Positions 1-32,000 of a DNA stretch of 32,000 bases are shown piece after piece. The position numbers and the translations under genes were made by a program. The DNA is from Methanosphaera stadtmanae DSM 3091 (GTDB lineage Archaea; Methanobacteriota; Methanobacteria; Methanobacteriales; Methanobacteriaceae), in NCBI RefSeq assembly GCF_000012545.1, contig NC_007681.1, positions 960,001 through 992,000 of the forward strand, in the 5' to 3' direction. The notes beneath the pieces are model-generated. The model worked only from the letters and a program-made list of their open reading frames with translations, was not told the DNA's origin and did no database searches. The first letter of the stretch is position 1, and every line of letters starts with the position of its first letter.

Positions 1-224
1 AAAATAATTCAACAAACAATATTTCAACTAGTGATAATAATTCTAGTTATAACTCAAGTAATGTAGATAATTCACAAAAAAACAATATAGAAACAAATGT
101 TCAGTCTAAAAACTCAATAGATAAACAAGCAAATACTCATAAAGCTTCAACACCAAGTAGTAGTGAAAATAATCCTACTAGTAGTAGTGATAATGTTGCA
201 CAACCTACTCCTAGTGATAGTTAA
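1..224 (+). CDS. 3' end of an ORF running in from the window edge (frame 3, stop TAA 222-224). Encodes a Ser/Asn/Thr-rich low-complexity tail, probably the C-terminus of a secreted or surface protein.
   Basis: Own translation: NNSTNNISTSDNNSSYNSSNVDNSQKNNIETNVQSKNSIDKQANTHKASTPSSSENNPTSSSDNVAQPTPSDS*. Open to the window edge. Absent from the ORF track because it has no start codon inside the window. Confidence 0.4.
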   Translation, partial: NNSTNNISTSDNNSSYNSSNVDNSQKNNIETNVQSKNSIDKQANTHKASTPSSSENNPTSSSDNVAQPTPSDS

Positions 225-487
225 TGTAGTACTACATCAAATTAGATTAAATTTTCTTTTTTCATTTTTTTATTGAAACTATTTTTTATAGAAATTATAT
301 AATTTTAAAAGATTAATCTTAAAATAAAATTTTTGTTTAACTTAATTGATATTTTAATAAAAATAGTTCATTCTTTATCAAAATAAATAAAATATTTTAT
401 ATAGAACAATTAATAAATTTTTAATTGTAATCCTTTAAATTAAATTTAATAAATATTGATTACAAAAAACCTGAAAATTTGATTAAA

Positions 488-958
488 ATGTCAACAAAGA
501 ATAAAAAAATTTATAAAATATTAAATATTCTTGAAACATATAATGAATGGAATGACCTAGAATACATATTTATTGACAAAACATTAACACTAACACCAGA
601 TATATATGACAATCTTCTAAAAAATAAAATTATTATAACTGAACATGAAAATAATCTTCACATGCTTGATGAAAACAAAGATACATACACCCTACTTGAC
701 TCCATACCTACAGTTGATTTAATAATCATGTCAAATAACATTAATAGCCTAACAAACAAGTACATTAAAAAGCTTATTGATGAAGATAATACTATTATTT
801 CAAAAATTCTATCAGATAATATGTATTATATTGCTGATATGAAAAAGAAATTACATATAATTATAACAAATAATAATACATTTGTTTTTAAGGGGTATGG
901 AGTTAATTTAAGACTATTAAATCATACAAAAAATAAGGAATATTTAAGTATCAACTAA
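488..958 (+). CDS. Hypothetical protein, no recognisable motif
   Basis: ORF track 479..958. The track start is TTG; the first ATG is at 488 (MSTKNKK...). No clear SD. The surrounding intergenic DNA is long and AT-rich. Confidence 0.45.
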   Translation: MSTKNKKIYKILNILETYNEWNDLEYIFIDKTLTLTPDIYDNLLKNKIIITEHENNLHMLDENKDTYTLLDSIPTVDLIIMSNNINSLTNKYIKKLIDEDNTIISKILSDNMYYIADMKKKLHIIITNNNTFVFKGYGVNLRLLNHTKNKEYLSIN

Positions 959-1431
959 CTTTCTATTTCATTAAGTAGATAATTTTAATATTTAGGTATA
1001 AATATAAAATATTAAAACTTAGATAAAATATTTTATAAAACAAGAAGTATTATTATTAATTAGATAATTTAACTAAAAAGTAAATTAATTTAAATACTTA
1101 AAAAGAAAAAATTAATTCATTAAAACTACTTGAATAATAATCCCAATTAAAAATTCAAATTTTGGCTGAATTACGTAAATGAACTGATTTAATAAAATAT
1201 AGCATAGACTAAATAAGTGCTTATTTCTATAAAAGATTATGGTATTTCTAATAAACTTACTTTAATTATTTCAATTAACTAATCAATTTAACACTTCTAT
1301 TTTTATTTCTTTTTTATTACATTTTTTTATTTAATACCTCTTTTAAAAATACTAGATATTTAATTTCATTCATAAACTATCTAACTAAATATTTAATACA
1401 ATAAAAAAATAAAAGAAATAAATAGATTAAC

Positions 1432-1857
1432 ATGAACTTAAATTTTGATTATTTAACTTCAACAATTATTGGATTATTTATTGGAAGTCTTGTATTATTT
1501 TTAGGACGATTATTAAGTTTTCCTATAAGTGGAATCTTATTAGCAATTATAATATCTGCCCTAAGTGCATCATTCCTATATAATCCCTCTAATAAAAGAA
1601 ATCCTAATCATAGAACTTTAAGAGGTACTATGTCTAGTTTCTTATTATGTTTAATCTTCAGCATATTTCTAACAGGATACTATATACCAAAATTTAGTAG
1701 TATATTAGGTACTGCTGATATATCACTTGGATTATCATTAGTTATTGTTTTATTAATCACAGTTATTGGTGGTATAATACTTGGATCTTTTGGTGGAAGT
1801 ATAGGATCTACTTTTAGAGACCTAGTTTCTGTTATTTATACTGAAAAAAGAAAATAA
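1432..1857 (+). CDS. Small integral membrane protein (about 4 predicted TM helices), function unknown
   Basis: 141 aa with four hydrophobic stretches (IIGLFIGSLVLFLG, GILLAIIISALSASFL, FLLCLIFSIFLTGYYI, LSLVIVLLITVIGGIILGSFGG). Confidence 0.55.
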   Translation: MNLNFDYLTSTIIGLFIGSLVLFLGRLLSFPISGILLAIIISALSASFLYNPSNKRNPNHRTLRGTMSSFLLCLIFSIFLTGYYIPKFSSILGTADISLGLSLVIVLLITVIGGIILGSFGGSIGSTFRDLVSVIYTEKRK

Positions 1858-1977
1858 GGAACTAATCAAATATTATTAAATCTTTTTTTTATACTTTTTT
1901 TATTATATTTATCTGATAAACTTTTAAATATTAAAAATATCAATATTAATATGTACAAAATTTAAGGATAGTAACAA

Positions 1978-3480
1978 ATGAACTCATTTACTATAAATAA
2001 AATAAAAACAAATGAACTTAAAACAATTGGTCATTATACTGGCTATGTATGTATAGTTATTGGACTATTTATGATAATTCCAATAATATGTGCAATAATA
2101 TTTCATGATGAAGTAAAATACTTGAATTCATTTGTATCTTCTTCAATTATATGTGTAGCAATTGGATTTTTATTATGGGTTGGTTTTAGTAAAAAAAACT
2201 TAACACACCTATCCTTAAAAGGATCCCTAATTTTTGTTCTGAGTATATGGGGACTAACAGCATTAGCAGCAGGTCTTCCATATGTCATTTCTGGAGATTT
2301 AAATATACTCGATGCTTTTTTTGAAGGAATGTCTGGTATTACAACAACAGGATTTTCTCTCCTTCCACCATGTGAACATCCATTTTCTGTTGCAATATGG
2401 GCTTCATTAACACAATGGCTTGGAGGATTAGGTATCATAGTTTTATTACTTGTTGTTGTTCCATCATCTGTGAGTTTAAAAAGATTATACTTTGCAGAGG
2501 GAAGAACAGAACAAATGACACCTAATATAAAACATACAACAATAATCTTTATAAAATTATATTTACTATTAACATCAATTGGAATTATATTATACCTACT
2601 AGCAGGACTAAATCTATTTGATGCAATATGTTATTGTTTCTGTGGAATTGCAACAGGTGGTTTTTCTGTACATCCAGCAAGTGTACAATACTTTCAAACA
2701 CCAATTATACAACTTATAACAATGTGTATTATGATATTAGGTGGTTTAAACTTTGTAGTAATATATCGTGTTATTAAAGGTGCATGGAGAAATCTTTACA
2801 AAGACATTGAAATTAAAGCATTTGCATTTCTTGTAATATCTTCAACATTACTTATTGGATTATCATTATATTTCCAAGGATTCTACAATCACGATATATT
2901 AATTATACTTAGACATTCACTATTTCAAGTTGTGTCAGTTATTACATCAACAGGTTTTTCCAGTACAAGTATTGATAATTGGTCACCACTTTGTTATACA
3001 GTTCTGATATTATTAATGTTTACTGGAAGTTCCATATGTTCTACTAGTGGAGGAATTAAGCTATATAATATAGTTATACTCTTTAAAGCAATATGGTGGG
3101 AAGTTAAAAGTATGATACTTCCAAAAAATACCATTATAATTAAAAAAGTATTCCATGATAATAAGTACCGTGATGTATCAGATAAAACTATAAAAACAAT
3201 ACTCATCTATGTAATATCATACATTCTTATATTCATAGCGAGTTTTATAGTAATAGCAATCTTTTGTAATGACTTCCAGATAGCATTTACAATTACAGCT
3301 TCATCCCTTGGTAATACTGGACTTGCACCAACATATCTTTCAGTATCAACACCACTTATTGTGAAAATTGTTATGATTATAGATTTCTGGGCAGGTAGGA
3401 TTGGAGTATGGCCATTATTACTATCAATAGTATATACAACCAACATAATTCAAGGAAAAATAGAAGAACATAGAGAATAA
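1978..3480 (+). CDS. trkH: TrkH/KtrB-family potassium uptake transporter
   Basis: 500 aa polytopic membrane protein with four degenerate K+-filter-like P-loop motifs typical of the Trk/Ktr/HKT superfamily: MSGITTTGFS, GIATGGFS, ITSTGFSS, LGNTGLAP. Confidence 0.85.
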   Translation: MNSFTINKIKTNELKTIGHYTGYVCIVIGLFMIIPIICAIIFHDEVKYLNSFVSSSIICVAIGFLLWVGFSKKNLTHLSLKGSLIFVLSIWGLTALAAGLPYVISGDLNILDAFFEGMSGITTTGFSLLPPCEHPFSVAIWASLTQWLGGLGIIVLLLVVVPSSVSLKRLYFAEGRTEQMTPNIKHTTIIFIKLYLLLTSIGIILYLLAGLNLFDAICYCFCGIATGGFSVHPASVQYFQTPIIQLITMCIMILGGLNFVVIYRVIKGAWRNLYKDIEIKAFAFLVISSTLLIGLSLYFQGFYNHDILIILRHSLFQVVSVITSTGFSSTSIDNWSPLCYTVLILLMFTGSSICSTSGGIKLYNIVILFKAIWWEVKSMILPKNTIIIKKVFHDNKYRDVSDKTIKTILIYVISYILIFIASFIVIAIFCNDFQIAFTITASSLGNTGLAPTYLSVSTPLIVKIVMIIDFWAGRIGVWPLLLSIVYTTNIIQGKIEEHRE

Positions 3481-3500
3481 AAATAGCAGATTATATAATA

Positions 3501-3525
3501 AAAAGGAGATGATGAAACTCCTTTT
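3501..3525. terminator. Hairpin between convergent genes (AAAAGGAG-N9-CTCCTTTT) followed by T-runs
   Basis: Inverted repeat 3501-3508 / 3518-3525 read directly. It lies between the trkH stop (3480) and the stop of the minus-strand gene (3549), and is followed by ttttt and tttttt runs. Confidence 0.45.
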
Positions 3526-3548
3526 TATGAACTTTTTTTAAAATAAAT

Positions 3549-3941
3549 TTAAGTTATTTCTTTATCATTTACTTCACGTTTATAATTAGATGCACTACCT
3601 AATGTATAACCTAAAGTAAAGTAGAAACTTGTTTCTTCATCAGAAATATTCCAATTTTTATCAGATTTAAGAAGTGATATTGATGCTTCTTCTTCAAGTT
3701 CCTTAAATATAGCATCATATTTACGAATTTCATTAATCATAACAGGATATATTGCCCTTATTTTTTCATGACTTAGATTTATATCATAAATTTTATTTAG
3801 AAATGGTGTTTTTTCTAGATTCTTATATTCAATATGCGTTAATTTTCTTGTTAAAAATCCAAGTAAGTATGCAGATTTTTTATCATCACTTACTAAAATT
3901 TCATCGAGAACATACCTATGTTCTATAGTTAAATTATTCAT
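3549..3941 (-). CDS. Hypothetical soluble protein (130 aa), last gene of the K+-channel operon
   Basis: ORF track 3549..3971. The SD-supported start is ATG 3941 (GGAAGGT-ataat-ATG, MNNLTIEH...). It lies 13 nt after the stop of the upstream gene. Ends in a FYFTLGYTLG motif. No family recognised. Confidence 0.6.
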   Translation of the reverse strand: MNNLTIEHRYVLDEILVSDDKKSAYLLGFLTRKLTHIEYKNLEKTPFLNKIYDINLSHEKIRAIYPVMINEIRKYDAIFKELEEEASISLLKSDKNWNISDEETSFYFTLGYTLGSASNYKREVNDKEIT

Positions 3942-3954
3942 ATTATACCTTCCT

Positions 3955-4458
3955 TTAAAATATCTTATCAATCACACTAGTTATTTTTAATACATCATTA
4001 TCTGATTTACCCAATCGTTTCATTGACTTGGCTGCAGCTTCCACTGGAGTATCATGTTCTTCCATCATATATTGACTAACATATGTAATAAACATTCTAA
4101 ATTCCATTTTACTACTAAATGTTTTTCTTAACAACTTATCAATATCTTTTTCCTCTTCAACAGTGGCAAAATTATTCTCATCCCTCATTCCATTTAATGC
4201 CTTGTTAATAGTATCTAAATCATGATACTTAAGAAGCTCATCAAGAAATGCTTCATTCATACGTTTACGATTATCTGTATGTTTACGAATTTTTTTATCA
4301 GACTGCATTCTTTCAAGAAAACCATCATAGAATACTTCTACTTCAGGTTCTGTTTTAAATAATACTTGAACAACATCTAACAAATTTGTATCCACATTTA
4401 ATCCCACAAATTCTTCATCATCCTCTTGTTCCATTTTCTTAACTTCTTCAGGTTTCAT
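3955..4458 (-). CDS. Hypothetical acidic soluble protein (167 aa), third gene of the K+-channel operon
   Basis: ORF track 3955..4527. The SD-supported start is ATG 4458 (AGGAGGA-N9-ATG, MKPEEVKKMEQEDDEEF...), 1 nt after the stop of the upstream channel gene (4460). The longer track start would overlap the channel gene. Confidence 0.6.
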   Translation of the reverse strand: MKPEEVKKMEQEDDEEFVGLNVDTNLLDVVQVLFKTEPEVEVFYDGFLERMQSDKKIRKHTDNRKRMNEAFLDELLKYHDLDTINKALNGMRDENNFATVEEEKDIDKLLRKTFSSKMEFRMFITYVSQYMMEEHDTPVEAAAKSMKRLGKSDNDVLKITSVIDKIF

Positions 4459-4459
4459 T

Positions 4460-5332
4460 CTATGAATCCTCCTCTTTTTCATATTTTTGATTATCAATAT
4501 TATCCTTAAGTATTTGTGTAATCTCATCTAACTTAGTTTGTAATTCCTCAACATCCCTATCAAGACTATCAACTTTTTTTTGTAGAGATCTATTTCTATT
4601 TTTTAGATGTTTAATATATGATTTAACTAAAAGACGAGTTTTTTCCTCTGGTTTTTCCATATACAATGAAGACATTGCAGCAGTAAAAATACTTAAAAAC
4701 AACACCCCCATTATTATAGTTATAATACCAATTAATTTACCTTCAGTTGATATTGGAGTAATATCACCATAACCAACACCAGACAATGTTACAATATTAT
4801 ACCATAATGAATCAAAGAAGTTTGTAAATGATGGATCAATATTTTGAAGTATTATAGAAGATAATATTGTATAAAATACTAAAATAAATGTTAATACTTT
4901 TAATAATCTATTTTGAACAAAATATTTTAAAGACCCATAATCAAATCTTCTAAGAGCATATATCTTAAATATTTGAAATAATTGTAATAGACTTATTAAA
5001 CGAACAAGTCTAAATACTGCAAAAAATCTTAAAAATATGAAATTAAATGGTATCATTGAAAGTATATCTATAACATGTGTTTTTATAAAATCTAATAAAT
5101 TTTTATCAGACTTTCTATATATAGTAATCAGATTAAGAAACAATAAAAAACATACAAATAAATCAAAGATAGACATGAATAACAATTCATCATAGGAAAC
5201 ATTGTATATTGTTATTATAAATATAAATATTAAATCTATAACTGTAACAATAATCAATATGAAATTTTTTATTTCAGTAAATAATTTCCTATTTTCCTCA
5301 GATATATGTATATTTAAAAAATTCATTTTCAT
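4460..5332 (-). CDS. 6TM voltage-sensor-type potassium channel (Ion_trans family) with a C-terminal coiled coil
   Basis: K+ selectivity filter LSGVGYGDITP. S4-like segment FRLVRLISLLQ. Six hydrophobic helices. C-terminal heptad-rich tail (LQKKVDSLDRDVEELQTKLDEITQILKD). Confidence 0.8.
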   Translation of the reverse strand: MKMNFLNIHISEENRKLFTEIKNFILIIVTVIDLIFIFIITIYNVSYDELLFMSIFDLFVCFLLFLNLITIYRKSDKNLLDFIKTHVIDILSMIPFNFIFLRFFAVFRLVRLISLLQLFQIFKIYALRRFDYGSLKYFVQNRLLKVLTFILVFYTILSSIILQNIDPSFTNFFDSLWYNIVTLSGVGYGDITPISTEGKLIGIITIIMGVLFLSIFTAAMSSLYMEKPEEKTRLLVKSYIKHLKNRNRSLQKKVDSLDRDVEELQTKLDEITQILKDNIDNQKYEKEEDS

Positions 5333-5414
5333 TAATTTCCTAAAAACTATTTTTTTTTTAATATGTTAATATATTTTTATAAAAAAATAAAAGTTTTACT
5401 ATCTATAATTTAAA

Positions 5415-6215
5415 TTATTTTTTAATTAACTTTATAACTTCATCCATATTATCCTCTAAATAAGAAACATCTTTTTTTATAGATGATAATTTATCCTCTA
5501 TTTTCATAAATTTATCTTCAATTTCATCTGTAGCCTTCTCCAAACCATCCACATACTTAAATACATATCTTCTTTTATTTCTCATGGGTTTTTCATTATA
5601 TTTTGTTGTAAGATAAGCTGTGAATATGGAAATAAGAAAAACACCCATGATTATTGTAAATAATGTGAAAATTTTACTTATAAAACGTAGCGGAACAATA
5701 TCACCATAACCTACAGTAGTCATTGAAACAATATCAAACCATAAACTCTCAAATAAACCATTAAATCCATAATCATAATGTCCTATAAATGATGATACAA
5801 TAAAAAAGTAAATTATTGTAAAGATTATACTTATAAATAATAGATTTTCTAGAATATACCCCTTATTTTTAAGACGATCATTATTTGGAACTAATATTTT
5901 ATATATCTTATATAACTTTAGAAATCTAAGTAATCCCAGTGGATAAAACAATTCAATGGGCACTATTGAAATAATATCTAGAATATGATGCTTAGCAAAG
6001 GAGATATTCTCTTCCTTTGAATATTTATAAATAACTAATAAATCAAGAATTAATAAAAAACATGTTATTTTATCAAATATGTAAATGAATTTTAATTCCA
6101 TAGATGTATGTGTAAAAGGTCCTATAACAATAAATACAATGTCAAGAAGAACAAATGTAAATAAACTAACAATATGTAAATGAAACATTCTTCTAGTTCT
6201 AACTATTTTATACAT
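5415..6215 (-). CDS. 6TM voltage-sensor-type potassium channel, paralog of 4460..5332, with a C-terminal coiled coil
   Basis: Selectivity filter MTTVGYGDIVP. The S4-like segment LRFLKLYKIYK carries a basic residue at every third position. C-terminal coiled-coil-like tail (IEDKFMKIEDKLSSIKKDVSYLEDNMDEVIKLIKK). Confidence 0.8.
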   Translation of the reverse strand: MYKIVRTRRMFHLHIVSLFTFVLLDIVFIVIGPFTHTSMELKFIYIFDKITCFLLILDLLVIYKYSKEENISFAKHHILDIISIVPIELFYPLGLLRFLKLYKIYKILVPNNDRLKNKGYILENLLFISIIFTIIYFFIVSSFIGHYDYGFNGLFESLWFDIVSMTTVGYGDIVPLRFISKIFTLFTIIMGVFLISIFTAYLTTKYNEKPMRNKRRYVFKYVDGLEKATDEIEDKFMKIEDKLSSIKKDVSYLEDNMDEVIKLIKK

Positions 6216-6404
6216 TGATAAAACCTTCTAATTATTATTTAATATTTTTAAAATTATATTATATTAATATTTTAGAAAAATTCTAAATTTATAAATTAAA
6301 TATAGTTATAATAAATTACATTAGATATAAAAATAAAATCTATATTAAATAAACTTTAAAAAAAATATCAAGTTTATAAAAAAAATATTAATTGAAGTGT
6401 AAAC

Positions 6405-8588
6405 ATGAAAAATAAAACTATTATTTTCTCAATTATTATAATTATTTCATTAATTAGTCTAAGTACTCTTTCTGCAACAAACATTGACTCTACTGACACA
6501 CCTATTCATGAAAAACAAACAAACACCCAACAAGTTAACATAAAACTTCCAACTAATAAAATCATTGAAGAAACAACAAATGTTAATAAAAAAGATATAG
6601 TAAAGAAAAATAAAACCACAAAAAAACAAATAAATAAAACCCATTCAATAAATAAAACAAAAAAAGATAACAATAAAACTCAAACAATTAAAACAAAAAC
6701 TAACATTACAAAATCATACAATGATTCTCTTAAAAATTCAGCATGTTGTTCTGTAGTAATACAAGTATCTGACAAGGAATCTATCATATCATTTAGACGT
6801 GATTCATCATATCGTGCAACAATAACCATTGAAAAAACAAAATGGTATGGTACTAACATAACACGTCAATTAAAAACACAGAATGGATACTTCACCCATG
6901 TTATTGTTACACAAGATGGTTGGGTAATGGGATTTGGTGGAAGTGACAAAATAAAAACACAAGCAGATATTGTTAAAACTGCAGGAGAAATGTATTCTAA
7001 AAGAAATATATCATACAGTGGTATGAGTAAAATATTTAATCTACTAAAAACATTAAATATTGGACATACTGTCATTAAATCTCCAAATGGAACAGTAGGT
7101 GTTGCAGCATATAATTCTGGTGGAAAATATCTGATAACCAAAATAAATAATGGTGGTTATGTATGTATTCCAAACAATTTCAAATACTATCATACTGGTA
7201 GCTATTCAAAATATGCACAAAATTCAATAGATGCAGCTATTCAAATTGCAGGACATGATGTTTATGGTATTAACAGACGAAATATTATAACATACCATAG
7301 TACAATTTCATCAAATAATCAAAAACTAAATGTTTATGTAACAAATGATGATGGTAGATATGTTTCAAAATCAACATATAATCTAAAAGATCCAATAAAT
7401 TTTATTGGAAAAACTATTGATACAAGTCAAATACCAAGAATTCCAAATAAGAAATTCATAGGCTCAATTGAATATAAATCACCAACACCACCAATACCAT
7501 CCACATATATTATAACAAATAATGCTAAATATAATAACAATATTTATAATGTATTTAATCGTATAAACAAGTATGCTAACAGTAACAATGTATATAATCT
7601 AAACTTTAAAAAAGGCATATACTACTTTGATGGTATAGAAAATAACACTCTTAAAATAGGAAATAAGAATATAAAAAATGTTACAATAATTATGAATGGA
7701 AATAACAGTATTTTCAGTGGTAAAGATAAAACAAGAATAATAGATATAGTTTCAAATTTCAATGTGATTATTAAAAATATTTCATTTGTAAATGGAAATA
7801 GTACTAATGGTGGAGCTATATCTAACAATGGAAATCTTTCAATAGTATCATGTGTATTTAAAAATAACAAAGCATCAAATGGAGGGGCAATATATAATCA
7901 TGGTATATTAAATGTTGATTCATCAGTATTTACATATAACACGGGAATAGTTGCTAAATCAATCTACAATAATGGAAGTATTATATCAATTAACAATAAC
8001 TGGTGGGGATTAAATAATCCTGATTGGAGTAAGTTACTCTATAATATGAAAAAACCTGATACATATGTTGTTATGAAATTTACTAATGTAACTTCATACT
8101 ATGATTCTGAGATGATGTTTAAAGCAACACTCAATCAACTAAATAATCATAAAACAATTACAACTATTCCAATAAGAGAAATTAAATTATACAGTAGTCT
8201 AAGTAATGTTCAATTTAAAATTAAAATTAATCAGAAAGCAATATTTTCATATTGTGCACCTCCAGCAACTGTTAAAGTTAAAATTGATGAACAGGAAATG
8301 GCTTATACTATAAATAAAATTAACTTAAAAGTTTCACTTATAGGTTCAGATAAAATACAGATAAAAGTTACAGATAGATATAACAAAACAGTGCCCATAG
8401 GTAATGTTGTAGTTAATATAAATGGTAAGAACATAGTTGAAAAAACAGCACTTTTCAATGTTACAAATGGTGTTACACATGTAACAATTCCATCTTCAAT
8501 AAGAAGTTCAAAGTACACTGTTACCACAACATATCTTCAAAATAATATATATCCTCAAACATCAACTAAAACAACACTAATGGTGTAA
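6405..8588 (+). CDS. Secreted Asn/Thr-rich adhesin-like protein. Order of parts: signal peptide, Lys/Asn/Thr linker, Ntn-hydrolase-like domain, beta-helix (PbH1/Pmp-type GGAI) repeats, C-terminal Ig-like module.
   Basis: N-terminal signal sequence (IIFSIIIIISLISLSTLSA/TN). GGAI-type repeats (NGGAISNNGNLSIVSCVFKNNKASNGGAIYNHGILNVDSSVF). The C-terminal module resembles the Ig-like repeats of the next gene. Confidence 0.8.
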   Translation: MKNKTIIFSIIIIISLISLSTLSATNIDSTDTPIHEKQTNTQQVNIKLPTNKIIEETTNVNKKDIVKKNKTTKKQINKTHSINKTKKDNNKTQTIKTKTNITKSYNDSLKNSACCSVVIQVSDKESIISFRRDSSYRATITIEKTKWYGTNITRQLKTQNGYFTHVIVTQDGWVMGFGGSDKIKTQADIVKTAGEMYSKRNISYSGMSKIFNLLKTLNIGHTVIKSPNGTVGVAAYNSGGKYLITKINNGGYVCIPNNFKYYHTGSYSKYAQNSIDAAIQIAGHDVYGINRRNIITYHSTISSNNQKLNVYVTNDDGRYVSKSTYNLKDPINFIGKTIDTSQIPRIPNKKFIGSIEYKSPTPPIPSTYIITNNAKYNNNIYNVFNRINKYANSNNVYNLNFKKGIYYFDGIENNTLKIGNKNIKNVTIIMNGNNSIFSGKDKTRIIDIVSNFNVIIKNISFVNGNSTNGGAISNNGNLSIVSCVFKNNKASNGGAIYNHGILNVDSSVFTYNTGIVAKSIYNNGSIISINNNWWGLNNPDWSKLLYNMKKPDTYVVMKFTNVTSYYDSEMMFKATLNQLNNHKTITTIPIREIKLYSSLSNVQFKIKINQKAIFSYCAPPATVKVKIDEQEMAYTINKINLKVSLIGSDKIQIKVTDRYNKTVPIGNVVVNINGKNIVEKTALFNVTNGVTHVTIPSSIRSSKYTVTTTYLQNNIYPQTSTKTTLMV

Positions 8589-9026
8589 TTACCTACACCT
8601 ACCTTTTTTTTAAAATTATTAATTAAATAAAATTATTCTAAAAAAAACATGTGTCTATACTTATTAATGCTTATTTCATATAATCTAGAGGTTTTTTTAG
8701 AAATTATAAAAATAATACCACAGAAATTTATATATGACACAAATATAATACTACTTCCATATTAGAAAATATGAATTTCACCATTTATTTAATTTAAAAT
8801 CATTGTTAATGTCTATTTTTCCAAAGTATCTAAAACCAATTAGAAATTCTAGTTCTATTTTTAGATTATTATTCGTAATAGATAATATTATTCCAAATTT
8901 ATTGATTTTTTTCATAAAACTATAATTATTAAATATCAATTAAAATATATACATAATATGTTAATATAAATAAATTATTTTTGAATAATTATATTAGATT
9001 AATATATAGATTAAATGGAGATAAAC

Positions 9027-12000
9027 ATGGATAAGAATGTTAAAAAAATGTTCTTACTCACTACAATAGTATTATTATTACTAGGTATTGGTGCTGTTAG
9101 TGCAGCAAATGATACAAGTGATAATACACAAACTACAGTTTCTAATGATTTAACAACAATAGATTCATGTAGTTCACAAATAGCTACAGTAGCTAGTGAT
9201 AATAAAGTAGTAAATACTAAAAATGATGTAGTTTCTACTGATAAAATAAGTGTTAAAAAAGATAAAACAAACACAACTAGTAACATTAAAACTACTACTA
9301 AAAGTAGTGATAAGACAGGAAAAACCCTAAAAAAAGAAGATGAAATAAACTATTATGTTTCAGACTCAAAAGGTTCTGATACTAATGATGGATCTAAGGA
9401 TAATCCTTTTAAAACAATAGGTCATGCTGTTAATTTAACAACAGATTCATCAATATACAATATACACATCACTGAAGGTACATATAAAGGTATTGGAAAT
9501 ACTAATTTAACAGTACCTGGATCAAACAAAATCAATTTCATTGGTGCTGGTGTTAATAAAACAATCTTTGATGGAGAAGCAAAATATGATATTCAGAAAA
9601 CTGGATTCTATTGGGGATCATCTGAAATATGGTATAACTATGTAAATGCTTCTGGTAACTGGTTTATGAATATTACACCTGGTGCAGGTAAAATTACATT
9701 CACCAACTTCACAATGCAAAATGGTTGGGTAAAAGGTGGAAGTAATATTGCTGCATATAAAATAGCTCCTGTTGATAACTATGCAACTCTAACAATTGAT
9801 AATGTATACTTCTATAAAAATCATTGTGGTGCAGGTACTGTTAGAAACAGAGAAACTGGAAATTTAACAGTAAATAATAGTATATTTGATTTTAACTTAA
9901 AATCTGATAGTACTGGAAATTTTGGTGCAGGTATTTATAATAATGGTACAACTCTTGTTGTAAATTCAATATTTGTTGGAAATTATGCACGTTGGGGTAC
10001 ACTAACCAATGATAGAATAATGAAAGTAAATAACTGTACAATAAGAGATAATAAAGGTTATGATGGAACTAGTACATACAAATATGGTTCAGGTATTGCA
10101 ACAAACACTGGTAGTGCTGATTACTACAATGAATATGGAGTAAATGGTCTTGAAACTGAAGTAACAAACTGTACCTTTATTAACAACGATCAAACAGATA
10201 TTTGGCAAGGCCAAGGTGATTTAGTAGTTTCAAATTCTAAATTCATAAACAGTACAGGAATTTATATTGAAGGTAAAAAATTAAATATGAGTGTTAGTCA
10301 AAACATTACAAACAACACATTTACAAATGTAGTTGGTTCTGCTCTAACAGTATCCATGAGTTCCAAAAGTAAACCAGCAATTGCTATAAGATCAACAGCT
10401 CTTGGATTCAATTTAACAATAACAAATAATACAATCAATGCACCTGATTTAGTTAATGGTAAAGCAATACAAGTATCAGGATATGCTACAATAACAAACA
10501 ACCAAATGGATAATGTTATAAACATTAAAGGAAGTGGTTGTCTTGTTAATAATAACACAATAAATACTAAAAGTGGATACACAGTAGTTGAAGAAACAAC
10601 AGCTAAAAACAATTCATATACAAATAACACATTATATTCTAGTATATTAGCTGGAGATAATTCATTAAAACTTAATTCTAAAGGTAATTCTACAACAAGT
10701 GGAAATAAACCAGAAGTAACAAACCATGTTATAACTAATGATAACTATTCACAATACTTCACTAGTGAAGGTGTTTTAAAAGCTGATGTTGTAACTAATG
10801 GAAGTAAAATATTCCTTTCAGGAAATTTAATAAACAAAGAATTCATATTTGACAACATTAAAGTATATGTCGGAAATAATGATACAGCAAAATTAATTAA
10901 CTCTGTAATTAAAACACAAAACAATGCAAAAGTAATTATTGAAAACATAAATATTAATAATACAGATTCTGAAAAAGAATATGTTGTTTTATTTAATTCA
11001 ACAGGAAATCAACTTATTAAAACTAATATTGATGTTAATACAACACATAAAATACATGCAATAGTACTTGCTGATGATGAAAACACAATAGAAAATGTTG
11101 TTGTTAATGTAGCAGGTCCATCAAAAAATATTGACTGGACACAGAATGTACAAATTGCAGATACTATTGGATTATTAATTACATCCAGTAACAACAATAT
11201 AAAAGTTACAAAAATCAATTTATATGCACATCCTAATGGTGAAATGTTTGGTACAGTTGATGGAATAGATATTCAGTCACTAACTAATAACACTGTAAAA
11301 TCTAACTTAATATATAATACACGTGTAAATGTGACTGGTGGTCAATATGCATATGGTTTAAATATTAAAAATGCAGAAAATACAAACACTTCCCTTGTAT
11401 GGTCTGATGTAAGATCTGATAATTATGCATGTGCATTCCAATTAACAGGTATTGCAAGAAATAACAGTATTGCAGGTTATGCTTATGCTAACGCTCCAGT
11501 ACTTGCATATGGAGCTTACATAACAGGATTATGGTCTGGTGGTGTAAATAATACAAACATATCTAAACTTTACATACAAAATGTTACAAGTAATGAAGCA
11601 TATGGAGTATGTCTTGAAGGAGTATTAAATACAACCATATCTGATGCTACATACAATGTATTTGGAAATAAAACATTTGGAATAGTATTAAATAATACAG
11701 AAAATACTAATATCTTCAAATTAACAATAAAAACAGAAAATACAAATGAAAATTCATCAATAATAATAACAGACAAAACTAAAAATACAAACATCACAGG
11801 TACAACCCTAAACTCAAACAATGCAAATGGTGTTAATTTAATTAACAACACAAACACAAGCGTAGTTGGAAATTACATCAATATAAACAATATGATTGGT
11901 GGAAATAACGCTGTAAAACAAGTAGAACTAACAAACAATAATGTTACAAACAACATACCAAATATTATTGTAATTAGTGATGAAACATATCCTAATTACT

Positions 12001-14399
12001 TTAATGAAAATTCAACATTAAATATAACTGCAGACATTATTAACATTGGAAAACAATTAAATAATAAAATATTATACATGAATACAAATGCAACATTCTA
12101 TAATCCATATAATACAACAATAAACAATGTATCATTCATATTCATTGGAACAAATACAAAATCTGTAACATTTAATGGATTAAAAATCAACAATGTAAAT
12201 AAATCAGTAATAGAAACAAAATTAAATACAACATTACAGAAAAACGTATACTTCAAAAATGGTTACATAAAACTTACTGGAGAAAATATCACTGCAATAA
12301 ACAACAATGGTAACACTCTTTACTTATCAGTTGAAAATACCCAAGCTATACTTAATGCTACAAACAATGCATTATTTATAAGTTATACTGGAAGAGGTTA
12401 CTCATACATTCAAAATTCAAATATAACTGTTGATTCTGGAAATATATCCAAAGTTATACAAAATGATAATGGAACAGTATCAGGTGCAAATAACAACATT
12501 AAACAAACAGGTAACATTGCTATAACAATAAATGGTACATGTATCATAAATCAATATGATGGATTTAAAAACAACAATATCACAATAAGTGGAAACAACA
12601 TTACAGCAATAAATATAAATCAATATGCTCTAACTTTAACAACATTACAAAATAATAAATTCAATCTAACAAGTTCAAATCCGGCAATAGCAATAAATAT
12701 GGAAAATACTGGATTTGCAGGTGGTTGGAGTTGGAATCCTCAAGGTACATCTATAAAAAACAATGTATTTATTATTAATGCTGTAAACAAAAATACTCCA
12801 GTAATTAGTTTATCTGGTGGAAGTTTAAATTCAGTAACTAATAACTATATAGAAGCTCGTGATGTATGGGGTAATAATGCAGTGGAAATAATTGGAGAAA
12901 ATGGAACAATAGAAAATAACAATCCAAATAACAATACAAATTATACTGCTATAATGAATATTACAGCACCAACAACCACTAGTGTAAATAAAACTATTGA
13001 TGTAAATGTTACACTTACAGATGTATTTGGTAATCCAATAAAAGAAAATATAACAATTACAGTAGATGGTACTGAAATTGGTATAATAGATGGTGCAGGT
13101 AGTATTACATACACACCAACTACTGGTAAAACTAGTACAATAACTGCTACATTTAATGGTAATGATAAATATGATAGTAGTGTAGTATCAACTACATTAA
13201 ATGTAATGAAACTTAACACTACAACAACAGTTAACACACCTACTGGTAAATATAACGATACAATAACAATTACAGCTAATGTAGTTGATTCAAATAACAA
13301 CCCTGTAAATGGTGGAAAAGTTGTATTTATTGTAAATGGTGAAACAATATGTGACAGTGAAGGTAACATAATCTATGCTAATGTAGAAAATGGAGTTGCA
13401 ACTATAAATACAACTGCTCTTAGAACATGGGTAAATAAATATTCCACTATTTGTGCTGAATATATTGGAAACGATGTTTATGGAGATTCAACAAGTGAAT
13501 ATTCCACAATGAATATTTCCCTAAGAACACCTACAGTAACAATACTTACTGATAAAACAAGTGTTAAATCAGGAGAAAAAGTATTATTTATTGTACAAGT
13601 ACGTGATGGTGAAAAACTTGTAAACCAAGGATCTGTTATATTTAAACTTAATGGTATAACATTAAAAGATACAACAGGTAATATTTACATAGTAAAAGTA
13701 GAAAATGGAATTGCAAAACTAGAATACATAATACCTGATGGTTTCAGTGCTAAAAACTACACATTAACAACTGTTTATGTTGGAAAAGATTATGAAAGAG
13801 GTAGTGATGTATCATCATTAATAGTACCTAGAATCAACACATACATAAAAACAGAAATGACAAACATTACAAGTGACAATGCAACATTAAAACTAACAAT
13901 ATTCGATGAAAACAACAAAATAATACTACGTAATACAAAAGTAACAGTAAAAGTAAATGGTAAAACATTCTACAATCAAATCATAGTATCAAATGGTGTT
14001 GCTAACTTAAACTTAAACTTACCAGTAAGTTCAAAACCATATAACATAACAGTAATAGCAGGAGAAAACAATGCATATGCATCAAGTAACTATTCATTCA
14101 TGTTTACAAACACAGTAAAAATACCAACAAAAATAAATGCAACAGCAAATGTAGTAAACAATAAAACAGCAGTTGTATCAGTAAAAATCTATGATAACAA
14201 CAACAAACCAGTAACAGGAAATACAAAAGTTGTAGTAAAACTCAATGGAAAAACACAAGCAACAACACACGCAGAAAATGGAGTAGCAGACTTAAATATA
14301 ACAGTTCCACAAATTAAAGGAATGTATAACTTAGTAGTAGTAACTGGTGAAACAGCAAAATATCTTGCATCACAAACAACTATACCACTAAGAGTCTAG
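9027..14399 (+). CDS. Giant secreted Asn/Thr-rich adhesin-like surface protein (about 1790 aa): signal peptide, long parallel beta-helix region, five C-terminal Ig-like repeats
   Basis: ORF track 9015..14399. The SD-supported start is ATG 9027 (GGAGA-taaac-ATG, MDKNVKKMFLL...). Sec-type signal LLLLGIGAVSA/AN. N-terminal motif DGSKDNPFKTIGHAV is typical of right-handed beta-helix proteins. Many NxS/T sequons. Confidence 0.85.
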   Translation: MDKNVKKMFLLTTIVLLLLGIGAVSAANDTSDNTQTTVSNDLTTIDSCSSQIATVASDNKVVNTKNDVVSTDKISVKKDKTNTTSNIKTTTKSSDKTGKTLKKEDEINYYVSDSKGSDTNDGSKDNPFKTIGHAVNLTTDSSIYNIHITEGTYKGIGNTNLTVPGSNKINFIGAGVNKTIFDGEAKYDIQKTGFYWGSSEIWYNYVNASGNWFMNITPGAGKITFTNFTMQNGWVKGGSNIAAYKIAPVDNYATLTIDNVYFYKNHCGAGTVRNRETGNLTVNNSIFDFNLKSDSTGNFGAGIYNNGTTLVVNSIFVGNYARWGTLTNDRIMKVNNCTIRDNKGYDGTSTYKYGSGIATNTGSADYYNEYGVNGLETEVTNCTFINNDQTDIWQGQGDLVVSNSKFINSTGIYIEGKKLNMSVSQNITNNTFTNVVGSALTVSMSSKSKPAIAIRSTALGFNLTITNNTINAPDLVNGKAIQVSGYATITNNQMDNVINIKGSGCLVNNNTINTKSGYTVVEETTAKNNSYTNNTLYSSILAGDNSLKLNSKGNSTTSGNKPEVTNHVITNDNYSQYFTSEGVLKADVVTNGSKIFLSGNLINKEFIFDNIKVYVGNNDTAKLINSVIKTQNNAKVIIENININNTDSEKEYVVLFNSTGNQLIKTNIDVNTTHKIHAIVLADDENTIENVVVNVAGPSKNIDWTQNVQIADTIGLLITSSNNNIKVTKINLYAHPNGEMFGTVDGIDIQSLTNNTVKSNLIYNTRVNVTGGQYAYGLNIKNAENTNTSLVWSDVRSDNYACAFQLTGIARNNSIAGYAYANAPVLAYGAYITGLWSGGVNNTNISKLYIQNVTSNEAYGVCLEGVLNTTISDATYNVFGNKTFGIVLNNTENTNIFKLTIKTENTNENSSIIITDKTKNTNITGTTLNSNNANGVNLINNTNTSVVGNYININNMIGGNNAVKQVELTNNNVTNNIPNIIVISDETYPNYFNENSTLNITADIINIGKQLNNKILYMNTNATFYNPYNTTINNVSFIFIGTNTKSVTFNGLKINNVNKSVIETKLNTTLQKNVYFKNGYIKLTGENITAINNNGNTLYLSVENTQAILNATNNALFISYTGRGYSYIQNSNITVDSGNISKVIQNDNGTVSGANNNIKQTGNIAITINGTCIINQYDGFKNNNITISGNNITAININQYALTLTTLQNNKFNLTSSNPAIAINMENTGFAGGWSWNPQGTSIKNNVFIINAVNKNTPVISLSGGSLNSVTNNYIEARDVWGNNAVEIIGENGTIENNNPNNNTNYTAIMNITAPTTTSVNKTIDVNVTLTDVFGNPIKENITITVDGTEIGIIDGAGSITYTPTTGKTSTITATFNGNDKYDSSVVSTTLNVMKLNTTTTVNTPTGKYNDTITITANVVDSNNNPVNGGKVVFIVNGETICDSEGNIIYANVENGVATINTTALRTWVNKYSTICAEYIGNDVYGDSTSEYSTMNISLRTPTVTILTDKTSVKSGEKVLFIVQVRDGEKLVNQGSVIFKLNGITLKDTTGNIYIVKVENGIAKLEYIIPDGFSAKNYTLTTVYVGKDYERGSDVSSLIVPRINTYIKTEMTNITSDNATLKLTIFDENNKIILRNTKVTVKVNGKTFYNQIIVSNGVANLNLNLPVSSKPYNITVIAGENNAYASSNYSFMFTNTVKIPTKINATANVVNNKTAVVSVKIYDNNNKPVTGNTKVVVKLNGKTQATTHAENGVADLNITVPQIKGMYNLVVVTGETAKYLASQTTIPLRV
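12942..14396 (+). repeat. Five tandem Ig-like modules of about 97 aa each inside the giant surface protein (protein-level repeats, diverged at DNA level)
   Basis: Recurring pattern: (V/I)x(V/L)xD..N.P(V/I).G.(V/I)x(V/F)x(V/L)NG.......NG(V/I)A.(L/I)N........Y.(I/L)...Y.G...Y..S. The modules end TTLNV / TMNISLR / SSLIVPR / SFMFTNT / TIPLRV. Confidence 0.7.
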
Positions 14400-14407
14400 A
14401 AAAAGTT

Positions 14408-14429
14408 TTGGAGGATCACGGTCCTCCAA
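14408..14429. terminator. GC-rich perfect hairpin TTGGAGGA-tcacgg-TCCTCCAA between convergent genes
   Basis: Read directly. It is the only GC-rich stem in this intergenic region, 9 nt after the adhesin stop. On the minus strand it is followed by AAAACTTTTT. Confidence 0.6.
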
Positions 14430-14490
14430 TACATTTACTCATTTTAAATAAAACTTATTTTATTAAAAAAAAGTATTTTATGGAAATAAA

Positions 14491-15906
14491 TTATTTAAGA
14501 CGTCCATAATCATCTATAATATCTTCAATAGACTTATCTTGGCCTAATTTTTTAAGCATATCTTTTGCAGGATTGGTTCTATTTTTTACTCTTTCATATA
14601 ATGATTCAAGAAATACTTCTTCACCATATCCACGTTCAATAAGTCCTTCTTTTGACAAGTCTAGTATTTGTTTAATTAGTGTGTATAATTTATCCTCATC
14701 TACAAAGTTAGGTAGTTGTCTTTTTACAAATAACTTTCTAAGTTCTGATGCATTATATCCTCTGTGATATATTACCTCATCATTTTCAAAGATTTCTTCT
14801 AATTCATATAATTTATTCTTTAATCCTAATTGAAATGCTCCAACACATAGAACATCTTTTATTGGTTGTGTACATGAACTTCTATATTCTATTGTTCCAC
14901 GATATGTTAAATCTAGAAACTTAAATGAACGAAGATATTCTATATCACTAATCTTAGGAGTAATTGTTATTTTATCATACACTCCCTTATCACAGTATTC
15001 TCCTTCTACAGAATCCTTTCTAAAGTAGTCCATTATGTTGATTGTTGGAAAATTCACATAAAGACCATTTCTCATAGTACAGTATATATTCAATGATTCA
15101 ATATATGCCATTAGATCATCAATATCCTTTAGTTGTGTTTCATACATACCAATATTATGTGGATTTATTCCATGTGTACTATCCTGCCAGAACATATCTC
15201 TACAACATAGTAAATCCTCATTTTCTCCAAGCAACACTGAATTTGAGAAAAGTATTGCTTTTATTGGTTCTAATTTTGAGAAGATATTGATTGTTTTTAT
15301 TAAATTATCATAGTTAACATCAAGTTGTATCTGTGATGCACTTGAAAACATTCCATATTCTGGATGATCATGGAAGTATTTTGGTAGTTTTGAATATCTT
15401 GAATATGAACAAAGATGATGATATAACATTTGATATCTTTCATTTGGTATTGGTATGTGTTTATTGTATATTCTGTAGGGATTTATTCCAAGTCCTGTTA
15501 GTGTATGGTTGTGTTTTTCAAAAAGTTCTTTGAAAAAAGAATAATAATCACAGAATCGTTCATAGATATTGAAGAGATTTGTTTCTCGTCCAAATGAAAA
15601 TTCTAAGTTGTTATATGAACAGTCATAGGATATTATGTCGTTGTTTTTTTTATTTATTAATGAACAGATATGATTGTTATGATCTATTGTTTGTGGTTTG
15701 AAGTTAGTGTATTGTTTTTTAAATTCCTCTGTTATTTTATGTACTACTTGAAAGTCAACTGGTTTTTTTTCTAAATTTAATATTGGAATCTCTATTTCTA
15801 TTCCTATGTAATTATTCTCATTATTCTTTGTTGATTCTATAAATCTTTGATATAAGCCTTTTTTTATTTTATCTTCAGTGATAGTTGAGAAATTCTGCTT
15901 CATGCA
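14491..15906 (-). CDS. Glutamate-cysteine ligase family protein (GCS2 / plant-type GshA / EgtA-like carboxylate-amine ligase)
   Basis: Motifs match the GCS2 pattern: IGIEIEIPIL (GxExE), NLEFSFG, SSASQIQLDVNYD...LEPIKAILFSNS...CRDMFWQDS (compare the plant-type TCTVQVNLDF...LQPIATALFANSPF...SxRSxIWxDTD). The SD-supported start is ATG 15906 (GGTGA-aatgc-ATG). The track start GTG 15915 lies inside the SD. Confidence 0.7.
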   Translation of the reverse strand, partial: CMKQNFSTITEDKIKKGLYQRFIESTKNNENNYIGIEIEIPILNLEKKPVDFQVVHKITEEFKKQYTNFKPQTIDHNNHICSLINKKNNDIISYDCSYNNLEFSFGRETNLFNIYERFCDYYSFFKELFEKHNHTLTGLGINPYRIYNKHIPIPNERYQMLYHHLCSYSRYSKLPKYFHDHPEYGMFSSASQIQLDVNYDNLIKTINIFSKLEPIKAILFSNSVLLGENEDLLCCRDMFWQDSTHGINPHNIGMYETQLKDIDDLMAYIESLNIYCTMRNGLYVNFPTINIMDYFRKDSVEGEYCDKGVYDKITITPKISDIEYLRSFKFLDLTYRGTIEYRSSCTQPIKDVLCVGAFQLGLKNKLYELEEIFENDEVIYHRGYNASELRKLFVKRQLPNFVDEDKLYTLIKQILDLSKEGLIERGYGEEVFLESLYERVKNRTNPAKDMLKKLGQDKSIEDIIDDYGRLK

Positions 15907-16705
15907 TTTCACCAAAATTATTAATTATACTCTCCCTTAAACTAGGATTAACATGATTCATTATGTAATTAAATTGATCTTCTGTTAATTTATAAGTATA
16001 TTTATGAGATTTTCCTCTATAGATTATTTCTCCATCTTTAAGTGCAAATACTGTGTTTAATGGTACTAATTTCCATGGTTTATCATTTAATTTCTGTGTT
16101 GAGAAGTATATTGTCTTGTTTATTCTCTGGTAATGAAGGGAATTTCTTGTATTTGAATGTGCATATGTGTATGTTCCATTGGATATTATTGGATTTAATT
16201 TATTTCCTTCTGCTAGTTTTGATATTATTTTGTTAATGAAGTTAAACTGTTCTCTATCACTTAAGGGTTGTTGTCTTTCTTTGTAGTTAAGTCTGTCAAT
16301 AATGTACATTAATATTCTTTCTGAATCTGTGTTTCCATCTTGTGTTTTTTTATATTTATTAAGAAGATCACACTTGAATATTGTTCCATTATGTATTAGT
16401 ACCCATTTTCTACCATTGTTATCTTCACTGATAAAGGGATGACAATTTGCTACATCCATATTTCCCATTGTTGCAAGTCTTATATGTGCTAGTGCAGATT
16501 TTGTATAAATTGGATTTTTTAGTATTTCTTTTAAGTGTCGACTCTCTGTTGCTTCTATTGGTTCTTTTTCAATGTGTGGCTGTTTGTTGTTCATTAGTGC
16601 TAGCCCCCATCCATGTGGATGCATATTACAATGTCTATAGAAACTTTTTAAGTAATTGTTTATATGGACAGGTTGCTGACTACTAACACCAAATAATTCA
16701 CACAT
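15875..16705 (-). CDS. Class-II (Ntn-type) glutamine amidotransferase / amidohydrolase, YafJ/EgtC-like
   Basis: N-terminal MCELFG (Cys2 nucleophile). HPHGWG, HIRLATMGNMDVANCHPF and VLIHNGTI are all typical of stand-alone GATase-2 proteins. SD GAGGT lies 7 nt before the ATG. The 3' end overlaps the ligase gene by 32 nt. Confidence 0.8.
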   Translation of the reverse strand: MCELFGVSSQQPVHINNYLKSFYRHCNMHPHGWGLALMNNKQPHIEKEPIEATESRHLKEILKNPIYTKSALAHIRLATMGNMDVANCHPFISEDNNGRKWVLIHNGTIFKCDLLNKYKKTQDGNTDSERILMYIIDRLNYKERQQPLSDREQFNFINKIISKLAEGNKLNPIISNGTYTYAHSNTRNSLHYQRINKTIYFSTQKLNDKPWKLVPLNTVFALKDGEIIYRGKSHKYTYKLTEDQFNYIMNHVNPSLRESIINNFGEMHEAEFLNYH

Positions 16706-16836
16706 TGTTTTTACCTCATTTTTATTTTTTTTCCTTTTATATAATACTAGAAATAGATTTTTATAGTATAATATCTCTTTTTTAAGTTATTTAAACTATT
16801 AACATGTTTTTTATTTTAGTAAAAAAAAATCACATA

Positions 16837-16871
16837 ATATAACATTGTTAATCCAGTATATAACATTGTTA
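16837..16871. promoter_or_regulatory. Two perfect copies of ATATAACATTGTTA spaced 21 bp start to start. Each contains the dyad TAACA-T-TGTTA. Candidate operator upstream of the amidotransferase/ligase operon.
   Basis: Read directly: copies at 16837-16850 and 16858-16871, about 130-165 nt upstream of the ATG at 16705. Confidence 0.35.
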
Positions 16872-17170
16872 TGTAATTAATAGTATATAAAATTTTAGAC
16901 AATAAATAATAATACTACTAAAGATTCCCATCAATATCATGTTCCATGTGGAAGCATACTGGTAGGTTGTGTAGTGTGCTTAGGTCTTGGTATATTTTTT
17001 CTAGTAATGTTACGGGTATGTCTACGTATAGATTGTTTTTACATTTTGTGCAGTTGCATTTATTTTTATTTATGGTAACACCTCAAGTTGTTTAATAGTA
17101 CATGTAACGATTAACAAAAAAAAGAGTTTATAATTAATATTAAAAATTAGAATTTGAAATGAACATTGTA

Positions 17171-17262
17171 TAACACATAAAAACAAAACCCCGAGAAAAA
17201 CAAACAACCCGTTCAACAAAACAACAAAAACACTAAACAAAAATACATAAAAAAAATAAAAT
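17171..17262 (-). terminator. Stacked oligo-T tracts (archaeal-type termination signals) downstream of the 108-aa gene. They appear as an A/C-only tract on the plus strand.
   Basis: The minus strand reads TTTTTTTTATGTATTTTTGTTTAGTGTTTTTGTTGTTTTGTTGAACGGGTTGTTTGTTTTTCTCGGGGTTTTGTTTTT. It starts about 45 nt after the stop at 17307. Confidence 0.4.
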
Positions 17263-17306
17263 TATAAATCAAAATAACATTCTCACTGAATAATTATCAT
17301 CTCTTC

Positions 17307-17633
17307 TCAACAAAATTCTGTACCCTCATAATAATATAATCTTTTCCATTGTGGATGTTTTTTTACAAACCATTCAGCAATTTCAAGAGGTGTTTTCCAA
17401 TATTTATAATCCATAGCTGCCCGTTTTACTTTACCTAAAATTTTCATATATGTCTTATGATATTCTCCTTCACTATAAAGGTCAGATAATCTTTTTTGAA
17501 ACTCATCAGTAATTACTGAATATAGATTAAGACCAAGATATTCTTCTGGATGTGCTACCGCATATTCATATAATTCATCTTCAATTTCATGAAGATATTT
17601 TGGATCAGGAGAAGCCCATATTCTTTTTACCAT
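17307..17633 (-). CDS. Uncharacterised small protein (108 aa), paralog A of a tandemly duplicated gene
   Basis: Intact ORF with SD AAGGTG 9 nt before the ATG. About three quarters of residues are identical by eye to 17950..18270, with conserved blocks KYLHEIEDELYEYAVAHPEEY, LYSEGEYHKTYMKIL and EIAEWFVKKHPQWK. Confidence 0.7.
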   Translation of the reverse strand: MVKRIWASPDPKYLHEIEDELYEYAVAHPEEYLGLNLYSVITDEFQKRLSDLYSEGEYHKTYMKILGKVKRAAMDYKYWKTPLEIAEWFVKKHPQWKRLYYYEGTEFC

Positions 17634-17656
17634 ATTTTATCACACCTTAAAAATTA

Positions 17657-17908
17657 TTAATTTGTTATTAATATTATATCGTTTATATTAATTGAATCTA
17701 GAAAATGTTTAGGTAGTGGACCCTTATCAAATTTAATATAGGTTTCATTTGTAATAGGTTTTTCATAGATTTCATAATGATTAAAGTCACTGAAGTATAC
17801 TAATTTACATATTACTGTTTTACCCACATTTTTTTTATTTTTACACCTGTTTATTATATATGAGATTAATGCTTTAAATTTTACCATATTAACATTCATT
17901 ATAACCAC
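17657..17908 (-). CDS. Truncated Panacea/SocA-like (DUF4065) antitoxin-domain protein. Only the N-terminal half is present, so it may be a gene fragment.
   Basis: KALISYIINRCKNKKNVGKTVICKLVYFSDFNHYEIYEKPITNETYIKFDKGPLPKHF matches the family pattern (G-K-T-K-L-x-K-L-L-Y-F-A-D-F...G-x-P-I-T-G-x-x-Y...G-P-V-P). The ORF stops after 83 aa, whereas family members are about 150-170 aa. Start uncertain (GTG 17908, ATG 17899 or ATG 17887). Confidence 0.6.
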   Translation of the reverse strand: MVIMNVNMVKFKALISYIINRCKNKKNVGKTVICKLVYFSDFNHYEIYEKPITNETYIKFDKGPLPKHFLDSININDIILITN

Positions 17909-17949
17909 ATTCCGTAATACAATTAATATATTATTTAGCAGGAAATATT

Positions 17950-18270
17950 TTATTCTTCATCGTCATAATAGTATAATTCTTTCCATTGTGGATGTTTTTT
18001 TACAAACCATTCAGCAATTTCAATAGGTGTTTTCCAATATTCATAATCCATGTCTGCTCGTTTTACTTTATCTAATATTTTCATGTATGTTTTATGGTAT
18101 TCTCCTTCACTATAAAGTTCAGTTAGTTTATTTAGAAACTCATCTGTACTATCCAAAGATAAATTAAGTCCAATATATTCCTCTGGATGTGCTACCGCAT
18201 ATTCATATAGTTCATCTTCAATTTCATGAAGATACTTTTCATTAGGATAAGGCCATAAGTCTTTTACCAT
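17950..18270 (-). CDS. Uncharacterised small protein (106 aa), paralog B of the tandemly duplicated gene
   Basis: Intact ORF with SD AAGGTGA 6 nt before the ATG. Paralogous to 17307..17633. Confidence 0.7.
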   Translation of the reverse strand: MVKDLWPYPNEKYLHEIEDELYEYAVAHPEEYIGLNLSLDSTDEFLNKLTELYSEGEYHKTYMKILDKVKRADMDYEYWKTPIEIAEWFVKKHPQWKELYYYDDEE

Positions 18271-18373
18271 ATTTTATCACCTTAACTTAGTTTGTTATTA
18301 ACTATTATATCGTTTTATTTATATTAATTTTATTATTACTTCAGTATTCCTTTCGTTTCTCGTGTTTTCTACT

Positions 18374-18877
18374 TCAAAGTTTTGTCCTGCCATTATTTGT
18401 TACTGGATTTTCTGGTTTGAAAGGATCATCAGGTAATCCTGGAGGTAATTGTGGATATTTCTCTTTTGATGGTTTATCATGTGATTGAGTTGGATTATTA
18501 TTAGAGGAAGGTGTTGGATTTGGTAATTGTGGATTCTTTTCAGATGGAAGAGATGGAAATTGTTTATGTATTCTTTGTCTTATTCTATCATAGATTTGTT
18601 TATATTTTACACGTGCATCTTGTCTTGTTTCTTCTTCTTGATTATTTAGATTTATTGTAATGTCTATTGTGTGTTTTATGTTTTTGTTTCTGCGTATTTT
18701 ATCATATTTGTGTTCAATGTTATCATAGATTTTATTGTTAAGGTTATAGTCAAAGGTTGGACTTCTTCCATTATAGTATGATTGTATTGTTTCATTTCTG
18801 AATGTATGATGCAGAAGGTATAACTGCATGAATTTATTAAAAGTCTCATCATCTTCAAATACTTCAGGGTGAAACAT
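18374..18877 (-). CDS. Hypothetical protein (167 aa) with a Pro/Gln/Asn-rich low-complexity C-terminus
   Basis: ORF track. No SD before the ATG, and an in-frame stop lies 19 codons upstream. C-terminal tail: PSLPSEKNPQLPNPTPSSNNNPTQSHDKPSKEKYPQLPPGLPDDPFKPENP. Confidence 0.4.
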   Translation of the reverse strand: MFHPEVFEDDETFNKFMQLYLLHHTFRNETIQSYYNGRSPTFDYNLNNKIYDNIEHKYDKIRRNKNIKHTIDITINLNNQEEETRQDARVKYKQIYDRIRQRIHKQFPSLPSEKNPQLPNPTPSSNNNPTQSHDKPSKEKYPQLPPGLPDDPFKPENPVTNNGRTKL

Positions 18878-19225
18878 TAGATAATAATAAAGGTAATCTT
18901 TATTTAAAAGTAGTAAGTATTTAAGAAGAGGTCAATTGTATCTTTACATGTATATAGATACTTTATTATTTGAGTATAATCCATCAAGAAACTACATAAA
19001 GAATTCAAATAATTAAATACAAAGCAAAAACATAAACTTAATGCAACAAAACTATGGATAACATATGAAGATAAGTGGGTAAGAATAAGTCACAAAGAAT
19101 TAGATGGAGAAATAACATGAATAGGAAAGTTTTGTATAACTTAACTAACAAAAATATATAATTAACAAAGTATTAATAATTGTTACATACATTCTCCATA
19201 TAAAAAAAAAATTTATTTTAAATAG

Positions 19226-19630
19226 TTATATAAAGTTGTGTGTGAATTTTTTTATGTTTTCTATGTCATTGTTGTTTGGTCGTCCCGTGTTCATTCCAAC
19301 AAATTCTCCTGGACAATGAAATTCCTTAGAACTTATTGGTATATTATATAGTTGTGCCAATTCTTTTACTTGTTCATATGTTGATTCTATACTTCCTGCT
19401 GTGCTAAAGTTAACTATTAGTCCTATATTTACATTAATGTTGTTGAAAAACTTTGTAATTGCTGGATCTATACTGTTTCCATATATACTACTTCCTAAAA
19501 ATAGTATATCCACATCTTTCTCCAGTGGTTTATCTATTGTTTTTGCAGTTATATTCAGTTCTTCTGCTATTGCCTTTGCTAATTTTTGTGTGTGTCCTGA
19601 TTTTGTATAATATCTTATTTCTATATTCAT
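19226..19630 (-). CDS. Flavodoxin-family protein (short-chain)
   Basis: MNIEIRYYTKSGHTQKLAKAIAEEL is the typical flavodoxin N-terminal FMN phosphate-binding loop (T/S-x-T-G-x-T variant SGHT). Also DILFLGSSIYG. 134 aa. Confidence 0.7.
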   Translation of the reverse strand: MNIEIRYYTKSGHTQKLAKAIAEELNITAKTIDKPLEKDVDILFLGSSIYGNSIDPAITKFFNNINVNIGLIVNFSTAGSIESTYEQVKELAQLYNIPISSKEFHCPGEFVGMNTGRPNNNDIENIKKFTHNFI

Positions 19631-19814
19631 AGTAATATCTCATATTATTATATTTTTAAGTTTGTAAGTGTTGGAAATTAAATTTAAACTTAGTGATTGT
19701 ATTTATGTTTTTGTTTATTTATGAATTTTCATGTATGGTTTTATTATATTATAAATACAAATATAATAATACAATACTGATTTATGTATTAATATAATAA
19801 GGAGGATAATAGTT

Positions 19815-20345
19815 ATGAAAGTATTAGGAGTTGTAGGAAGTCCTAGAAAAGATGGTAATTGTGATGTTTTAGTAAAAGAATTTTTAGATGCTGCTGATGC
19901 AGATACAGAATATATCTTTTTAAATCATAAAAAGTTATTTGGATGTAATGCATGTATGGCTTGTGAAAATGGTGATTGTGTTATTGATGATGATGGTAAT
20001 GATATTATTAAATCATTGTTAGATGCTGATGTTTTAGTATTTGCAACACCTATATATTATGGTCAAATGTCTGCTCAGGCTAAAGCATTTGTTGATAGAT
20101 TCTACCAAATTTCTAGAAATGAAAATAAATCACTTGAAGGTAAAAAAGTTGTAACTATCTTTACACAAGCTCAACCTGAAAATGTATTTGGTGATTATAT
20201 TGATTCATTTAAAGTAATGCCTTTTGGATATATGGGTATGGAAGTTATTGGTAATGTTACTGCTATGGGTACTTCATCTAAAGGAGATAAAGAAGAATTA
20301 GCTAAATATATTGATGAAGTAAAAAGTATTGCTTCAAAATTATAA
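19815..20345 (+). CDS. isf: Iron-sulfur flavoprotein (Isf family, NADPH-dependent FMN reductase fold)
   Basis: MKVLGVVGSPRKDGN (FMN_red N-terminus) plus the compact Cys motif CNACMACENGDC, which is CX2CX2CX4C and characteristic of methanogen Isf 4Fe-4S sites. Strong SD AAGGAGGA upstream. Confidence 0.8.
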   Translation: MKVLGVVGSPRKDGNCDVLVKEFLDAADADTEYIFLNHKKLFGCNACMACENGDCVIDDDGNDIIKSLLDADVLVFATPIYYGQMSAQAKAFVDRFYQISRNENKSLEGKKVVTIFTQAQPENVFGDYIDSFKVMPFGYMGMEVIGNVTAMGTSSKGDKEELAKYIDEVKSIASKL

Positions 20346-20425
20346 TCTCTCTTCTCTTTTTTTATTTTTTTTTTATTTGTGTTATTTTATATTAAATATT
20401 TATGTTTGTTAGGAGGAAACTTTTT

Positions 20426-21157
20426 TTGATAGAGAAAATTAAATTTAAAATGTCTTGTGGTGAAATTTATGGTTTTTTATATCTTCCAGATAATATAACA
20501 TGTACATTTCCTATTGTTATTTTATCACATGGATTATCCTTAAATCATACATACATGAAACCTTATGCTGAAAAATTATTAAAATATAATATTGCAAGTT
20601 TTATATTTGACTTTAGAGGTGGAGGATATGGTTGTTTAAGTAGTGGTAAAATAAGTGACATGACTCTTAATAGTGAAGTTAGAGATTTAATGAGTGTAAT
20701 TGATTTTATAAAATCACTAAAATCTATTGATAATGATAGAATTTATCTTGCAGGACATAGTCAGGGTGGATTTGTAAGTAGTCTTGTTGGAGCAAAAAGA
20801 GTATCTGAAATTAGGGCATTGTTTTTATTTGCTCCAGCATATGTTATATGTGATGATGTTAGAGAGACTACTAAAAGAGAAAAAAATGTTTTAAATTTAA
20901 TGCCAGAACATACAAAGGACACCTATATTAAGTGTGCTAAAAATGTTAATTTATACAATGATATAACAGATTATAATAAATGTGTTTATATATTTCATGG
21001 AAAAATGGATTCTCGTGTACCTATATCATATGCATATGAGGCATGTAAAGCATATGATAATTGCAAGTTAATTGTATTTGATAATGAGGAACATAGATTT
21101 AGTGATAAAACAAAGGATGTTGTTGTAAAAAAGATGAGTGAAGTTATATTAAAATAA
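20426..21157 (+). CDS. Alpha/beta-fold hydrolase (serine hydrolase)
   Basis: Nucleophile elbow GHSQGG, plus a C-terminal D...H (DSRVP..., EEHRF). ORF track 20402..21157. SD AGGAGG (20411-20416) supports the in-frame TTG at 20426 as the start. Confidence 0.7.
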   Translation: MIEKIKFKMSCGEIYGFLYLPDNITCTFPIVILSHGLSLNHTYMKPYAEKLLKYNIASFIFDFRGGGYGCLSSGKISDMTLNSEVRDLMSVIDFIKSLKSIDNDRIYLAGHSQGGFVSSLVGAKRVSEIRALFLFAPAYVICDDVRETTKREKNVLNLMPEHTKDTYIKCAKNVNLYNDITDYNKCVYIFHGKMDSRVPISYAYEACKAYDNCKLIVFDNEEHRFSDKTKDVVVKKMSEVILK

Positions 21158-21271
21158 ACTCTATCTTTCTAAAGAATTATTAACTTATTATAAGAAATAT
21201 AATATGTAGAGGATAATATTTTCCATAATATTTATATTATTTATTATTAAGAAAGATATGGAGGTAAATAT

Positions 21272-22093
21272 ATGGTAAATCCTAATAAGAAAGTTAAAAG
21301 ACCAGATGGTTTAGGTAAAATATACAAATATAAAACTGATGAAAATGAAAATATACTTACACTACCTATAAGTGAATTATTAAAAGAAAATTACATCTAT
21401 ATCTATAGGGCAATAAATAAAGAAAATTTCTATATTGCACCAGATGATTCATGCTTCTTTTTTAAAGAAATTATATATGAAAATGAGGTTGTTGGATTTG
21501 CAACATACCGGCCAAGTAATATAAATGAAAGCTCACTTGTAATGCAGTATATTTATATTCTTCCAGATTATCGTGGAAAAGATTTACTTGTAGAAGAAAT
21601 TGATGAAGCTGCATCATTATTTGAGTCAAGTATATTAATTGAATATCCAAGTAGAGCTATTGTTGATGTACTTATTAAACATAAACTTGCAAGAGTATTT
21701 AATAATCGATTTGTTATATCAAGAATTCCATTTATTATTCCAATGGTTTCACTTAGTGATGCAAATAGTAAAGTTGTAAGAGAAGAATTTGATATGACAG
21801 ATAAAAAAGGTTATAGTAAATTATCATTAGTATATGACCTAGATTTATGTGCTGTTGTTGGACTAGCATCTAGTGATATTGAAAACATGTATACTGAAGA
21901 TGTTACTGAAGATGATGATTTAAATAATTATAATACAATGAGTCTACCTCTTAGAGTTGATAATGAAAAATTCAATTGTATAGAAAAACGAGAAAATGAA
22001 TCTATGATACAAGATGAAACCTACTTTAAAAAAGTACGTGAGATTATTGATAGTCAGGATGAAATTATTCAAAACTGGTTAACAATATTATAG
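21272..22093 (+). CDS. GNAT-fold (acetyltransferase-like) N-terminal domain protein with an acidic C-terminal extension
   Basis: VVGFATYRP...LVMQYIYILPDYRGKDLLVEEIDEA resembles GNAT beta4-alpha3 (motif A), but the canonical RGxGxG is RGKDLL here. SD GGAGGT lies 6 nt before the ATG. Confidence 0.45.
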   Translation: MVNPNKKVKRPDGLGKIYKYKTDENENILTLPISELLKENYIYIYRAINKENFYIAPDDSCFFFKEIIYENEVVGFATYRPSNINESSLVMQYIYILPDYRGKDLLVEEIDEAASLFESSILIEYPSRAIVDVLIKHKLARVFNNRFVISRIPFIIPMVSLSDANSKVVREEFDMTDKKGYSKLSLVYDLDLCAVVGLASSDIENMYTEDVTEDDDLNNYNTMSLPLRVDNEKFNCIEKRENESMIQDETYFKKVREIIDSQDEIIQNWLTIL

Positions 22094-22108
22094 ATTCTTC
22101 CACATCTA

Positions 22109-22148
22109 TTTTTTTTTAAAAAAAAGGAAACATATACACCTTCCTTTT
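22109..22148. terminator. T9 run plus a weak hairpin (AAAAGGAA-N11-TTCCTTTT) between convergent genes
   Basis: Read directly. T-run at 22109-22117, 16 nt after the stop at 22093. Inverted repeat 22122-22129 / 22141-22148. Confidence 0.35.
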
Positions 22149-22227
22149 AATAATTATAAAACATTATTATTAAAAAAACTATTTTTAATAAAATAATAAA
22201 AAGAGTATATTTTTGAGTAAAAAGAAA

Positions 22228-22836
22228 TTATTTATGATTTAAATCATTAAAAAATAAAACATCATCACAAACACAATCAAGCAACTCTATATCATGACTT
22301 ACAACTAACAAGCCAATACGACGTTTTCTACACTCCTTAATTAAATAATGCCAAATTTGTACCTGTGTAACACTATCTAGCATTGTTGAAATCTCATCAG
22401 CTATAATAAATTTAGTTTTAGGATTCAAAGCTCTAATAATAGAAAAACGTTGTAATTCGCCACCAGATAACTCATTAGGCCAACGTCTCATCCAATTTTC
22501 TTTTAAACCAAAATTATCTTTTAATTCTTTTGAAGGATTCCATGATTCCTTTAAAATATCATTCATATACCATCTAGGATTCATAGTCTTTTCAGGATGT
22601 TGAAATATTAATTGAACAGGATAAACACCCTTATCTTCAATTGTTTTATCATCTATTGTAACATTACCTTCATAACTACTAATATAACCTGATATAATTT
22701 TACATAATGTTGTCTTTCCACAACCACTATCCCCAAACAATCCTATTATCTTATTTTCAGGTAAAGATAAAGAAATATTATTAAGAATATTTCTATTATT
22801 ATAACCAAAGGTAATATTTTCAGCTTTAAGAATCAT
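22228..22836 (-). CDS. ABC transporter ATP-binding protein (second ATPase of the Opp/Dpp/Nik-type importer, short form)
   Basis: Walker A GDSGCGKTT, signature LSGGELQR, Walker B FIIADEISTMLD, H-loop VVSHD. 202 aa, lacking the C-terminal oligopeptide-transporter extension. Confidence 0.85.
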   Translation of the reverse strand: MILKAENITFGYNNRNILNNISLSLPENKIIGLFGDSGCGKTTLCKIISGYISSYEGNVTIDDKTIEDKGVYPVQLIFQHPEKTMNPRWYMNDILKESWNPSKELKDNFGLKENWMRRWPNELSGGELQRFSIIRALNPKTKFIIADEISTMLDSVTQVQIWHYLIKECRKRRIGLLVVSHDIELLDCVCDDVLFFNDLNHK

Positions 22837-22839
22837 ATA

Positions 22840-23790
22840 TTAAACCTCCCTATTATATAAATGACATCTAATCTTAGCATTATTGTACTTAATTAATATA
22901 GGCTTTATATTTTTACAAATATTCATCTTACATGGACAATTCTCATAATAAACACAACCTTTAACATCTTCTAAAGGTTGTATGCCTTTAGTTAATATGA
23001 AACCATTTCTAGGAAGAGCCTTAATTAAAGATTTAGTATAAGGATGTAACAAAGTAGATGGAGAAAGAAAATTCTTTGTATCATTAATTTCAATAACATA
23101 ACCTGAATAAAATATTGCTATTCTATCAGCTGTTTTTAAGGCAACATCAATTTCATGAGTAATTAACAATACACCCTTATTATCTTCTTTCATCTTTCTA
23201 ATATTTTCTATAGTTTCTTCAACATCCTTTGTATCTAATCCAGGAGTAGGTTCATCAGCAACAATTAAATCAGGATTAGATAATAATGCTGTGGATAATA
23301 ATACTTTACGCACCATACCACCAGATAATTGAAAAGGATACATTGAATCTACAGACTTATCTAAACCATATTTTTCAAATATTTTCCTTTGATTAATTCT
23401 TTTTCTTTTTTCATCTTCTTTATCTTTAACCTCACCTATTACTTGATTAGATATTTTCATTAAAGGATCTAGAAAATTAACTGATTGAGGTATAAGACAA
23501 ATTTCATCACCTCTTAGTTTTTCTTTATCTTTTTGTTCTATGATATTTCCTTTATATTTTATAACTCCTTCACATATAGCATTTTCAGGCAATATTCCAA
23601 GAATTGCATGGGCTAGTAAACTTTTTCCAGAACCACTTGAACCTAGAATTGCAACTATTTCTCCACTATTTACAGATAATGATAAATCATTTATAGTTTT
23701 TATAGTACTCTTTCTTAATCCTTGAATATAACGTGAAAAAGAAATTGATAAATTTGAAACTTTTAATAATTCACTCAATATTATCACCAC
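22840..23790 (-). CDS. ABC transporter ATP-binding protein (first ATPase, OppD/DppD/NikD-like) with a Cys-rich C-terminal extension
   Basis: Walker A GSSGSGKS, signature LSGGMVRK, Walker B LIVADEPTPGLD, H-loop ITHE. C-terminal GCVYYENCPCKMNICKN...IRCHLY. SD GGTGAT favours TTG 23778 as the true start (LSELLKVSNLSISF). Confidence 0.85.
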   Translation of the reverse strand: MVIILSELLKVSNLSISFSRYIQGLRKSTIKTINDLSLSVNSGEIVAILGSSGSGKSLLAHAILGILPENAICEGVIKYKGNIIEQKDKEKLRGDEICLIPQSVNFLDPLMKISNQVIGEVKDKEDEKRKRINQRKIFEKYGLDKSVDSMYPFQLSGGMVRKVLLSTALLSNPDLIVADEPTPGLDTKDVEETIENIRKMKEDNKGVLLITHEIDVALKTADRIAIFYSGYVIEINDTKNFLSPSTLLHPYTKSLIKALPRNGFILTKGIQPLEDVKGCVYYENCPCKMNICKNIKPILIKYNNAKIRCHLYNREV

Positions 23791-23793
23791 TTC

Positions 23794-24651
23794 TTAAGTA
23801 TTTGCCTTTGTAGGATCTAATAATTTTGATATTTCTTCACCTATCAAATCAAATAATAATACTATTATAAGTAAACATAACCCTGGGAAGAATGCTAACC
23901 ACCATGCACCAGTTACTAAGTATTTCATTGATTCTGAAAGTATAATTCCAATTGCTGGTTCATGTGCTGATAAACCAAAACCTAAAAATGTTATACTTGC
24001 CTCATGCATAATTGCATGTGGAAATATTAATAATGTTCCTACAATAATCTGAGAAAATACTAAAGGTAAAATATGATATCTTGCTATAAAATACTTATTT
24101 CTACCATACTTATATGATAATTTAACATATTCAGTATTTTGTATTTCTTTTATTTCTACTCTTAATACTCTAGCTAAACTAATCCAATGAGTAACTGCTA
24201 CACCTATTATAACACCATAAGCACCTTTACCCAGACATATTGAAATCATAATTAACAATAATAAATGAGGTATTGATGCAAATAAATCAATAATCCATGA
24301 AACTAGAATATCACAGTATTTATTAATACTTGAAATAAATGATATGAATATTGCAATAATACTAGATAATATAGAAGATATGGTTCCAATATATAAACTT
24401 AATCCTAAACCTTTCATTGTTCTATTAAACATATCTCTACCTAACCAGTCAGTTCCAAAAATATGTTCTAATGATGGTGCTTGTTGTCGTACTAAAAAGT
24501 TAGTTGTTATATCATTAGATTTTATCATATAGCTACTTAAAGCTATAACTAATAGTAAAAATGCTGTTAATACAATTATTAATATAGTTTTTTGTCTTAA
24601 ATTAAATGATTTAAAAATATCATATTTATTCCAATTAATCATTATTATCAT
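23794..24651 (-). CDS. ABC transporter permease (OppC/DppC/NikC-like)
   Basis: Six hydrophobic helices. N-terminal HIFGTDWLGRDMFNR is the typical DppC/OppC motif. The start overlaps the upstream permease stop by 17 nt. Confidence 0.85.
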   Translation of the reverse strand: MIIMINWNKYDIFKSFNLRQKTILIIVLTAFLLLVIALSSYMIKSNDITTNFLVRQQAPSLEHIFGTDWLGRDMFNRTMKGLGLSLYIGTISSILSSIIAIFISFISSINKYCDILVSWIIDLFASIPHLLLLIMISICLGKGAYGVIIGVAVTHWISLARVLRVEIKEIQNTEYVKLSYKYGRNKYFIARYHILPLVFSQIIVGTLLIFPHAIMHEASITFLGFGLSAHEPAIGIILSESMKYLVTGAWWLAFFPGLCLLIIVLLFDLIGEEISKLLDPTKANT

Positions 24652-25714
24652 CTCTCATACGGACATCCACATATTTATAGGATATATCTGCAAGCATATT
24701 ACCTACAAATACAAATATTGTACTTATTAAAACAATTCCTAATAATAAAGACACATCTGATTTAAGACCTGCAGCAACAGTTGCCTGTCCTATACCTGGA
24801 TATGAAAATACTTGTTCTATTAAAATTGTTCCACCAAATAATTCATTAAATGAGAGAAATTGTAAAGTTAATGCAGGTAATAATACATTTCTTATTCCAT
24901 GTTTCAGAATAATATATCTTCGACTCTCTCCTCTGGCTTTTGCAAAAAGAAAATAATCACTATTTTCTATATTAATTATTCTATCCCTAGTATATAATGC
25001 AATAGATGCAATACCAATTATACTTAAAGTTATAGTAGGTAATATAAGTCTATATAACCATTCCCATATTGTTACTTCATTAGCTATTACACCTACAGGT
25101 ACAGCTAAACCAAAAGGAAACAATTTAAGATAAACTGAAAAGATAATCATTAAAATTAATGCTATCCAGAAACTAGGTGATGATTGTAAAATATAACAAT
25201 ATGTTTTAATAAGTTTATCAGTTAAACTGCCTCTTTTAGCACCAGCAATAATTCCTAATATAAAACCTACAATACCTGATATTAACCAGGAAACTGTCAT
25301 TAATATCAGTGATGCTGTGAATTTTTCTCTTATAACATCAATTACGGGACGTCTATAAATTAATGATATACCTAAATCAAATTGAAGCAAACTAGTAATC
25401 CAATTAATAATTCTCTCATTTAATGTCAAATTAACTCCCCAATATCTTTGTAAGATAATCATTTTTTCAGGAGAAACTGCAATTCCCTCCAAATAAGATG
25501 ATACTGGATCAATTGGAGAAAAATGGATCATAAGAAAACTAATAAGGGCAATTACAATAAGAAGAATTGTGAGTCGTAACATTTTAAAAGTAAAAAAATG
25601 AATTAATTTATAATTTTTAATAAGATCACCTTCTTTTATGAATTTTATATTTTCATGTTTTATGGACTTTAATGAAAAAAATTTTTCAAAAGAAGTATTA
25701 TTTTTTCTCATCAA
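24635..25714 (-). CDS. ABC transporter permease (OppB/DppB/NikB-like)
   Basis: Polytopic, with the family-typical PIDP motif after TM1 (FLMIHFSPIDPVSSYL) and an EAA-like loop (SDYFLFAKARGESRRYIILKHGIRNVLLP). The track N-terminus (TTG 25714 / ATG 25711) adds about 40 unusual residues, so the true start is uncertain. Confidence 0.8.
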   Translation of the reverse strand: MMRKNNTSFEKFFSLKSIKHENIKFIKEGDLIKNYKLIHFFTFKMLRLTILLIVIALISFLMIHFSPIDPVSSYLEGIAVSPEKMIILQRYWGVNLTLNERIINWITSLLQFDLGISLIYRRPVIDVIREKFTASLILMTVSWLISGIVGFILGIIAGAKRGSLTDKLIKTYCYILQSSPSFWIALILMIIFSVYLKLFPFGLAVPVGVIANEVTIWEWLYRLILPTITLSIIGIASIALYTRDRIINIENSDYFLFAKARGESRRYIILKHGIRNVLLPALTLQFLSFNELFGGTILIEQVFSYPGIGQATVAAGLKSDVSLLLGIVLISTIFVFVGNMLADISYKYVDVRMRDDNND

Positions 25715-25847
25715 AATATGTATTTGAATTCCAGAAAAAAATTTGAAAAAAATTATTTCTCATATTCGTCACATCCTTTTTTTTATTTAAAAAAAAATAT
25801 TGTTTATTCAATATAACTATTGAATAAAATTCTCACTTTTTTCTAAA

Positions 25848-27485
25848 TTAGCTTGTTGTATTATTAGAAGTAGTTTCATTTGAAACAGTTGTATTATTTT
25901 CATTATGTTTCCAATCATAAATATTACCTAAGAAATCACCACCATGAGGATAAATCTTCTGAGTATTTGGAGATATATCTACTCTATCACTGACAAATAA
26001 TAGGAAAGGTTTTGTTGCAAGAGGTATGTATGGATTGTCCTTTTTAGCAAGTTTATCTACTTCCTTCCAACTATCATAAGAACTATTTAATTCAATATTC
26101 ATGGCATTTTCCATTAATTTATCTACTTGTGGATTATTATAACCAGGTACATTATTCCATCCTTTTCCAGCTAAACTAGAACTATAATATTGATATAACA
26201 TGTAAGGATCTAAATCTCCACCAGAAAATACAAAAGGTTCTGAGGATTTGATGTTTCTTATTTCACTCCATTGTTTTGATTGTGGTATTATTTCTATACC
26301 AAAATCTTTTGCTTGTTGTGATACAGAAAGTGCTATTATTTGATCATCTTGATCATTTGATCCATAATTTAAATTAAAAGAAGCTTTTTTACCATCTTTT
26401 TCAACAATTCCATCTCCATCACTATCTACCCAACCATTACTAGCTAAAATTTCTTTTGCTTGAGTTATATCACCATCAGATAAGCTACTATTTAGTGACC
26501 ATGGTAATGATGATGAAACCACATCATATAAAGGATCTGCAAGGCCATTATATGCTCCTTGTGATATATTTGTACGGTTAATACCAATCATTAATGCTTC
26601 TCTAATTGCAGAGTCTGATGTTATGTCATTTCCTATATATGATTTACCATCTACAGTTTTTTCTTCTGTATTATTCATTACTGGTAATGAAAGATATCGT
26701 CCATCTATAGAATGCATTATTTGTGTATGCATACCATCTATTGTACTGTTTAAATAGGTAACAGGTACTTCTACAACATCTATTTCACCATTTTTTGCAG
26801 CAACAAATGCTGTTTCAGCATCTAAATATACATTGGTTATTTTTCGATAGTATGGTTTTTTTCCATAATAATCCTCATTTCTTTCAAATATTACTTGTTG
26901 ACCTTTATCCCATTGTTTTAATTTATAGGGTCCAGAACCTATAGGATTTTCACCATATGTTATATTATTATATGAATCAGAGGGTACAATACCCACATGT
27001 GCTAATTTATTAATAAATGTTGAATCTGGTCTATTTAATGTAAATTGTATTGTTGTATCATTAACTTTTTGAGCATTATCTAAACTTTCTAAGTTTGTTG
27101 TTTCTCCAGATTCTTTTGCTTTATTATATGTAAATACTACATCTTCAGCTGTTAATGGACTTTCATCTGTAAATTTTATTCCTTCACGAATATTAACAGT
27201 ATATGTTTTTAAATCATCAGATATATTATAACTTGTTGCTAAATCATTAATCAAAGTAGCATTAGAATCATATTTAAATAATGTACTTTGTATTAATGGA
27301 TCATCACGTTTACCCCAACCTGTCATTGGATTAAATCCACTTTCAGGTTCACCACCATGTGCTGCTATACATACAACCAATTCATCATTAGGACGATTTT
27401 GAGAGTTATTGTTTGTAATAACTACCATTATTGCACTTATAATGATAATTACAGCTATAATTGTAATTATATATTTATTTTCCAT
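25848..27485 (-). CDS. Family-5 solute-binding protein (peptide/nickel, OppA/DppA/NikA-like), N-terminally membrane anchored
   Basis: 545 aa. N-terminal TM (IITIIAVIIIISAIMVVI). Family-5 SBP-like blocks (FTDESPLTAEDVVFTYN, GSGPYKLKQWDKGQQVIFERNEDYYG). First gene of the five-gene importer operon. Asn/Thr/Ser-rich C-terminal tail. Confidence 0.8.
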   Translation of the reverse strand: MENKYIITIIAVIIIISAIMVVITNNNSQNRPNDELVVCIAAHGGEPESGFNPMTGWGKRDDPLIQSTLFKYDSNATLINDLATSYNISDDLKTYTVNIREGIKFTDESPLTAEDVVFTYNKAKESGETTNLESLDNAQKVNDTTIQFTLNRPDSTFINKLAHVGIVPSDSYNNITYGENPIGSGPYKLKQWDKGQQVIFERNEDYYGKKPYYRKITNVYLDAETAFVAAKNGEIDVVEVPVTYLNSTIDGMHTQIMHSIDGRYLSLPVMNNTEEKTVDGKSYIGNDITSDSAIREALMIGINRTNISQGAYNGLADPLYDVVSSSLPWSLNSSLSDGDITQAKEILASNGWVDSDGDGIVEKDGKKASFNLNYGSNDQDDQIIALSVSQQAKDFGIEIIPQSKQWSEIRNIKSSEPFVFSGGDLDPYMLYQYYSSSLAGKGWNNVPGYNNPQVDKLMENAMNIELNSSYDSWKEVDKLAKKDNPYIPLATKPFLLFVSDRVDISPNTQKIYPHGGDFLGNIYDWKHNENNTTVSNETTSNNTTS

Positions 27486-27543
27486 TTTTTTTCATCTTCT
27501 TTTTTATTTTTTTCCATGTTTAATTATTAGAAGTTTGTATTGT

Positions 27544-27697
27544 GTATTACTATTAGCTTATTGTACAAGAAAAAAGTAATACTTTTTTTATAACTTGTAA
27601 TAATTAGTAATGATTTAATATTACAATAATATTTAAATGTTACTATTTTTAATAAAAGTAATACGTACATACAGCTACTATCAAAAAAAAGTAATAC
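27544..27697. promoter_or_regulatory. Cluster of AGTAATAC motifs upstream of the ABC importer operon: an inverted pair GTATTACT-N23-AGTAATAC plus two further direct copies
   Basis: Read directly: GTATTACT 27544-27551, AGTAATAC 27575-27582, 27657-27664 and 27690-27697. The direct copies are embedded in A-runs. The cluster lies 59-212 nt upstream of the SBP ATG (27485). Confidence 0.4.
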
Positions 27698-28114
27698 AAA
27701 AAAATTTCTTTCAAAAAAAAAGTAGTTGATTTAAAACCTAGATTATCTATAAAAGCTGTTAGTCCCTTGATTTAAGGTTATACTAATTTAGAACTATACT
27801 CTTTTTATTTTTTTAATATTGTTAAAAATAGTTTTTTATAATAATACTTGTGTTTATTTTATATAAAAAAATACATAAATATACACTAAAATCATTCAAA
27901 AAAGAGATATTTATATGTGTATTTATTATAAACCAATCTAATAAATATGACAAAAATAGCTACAACAGTTAAGTTAACAATGATCTATCACGGCTAAATG
28001 TATTATTATACAAAAACATCACTAAATATTTAATAATTATAAACATAATTAACAATAAAATCTTTTTAAAAAACACTAAAAACAGACACATTCCATATTC
28101 TCAAAAATAAATAA

Positions 28115-28137
28115 AAGAAGAAATAATTATTCTTCTT
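28115..28137 (-). terminator. Hairpin AAGAAGAA-N7-TTCTTCTT overlapping the ferritin stop codon, followed on the minus strand by T-rich sequence
   Basis: Read directly. The minus strand reads GAAGAAGAATAATTATTTCTTCTTTTATTTATTTTTGAG. Confidence 0.35.
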
Positions 28138-28633
28138 CTGTTTGGTTAGTTAATTGTCCATACTCTTTATCTAATAAGTATAGTAATTGTGGTGATTCAA
28201 GTGCCATTTTAACTTTTCTTAAGTCTTCATGTGCCAGTTCTTCTTCCTCTACTTGTTCTTCTACAAACCATAATAAGAATTGATTTGTTGCATGGTCTTT
28301 GATTTTTATACTTAAATCTACAAGATCATGTATAAGTGATGTTACAAGTTCTTCATGTTCTAATATTTCTTCATATACTTCAACAGTATTTTTCCATTCT
28401 CTTTTTGGAGTATCTATTGCTTGTAATACTACACTTCCTCCTTTACGTAGGATATAATCATAGAATTTCATTGCATGATCAAGTTCTTCTTGAGCATGTA
28501 CACGTAGAGCATTACCAAATCCTGGTAAGTCCTTATCTTCAAAATATGTTGCCATGGATAAATATAAGTATCCTGAAGCCATTTCAGCATTTAATTGATC
28601 ATTTAGAGCTTTTTCCATTTTTTTATCTAACAT
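28127..28633 (-). CDS. Ferritin (non-heme, Ftn-type)
   Basis: [23 protein letters not shown]...[21 protein letters not shown]...LEHEELVT carries the ferroxidase-centre E/ExxH ligand pattern of the ferritin-like four-helix bundle. 168 aa. Confidence 0.9.
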
Positions 28634-28744
28634 TTTATTTTCTCCATAAATATTTTACAATTTTTATATATAATTTAGTCTTTTAAATAGATTACCCTAT
28701 AATATGAAAATTCAAAACACACAAATAAGTACTATAGGTAAGCT

Positions 28745-29422
28745 TTACCCTAATATATCCACTATTTTTTTCATTAAAGTGTATGTTTTATTTGTTGAAT
28801 CATCTTTTGTTATATTCTCTGGTATTTCATATACAAGTGTTGGATATCCTGACTGTGCTAATGGTTTTGATACTAGTACTGCTGATGTACTGTTATATGT
28901 TTCATTTCCTGTTTTTGGAAAATAATTAAAATCTATGTTTCCATCACGTATTTTTTGGGCAAGAGTTACTGAAGCTTCATCCATTTCTGGTGTTGCAACA
29001 TAAAATCCCTCTCCATATCCCTCAATATGGGAATGACTAATTATTACCACATTTGCATCTGTTTTATTAATATCTGGTACAACATATTTTGATACTAGAT
29101 ATTCACCATTATGTCTACTATTTTTATAGTCATTTGCATCCTTTGTAACTTTAACATCATAATTTATCACATTCACATGTAAATCTGAGGCTATTTTTTG
29201 ACAAGCTTCTTTTTCAGGCTCAATTGCTAGTGTTTCCCTTGGATGTATTCCTGTTATTACTACAATAGTTATATTTGATGCGGGATTTAAATAAGTGGTT
29301 TTTGACACATACCCCACATCATCTGATGCTATTTTAGTAGTAGTACCATTAAATGTAGATAATATGAATCCTATTATGAGTAGTACTAGAATTATAATAA
29401 GAATTTTTTTATATGATTTCAT
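28745..29422 (-). CDS. Membrane-anchored extracytoplasmic protein, candidate M14-like / PghP-like zinc hydrolase
   Basis: N-terminal TM (ILIIILVLLIIGFIL). HxxE motif (GIHPRE), a later His motif (IISHSH, compare the carboxypeptidase A-type IHSY), and a downstream Glu (LVYEIPE). The assignment rests on motifs only. Confidence 0.35.
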   Translation of the reverse strand: MKSYKKILIIILVLLIIGFILSTFNGTTTKIASDDVGYVSKTTYLNPASNITIVVITGIHPRETLAIEPEKEACQKIASDLHVNVINYDVKVTKDANDYKNSRHNGEYLVSKYVVPDINKTDANVVIISHSHIEGYGEGFYVATPEMDEASVTLAQKIRDGNIDFNYFPKTGNETYNSTSAVLVSKPLAQSGYPTLVYEIPENITKDDSTNKTYTLMKKIVDILG

Positions 29423-29513
29423 ATGTATCTAGTCATATATTTATTAGGGAGTTTTAAAATAATTTACAGTTTAAAAAAAGAAGAAATATGTAGGAGGTGA
29501 TTATTTAATTTAA

Positions 29514-30497
29514 TTAGGATTTTCTTGTAAATACAAAATCTGCTAATTTAAATAATGCATCTTTTGCATCAGAATCAGGTAGTATGGAAAGTGCTTGTTT
29601 TGATTCTATTACACAATCATATGCTTTACTTCTTGCATAATTAATTGCACCATATTTTTCTAGTATTTCCATTGCTTCTGGAATGATACTTTCATCATTT
29701 GCTTCAAGTAATTCTACTAATCTATCATGATCTTCTTTATTTGCTTTTTCAAGTGCATAAACAACCATGAGTGTTTTTTTACCCTCTACTAAGTCACTAC
29801 CAACAGGTTTTCCTATTGATTCATCACCAGTAAGATCTATGTAATCATCTTGAATTTGGAATGCAAGACCTATTTGTTTTCCATAAGTTCTTAATGCTTG
29901 TATTTCATTTGAAGATGCTCCACCCATTATTGCACCTATTGTTGTGGAAGCTGTTATTAAGTCTCCTGTTTTTTTATAAATCATATTCATGTATTCATCT
30001 TTTGTTACATTAAATGTGTCTTCAAATGCCATATCTAGTGCTTGTCCTTCACAAATATTTATACATGAATTTGTAAGTACTTGTAGTGCATCAACTACTC
30101 TTTCATATGCAATATTATCTTCTGCTGATTGTGAGAGTAATTCAAATGATTTTGCAAATAATGAATCTCCTGCAAGTATTGCTAATGGTTCACCCCATAC
30201 TTTATGTACTGCTGGTTTTCCCCTTCTAGTATCATCATTATCCATGATATCATCATGTATAAGACTAAATGTATGTGTTAATTCTATGGCTGCTGCTGCT
30301 TTTAGAGCTTTTTCTGGTTTTCCACCTACAGCTTGACAACTGAGGAGTGTTAGTGCTGGTCTGAATTTTTTTCCTCCAGCTTTAATTAAATATTCAGAAG
30401 ATTCATATAAGCTTTCAGGTTCTAATTTACTTAATGAATCATCAATTACTACATCTATTTCTTCTGCATATGCTTTTAATATTTCCATTACATCCAT
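29514..30497 (-). CDS. idsA: Geranylgeranyl diphosphate synthase (short-chain trans-prenyl diphosphate synthase)
   Basis: First Asp-rich motif LIHDDIMDNDDTRRG and second Asp-rich motif FQIQDDYIDL. SD AGGTGAT supports ATG 30497 (MDVMEIL...). The track start GTG 30506 overlaps the RNase J stop. Confidence 0.9.
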   Translation of the reverse strand: MDVMEILKAYAEEIDVVIDDSLSKLEPESLYESSEYLIKAGGKKFRPALTLLSCQAVGGKPEKALKAAAAIELTHTFSLIHDDIMDNDDTRRGKPAVHKVWGEPLAILAGDSLFAKSFELLSQSAEDNIAYERVVDALQVLTNSCINICEGQALDMAFEDTFNVTKDEYMNMIYKKTGDLITASTTIGAIMGGASSNEIQALRTYGKQIGLAFQIQDDYIDLTGDESIGKPVGSDLVEGKKTLMVVYALEKANKEDHDRLVELLEANDESIIPEAMEILEKYGAINYARSKAYDCVIESKQALSILPDSDAKDALFKLADFVFTRKS

Positions 30498-30502
30498 TAT
30501 AA

Positions 30503-31864
30503 TCACCTATTAAATACTTGTGCTTGTCCATTTCTTAGTATATGAACATCGTTTCCTAATTTATATCCTTCTTCTTCTGCTAATTCTACAAATGCTGCAA
30601 GGTGACTTAAATCACCGTGTGCAGGTATTAAATGTTGTGGTTGTAGCATTCTTATAAATTCTCTCATATCTTCAGGTCCTGCATGTCCTGATACATGTAC
30701 ATTATTATATATTCTTGCTCCTCTTTCTTTAAGTCTTCTGTCAAGTAAATCCCTATTTGCAAGATTTATTGGATTTGGTATTGTTGAAGCTGAAAATACT
30801 ACGTTATCTCCAGGTTTAATTTCAAAGTTTGTTTTGTTATTTGCTATTCTTGGTAACAATGCATCAGGTTCTCCTTGATGTCCTGTTACAAGTAACATAT
30901 ACTTTGATCTGTGATCATTTGCTCTTGCTAATGCTTTATTTATGGATTTTGAATTTCCATATACACTTACATTACGTGGTAAGTTTAATATTCCCATTGA
31001 TTCTGCAAGGGAACAGTATCTTTCCATTGAACGACCTAGAATCATGATTTTTCTTCTACTTCTTTCTGCTATTTTTGTAATAGCTTGTATTCTTTCAATA
31101 TGACTTGAGAATGTTGTTACTATAAGACCTTTTCTCTCTTCAAGTGGACCTTTTAGTACATCTTTTAGAAGATCTCTTGTTATTTTTTCTGAGTGTGTTT
31201 TACTTTGTTGTTTTTCTTTAATATTTGTTGTATCCATTATTGCAACTTTCACACCTTTCTTACCTAATTCCCTGAATCTTCTATAATCTGGTGGTGGTGA
31301 TACCATCTGATGATTATCAAATTTAAAGTCGTTTGCATAGATTATTGCACCTTCTGGTGTGTGTAATGCTGCAGTTATTGTTTGAGGTATACTATGGGTT
31401 GTTCTTACAAATTCTAGTGTTAAATTTGGTGAAATTTGTATTTTTTCTCCAGGATTAACTGATTTTAAAGGATTATTTACCTTAAATTTACGTTCTCCTT
31501 TGATTGTTTTTTCAATTAATGCTAGTGTATATGGTGTTGCAATAATTGGTGCTTCATATCTATGTGCTAGTTTTGCTATTGCACCAATATGATCAAGGTG
31601 TCCATGAGTACATACTATTGCTCTTACCTTTCCATCTACTTCCCTCATTAATGTATCATCAGGAATTACTCCCCTTTCTATTAAATCCAAGCTGTGCATT
31701 CTTGATATGTCTGTATCTTCATGAATATGTAACCTATCTAAGTGTATACCCATATCAAATATTACTACATCATCATTAACTTTTATTGCTGTCATGTTTT
31801 TTCCAATTTCTTCGTATCCACCTACAGCGATAACTTCTATTGTCAAATTATATCCTCCTAGCAT
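30503..31864 (-). CDS. rnj: Archaeal RNase J (metallo-beta-lactamase / beta-CASP ribonuclease)
   Basis: N-terminal [19 protein letters not shown], motif [11 protein letters not shown] (HxHxDH), later [10 protein letters not shown] and PAHGD (beta-CASP motifs). Alternative SD-supported start at TTG 31846 (AGGAGGA-tataat-TTG). Confidence 0.85.
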
Positions 31865-32000
31865 ATTTTTTTGTGTCTATATCTAATTCATTTAATATTT
31901 CTCTTGTTTTTCCAGTTATTATAAGCCTTTTTTGTTTTAATTCTTCAATATTTGAAGCACCTACAAGAAACATAGCTGTTTTTAGTTCATGTGTAAATTG
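31848..32000 (-). CDS. fni: 3' end of type-2 isopentenyl-diphosphate delta-isomerase (FMN-dependent IDI-2), partial
   Basis: Own translation: [50 protein letters not shown] (stop 31850-31848). It resembles the IDI-2 C-terminus pattern (...M.L.G...I.EL...). The position upstream of RNase J and idsA matches the synteny I recall from methanogens. Confidence 0.55.

What the first reader, a model, noticed from the sequence alone, without database searches (positions are those of the whole stretch)
17307..18373. Half of a Panacea/SocA-type antitoxin domain between two diverged tandem copies of an unknown 107-aa gene: candidate novel toxin-antitoxin or gene-cassette locus
Seen in sequence:
- The 83-aa ORF (17908..17657, minus strand) matches the N-terminal half of DUF4065/Panacea proteins (GKT..CKLVYFSDF..Y..PIT...Y.....GPLP). 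It stops where family members continue for about 70-80 more residues.
- On each side sits a paralog of a small gene (108 and 106 aa, about three quarters identical). Each has its own strong SD (AAGGTG) and an intact frame.
- Differences between the paralogs cluster at the N-terminus, residues about 38-51, and the C-terminus. Three long blocks are nearly invariant, which suggests selection rather than decay.
- The duplicated DNA unit includes about 60 nt of leader. In copy A this leader forms the last 10 codons (ININDIILITN*) of the Panacea-like ORF. In copy B the same stretch is degenerate and non-coding.

This implies one of two histories. Either an ancestral [Panacea gene][small gene] pair was duplicated and one Panacea copy was lost, or the small gene with its leader behaves as a cassette that landed inside the Panacea gene and truncated it.

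Established knowledge: Panacea domains are promiscuous antitoxin modules that pair with many unrelated toxin families.

Inference:
- The 107-aa protein could be an undescribed partner (toxin or immunity-like).
- Its C-terminal EIAEWFVKKHPQWK loosely recalls the C-terminal H..PW motif of Panacea proteins, so a split-gene origin is also possible.
- The locus lies between unusually long non-coding flanks (16.7-17.3 kb and 18.9-19.2 kb), consistent with an accessory island.
Basis: partly seen in the sequence, partly recalled or inferred. Interest (0 to 1): 0.7.

Follow-up and report, generated by a model that had tools for sequence, protein, structure and literature searches.

The report
Orphan immunity genes beside deleted archaeal toxin
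The two small paralogous genes are most likely leftover antidote (immunity) genes of a virus-derived, swappable ADP-ribosylating toxin whose own gene has been gutted by a deletion in this gut methanogen, and the half Panacea gene between them is a dead relic rather than their partner.

Summary
The 83-aa ORF is the N-terminal third of a Panacea domain (PF13274 positions 2-42 of 113, E 1.8e-8). It lies between 106- and 108-aa paralogs that are 77% identical.

Comparison with other Methanosphaera strains shows that the window holds the tail of a hypervariable polymorphic-toxin locus.

- **The toxin gene.** In other strains the upstream 167-aa ORF (18877..18374) is a roughly 590-aa protein. It has a conserved N-terminus, a MuF-like virus head-morphogenesis domain and a swappable C-terminal toxin. 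That toxin is an ADP-ribosyltransferase (ART), one of two HExxH types, or a fourth type. Each type is followed by its own small gene.
- **The 107-aa family.** It sits about 50 nt downstream of ART-type coding sequence in all retrieved contexts with upstream sequence. These are the chromosomal locus, virus or provirus head modules, and an orphan ART fragment. It is therefore most likely the cognate immunity protein. This is inferred, not tested.
- **The window strain.** A 1,210-bp deletion removed the MuF and ART domains. What remains is a stump, a 72-nt 3' remnant and two orphan immunity genes. The shared "leader" is the 3' end of the toxin gene.
- **The Panacea half.** It is a deletion relic. 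An intact 171-aa Panacea gene sits in the same array in other strains.

A Panacea/107-aa pairing and a split-gene origin are not supported.

The parts
18904..19008 (-). Frameshifted 5' extension of the toxin gene. The 34-aa ORF MNSLCSFLMDYTQIIKYLYTCKDTID... corresponds to the in-frame N-terminus MDYTQIIKYLYTCKDTIDPLLKYLLLLNKDYLYYYL of the L009 and P0023 toxins.
   Evidence: there is a 1-nt deletion relative to L009. The segment KYLLLLNKDYLYYYL is conserved with the start of the viral homolog P0026.
18374..18877 (-). Stump of the polymorphic toxin gene (167-aa ORF). It equals residues 1-164 of the roughly 590-aa MuF-type toxins, followed by 3 out-of-frame codons and a stop.
   Evidence: Window 19300..18390 matches L009 3760..4667 at 98%. 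The alignment with P0021 and P0023-P0025 is. tblastn toxN[1-164] gives 93%.
18319..18390 (-). The last 72 nt of the ART toxin gene (...QNIEVENTRNEMNTEIITVKLI*), left just downstream of the 1,210-bp deletion junction (18391|18390). It is now out of frame.
   Evidence: Window 18390..17963 matches L009 5878..6308 at 88%. The same junction occurs in L010, L011 and L031.
18271..18318 (-). Leader B: the toxin-immunity intergenic region, with the Shine-Dalgarno sequence AAGGTGAT.
17950..18270 (-). immB: a 106-aa candidate ART-immunity gene (orphan copy B).
   Evidence: Family members follow ART domains in L009, L024, L023, L025, L029 and L032-35.
17693..17908 (-). Panacea (PanA) pseudogene remnant: the first 72 codons, covering PF13274 positions 2-42 of 113.
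   Evidence: The homology boundary with L009 is at 17692. Among strains only nonsynonymous changes and tail frameshifts occur.
17634..17692 (-). Leader A: the stop-codon region of an ART toxin gene (AATTAATATAAA), plus intergenic sequence and the Shine-Dalgarno sequence AAGGTG. Its first 36 nt (17692..17657) are read through as the tail ...NINDIILITN* of the 83-aa ORF.
   Evidence: the sequence is near-identical to the toxin-immunity junction of L024, where the toxin is intact.
17307..17633 (-). immA: a 108-aa candidate ART-immunity gene (orphan copy A, the terminal cassette).
   Evidence: It is 95% identical to the gene that follows the ART toxin in L024. The block 17938..16701 is 98% identical to L018, a haplotype that carries a different toxin.

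Best explanation
The finding lies in the downstream "cassette graveyard" of a polymorphic toxin-immunity locus. The locus sits at a fixed chromosomal site, between a flavodoxin gene and a GATase_4 gene, in a human-gut Methanosphaera.

**The locus, as shown by strain comparison.** Its master gene encodes a roughly 590-aa protein. The first 310 or so residues are conserved among strains and include a MuF-like head-morphogenesis domain of tailed viruses. The C-terminal 220-285 residues are swapped between strains. The variants are an R-S-ExE ADP-ribosyltransferase (ART), two HExxH metallopeptidase-like domains and a fourth domain. Each variant brings its own small downstream gene. Displaced cassettes accumulate downstream as orphans.

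**The window strain, as shown.** A 1,210-bp deletion removed the MuF and ART domains. It left a 167-aa stump, 72 nt of the toxin 3' end, and two diverged copies of the small gene that always accompanies the ART domain.

**Inferred.**
- The 106- and 108-aa proteins are cognate immunity proteins. They would bind and block the ART domain.
- As orphans, they would protect this non-producer strain against ART toxins made by sibling strains, or injected by MuF::ART-carrying viruses.
- The two copies differ in blocks that could set allele specificity.

**The Panacea half.** It is the 5' part of a PanA antitoxin gene that once sat in the array. Other strains still carry an intact 171-aa PanA there, with an overlapping 136-aa partner ORF. 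A deletion fused the fragment onto the last roughly 12 nt of an orphan ART gene and its leader. It has no role with the 107-aa genes.
For: 1. **Deletion in the toxin gene.** Window 19300..18390 matches L009 3760..4667 at 98%, and 18390..17963 matches L009 5878..6308. L009 4668-5877 is therefore missing from the window.

2. **Polymorphic architecture.** P0021, P0022 and L009 (ART; PF03496 at 27-37 bits against a gathering cut-off of 23.4), P0025 and P0023 (HExxH) and P0024 share 82-97% identical N-termini and have unrelated C-termini. The MuF-like region hits head-morphogenesis phrog_2468 at E 1e-10 to 3e-12.

3. **One small gene per toxin type.** ART is followed by the 108-aa gene, P0025 by a 143-aa gene, P0023 by a 99-aa gene and P0024 by a 92-aa gene. 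In L019-21 an orphan HExxH C-terminal remnant still precedes the 99-aa gene.

4. **Linkage of the 107-aa family to ART at every divergence level.**
 - L009 and L024, chromosomal.
 - L023, a virus: TerL, portal, MuF::ART (40% identical), a 97-aa homolog, protease, capsid.
 - L029, an IMG/VR virus, and L033-35, proviruses.
 - L025-28 and L032: an orphan ART core (VFRGQ, FTSTS, EVELTIP) followed by the 109-aa homolog P0018.
 

5. **The leader is the toxin 3' end.** See the alignment.

6. **The copies were kept as coding sequence.** dN/dS between A and B is 0.31 at dS 0.35, with intact frames and Shine-Dalgarno sequences.

7. **The Panacea piece looks unconstrained.** It shows 0 synonymous against 1-5 nonsynonymous codon changes, loss of the conserved Gly of the GP motif (GP to DP), and tail frameshifts. 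An intact PanA is present in L019-22.

[quoted passage not shown] MuF is a recognised trafficking module of polymorphic toxins, with Euryarchaeota listed among the hosts (PMC3482391).
Against: - No experiment shows toxicity or neutralisation.
- The 107-aa family matches no known immunity family, solved structure or fold. Pfam, NCBIfam, PADLOC and PHROGs give nothing. The only PDB sequence hits are non-significant (best E 0.024), and Foldseek against PDB and BFVD gives nothing.
- A toxin-immunity complex could not be modelled with the tools allowed.
- Some orphan copies are frameshifted in other strains (L017, L020). Close-allele comparisons give dN/dS of 0.7-0.9. Present-day function of the orphans in this strain is therefore uncertain.
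- There are no virus genes around the chromosomal locus, so it is unknown how a MuF-type toxin would be delivered from here.
- The loci were retrieved through look-ups of particular proteins, so haplotype frequencies are biased.
Confidence: 0.72

Rival explanations
1. The Panacea fragment and the 107-aa genes form, or recently formed, a PanA/PanT-type toxin-antitoxin module, with the 107-aa protein as a new toxin or partner of Panacea.
For: - The genes are adjacent in the window and in about 13 related loci.
- Panacea pairs with many unrelated toxins (PMC8832971).
Against: - Only profile positions 2-42 of 113 of the domain remain.
- The junction with the 107-aa cassette lies in the toxin gene's stop-codon region. 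It is a deletion or recombination scar, not an operon boundary.
- The 107-aa family occurs without Panacea in L009, L010, L011, L024, L023, L025-29 and L031-35. In each of these it sits next to ART sequence.
- The intact PanA in L019-22 is paired with a different, overlapping 136-aa ORF.
- Changes in the Panacea fragment among strains are all nonsynonymous.
Confidence: 0.04
2. The 107-aa protein is not an immunity protein. It is instead a virion-assembly or packaging chaperone, or a regulator or activator, of MuF::ART proteins. The chromosomal copies would then be functionless leftovers.
For: - In viruses the gene sits inside the head-morphogenesis module, between MuF::ART and the protease/scaffold gene.
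- No similarity to known immunity families was found.
Against: - The gene tracks the ART C-terminal domain, not the MuF domain. MuF proteins with other C-termini carry other small genes.
- It persists next to an orphan ART core that lacks MuF, outside any head module (L025-28, L032).
- It is retained in two intact copies after toxin loss, with dN/dS 0.31.
- Its mosaic, block-wise hypervariation is typical of toxin-interface evolution.
Confidence: 0.13
3. The origin is the same (ART immunity cassettes), but in this strain everything from 18877 to 17307 is decaying, functionless debris. The intact frames would simply reflect recent loss of the toxin.
For: - The toxin is gutted.
- Frameshifted orphan copies exist in L017 and L020.
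- dN/dS is near 0.8-0.9 between close alleles, for example winA against L018A.
- The Panacea piece is clearly unconstrained.
Against: - Both copies have intact frames and Shine-Dalgarno sequences in the window and in nine further loci with the same arrangement. The Panacea piece beside them has already picked up damaging changes.
- Intact ART-toxin alleles circulate in the same population: the P0021 cluster has 147 member sequences. Protection by orphan immunity genes is therefore plausible.
Confidence: 0.22
4. Split-gene origin. The 107-aa protein is the detached C-terminal half of a Panacea protein.
For: BLASTP of copy A against the 171-aa PanA gives a colinear 21%-identity alignment to residues 66-166 (E 0.05 for the single comparison). 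The shuffle p-value is 0.006-0.015.
Against: - The signal is absent for copy B (p 0.1-0.2) and for four distant family members (p 0.16-0.98).
- The 107-aa family gives no PF13274 or phrog_1281 hit.
- Viral and orphan homologs have no Panacea N-half upstream. They have an ART domain there.
Confidence: 0.02

Closest known systems
MuF polymorphic toxins of temperate phages (Jamet et al. 2017, PMC5576092; Zhang et al. 2012, PMC3482391), including the MuF-ART protein EFV of an Enterococcus faecalis V583 prophage
   Same: - An N-terminal MuF head-morphogenesis domain is fused to a variable C-terminal toxin domain. ART and metallopeptidase are both common types.
- A small ORF immediately downstream is predicted to encode immunity.
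- Distant homologs here (L023, L029, L033-35) sit between the portal and scaffold/capsid genes, exactly as in phages.
   Different: - The host is an archaeon (Methanosphaera).
- The locus in the window and its allelic forms lie at a chromosomal site with no terminase, portal or capsid genes nearby. Jamet et al. found MuF toxins exclusively in phages and prophages.
- The locus carries an array of orphan toxin-remnant and immunity cassettes.
- In this strain the MuF and toxin domains are deleted.
- The immunity family matches no described Imm family.
Rhs/CDI-type orphan toxin-immunity arrays (Poole et al. 2011, cited in PMC5576092; general polymorphic-toxin logic of Zhang et al. 2012)
   Same: - C-terminal toxin and immunity cassettes are swapped by recombination at a conserved junction.
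- Displaced cassettes persist downstream as 5'-truncated toxin remnants with intact immunity genes.
- Strains with immunity only exist.
   Different: - The trafficking domain is MuF-like, not Rhs, CdiA or a T6SS-associated domain.
- There are no secretion-system genes nearby.
- The host is an archaeon.
PanA/PanT (Panacea, DUF4065) toxin-antitoxin systems (Kurata et al. 2022, PMC8832971)
   Same: - The 83-aa ORF is a true homolog of the N-terminal part of the Panacea domain.
- An intact PanA with an overlapping downstream ORF lies in the same array in strains L019-22.
   Different: - The window copy lacks profile positions 43-113.
- It has no conserved partner.
- It shows no sign of constraint.
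- The adjacent 107-aa genes belong to a different system.
Capsid-packaged, injected ADP-ribosyltransferases of phages (several ADP-ribosyltransferase proteins of virulent phage T4, as discussed in PMC5576092; the T4 protein name Alt is from my own knowledge)
   Same: The viral homologs (L023, L029) encode an ART fused to a head protein, so delivery together with the DNA is plausible.
   Different: - T4 Alt has no cognate immunity gene and is not polymorphic.
- The target and activity of the protein described here are unknown.

Membership tests
Polymorphic toxin-immunity system (MuF type) | Closely related proteins share the N-terminal trafficking region (MuF domain) but carry unrelated C-terminal toxin domains | tested here: met
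   P0021, P0023, P0024, P0025 and L009 have N-terminal regions of about 310 aa that are 82-97% identical, with four unrelated C-termini. The MuF-like region hits phrog_2468 (head morphogenesis) at E about 1e-11. Pfam PF04233 itself did not hit. In the window only residues 1-164 survive.
Polymorphic toxin-immunity system (MuF type) | A small gene immediately downstream that is specific to each toxin domain type | tested here: met
   ART is followed by the 97-119-aa family of the finding. P0025-CT is followed by a 143-aa gene, P0023-CT by a 99-aa gene and P0024-CT by a 92-aa gene.
Polymorphic toxin-immunity system (MuF type) | Orphan cassettes: 5'-truncated toxin remnants with immunity genes downstream of the main gene | tested here: met
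   In the window, a 72-nt ART remnant precedes immB and a roughly 12-nt remnant precedes immA. In L019-21 an HExxH C-terminal remnant (residues 212-275) precedes the 99-aa gene. In L025-28 an ART core precedes P0018.
Polymorphic toxin-immunity system (MuF type) | Encoded within a temperate phage or prophage next to terminase, portal and capsid genes (Jamet 2017; Zhang 2012) | tested here: not met
   No virus genes were found in the 32-kb window or in the flanks of the allelic loci. Those flanks hold flavodoxin, hydrolase, ABC transporter, ferritin, GATase_4 and a Big_3_5 protein, and there is no tRNA gene. The feature is met only by the distant homologs L023, L029 and L033-35.
Polymorphic toxin-immunity system (MuF type) | The toxin domain is toxic and is neutralised by its cognate immunity protein | not testable with these tools
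   This needs expression assays. Complex prediction was not possible with the structure tool.
R-S-E ADP-ribosyltransferase toxins (PF03496 ADPrib_exo_Tox) | A domain match above the curated cut-off, with the catalytic Arg, the S-T-S motif and the (E/Q)xE motif | tested here: met
   The feature is met in the allelic toxins, not in the window itself. PF03496 scores 27.1-37.1 bits against a cut-off of 23.4 for L009, P0021, P0022 and P0026. The motifs LYRGQ, FTSTAM and KELEMLLP are conserved. The window keeps only the last 24 codons.
PanA/PanT (Panacea) toxin-antitoxin | A complete Panacea domain (PF13274, 113 positions) | tested here: not met
   Only positions 2-42 are present. The full-length relative covers 1-112 of 113.
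PanA/PanT (Panacea) toxin-antitoxin | A conserved two-gene unit of the Panacea gene with its partner across genomes | tested here: not met
   The 107-aa family occurs without Panacea in at least 15 loci. It is always next to ART sequence where upstream DNA is available. The intact PanA pairs with a different 136-aa ORF.
Known immunity protein families (Pfam Imm families, ARH-type ART immunity such as Tri1) | Sequence or fold similarity to a described immunity family | tested here: not met
   Pfam, PHROGs, PADLOC and NCBIfam gave no hit. The PDB profile search gave nothing significant (best E 0.024, a designed protein). Foldseek searches of the AF2 model (pLDDT 79, pTM 0.70) against PDB and BFVD gave no match with E below 1.

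The most novel reading that the evidence does not exclude
The chromosomal MuF-type toxin locus may be a virus-dependent weapon or a shield. It has no packaging genes of its own.

- **Weapon.** The host-encoded MuF::toxin proteins could be loaded through their MuF domain into capsids of resident or infecting Methanosphaera viruses and delivered to neighbouring strains.
- **Shield.** Alternatively, the orphan immunity genes kept after toxin loss could act as an antiviral defence, neutralising ART effectors that MuF::ART viruses inject with their DNA.

Either reading would be a host-captured, strain-polymorphic use of a virion-delivered effector and antidote pair in archaea. As far as the literature I could search shows, this has not been described.
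Probability: 0.15. Interest if true: 0.8.

Novelty: new member of a known kind. Interest (0 to 1): 0.5.

Why it matters
- **Competition among gut methanogens.** Antagonism and kin discrimination among archaea are poorly documented. Here a human-gut methanogen shows a textbook polymorphic toxin-immunity hotspot. It has at least four toxin types at one chromosomal site, orphan cassettes, and common "immune non-producer" haplotypes. This points to strain-level competition in gut Methanosphaera populations.
- **A new candidate immunity family.** The locus defines a candidate immunity family for an ADP-ribosyltransferase toxin. The family is restricted to Methanosphaera and its relatives and to their viruses.
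- **MuF toxins outside proviruses.** The locus shows that MuF-type toxins, thought to be confined to phages and prophages, can sit outside any provirus.
- **Annotation.** The "SocA/Panacea antitoxin" label on the 74-83-aa ORF marks a pseudogene fragment. The 167-aa "hypothetical protein" is a truncated toxin.

Tried and rejected
1. **Panacea/107-aa toxin-antitoxin pair.** Rejected on context: ART, not Panacea, is the constant neighbour.

2. **Split Panacea gene.** The marginal BLASTP signal for copy A is not reproduced by the other family members, and no profile hit exists.

4. **Family size.**
 - The indexed 5.8-billion-sequence search found only 5 clusters.
 - The exhaustive 1.84-billion-protein profile search added only P0018, P0019 and a doubtful P0020.

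5. **Collection scans.**
 - Two genome-contig scans (immunity profile, toxin P0021) found nothing.
 - A viral-contig scan with the immunity profile found one locus, L029.
 - Viral-contig scans with P0021 and P0026 found nothing.
 - GenBank phage records gave no tblastn match for the toxin or the immunity protein.

6. **Other negative checks.**
 - Pfam PF04233 (Phage_Mu_F) did not hit the toxins, so the MuF assignment rests on PHROG head-morphogenesis profiles and on synteny in viruses.
 - Rfam found no RNA family in the window.
 - The window has no tRNA gene and no CRISPR-like repeats.

7. **The 136-aa partner of the intact PanA.** It gave no family hit. My impression that it looks RelE-like is unverified.

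8. **Prior literature.** A search for prior description (polymorphic toxin + archaea + Methanosphaera) returned no paper. The Makarova 2019 mBio survey could not be read.
Full report
**What is in the window**

- The 83-aa ORF matches Pfam PF13274 SocA_Panacea above the curated cut-off (35.7 against 25.7 bits, E 1.8e-8). The match covers only profile positions 2-42 of 113. The ORF also matches phrog_1281 at E 8e-12.
- The two small proteins are 77% identical without gaps.
- Their DNA is the largest direct repeat in the 32-kb window: 300 nt, 87% identity, spacing 637.
- About 50-60 nt of upstream leader is shared. In copy A this leader supplies the last codons of the 83-aa ORF.

**The family of the small gene**

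- The indexed search of 5.8 billion proteins found only five clusters. The source names that are given point to Methanosphaera, and none has a Pfam domain.
- An exhaustive profile search of 1.84 billion representatives added only three distant members: P0018 (109 aa, E 9e-18), P0019 (94 aa) and a doubtful P0020.
- Pfam, PHROGs, PADLOC and NCBIfam gave no hit for the family. A PDB profile search gave nothing significant (best E 0.024).
- With the distant members added to the alignment, AlphaFold2 gave a mostly helical model with pLDDT 79 and pTM 0.70. Foldseek found no analogue in PDB or BFVD.

**The decisive evidence: allelic loci in other strains**

The same chromosomal site, between a flavodoxin gene and a GATase_4 gene, was recovered from many metagenome assemblies.

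In L009 the window's upstream 167-aa ORF (18877..18374) is the N-terminus of a 590-626-aa protein. The C-terminus of that protein matches PF03496 ADP-ribosyltransferase exoenzyme (27-37 bits against a cut-off of 23.4). It carries the motifs LYRGQ, FTSTAM and KELEMLLP, which form the R-S-ExE triad. The next gene, 48 nt downstream, is a single 108-aa homolog of the finding's gene.

BLAST mapping of the window onto L009 gives three blocks:

| Window | L009 | Identity |
|---|---|---|
| 19300..18390 | 3760..4667 | 98% |
| 18390..17963 | 5878..6308 | 88% |
| 17692..16701 | 5949..6931 | 95% |

Two conclusions follow.
- The window strain lacks 1,210 bp from the interior of the toxin gene. What remains is a stump, a junction at 18391|18390 that shifts the frame, and the last 72 nt of the gene.
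- The window has gained a second copy of the unit [toxin 3' end - leader - small gene], together with 270 bp (17962..17693) that include the Panacea piece.

The same deletion junction is present in L010, L011 and L031, which carry a single small gene.

**The locus is a polymorphic toxin locus**

A search with the L009 toxin recovered proteins whose first 310 or so residues are 82-97% identical but whose C-termini are unrelated:
- ART: P0021, P0022.
- Two HExxH domains: P0025 (YHEMGHAL) and P0023 (YHEMGHTL).
- A fourth domain: P0024.

The conserved part contains a region (...RHTCNDGQIVP...YPGDW...NCLC...) that matches head-morphogenesis and portal-associated PHROG families (phrog_2468, E 1e-10 to 3e-12). 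I read this as MuF-like. Pfam's own Phage_Mu_F model did not hit.

Each C-terminal type is followed by a different small gene, and older cassettes lie further downstream:

| Locus | Gene order downstream of the toxin N-terminal part |
|---|---|
| L018 | P0023-CT, 99 aa, Panacea fragment, immA |
| L019 / L021 | P0024-CT, 92 aa, intact 171-aa Panacea gene, overlapping 136-aa ORF, 141 aa, TIGR04076 gene, HExxH-CT remnant, 99 aa, Panacea fragment, immA |
| L017 | P0025-CT, 143 aa, frameshifted immA |

Window block 17938..16701 (spacer, Panacea fragment, leader A, immA and flank) is 98% identical to L018. It is therefore an old terminal module shared by haplotypes that carry different toxins.

This is the organisation described for polymorphic toxin systems with orphan cassettes (PMC3482391; PMC5576092).

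**Linkage of the small gene to the ART domain**

Wherever a homolog of the 107-aa gene could be found with upstream DNA, ART coding sequence lies about 25-60 nt upstream.

- *L023.* A virus head module: large terminase, portal, MuF::ART P0026 (40% identical to the chromosomal toxin over its full length), a 97-aa homolog, a Tad2-like gene, an S78 protease and the major capsid protein.
- *L029.* A 52-kb IMG/VR contig with the same order and a 119-aa homolog.
- *L033-35.* Proviruses in JGI contigs.
- *L025-28 and L032.* An orphan, 5'-truncated ART core (VFRGQ, FTSTS, EVELTIP) followed by P0018. It lies in an island that also holds HepT/MNT, Bro-N and HSDR_N genes.

The small gene follows the ART domain, not the MuF domain and not Panacea. 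On this basis I infer that it is the cognate immunity protein. The mechanism, binding and occlusion of the ART active site, is inference only.

**The leader and the Panacea fragment**

The leader alignment shows the following.
- Leader A of the window is nearly identical to the junction in L024, where an intact ART gene ends ...IIIIKLI* and runs into the same intergenic sequence.
- Leader B matches the L009 and L010 junction.
- Similarity between the window's Panacea ORF and toxin-bearing loci begins at AATTAATATAAA, which is the stop-codon region of the toxin gene.

The 83-aa ORF is therefore a fusion. Its first 72 codons come from a Panacea gene and are 56% identical to residues 10-77 of the intact 171-aa PanA of L019 (PF13274 positions 1-112 of 113). 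These are joined to about 12 nt of toxin 3' end plus leader, read through to a chance stop.

Among 13 allelic copies, the differences from the window in the Panacea-derived part are all nonsynonymous (0 synonymous against 1-5 nonsynonymous codons). They include KGPLP to RDPLS, which destroys the conserved GP motif. The tails carry 1-nt indels.

I conclude that the fragment is a pseudogene relic, made by a deletion inside the cassette array. L017 shares 24 further nucleotides with the window's Panacea ORF, fused to the 5' end of a 141-aa-type gene. It is explained by another such deletion.

**State of the two small genes**

- Both copies have intact frames and Shine-Dalgarno motifs complementary to the 16S 3' end. 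That complementarity rests on my own knowledge of Methanobacteriales, not on a tool result.
- dN/dS between A and B is 0.31 at dS 0.35.
- The alleles are mosaics of three or four variable blocks: the N-terminus, residues about 38-66, 72-83 and the C-terminus. These blocks recombine among strains.
- Close-allele comparisons give higher ratios (0.45-0.88, on few substitutions).
- Two strains have frameshifted copies (L017, L020).

Current function in every strain is therefore not assured.

Intact ART-toxin alleles are common in the data: the P0021 cluster has 147 member sequences. The arrangement stump + immB + Panacea fragment + immA was recovered in nine further loci (L001-L008 and L016). An "immune non-producer" role is plausible but remains inferred.

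**Rivals**

- *PanA/PanT pairing.* Contradicted by the context data and by the truncation.
- *Split Panacea origin.* The evidence is a colinear 21% BLASTP alignment of copy A to PanA residues 66-166 (E 0.05) with a shuffle p of 0.006-0.015. Copy B and four distant members show nothing (p 0.1-0.98). No profile hit exists.
- *Chaperone or regulator role.* This cannot be excluded without experiments. It fits poorly with the gene's persistence beside a MuF-less ART core and after toxin loss.
- *Pure decay.* This remains a real possibility for the present-day state of the orphans.

**Relation to what is known**

MuF-type polymorphic toxins are established for temperate phages of bacteria. About 14% of them carry ART domains, and 89% are followed by a small putative immunity ORF (PMC5576092). 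Zhang et al. list Euryarchaeota among the lineages that have MuF toxins (PMC3482391). The kind is therefore known.

What is new here:
- the immunity family;
- the archaeal gut host;
- the position of a polymorphic MuF locus outside any provirus, with no virus genes in the window or the flanks;
- the orphan array around it.

A full-text search for polymorphic toxins in Methanosphaera returned nothing.

How a MuF toxin encoded away from a virus would be delivered is unknown. Hitch-hiking in capsids of resident viruses, or use of the orphan immunity genes against virus-injected ARTs, are the most novel readings not excluded.

**Verdict**

"Cassette" and "immunity-like" are right. The Panacea partnership and the split gene are wrong.
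- The feature is a real, ordinary-in-logic but previously unannotated member of the polymorphic toxin-immunity class, seen here in its toxin-deleted, immunity-retaining state.

Noticed in passing
window 3549..3971 (-) and 3955..4527 (-): A 140-aa ORF matches only the extreme C-terminus (positions 497-601 of 602) of Cas_TM1802, PF09484, at E 5e-22. It looks like an isolated cas gene fragment. The overlapping 190-aa ORF has no Pfam hit. No CRISPR-like repeats were found in the window.
   Followed up: partly
L023 4706..5035 (gene call 4769..5035): In the Methanobacteriales virus head module, a Tad2-like gene (PF11195, anti-Thoeris family) sits directly after the homolog of the 107-aa gene. It lies between MuF::ART and the prohead protease.
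   Followed up: no
L019 7747..8262 and 8255..8663; L021 3311..3826 and 3819..4229: An intact 171-aa Panacea (PanA) gene overlaps a 136-aa ORF of unknown family (no Pfam, NCBIfam or PADLOC hit). This is a candidate true PanA/PanT pair embedded in the toxin-cassette array. The 136-aa ORF is frameshifted in L019.
   Followed up: partly
L025 738..1025 (likewise in L026 and L027): A second, more distant paralog of the 107-aa family (95 aa, 31% identical) lies about 1 kb upstream of the orphan ART core + P0018 pair. The island also holds HepT/MNT, Bro-N, an AAA ATPase and an HSDR_N gene.
   Followed up: no
L006 479..1456 (-): One haplotype has a different region upstream of the toxin stump. It includes a 325-aa ORF on the opposite strand whose C-terminus is 30% identical to the ART domain.
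   Followed up: no
window 18904..19008 (-): The segment KYLLLLNKDYLYYYL upstream of the annotated toxin start is conserved with the N-terminus of the viral homolog P0026 (MKYLLLLDKDYFYYYLF). The true start of intact toxins is therefore probably upstream of MFHPEVF. The window has a 1-nt deletion here that creates a TGA.
   Followed up: partly
L029 6028..7866; L033 5024..5890: In one viral clade the ART catalytic Arg is replaced by His (LYHVQ, LYHGQ) and the STS motif by SLS or SLG, while the Q/ExE motif is kept. This may mean an altered or lost activity, yet the small downstream gene is retained.
   Followed up: no
window 16706..17306: The 600-nt non-coding stretch between immA and the GATase_4 gene is conserved (93-98%) in all haplotypes, so it is flank and not part of the variable island. 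It has no Rfam match, and its function is unknown.
   Followed up: partly
L019 9697..10023: A TIGR04076-family 108-aa gene (E 2.6e-27) sits inside the cassette array. It has the same length as immA but is unrelated to it.
   Followed up: partly
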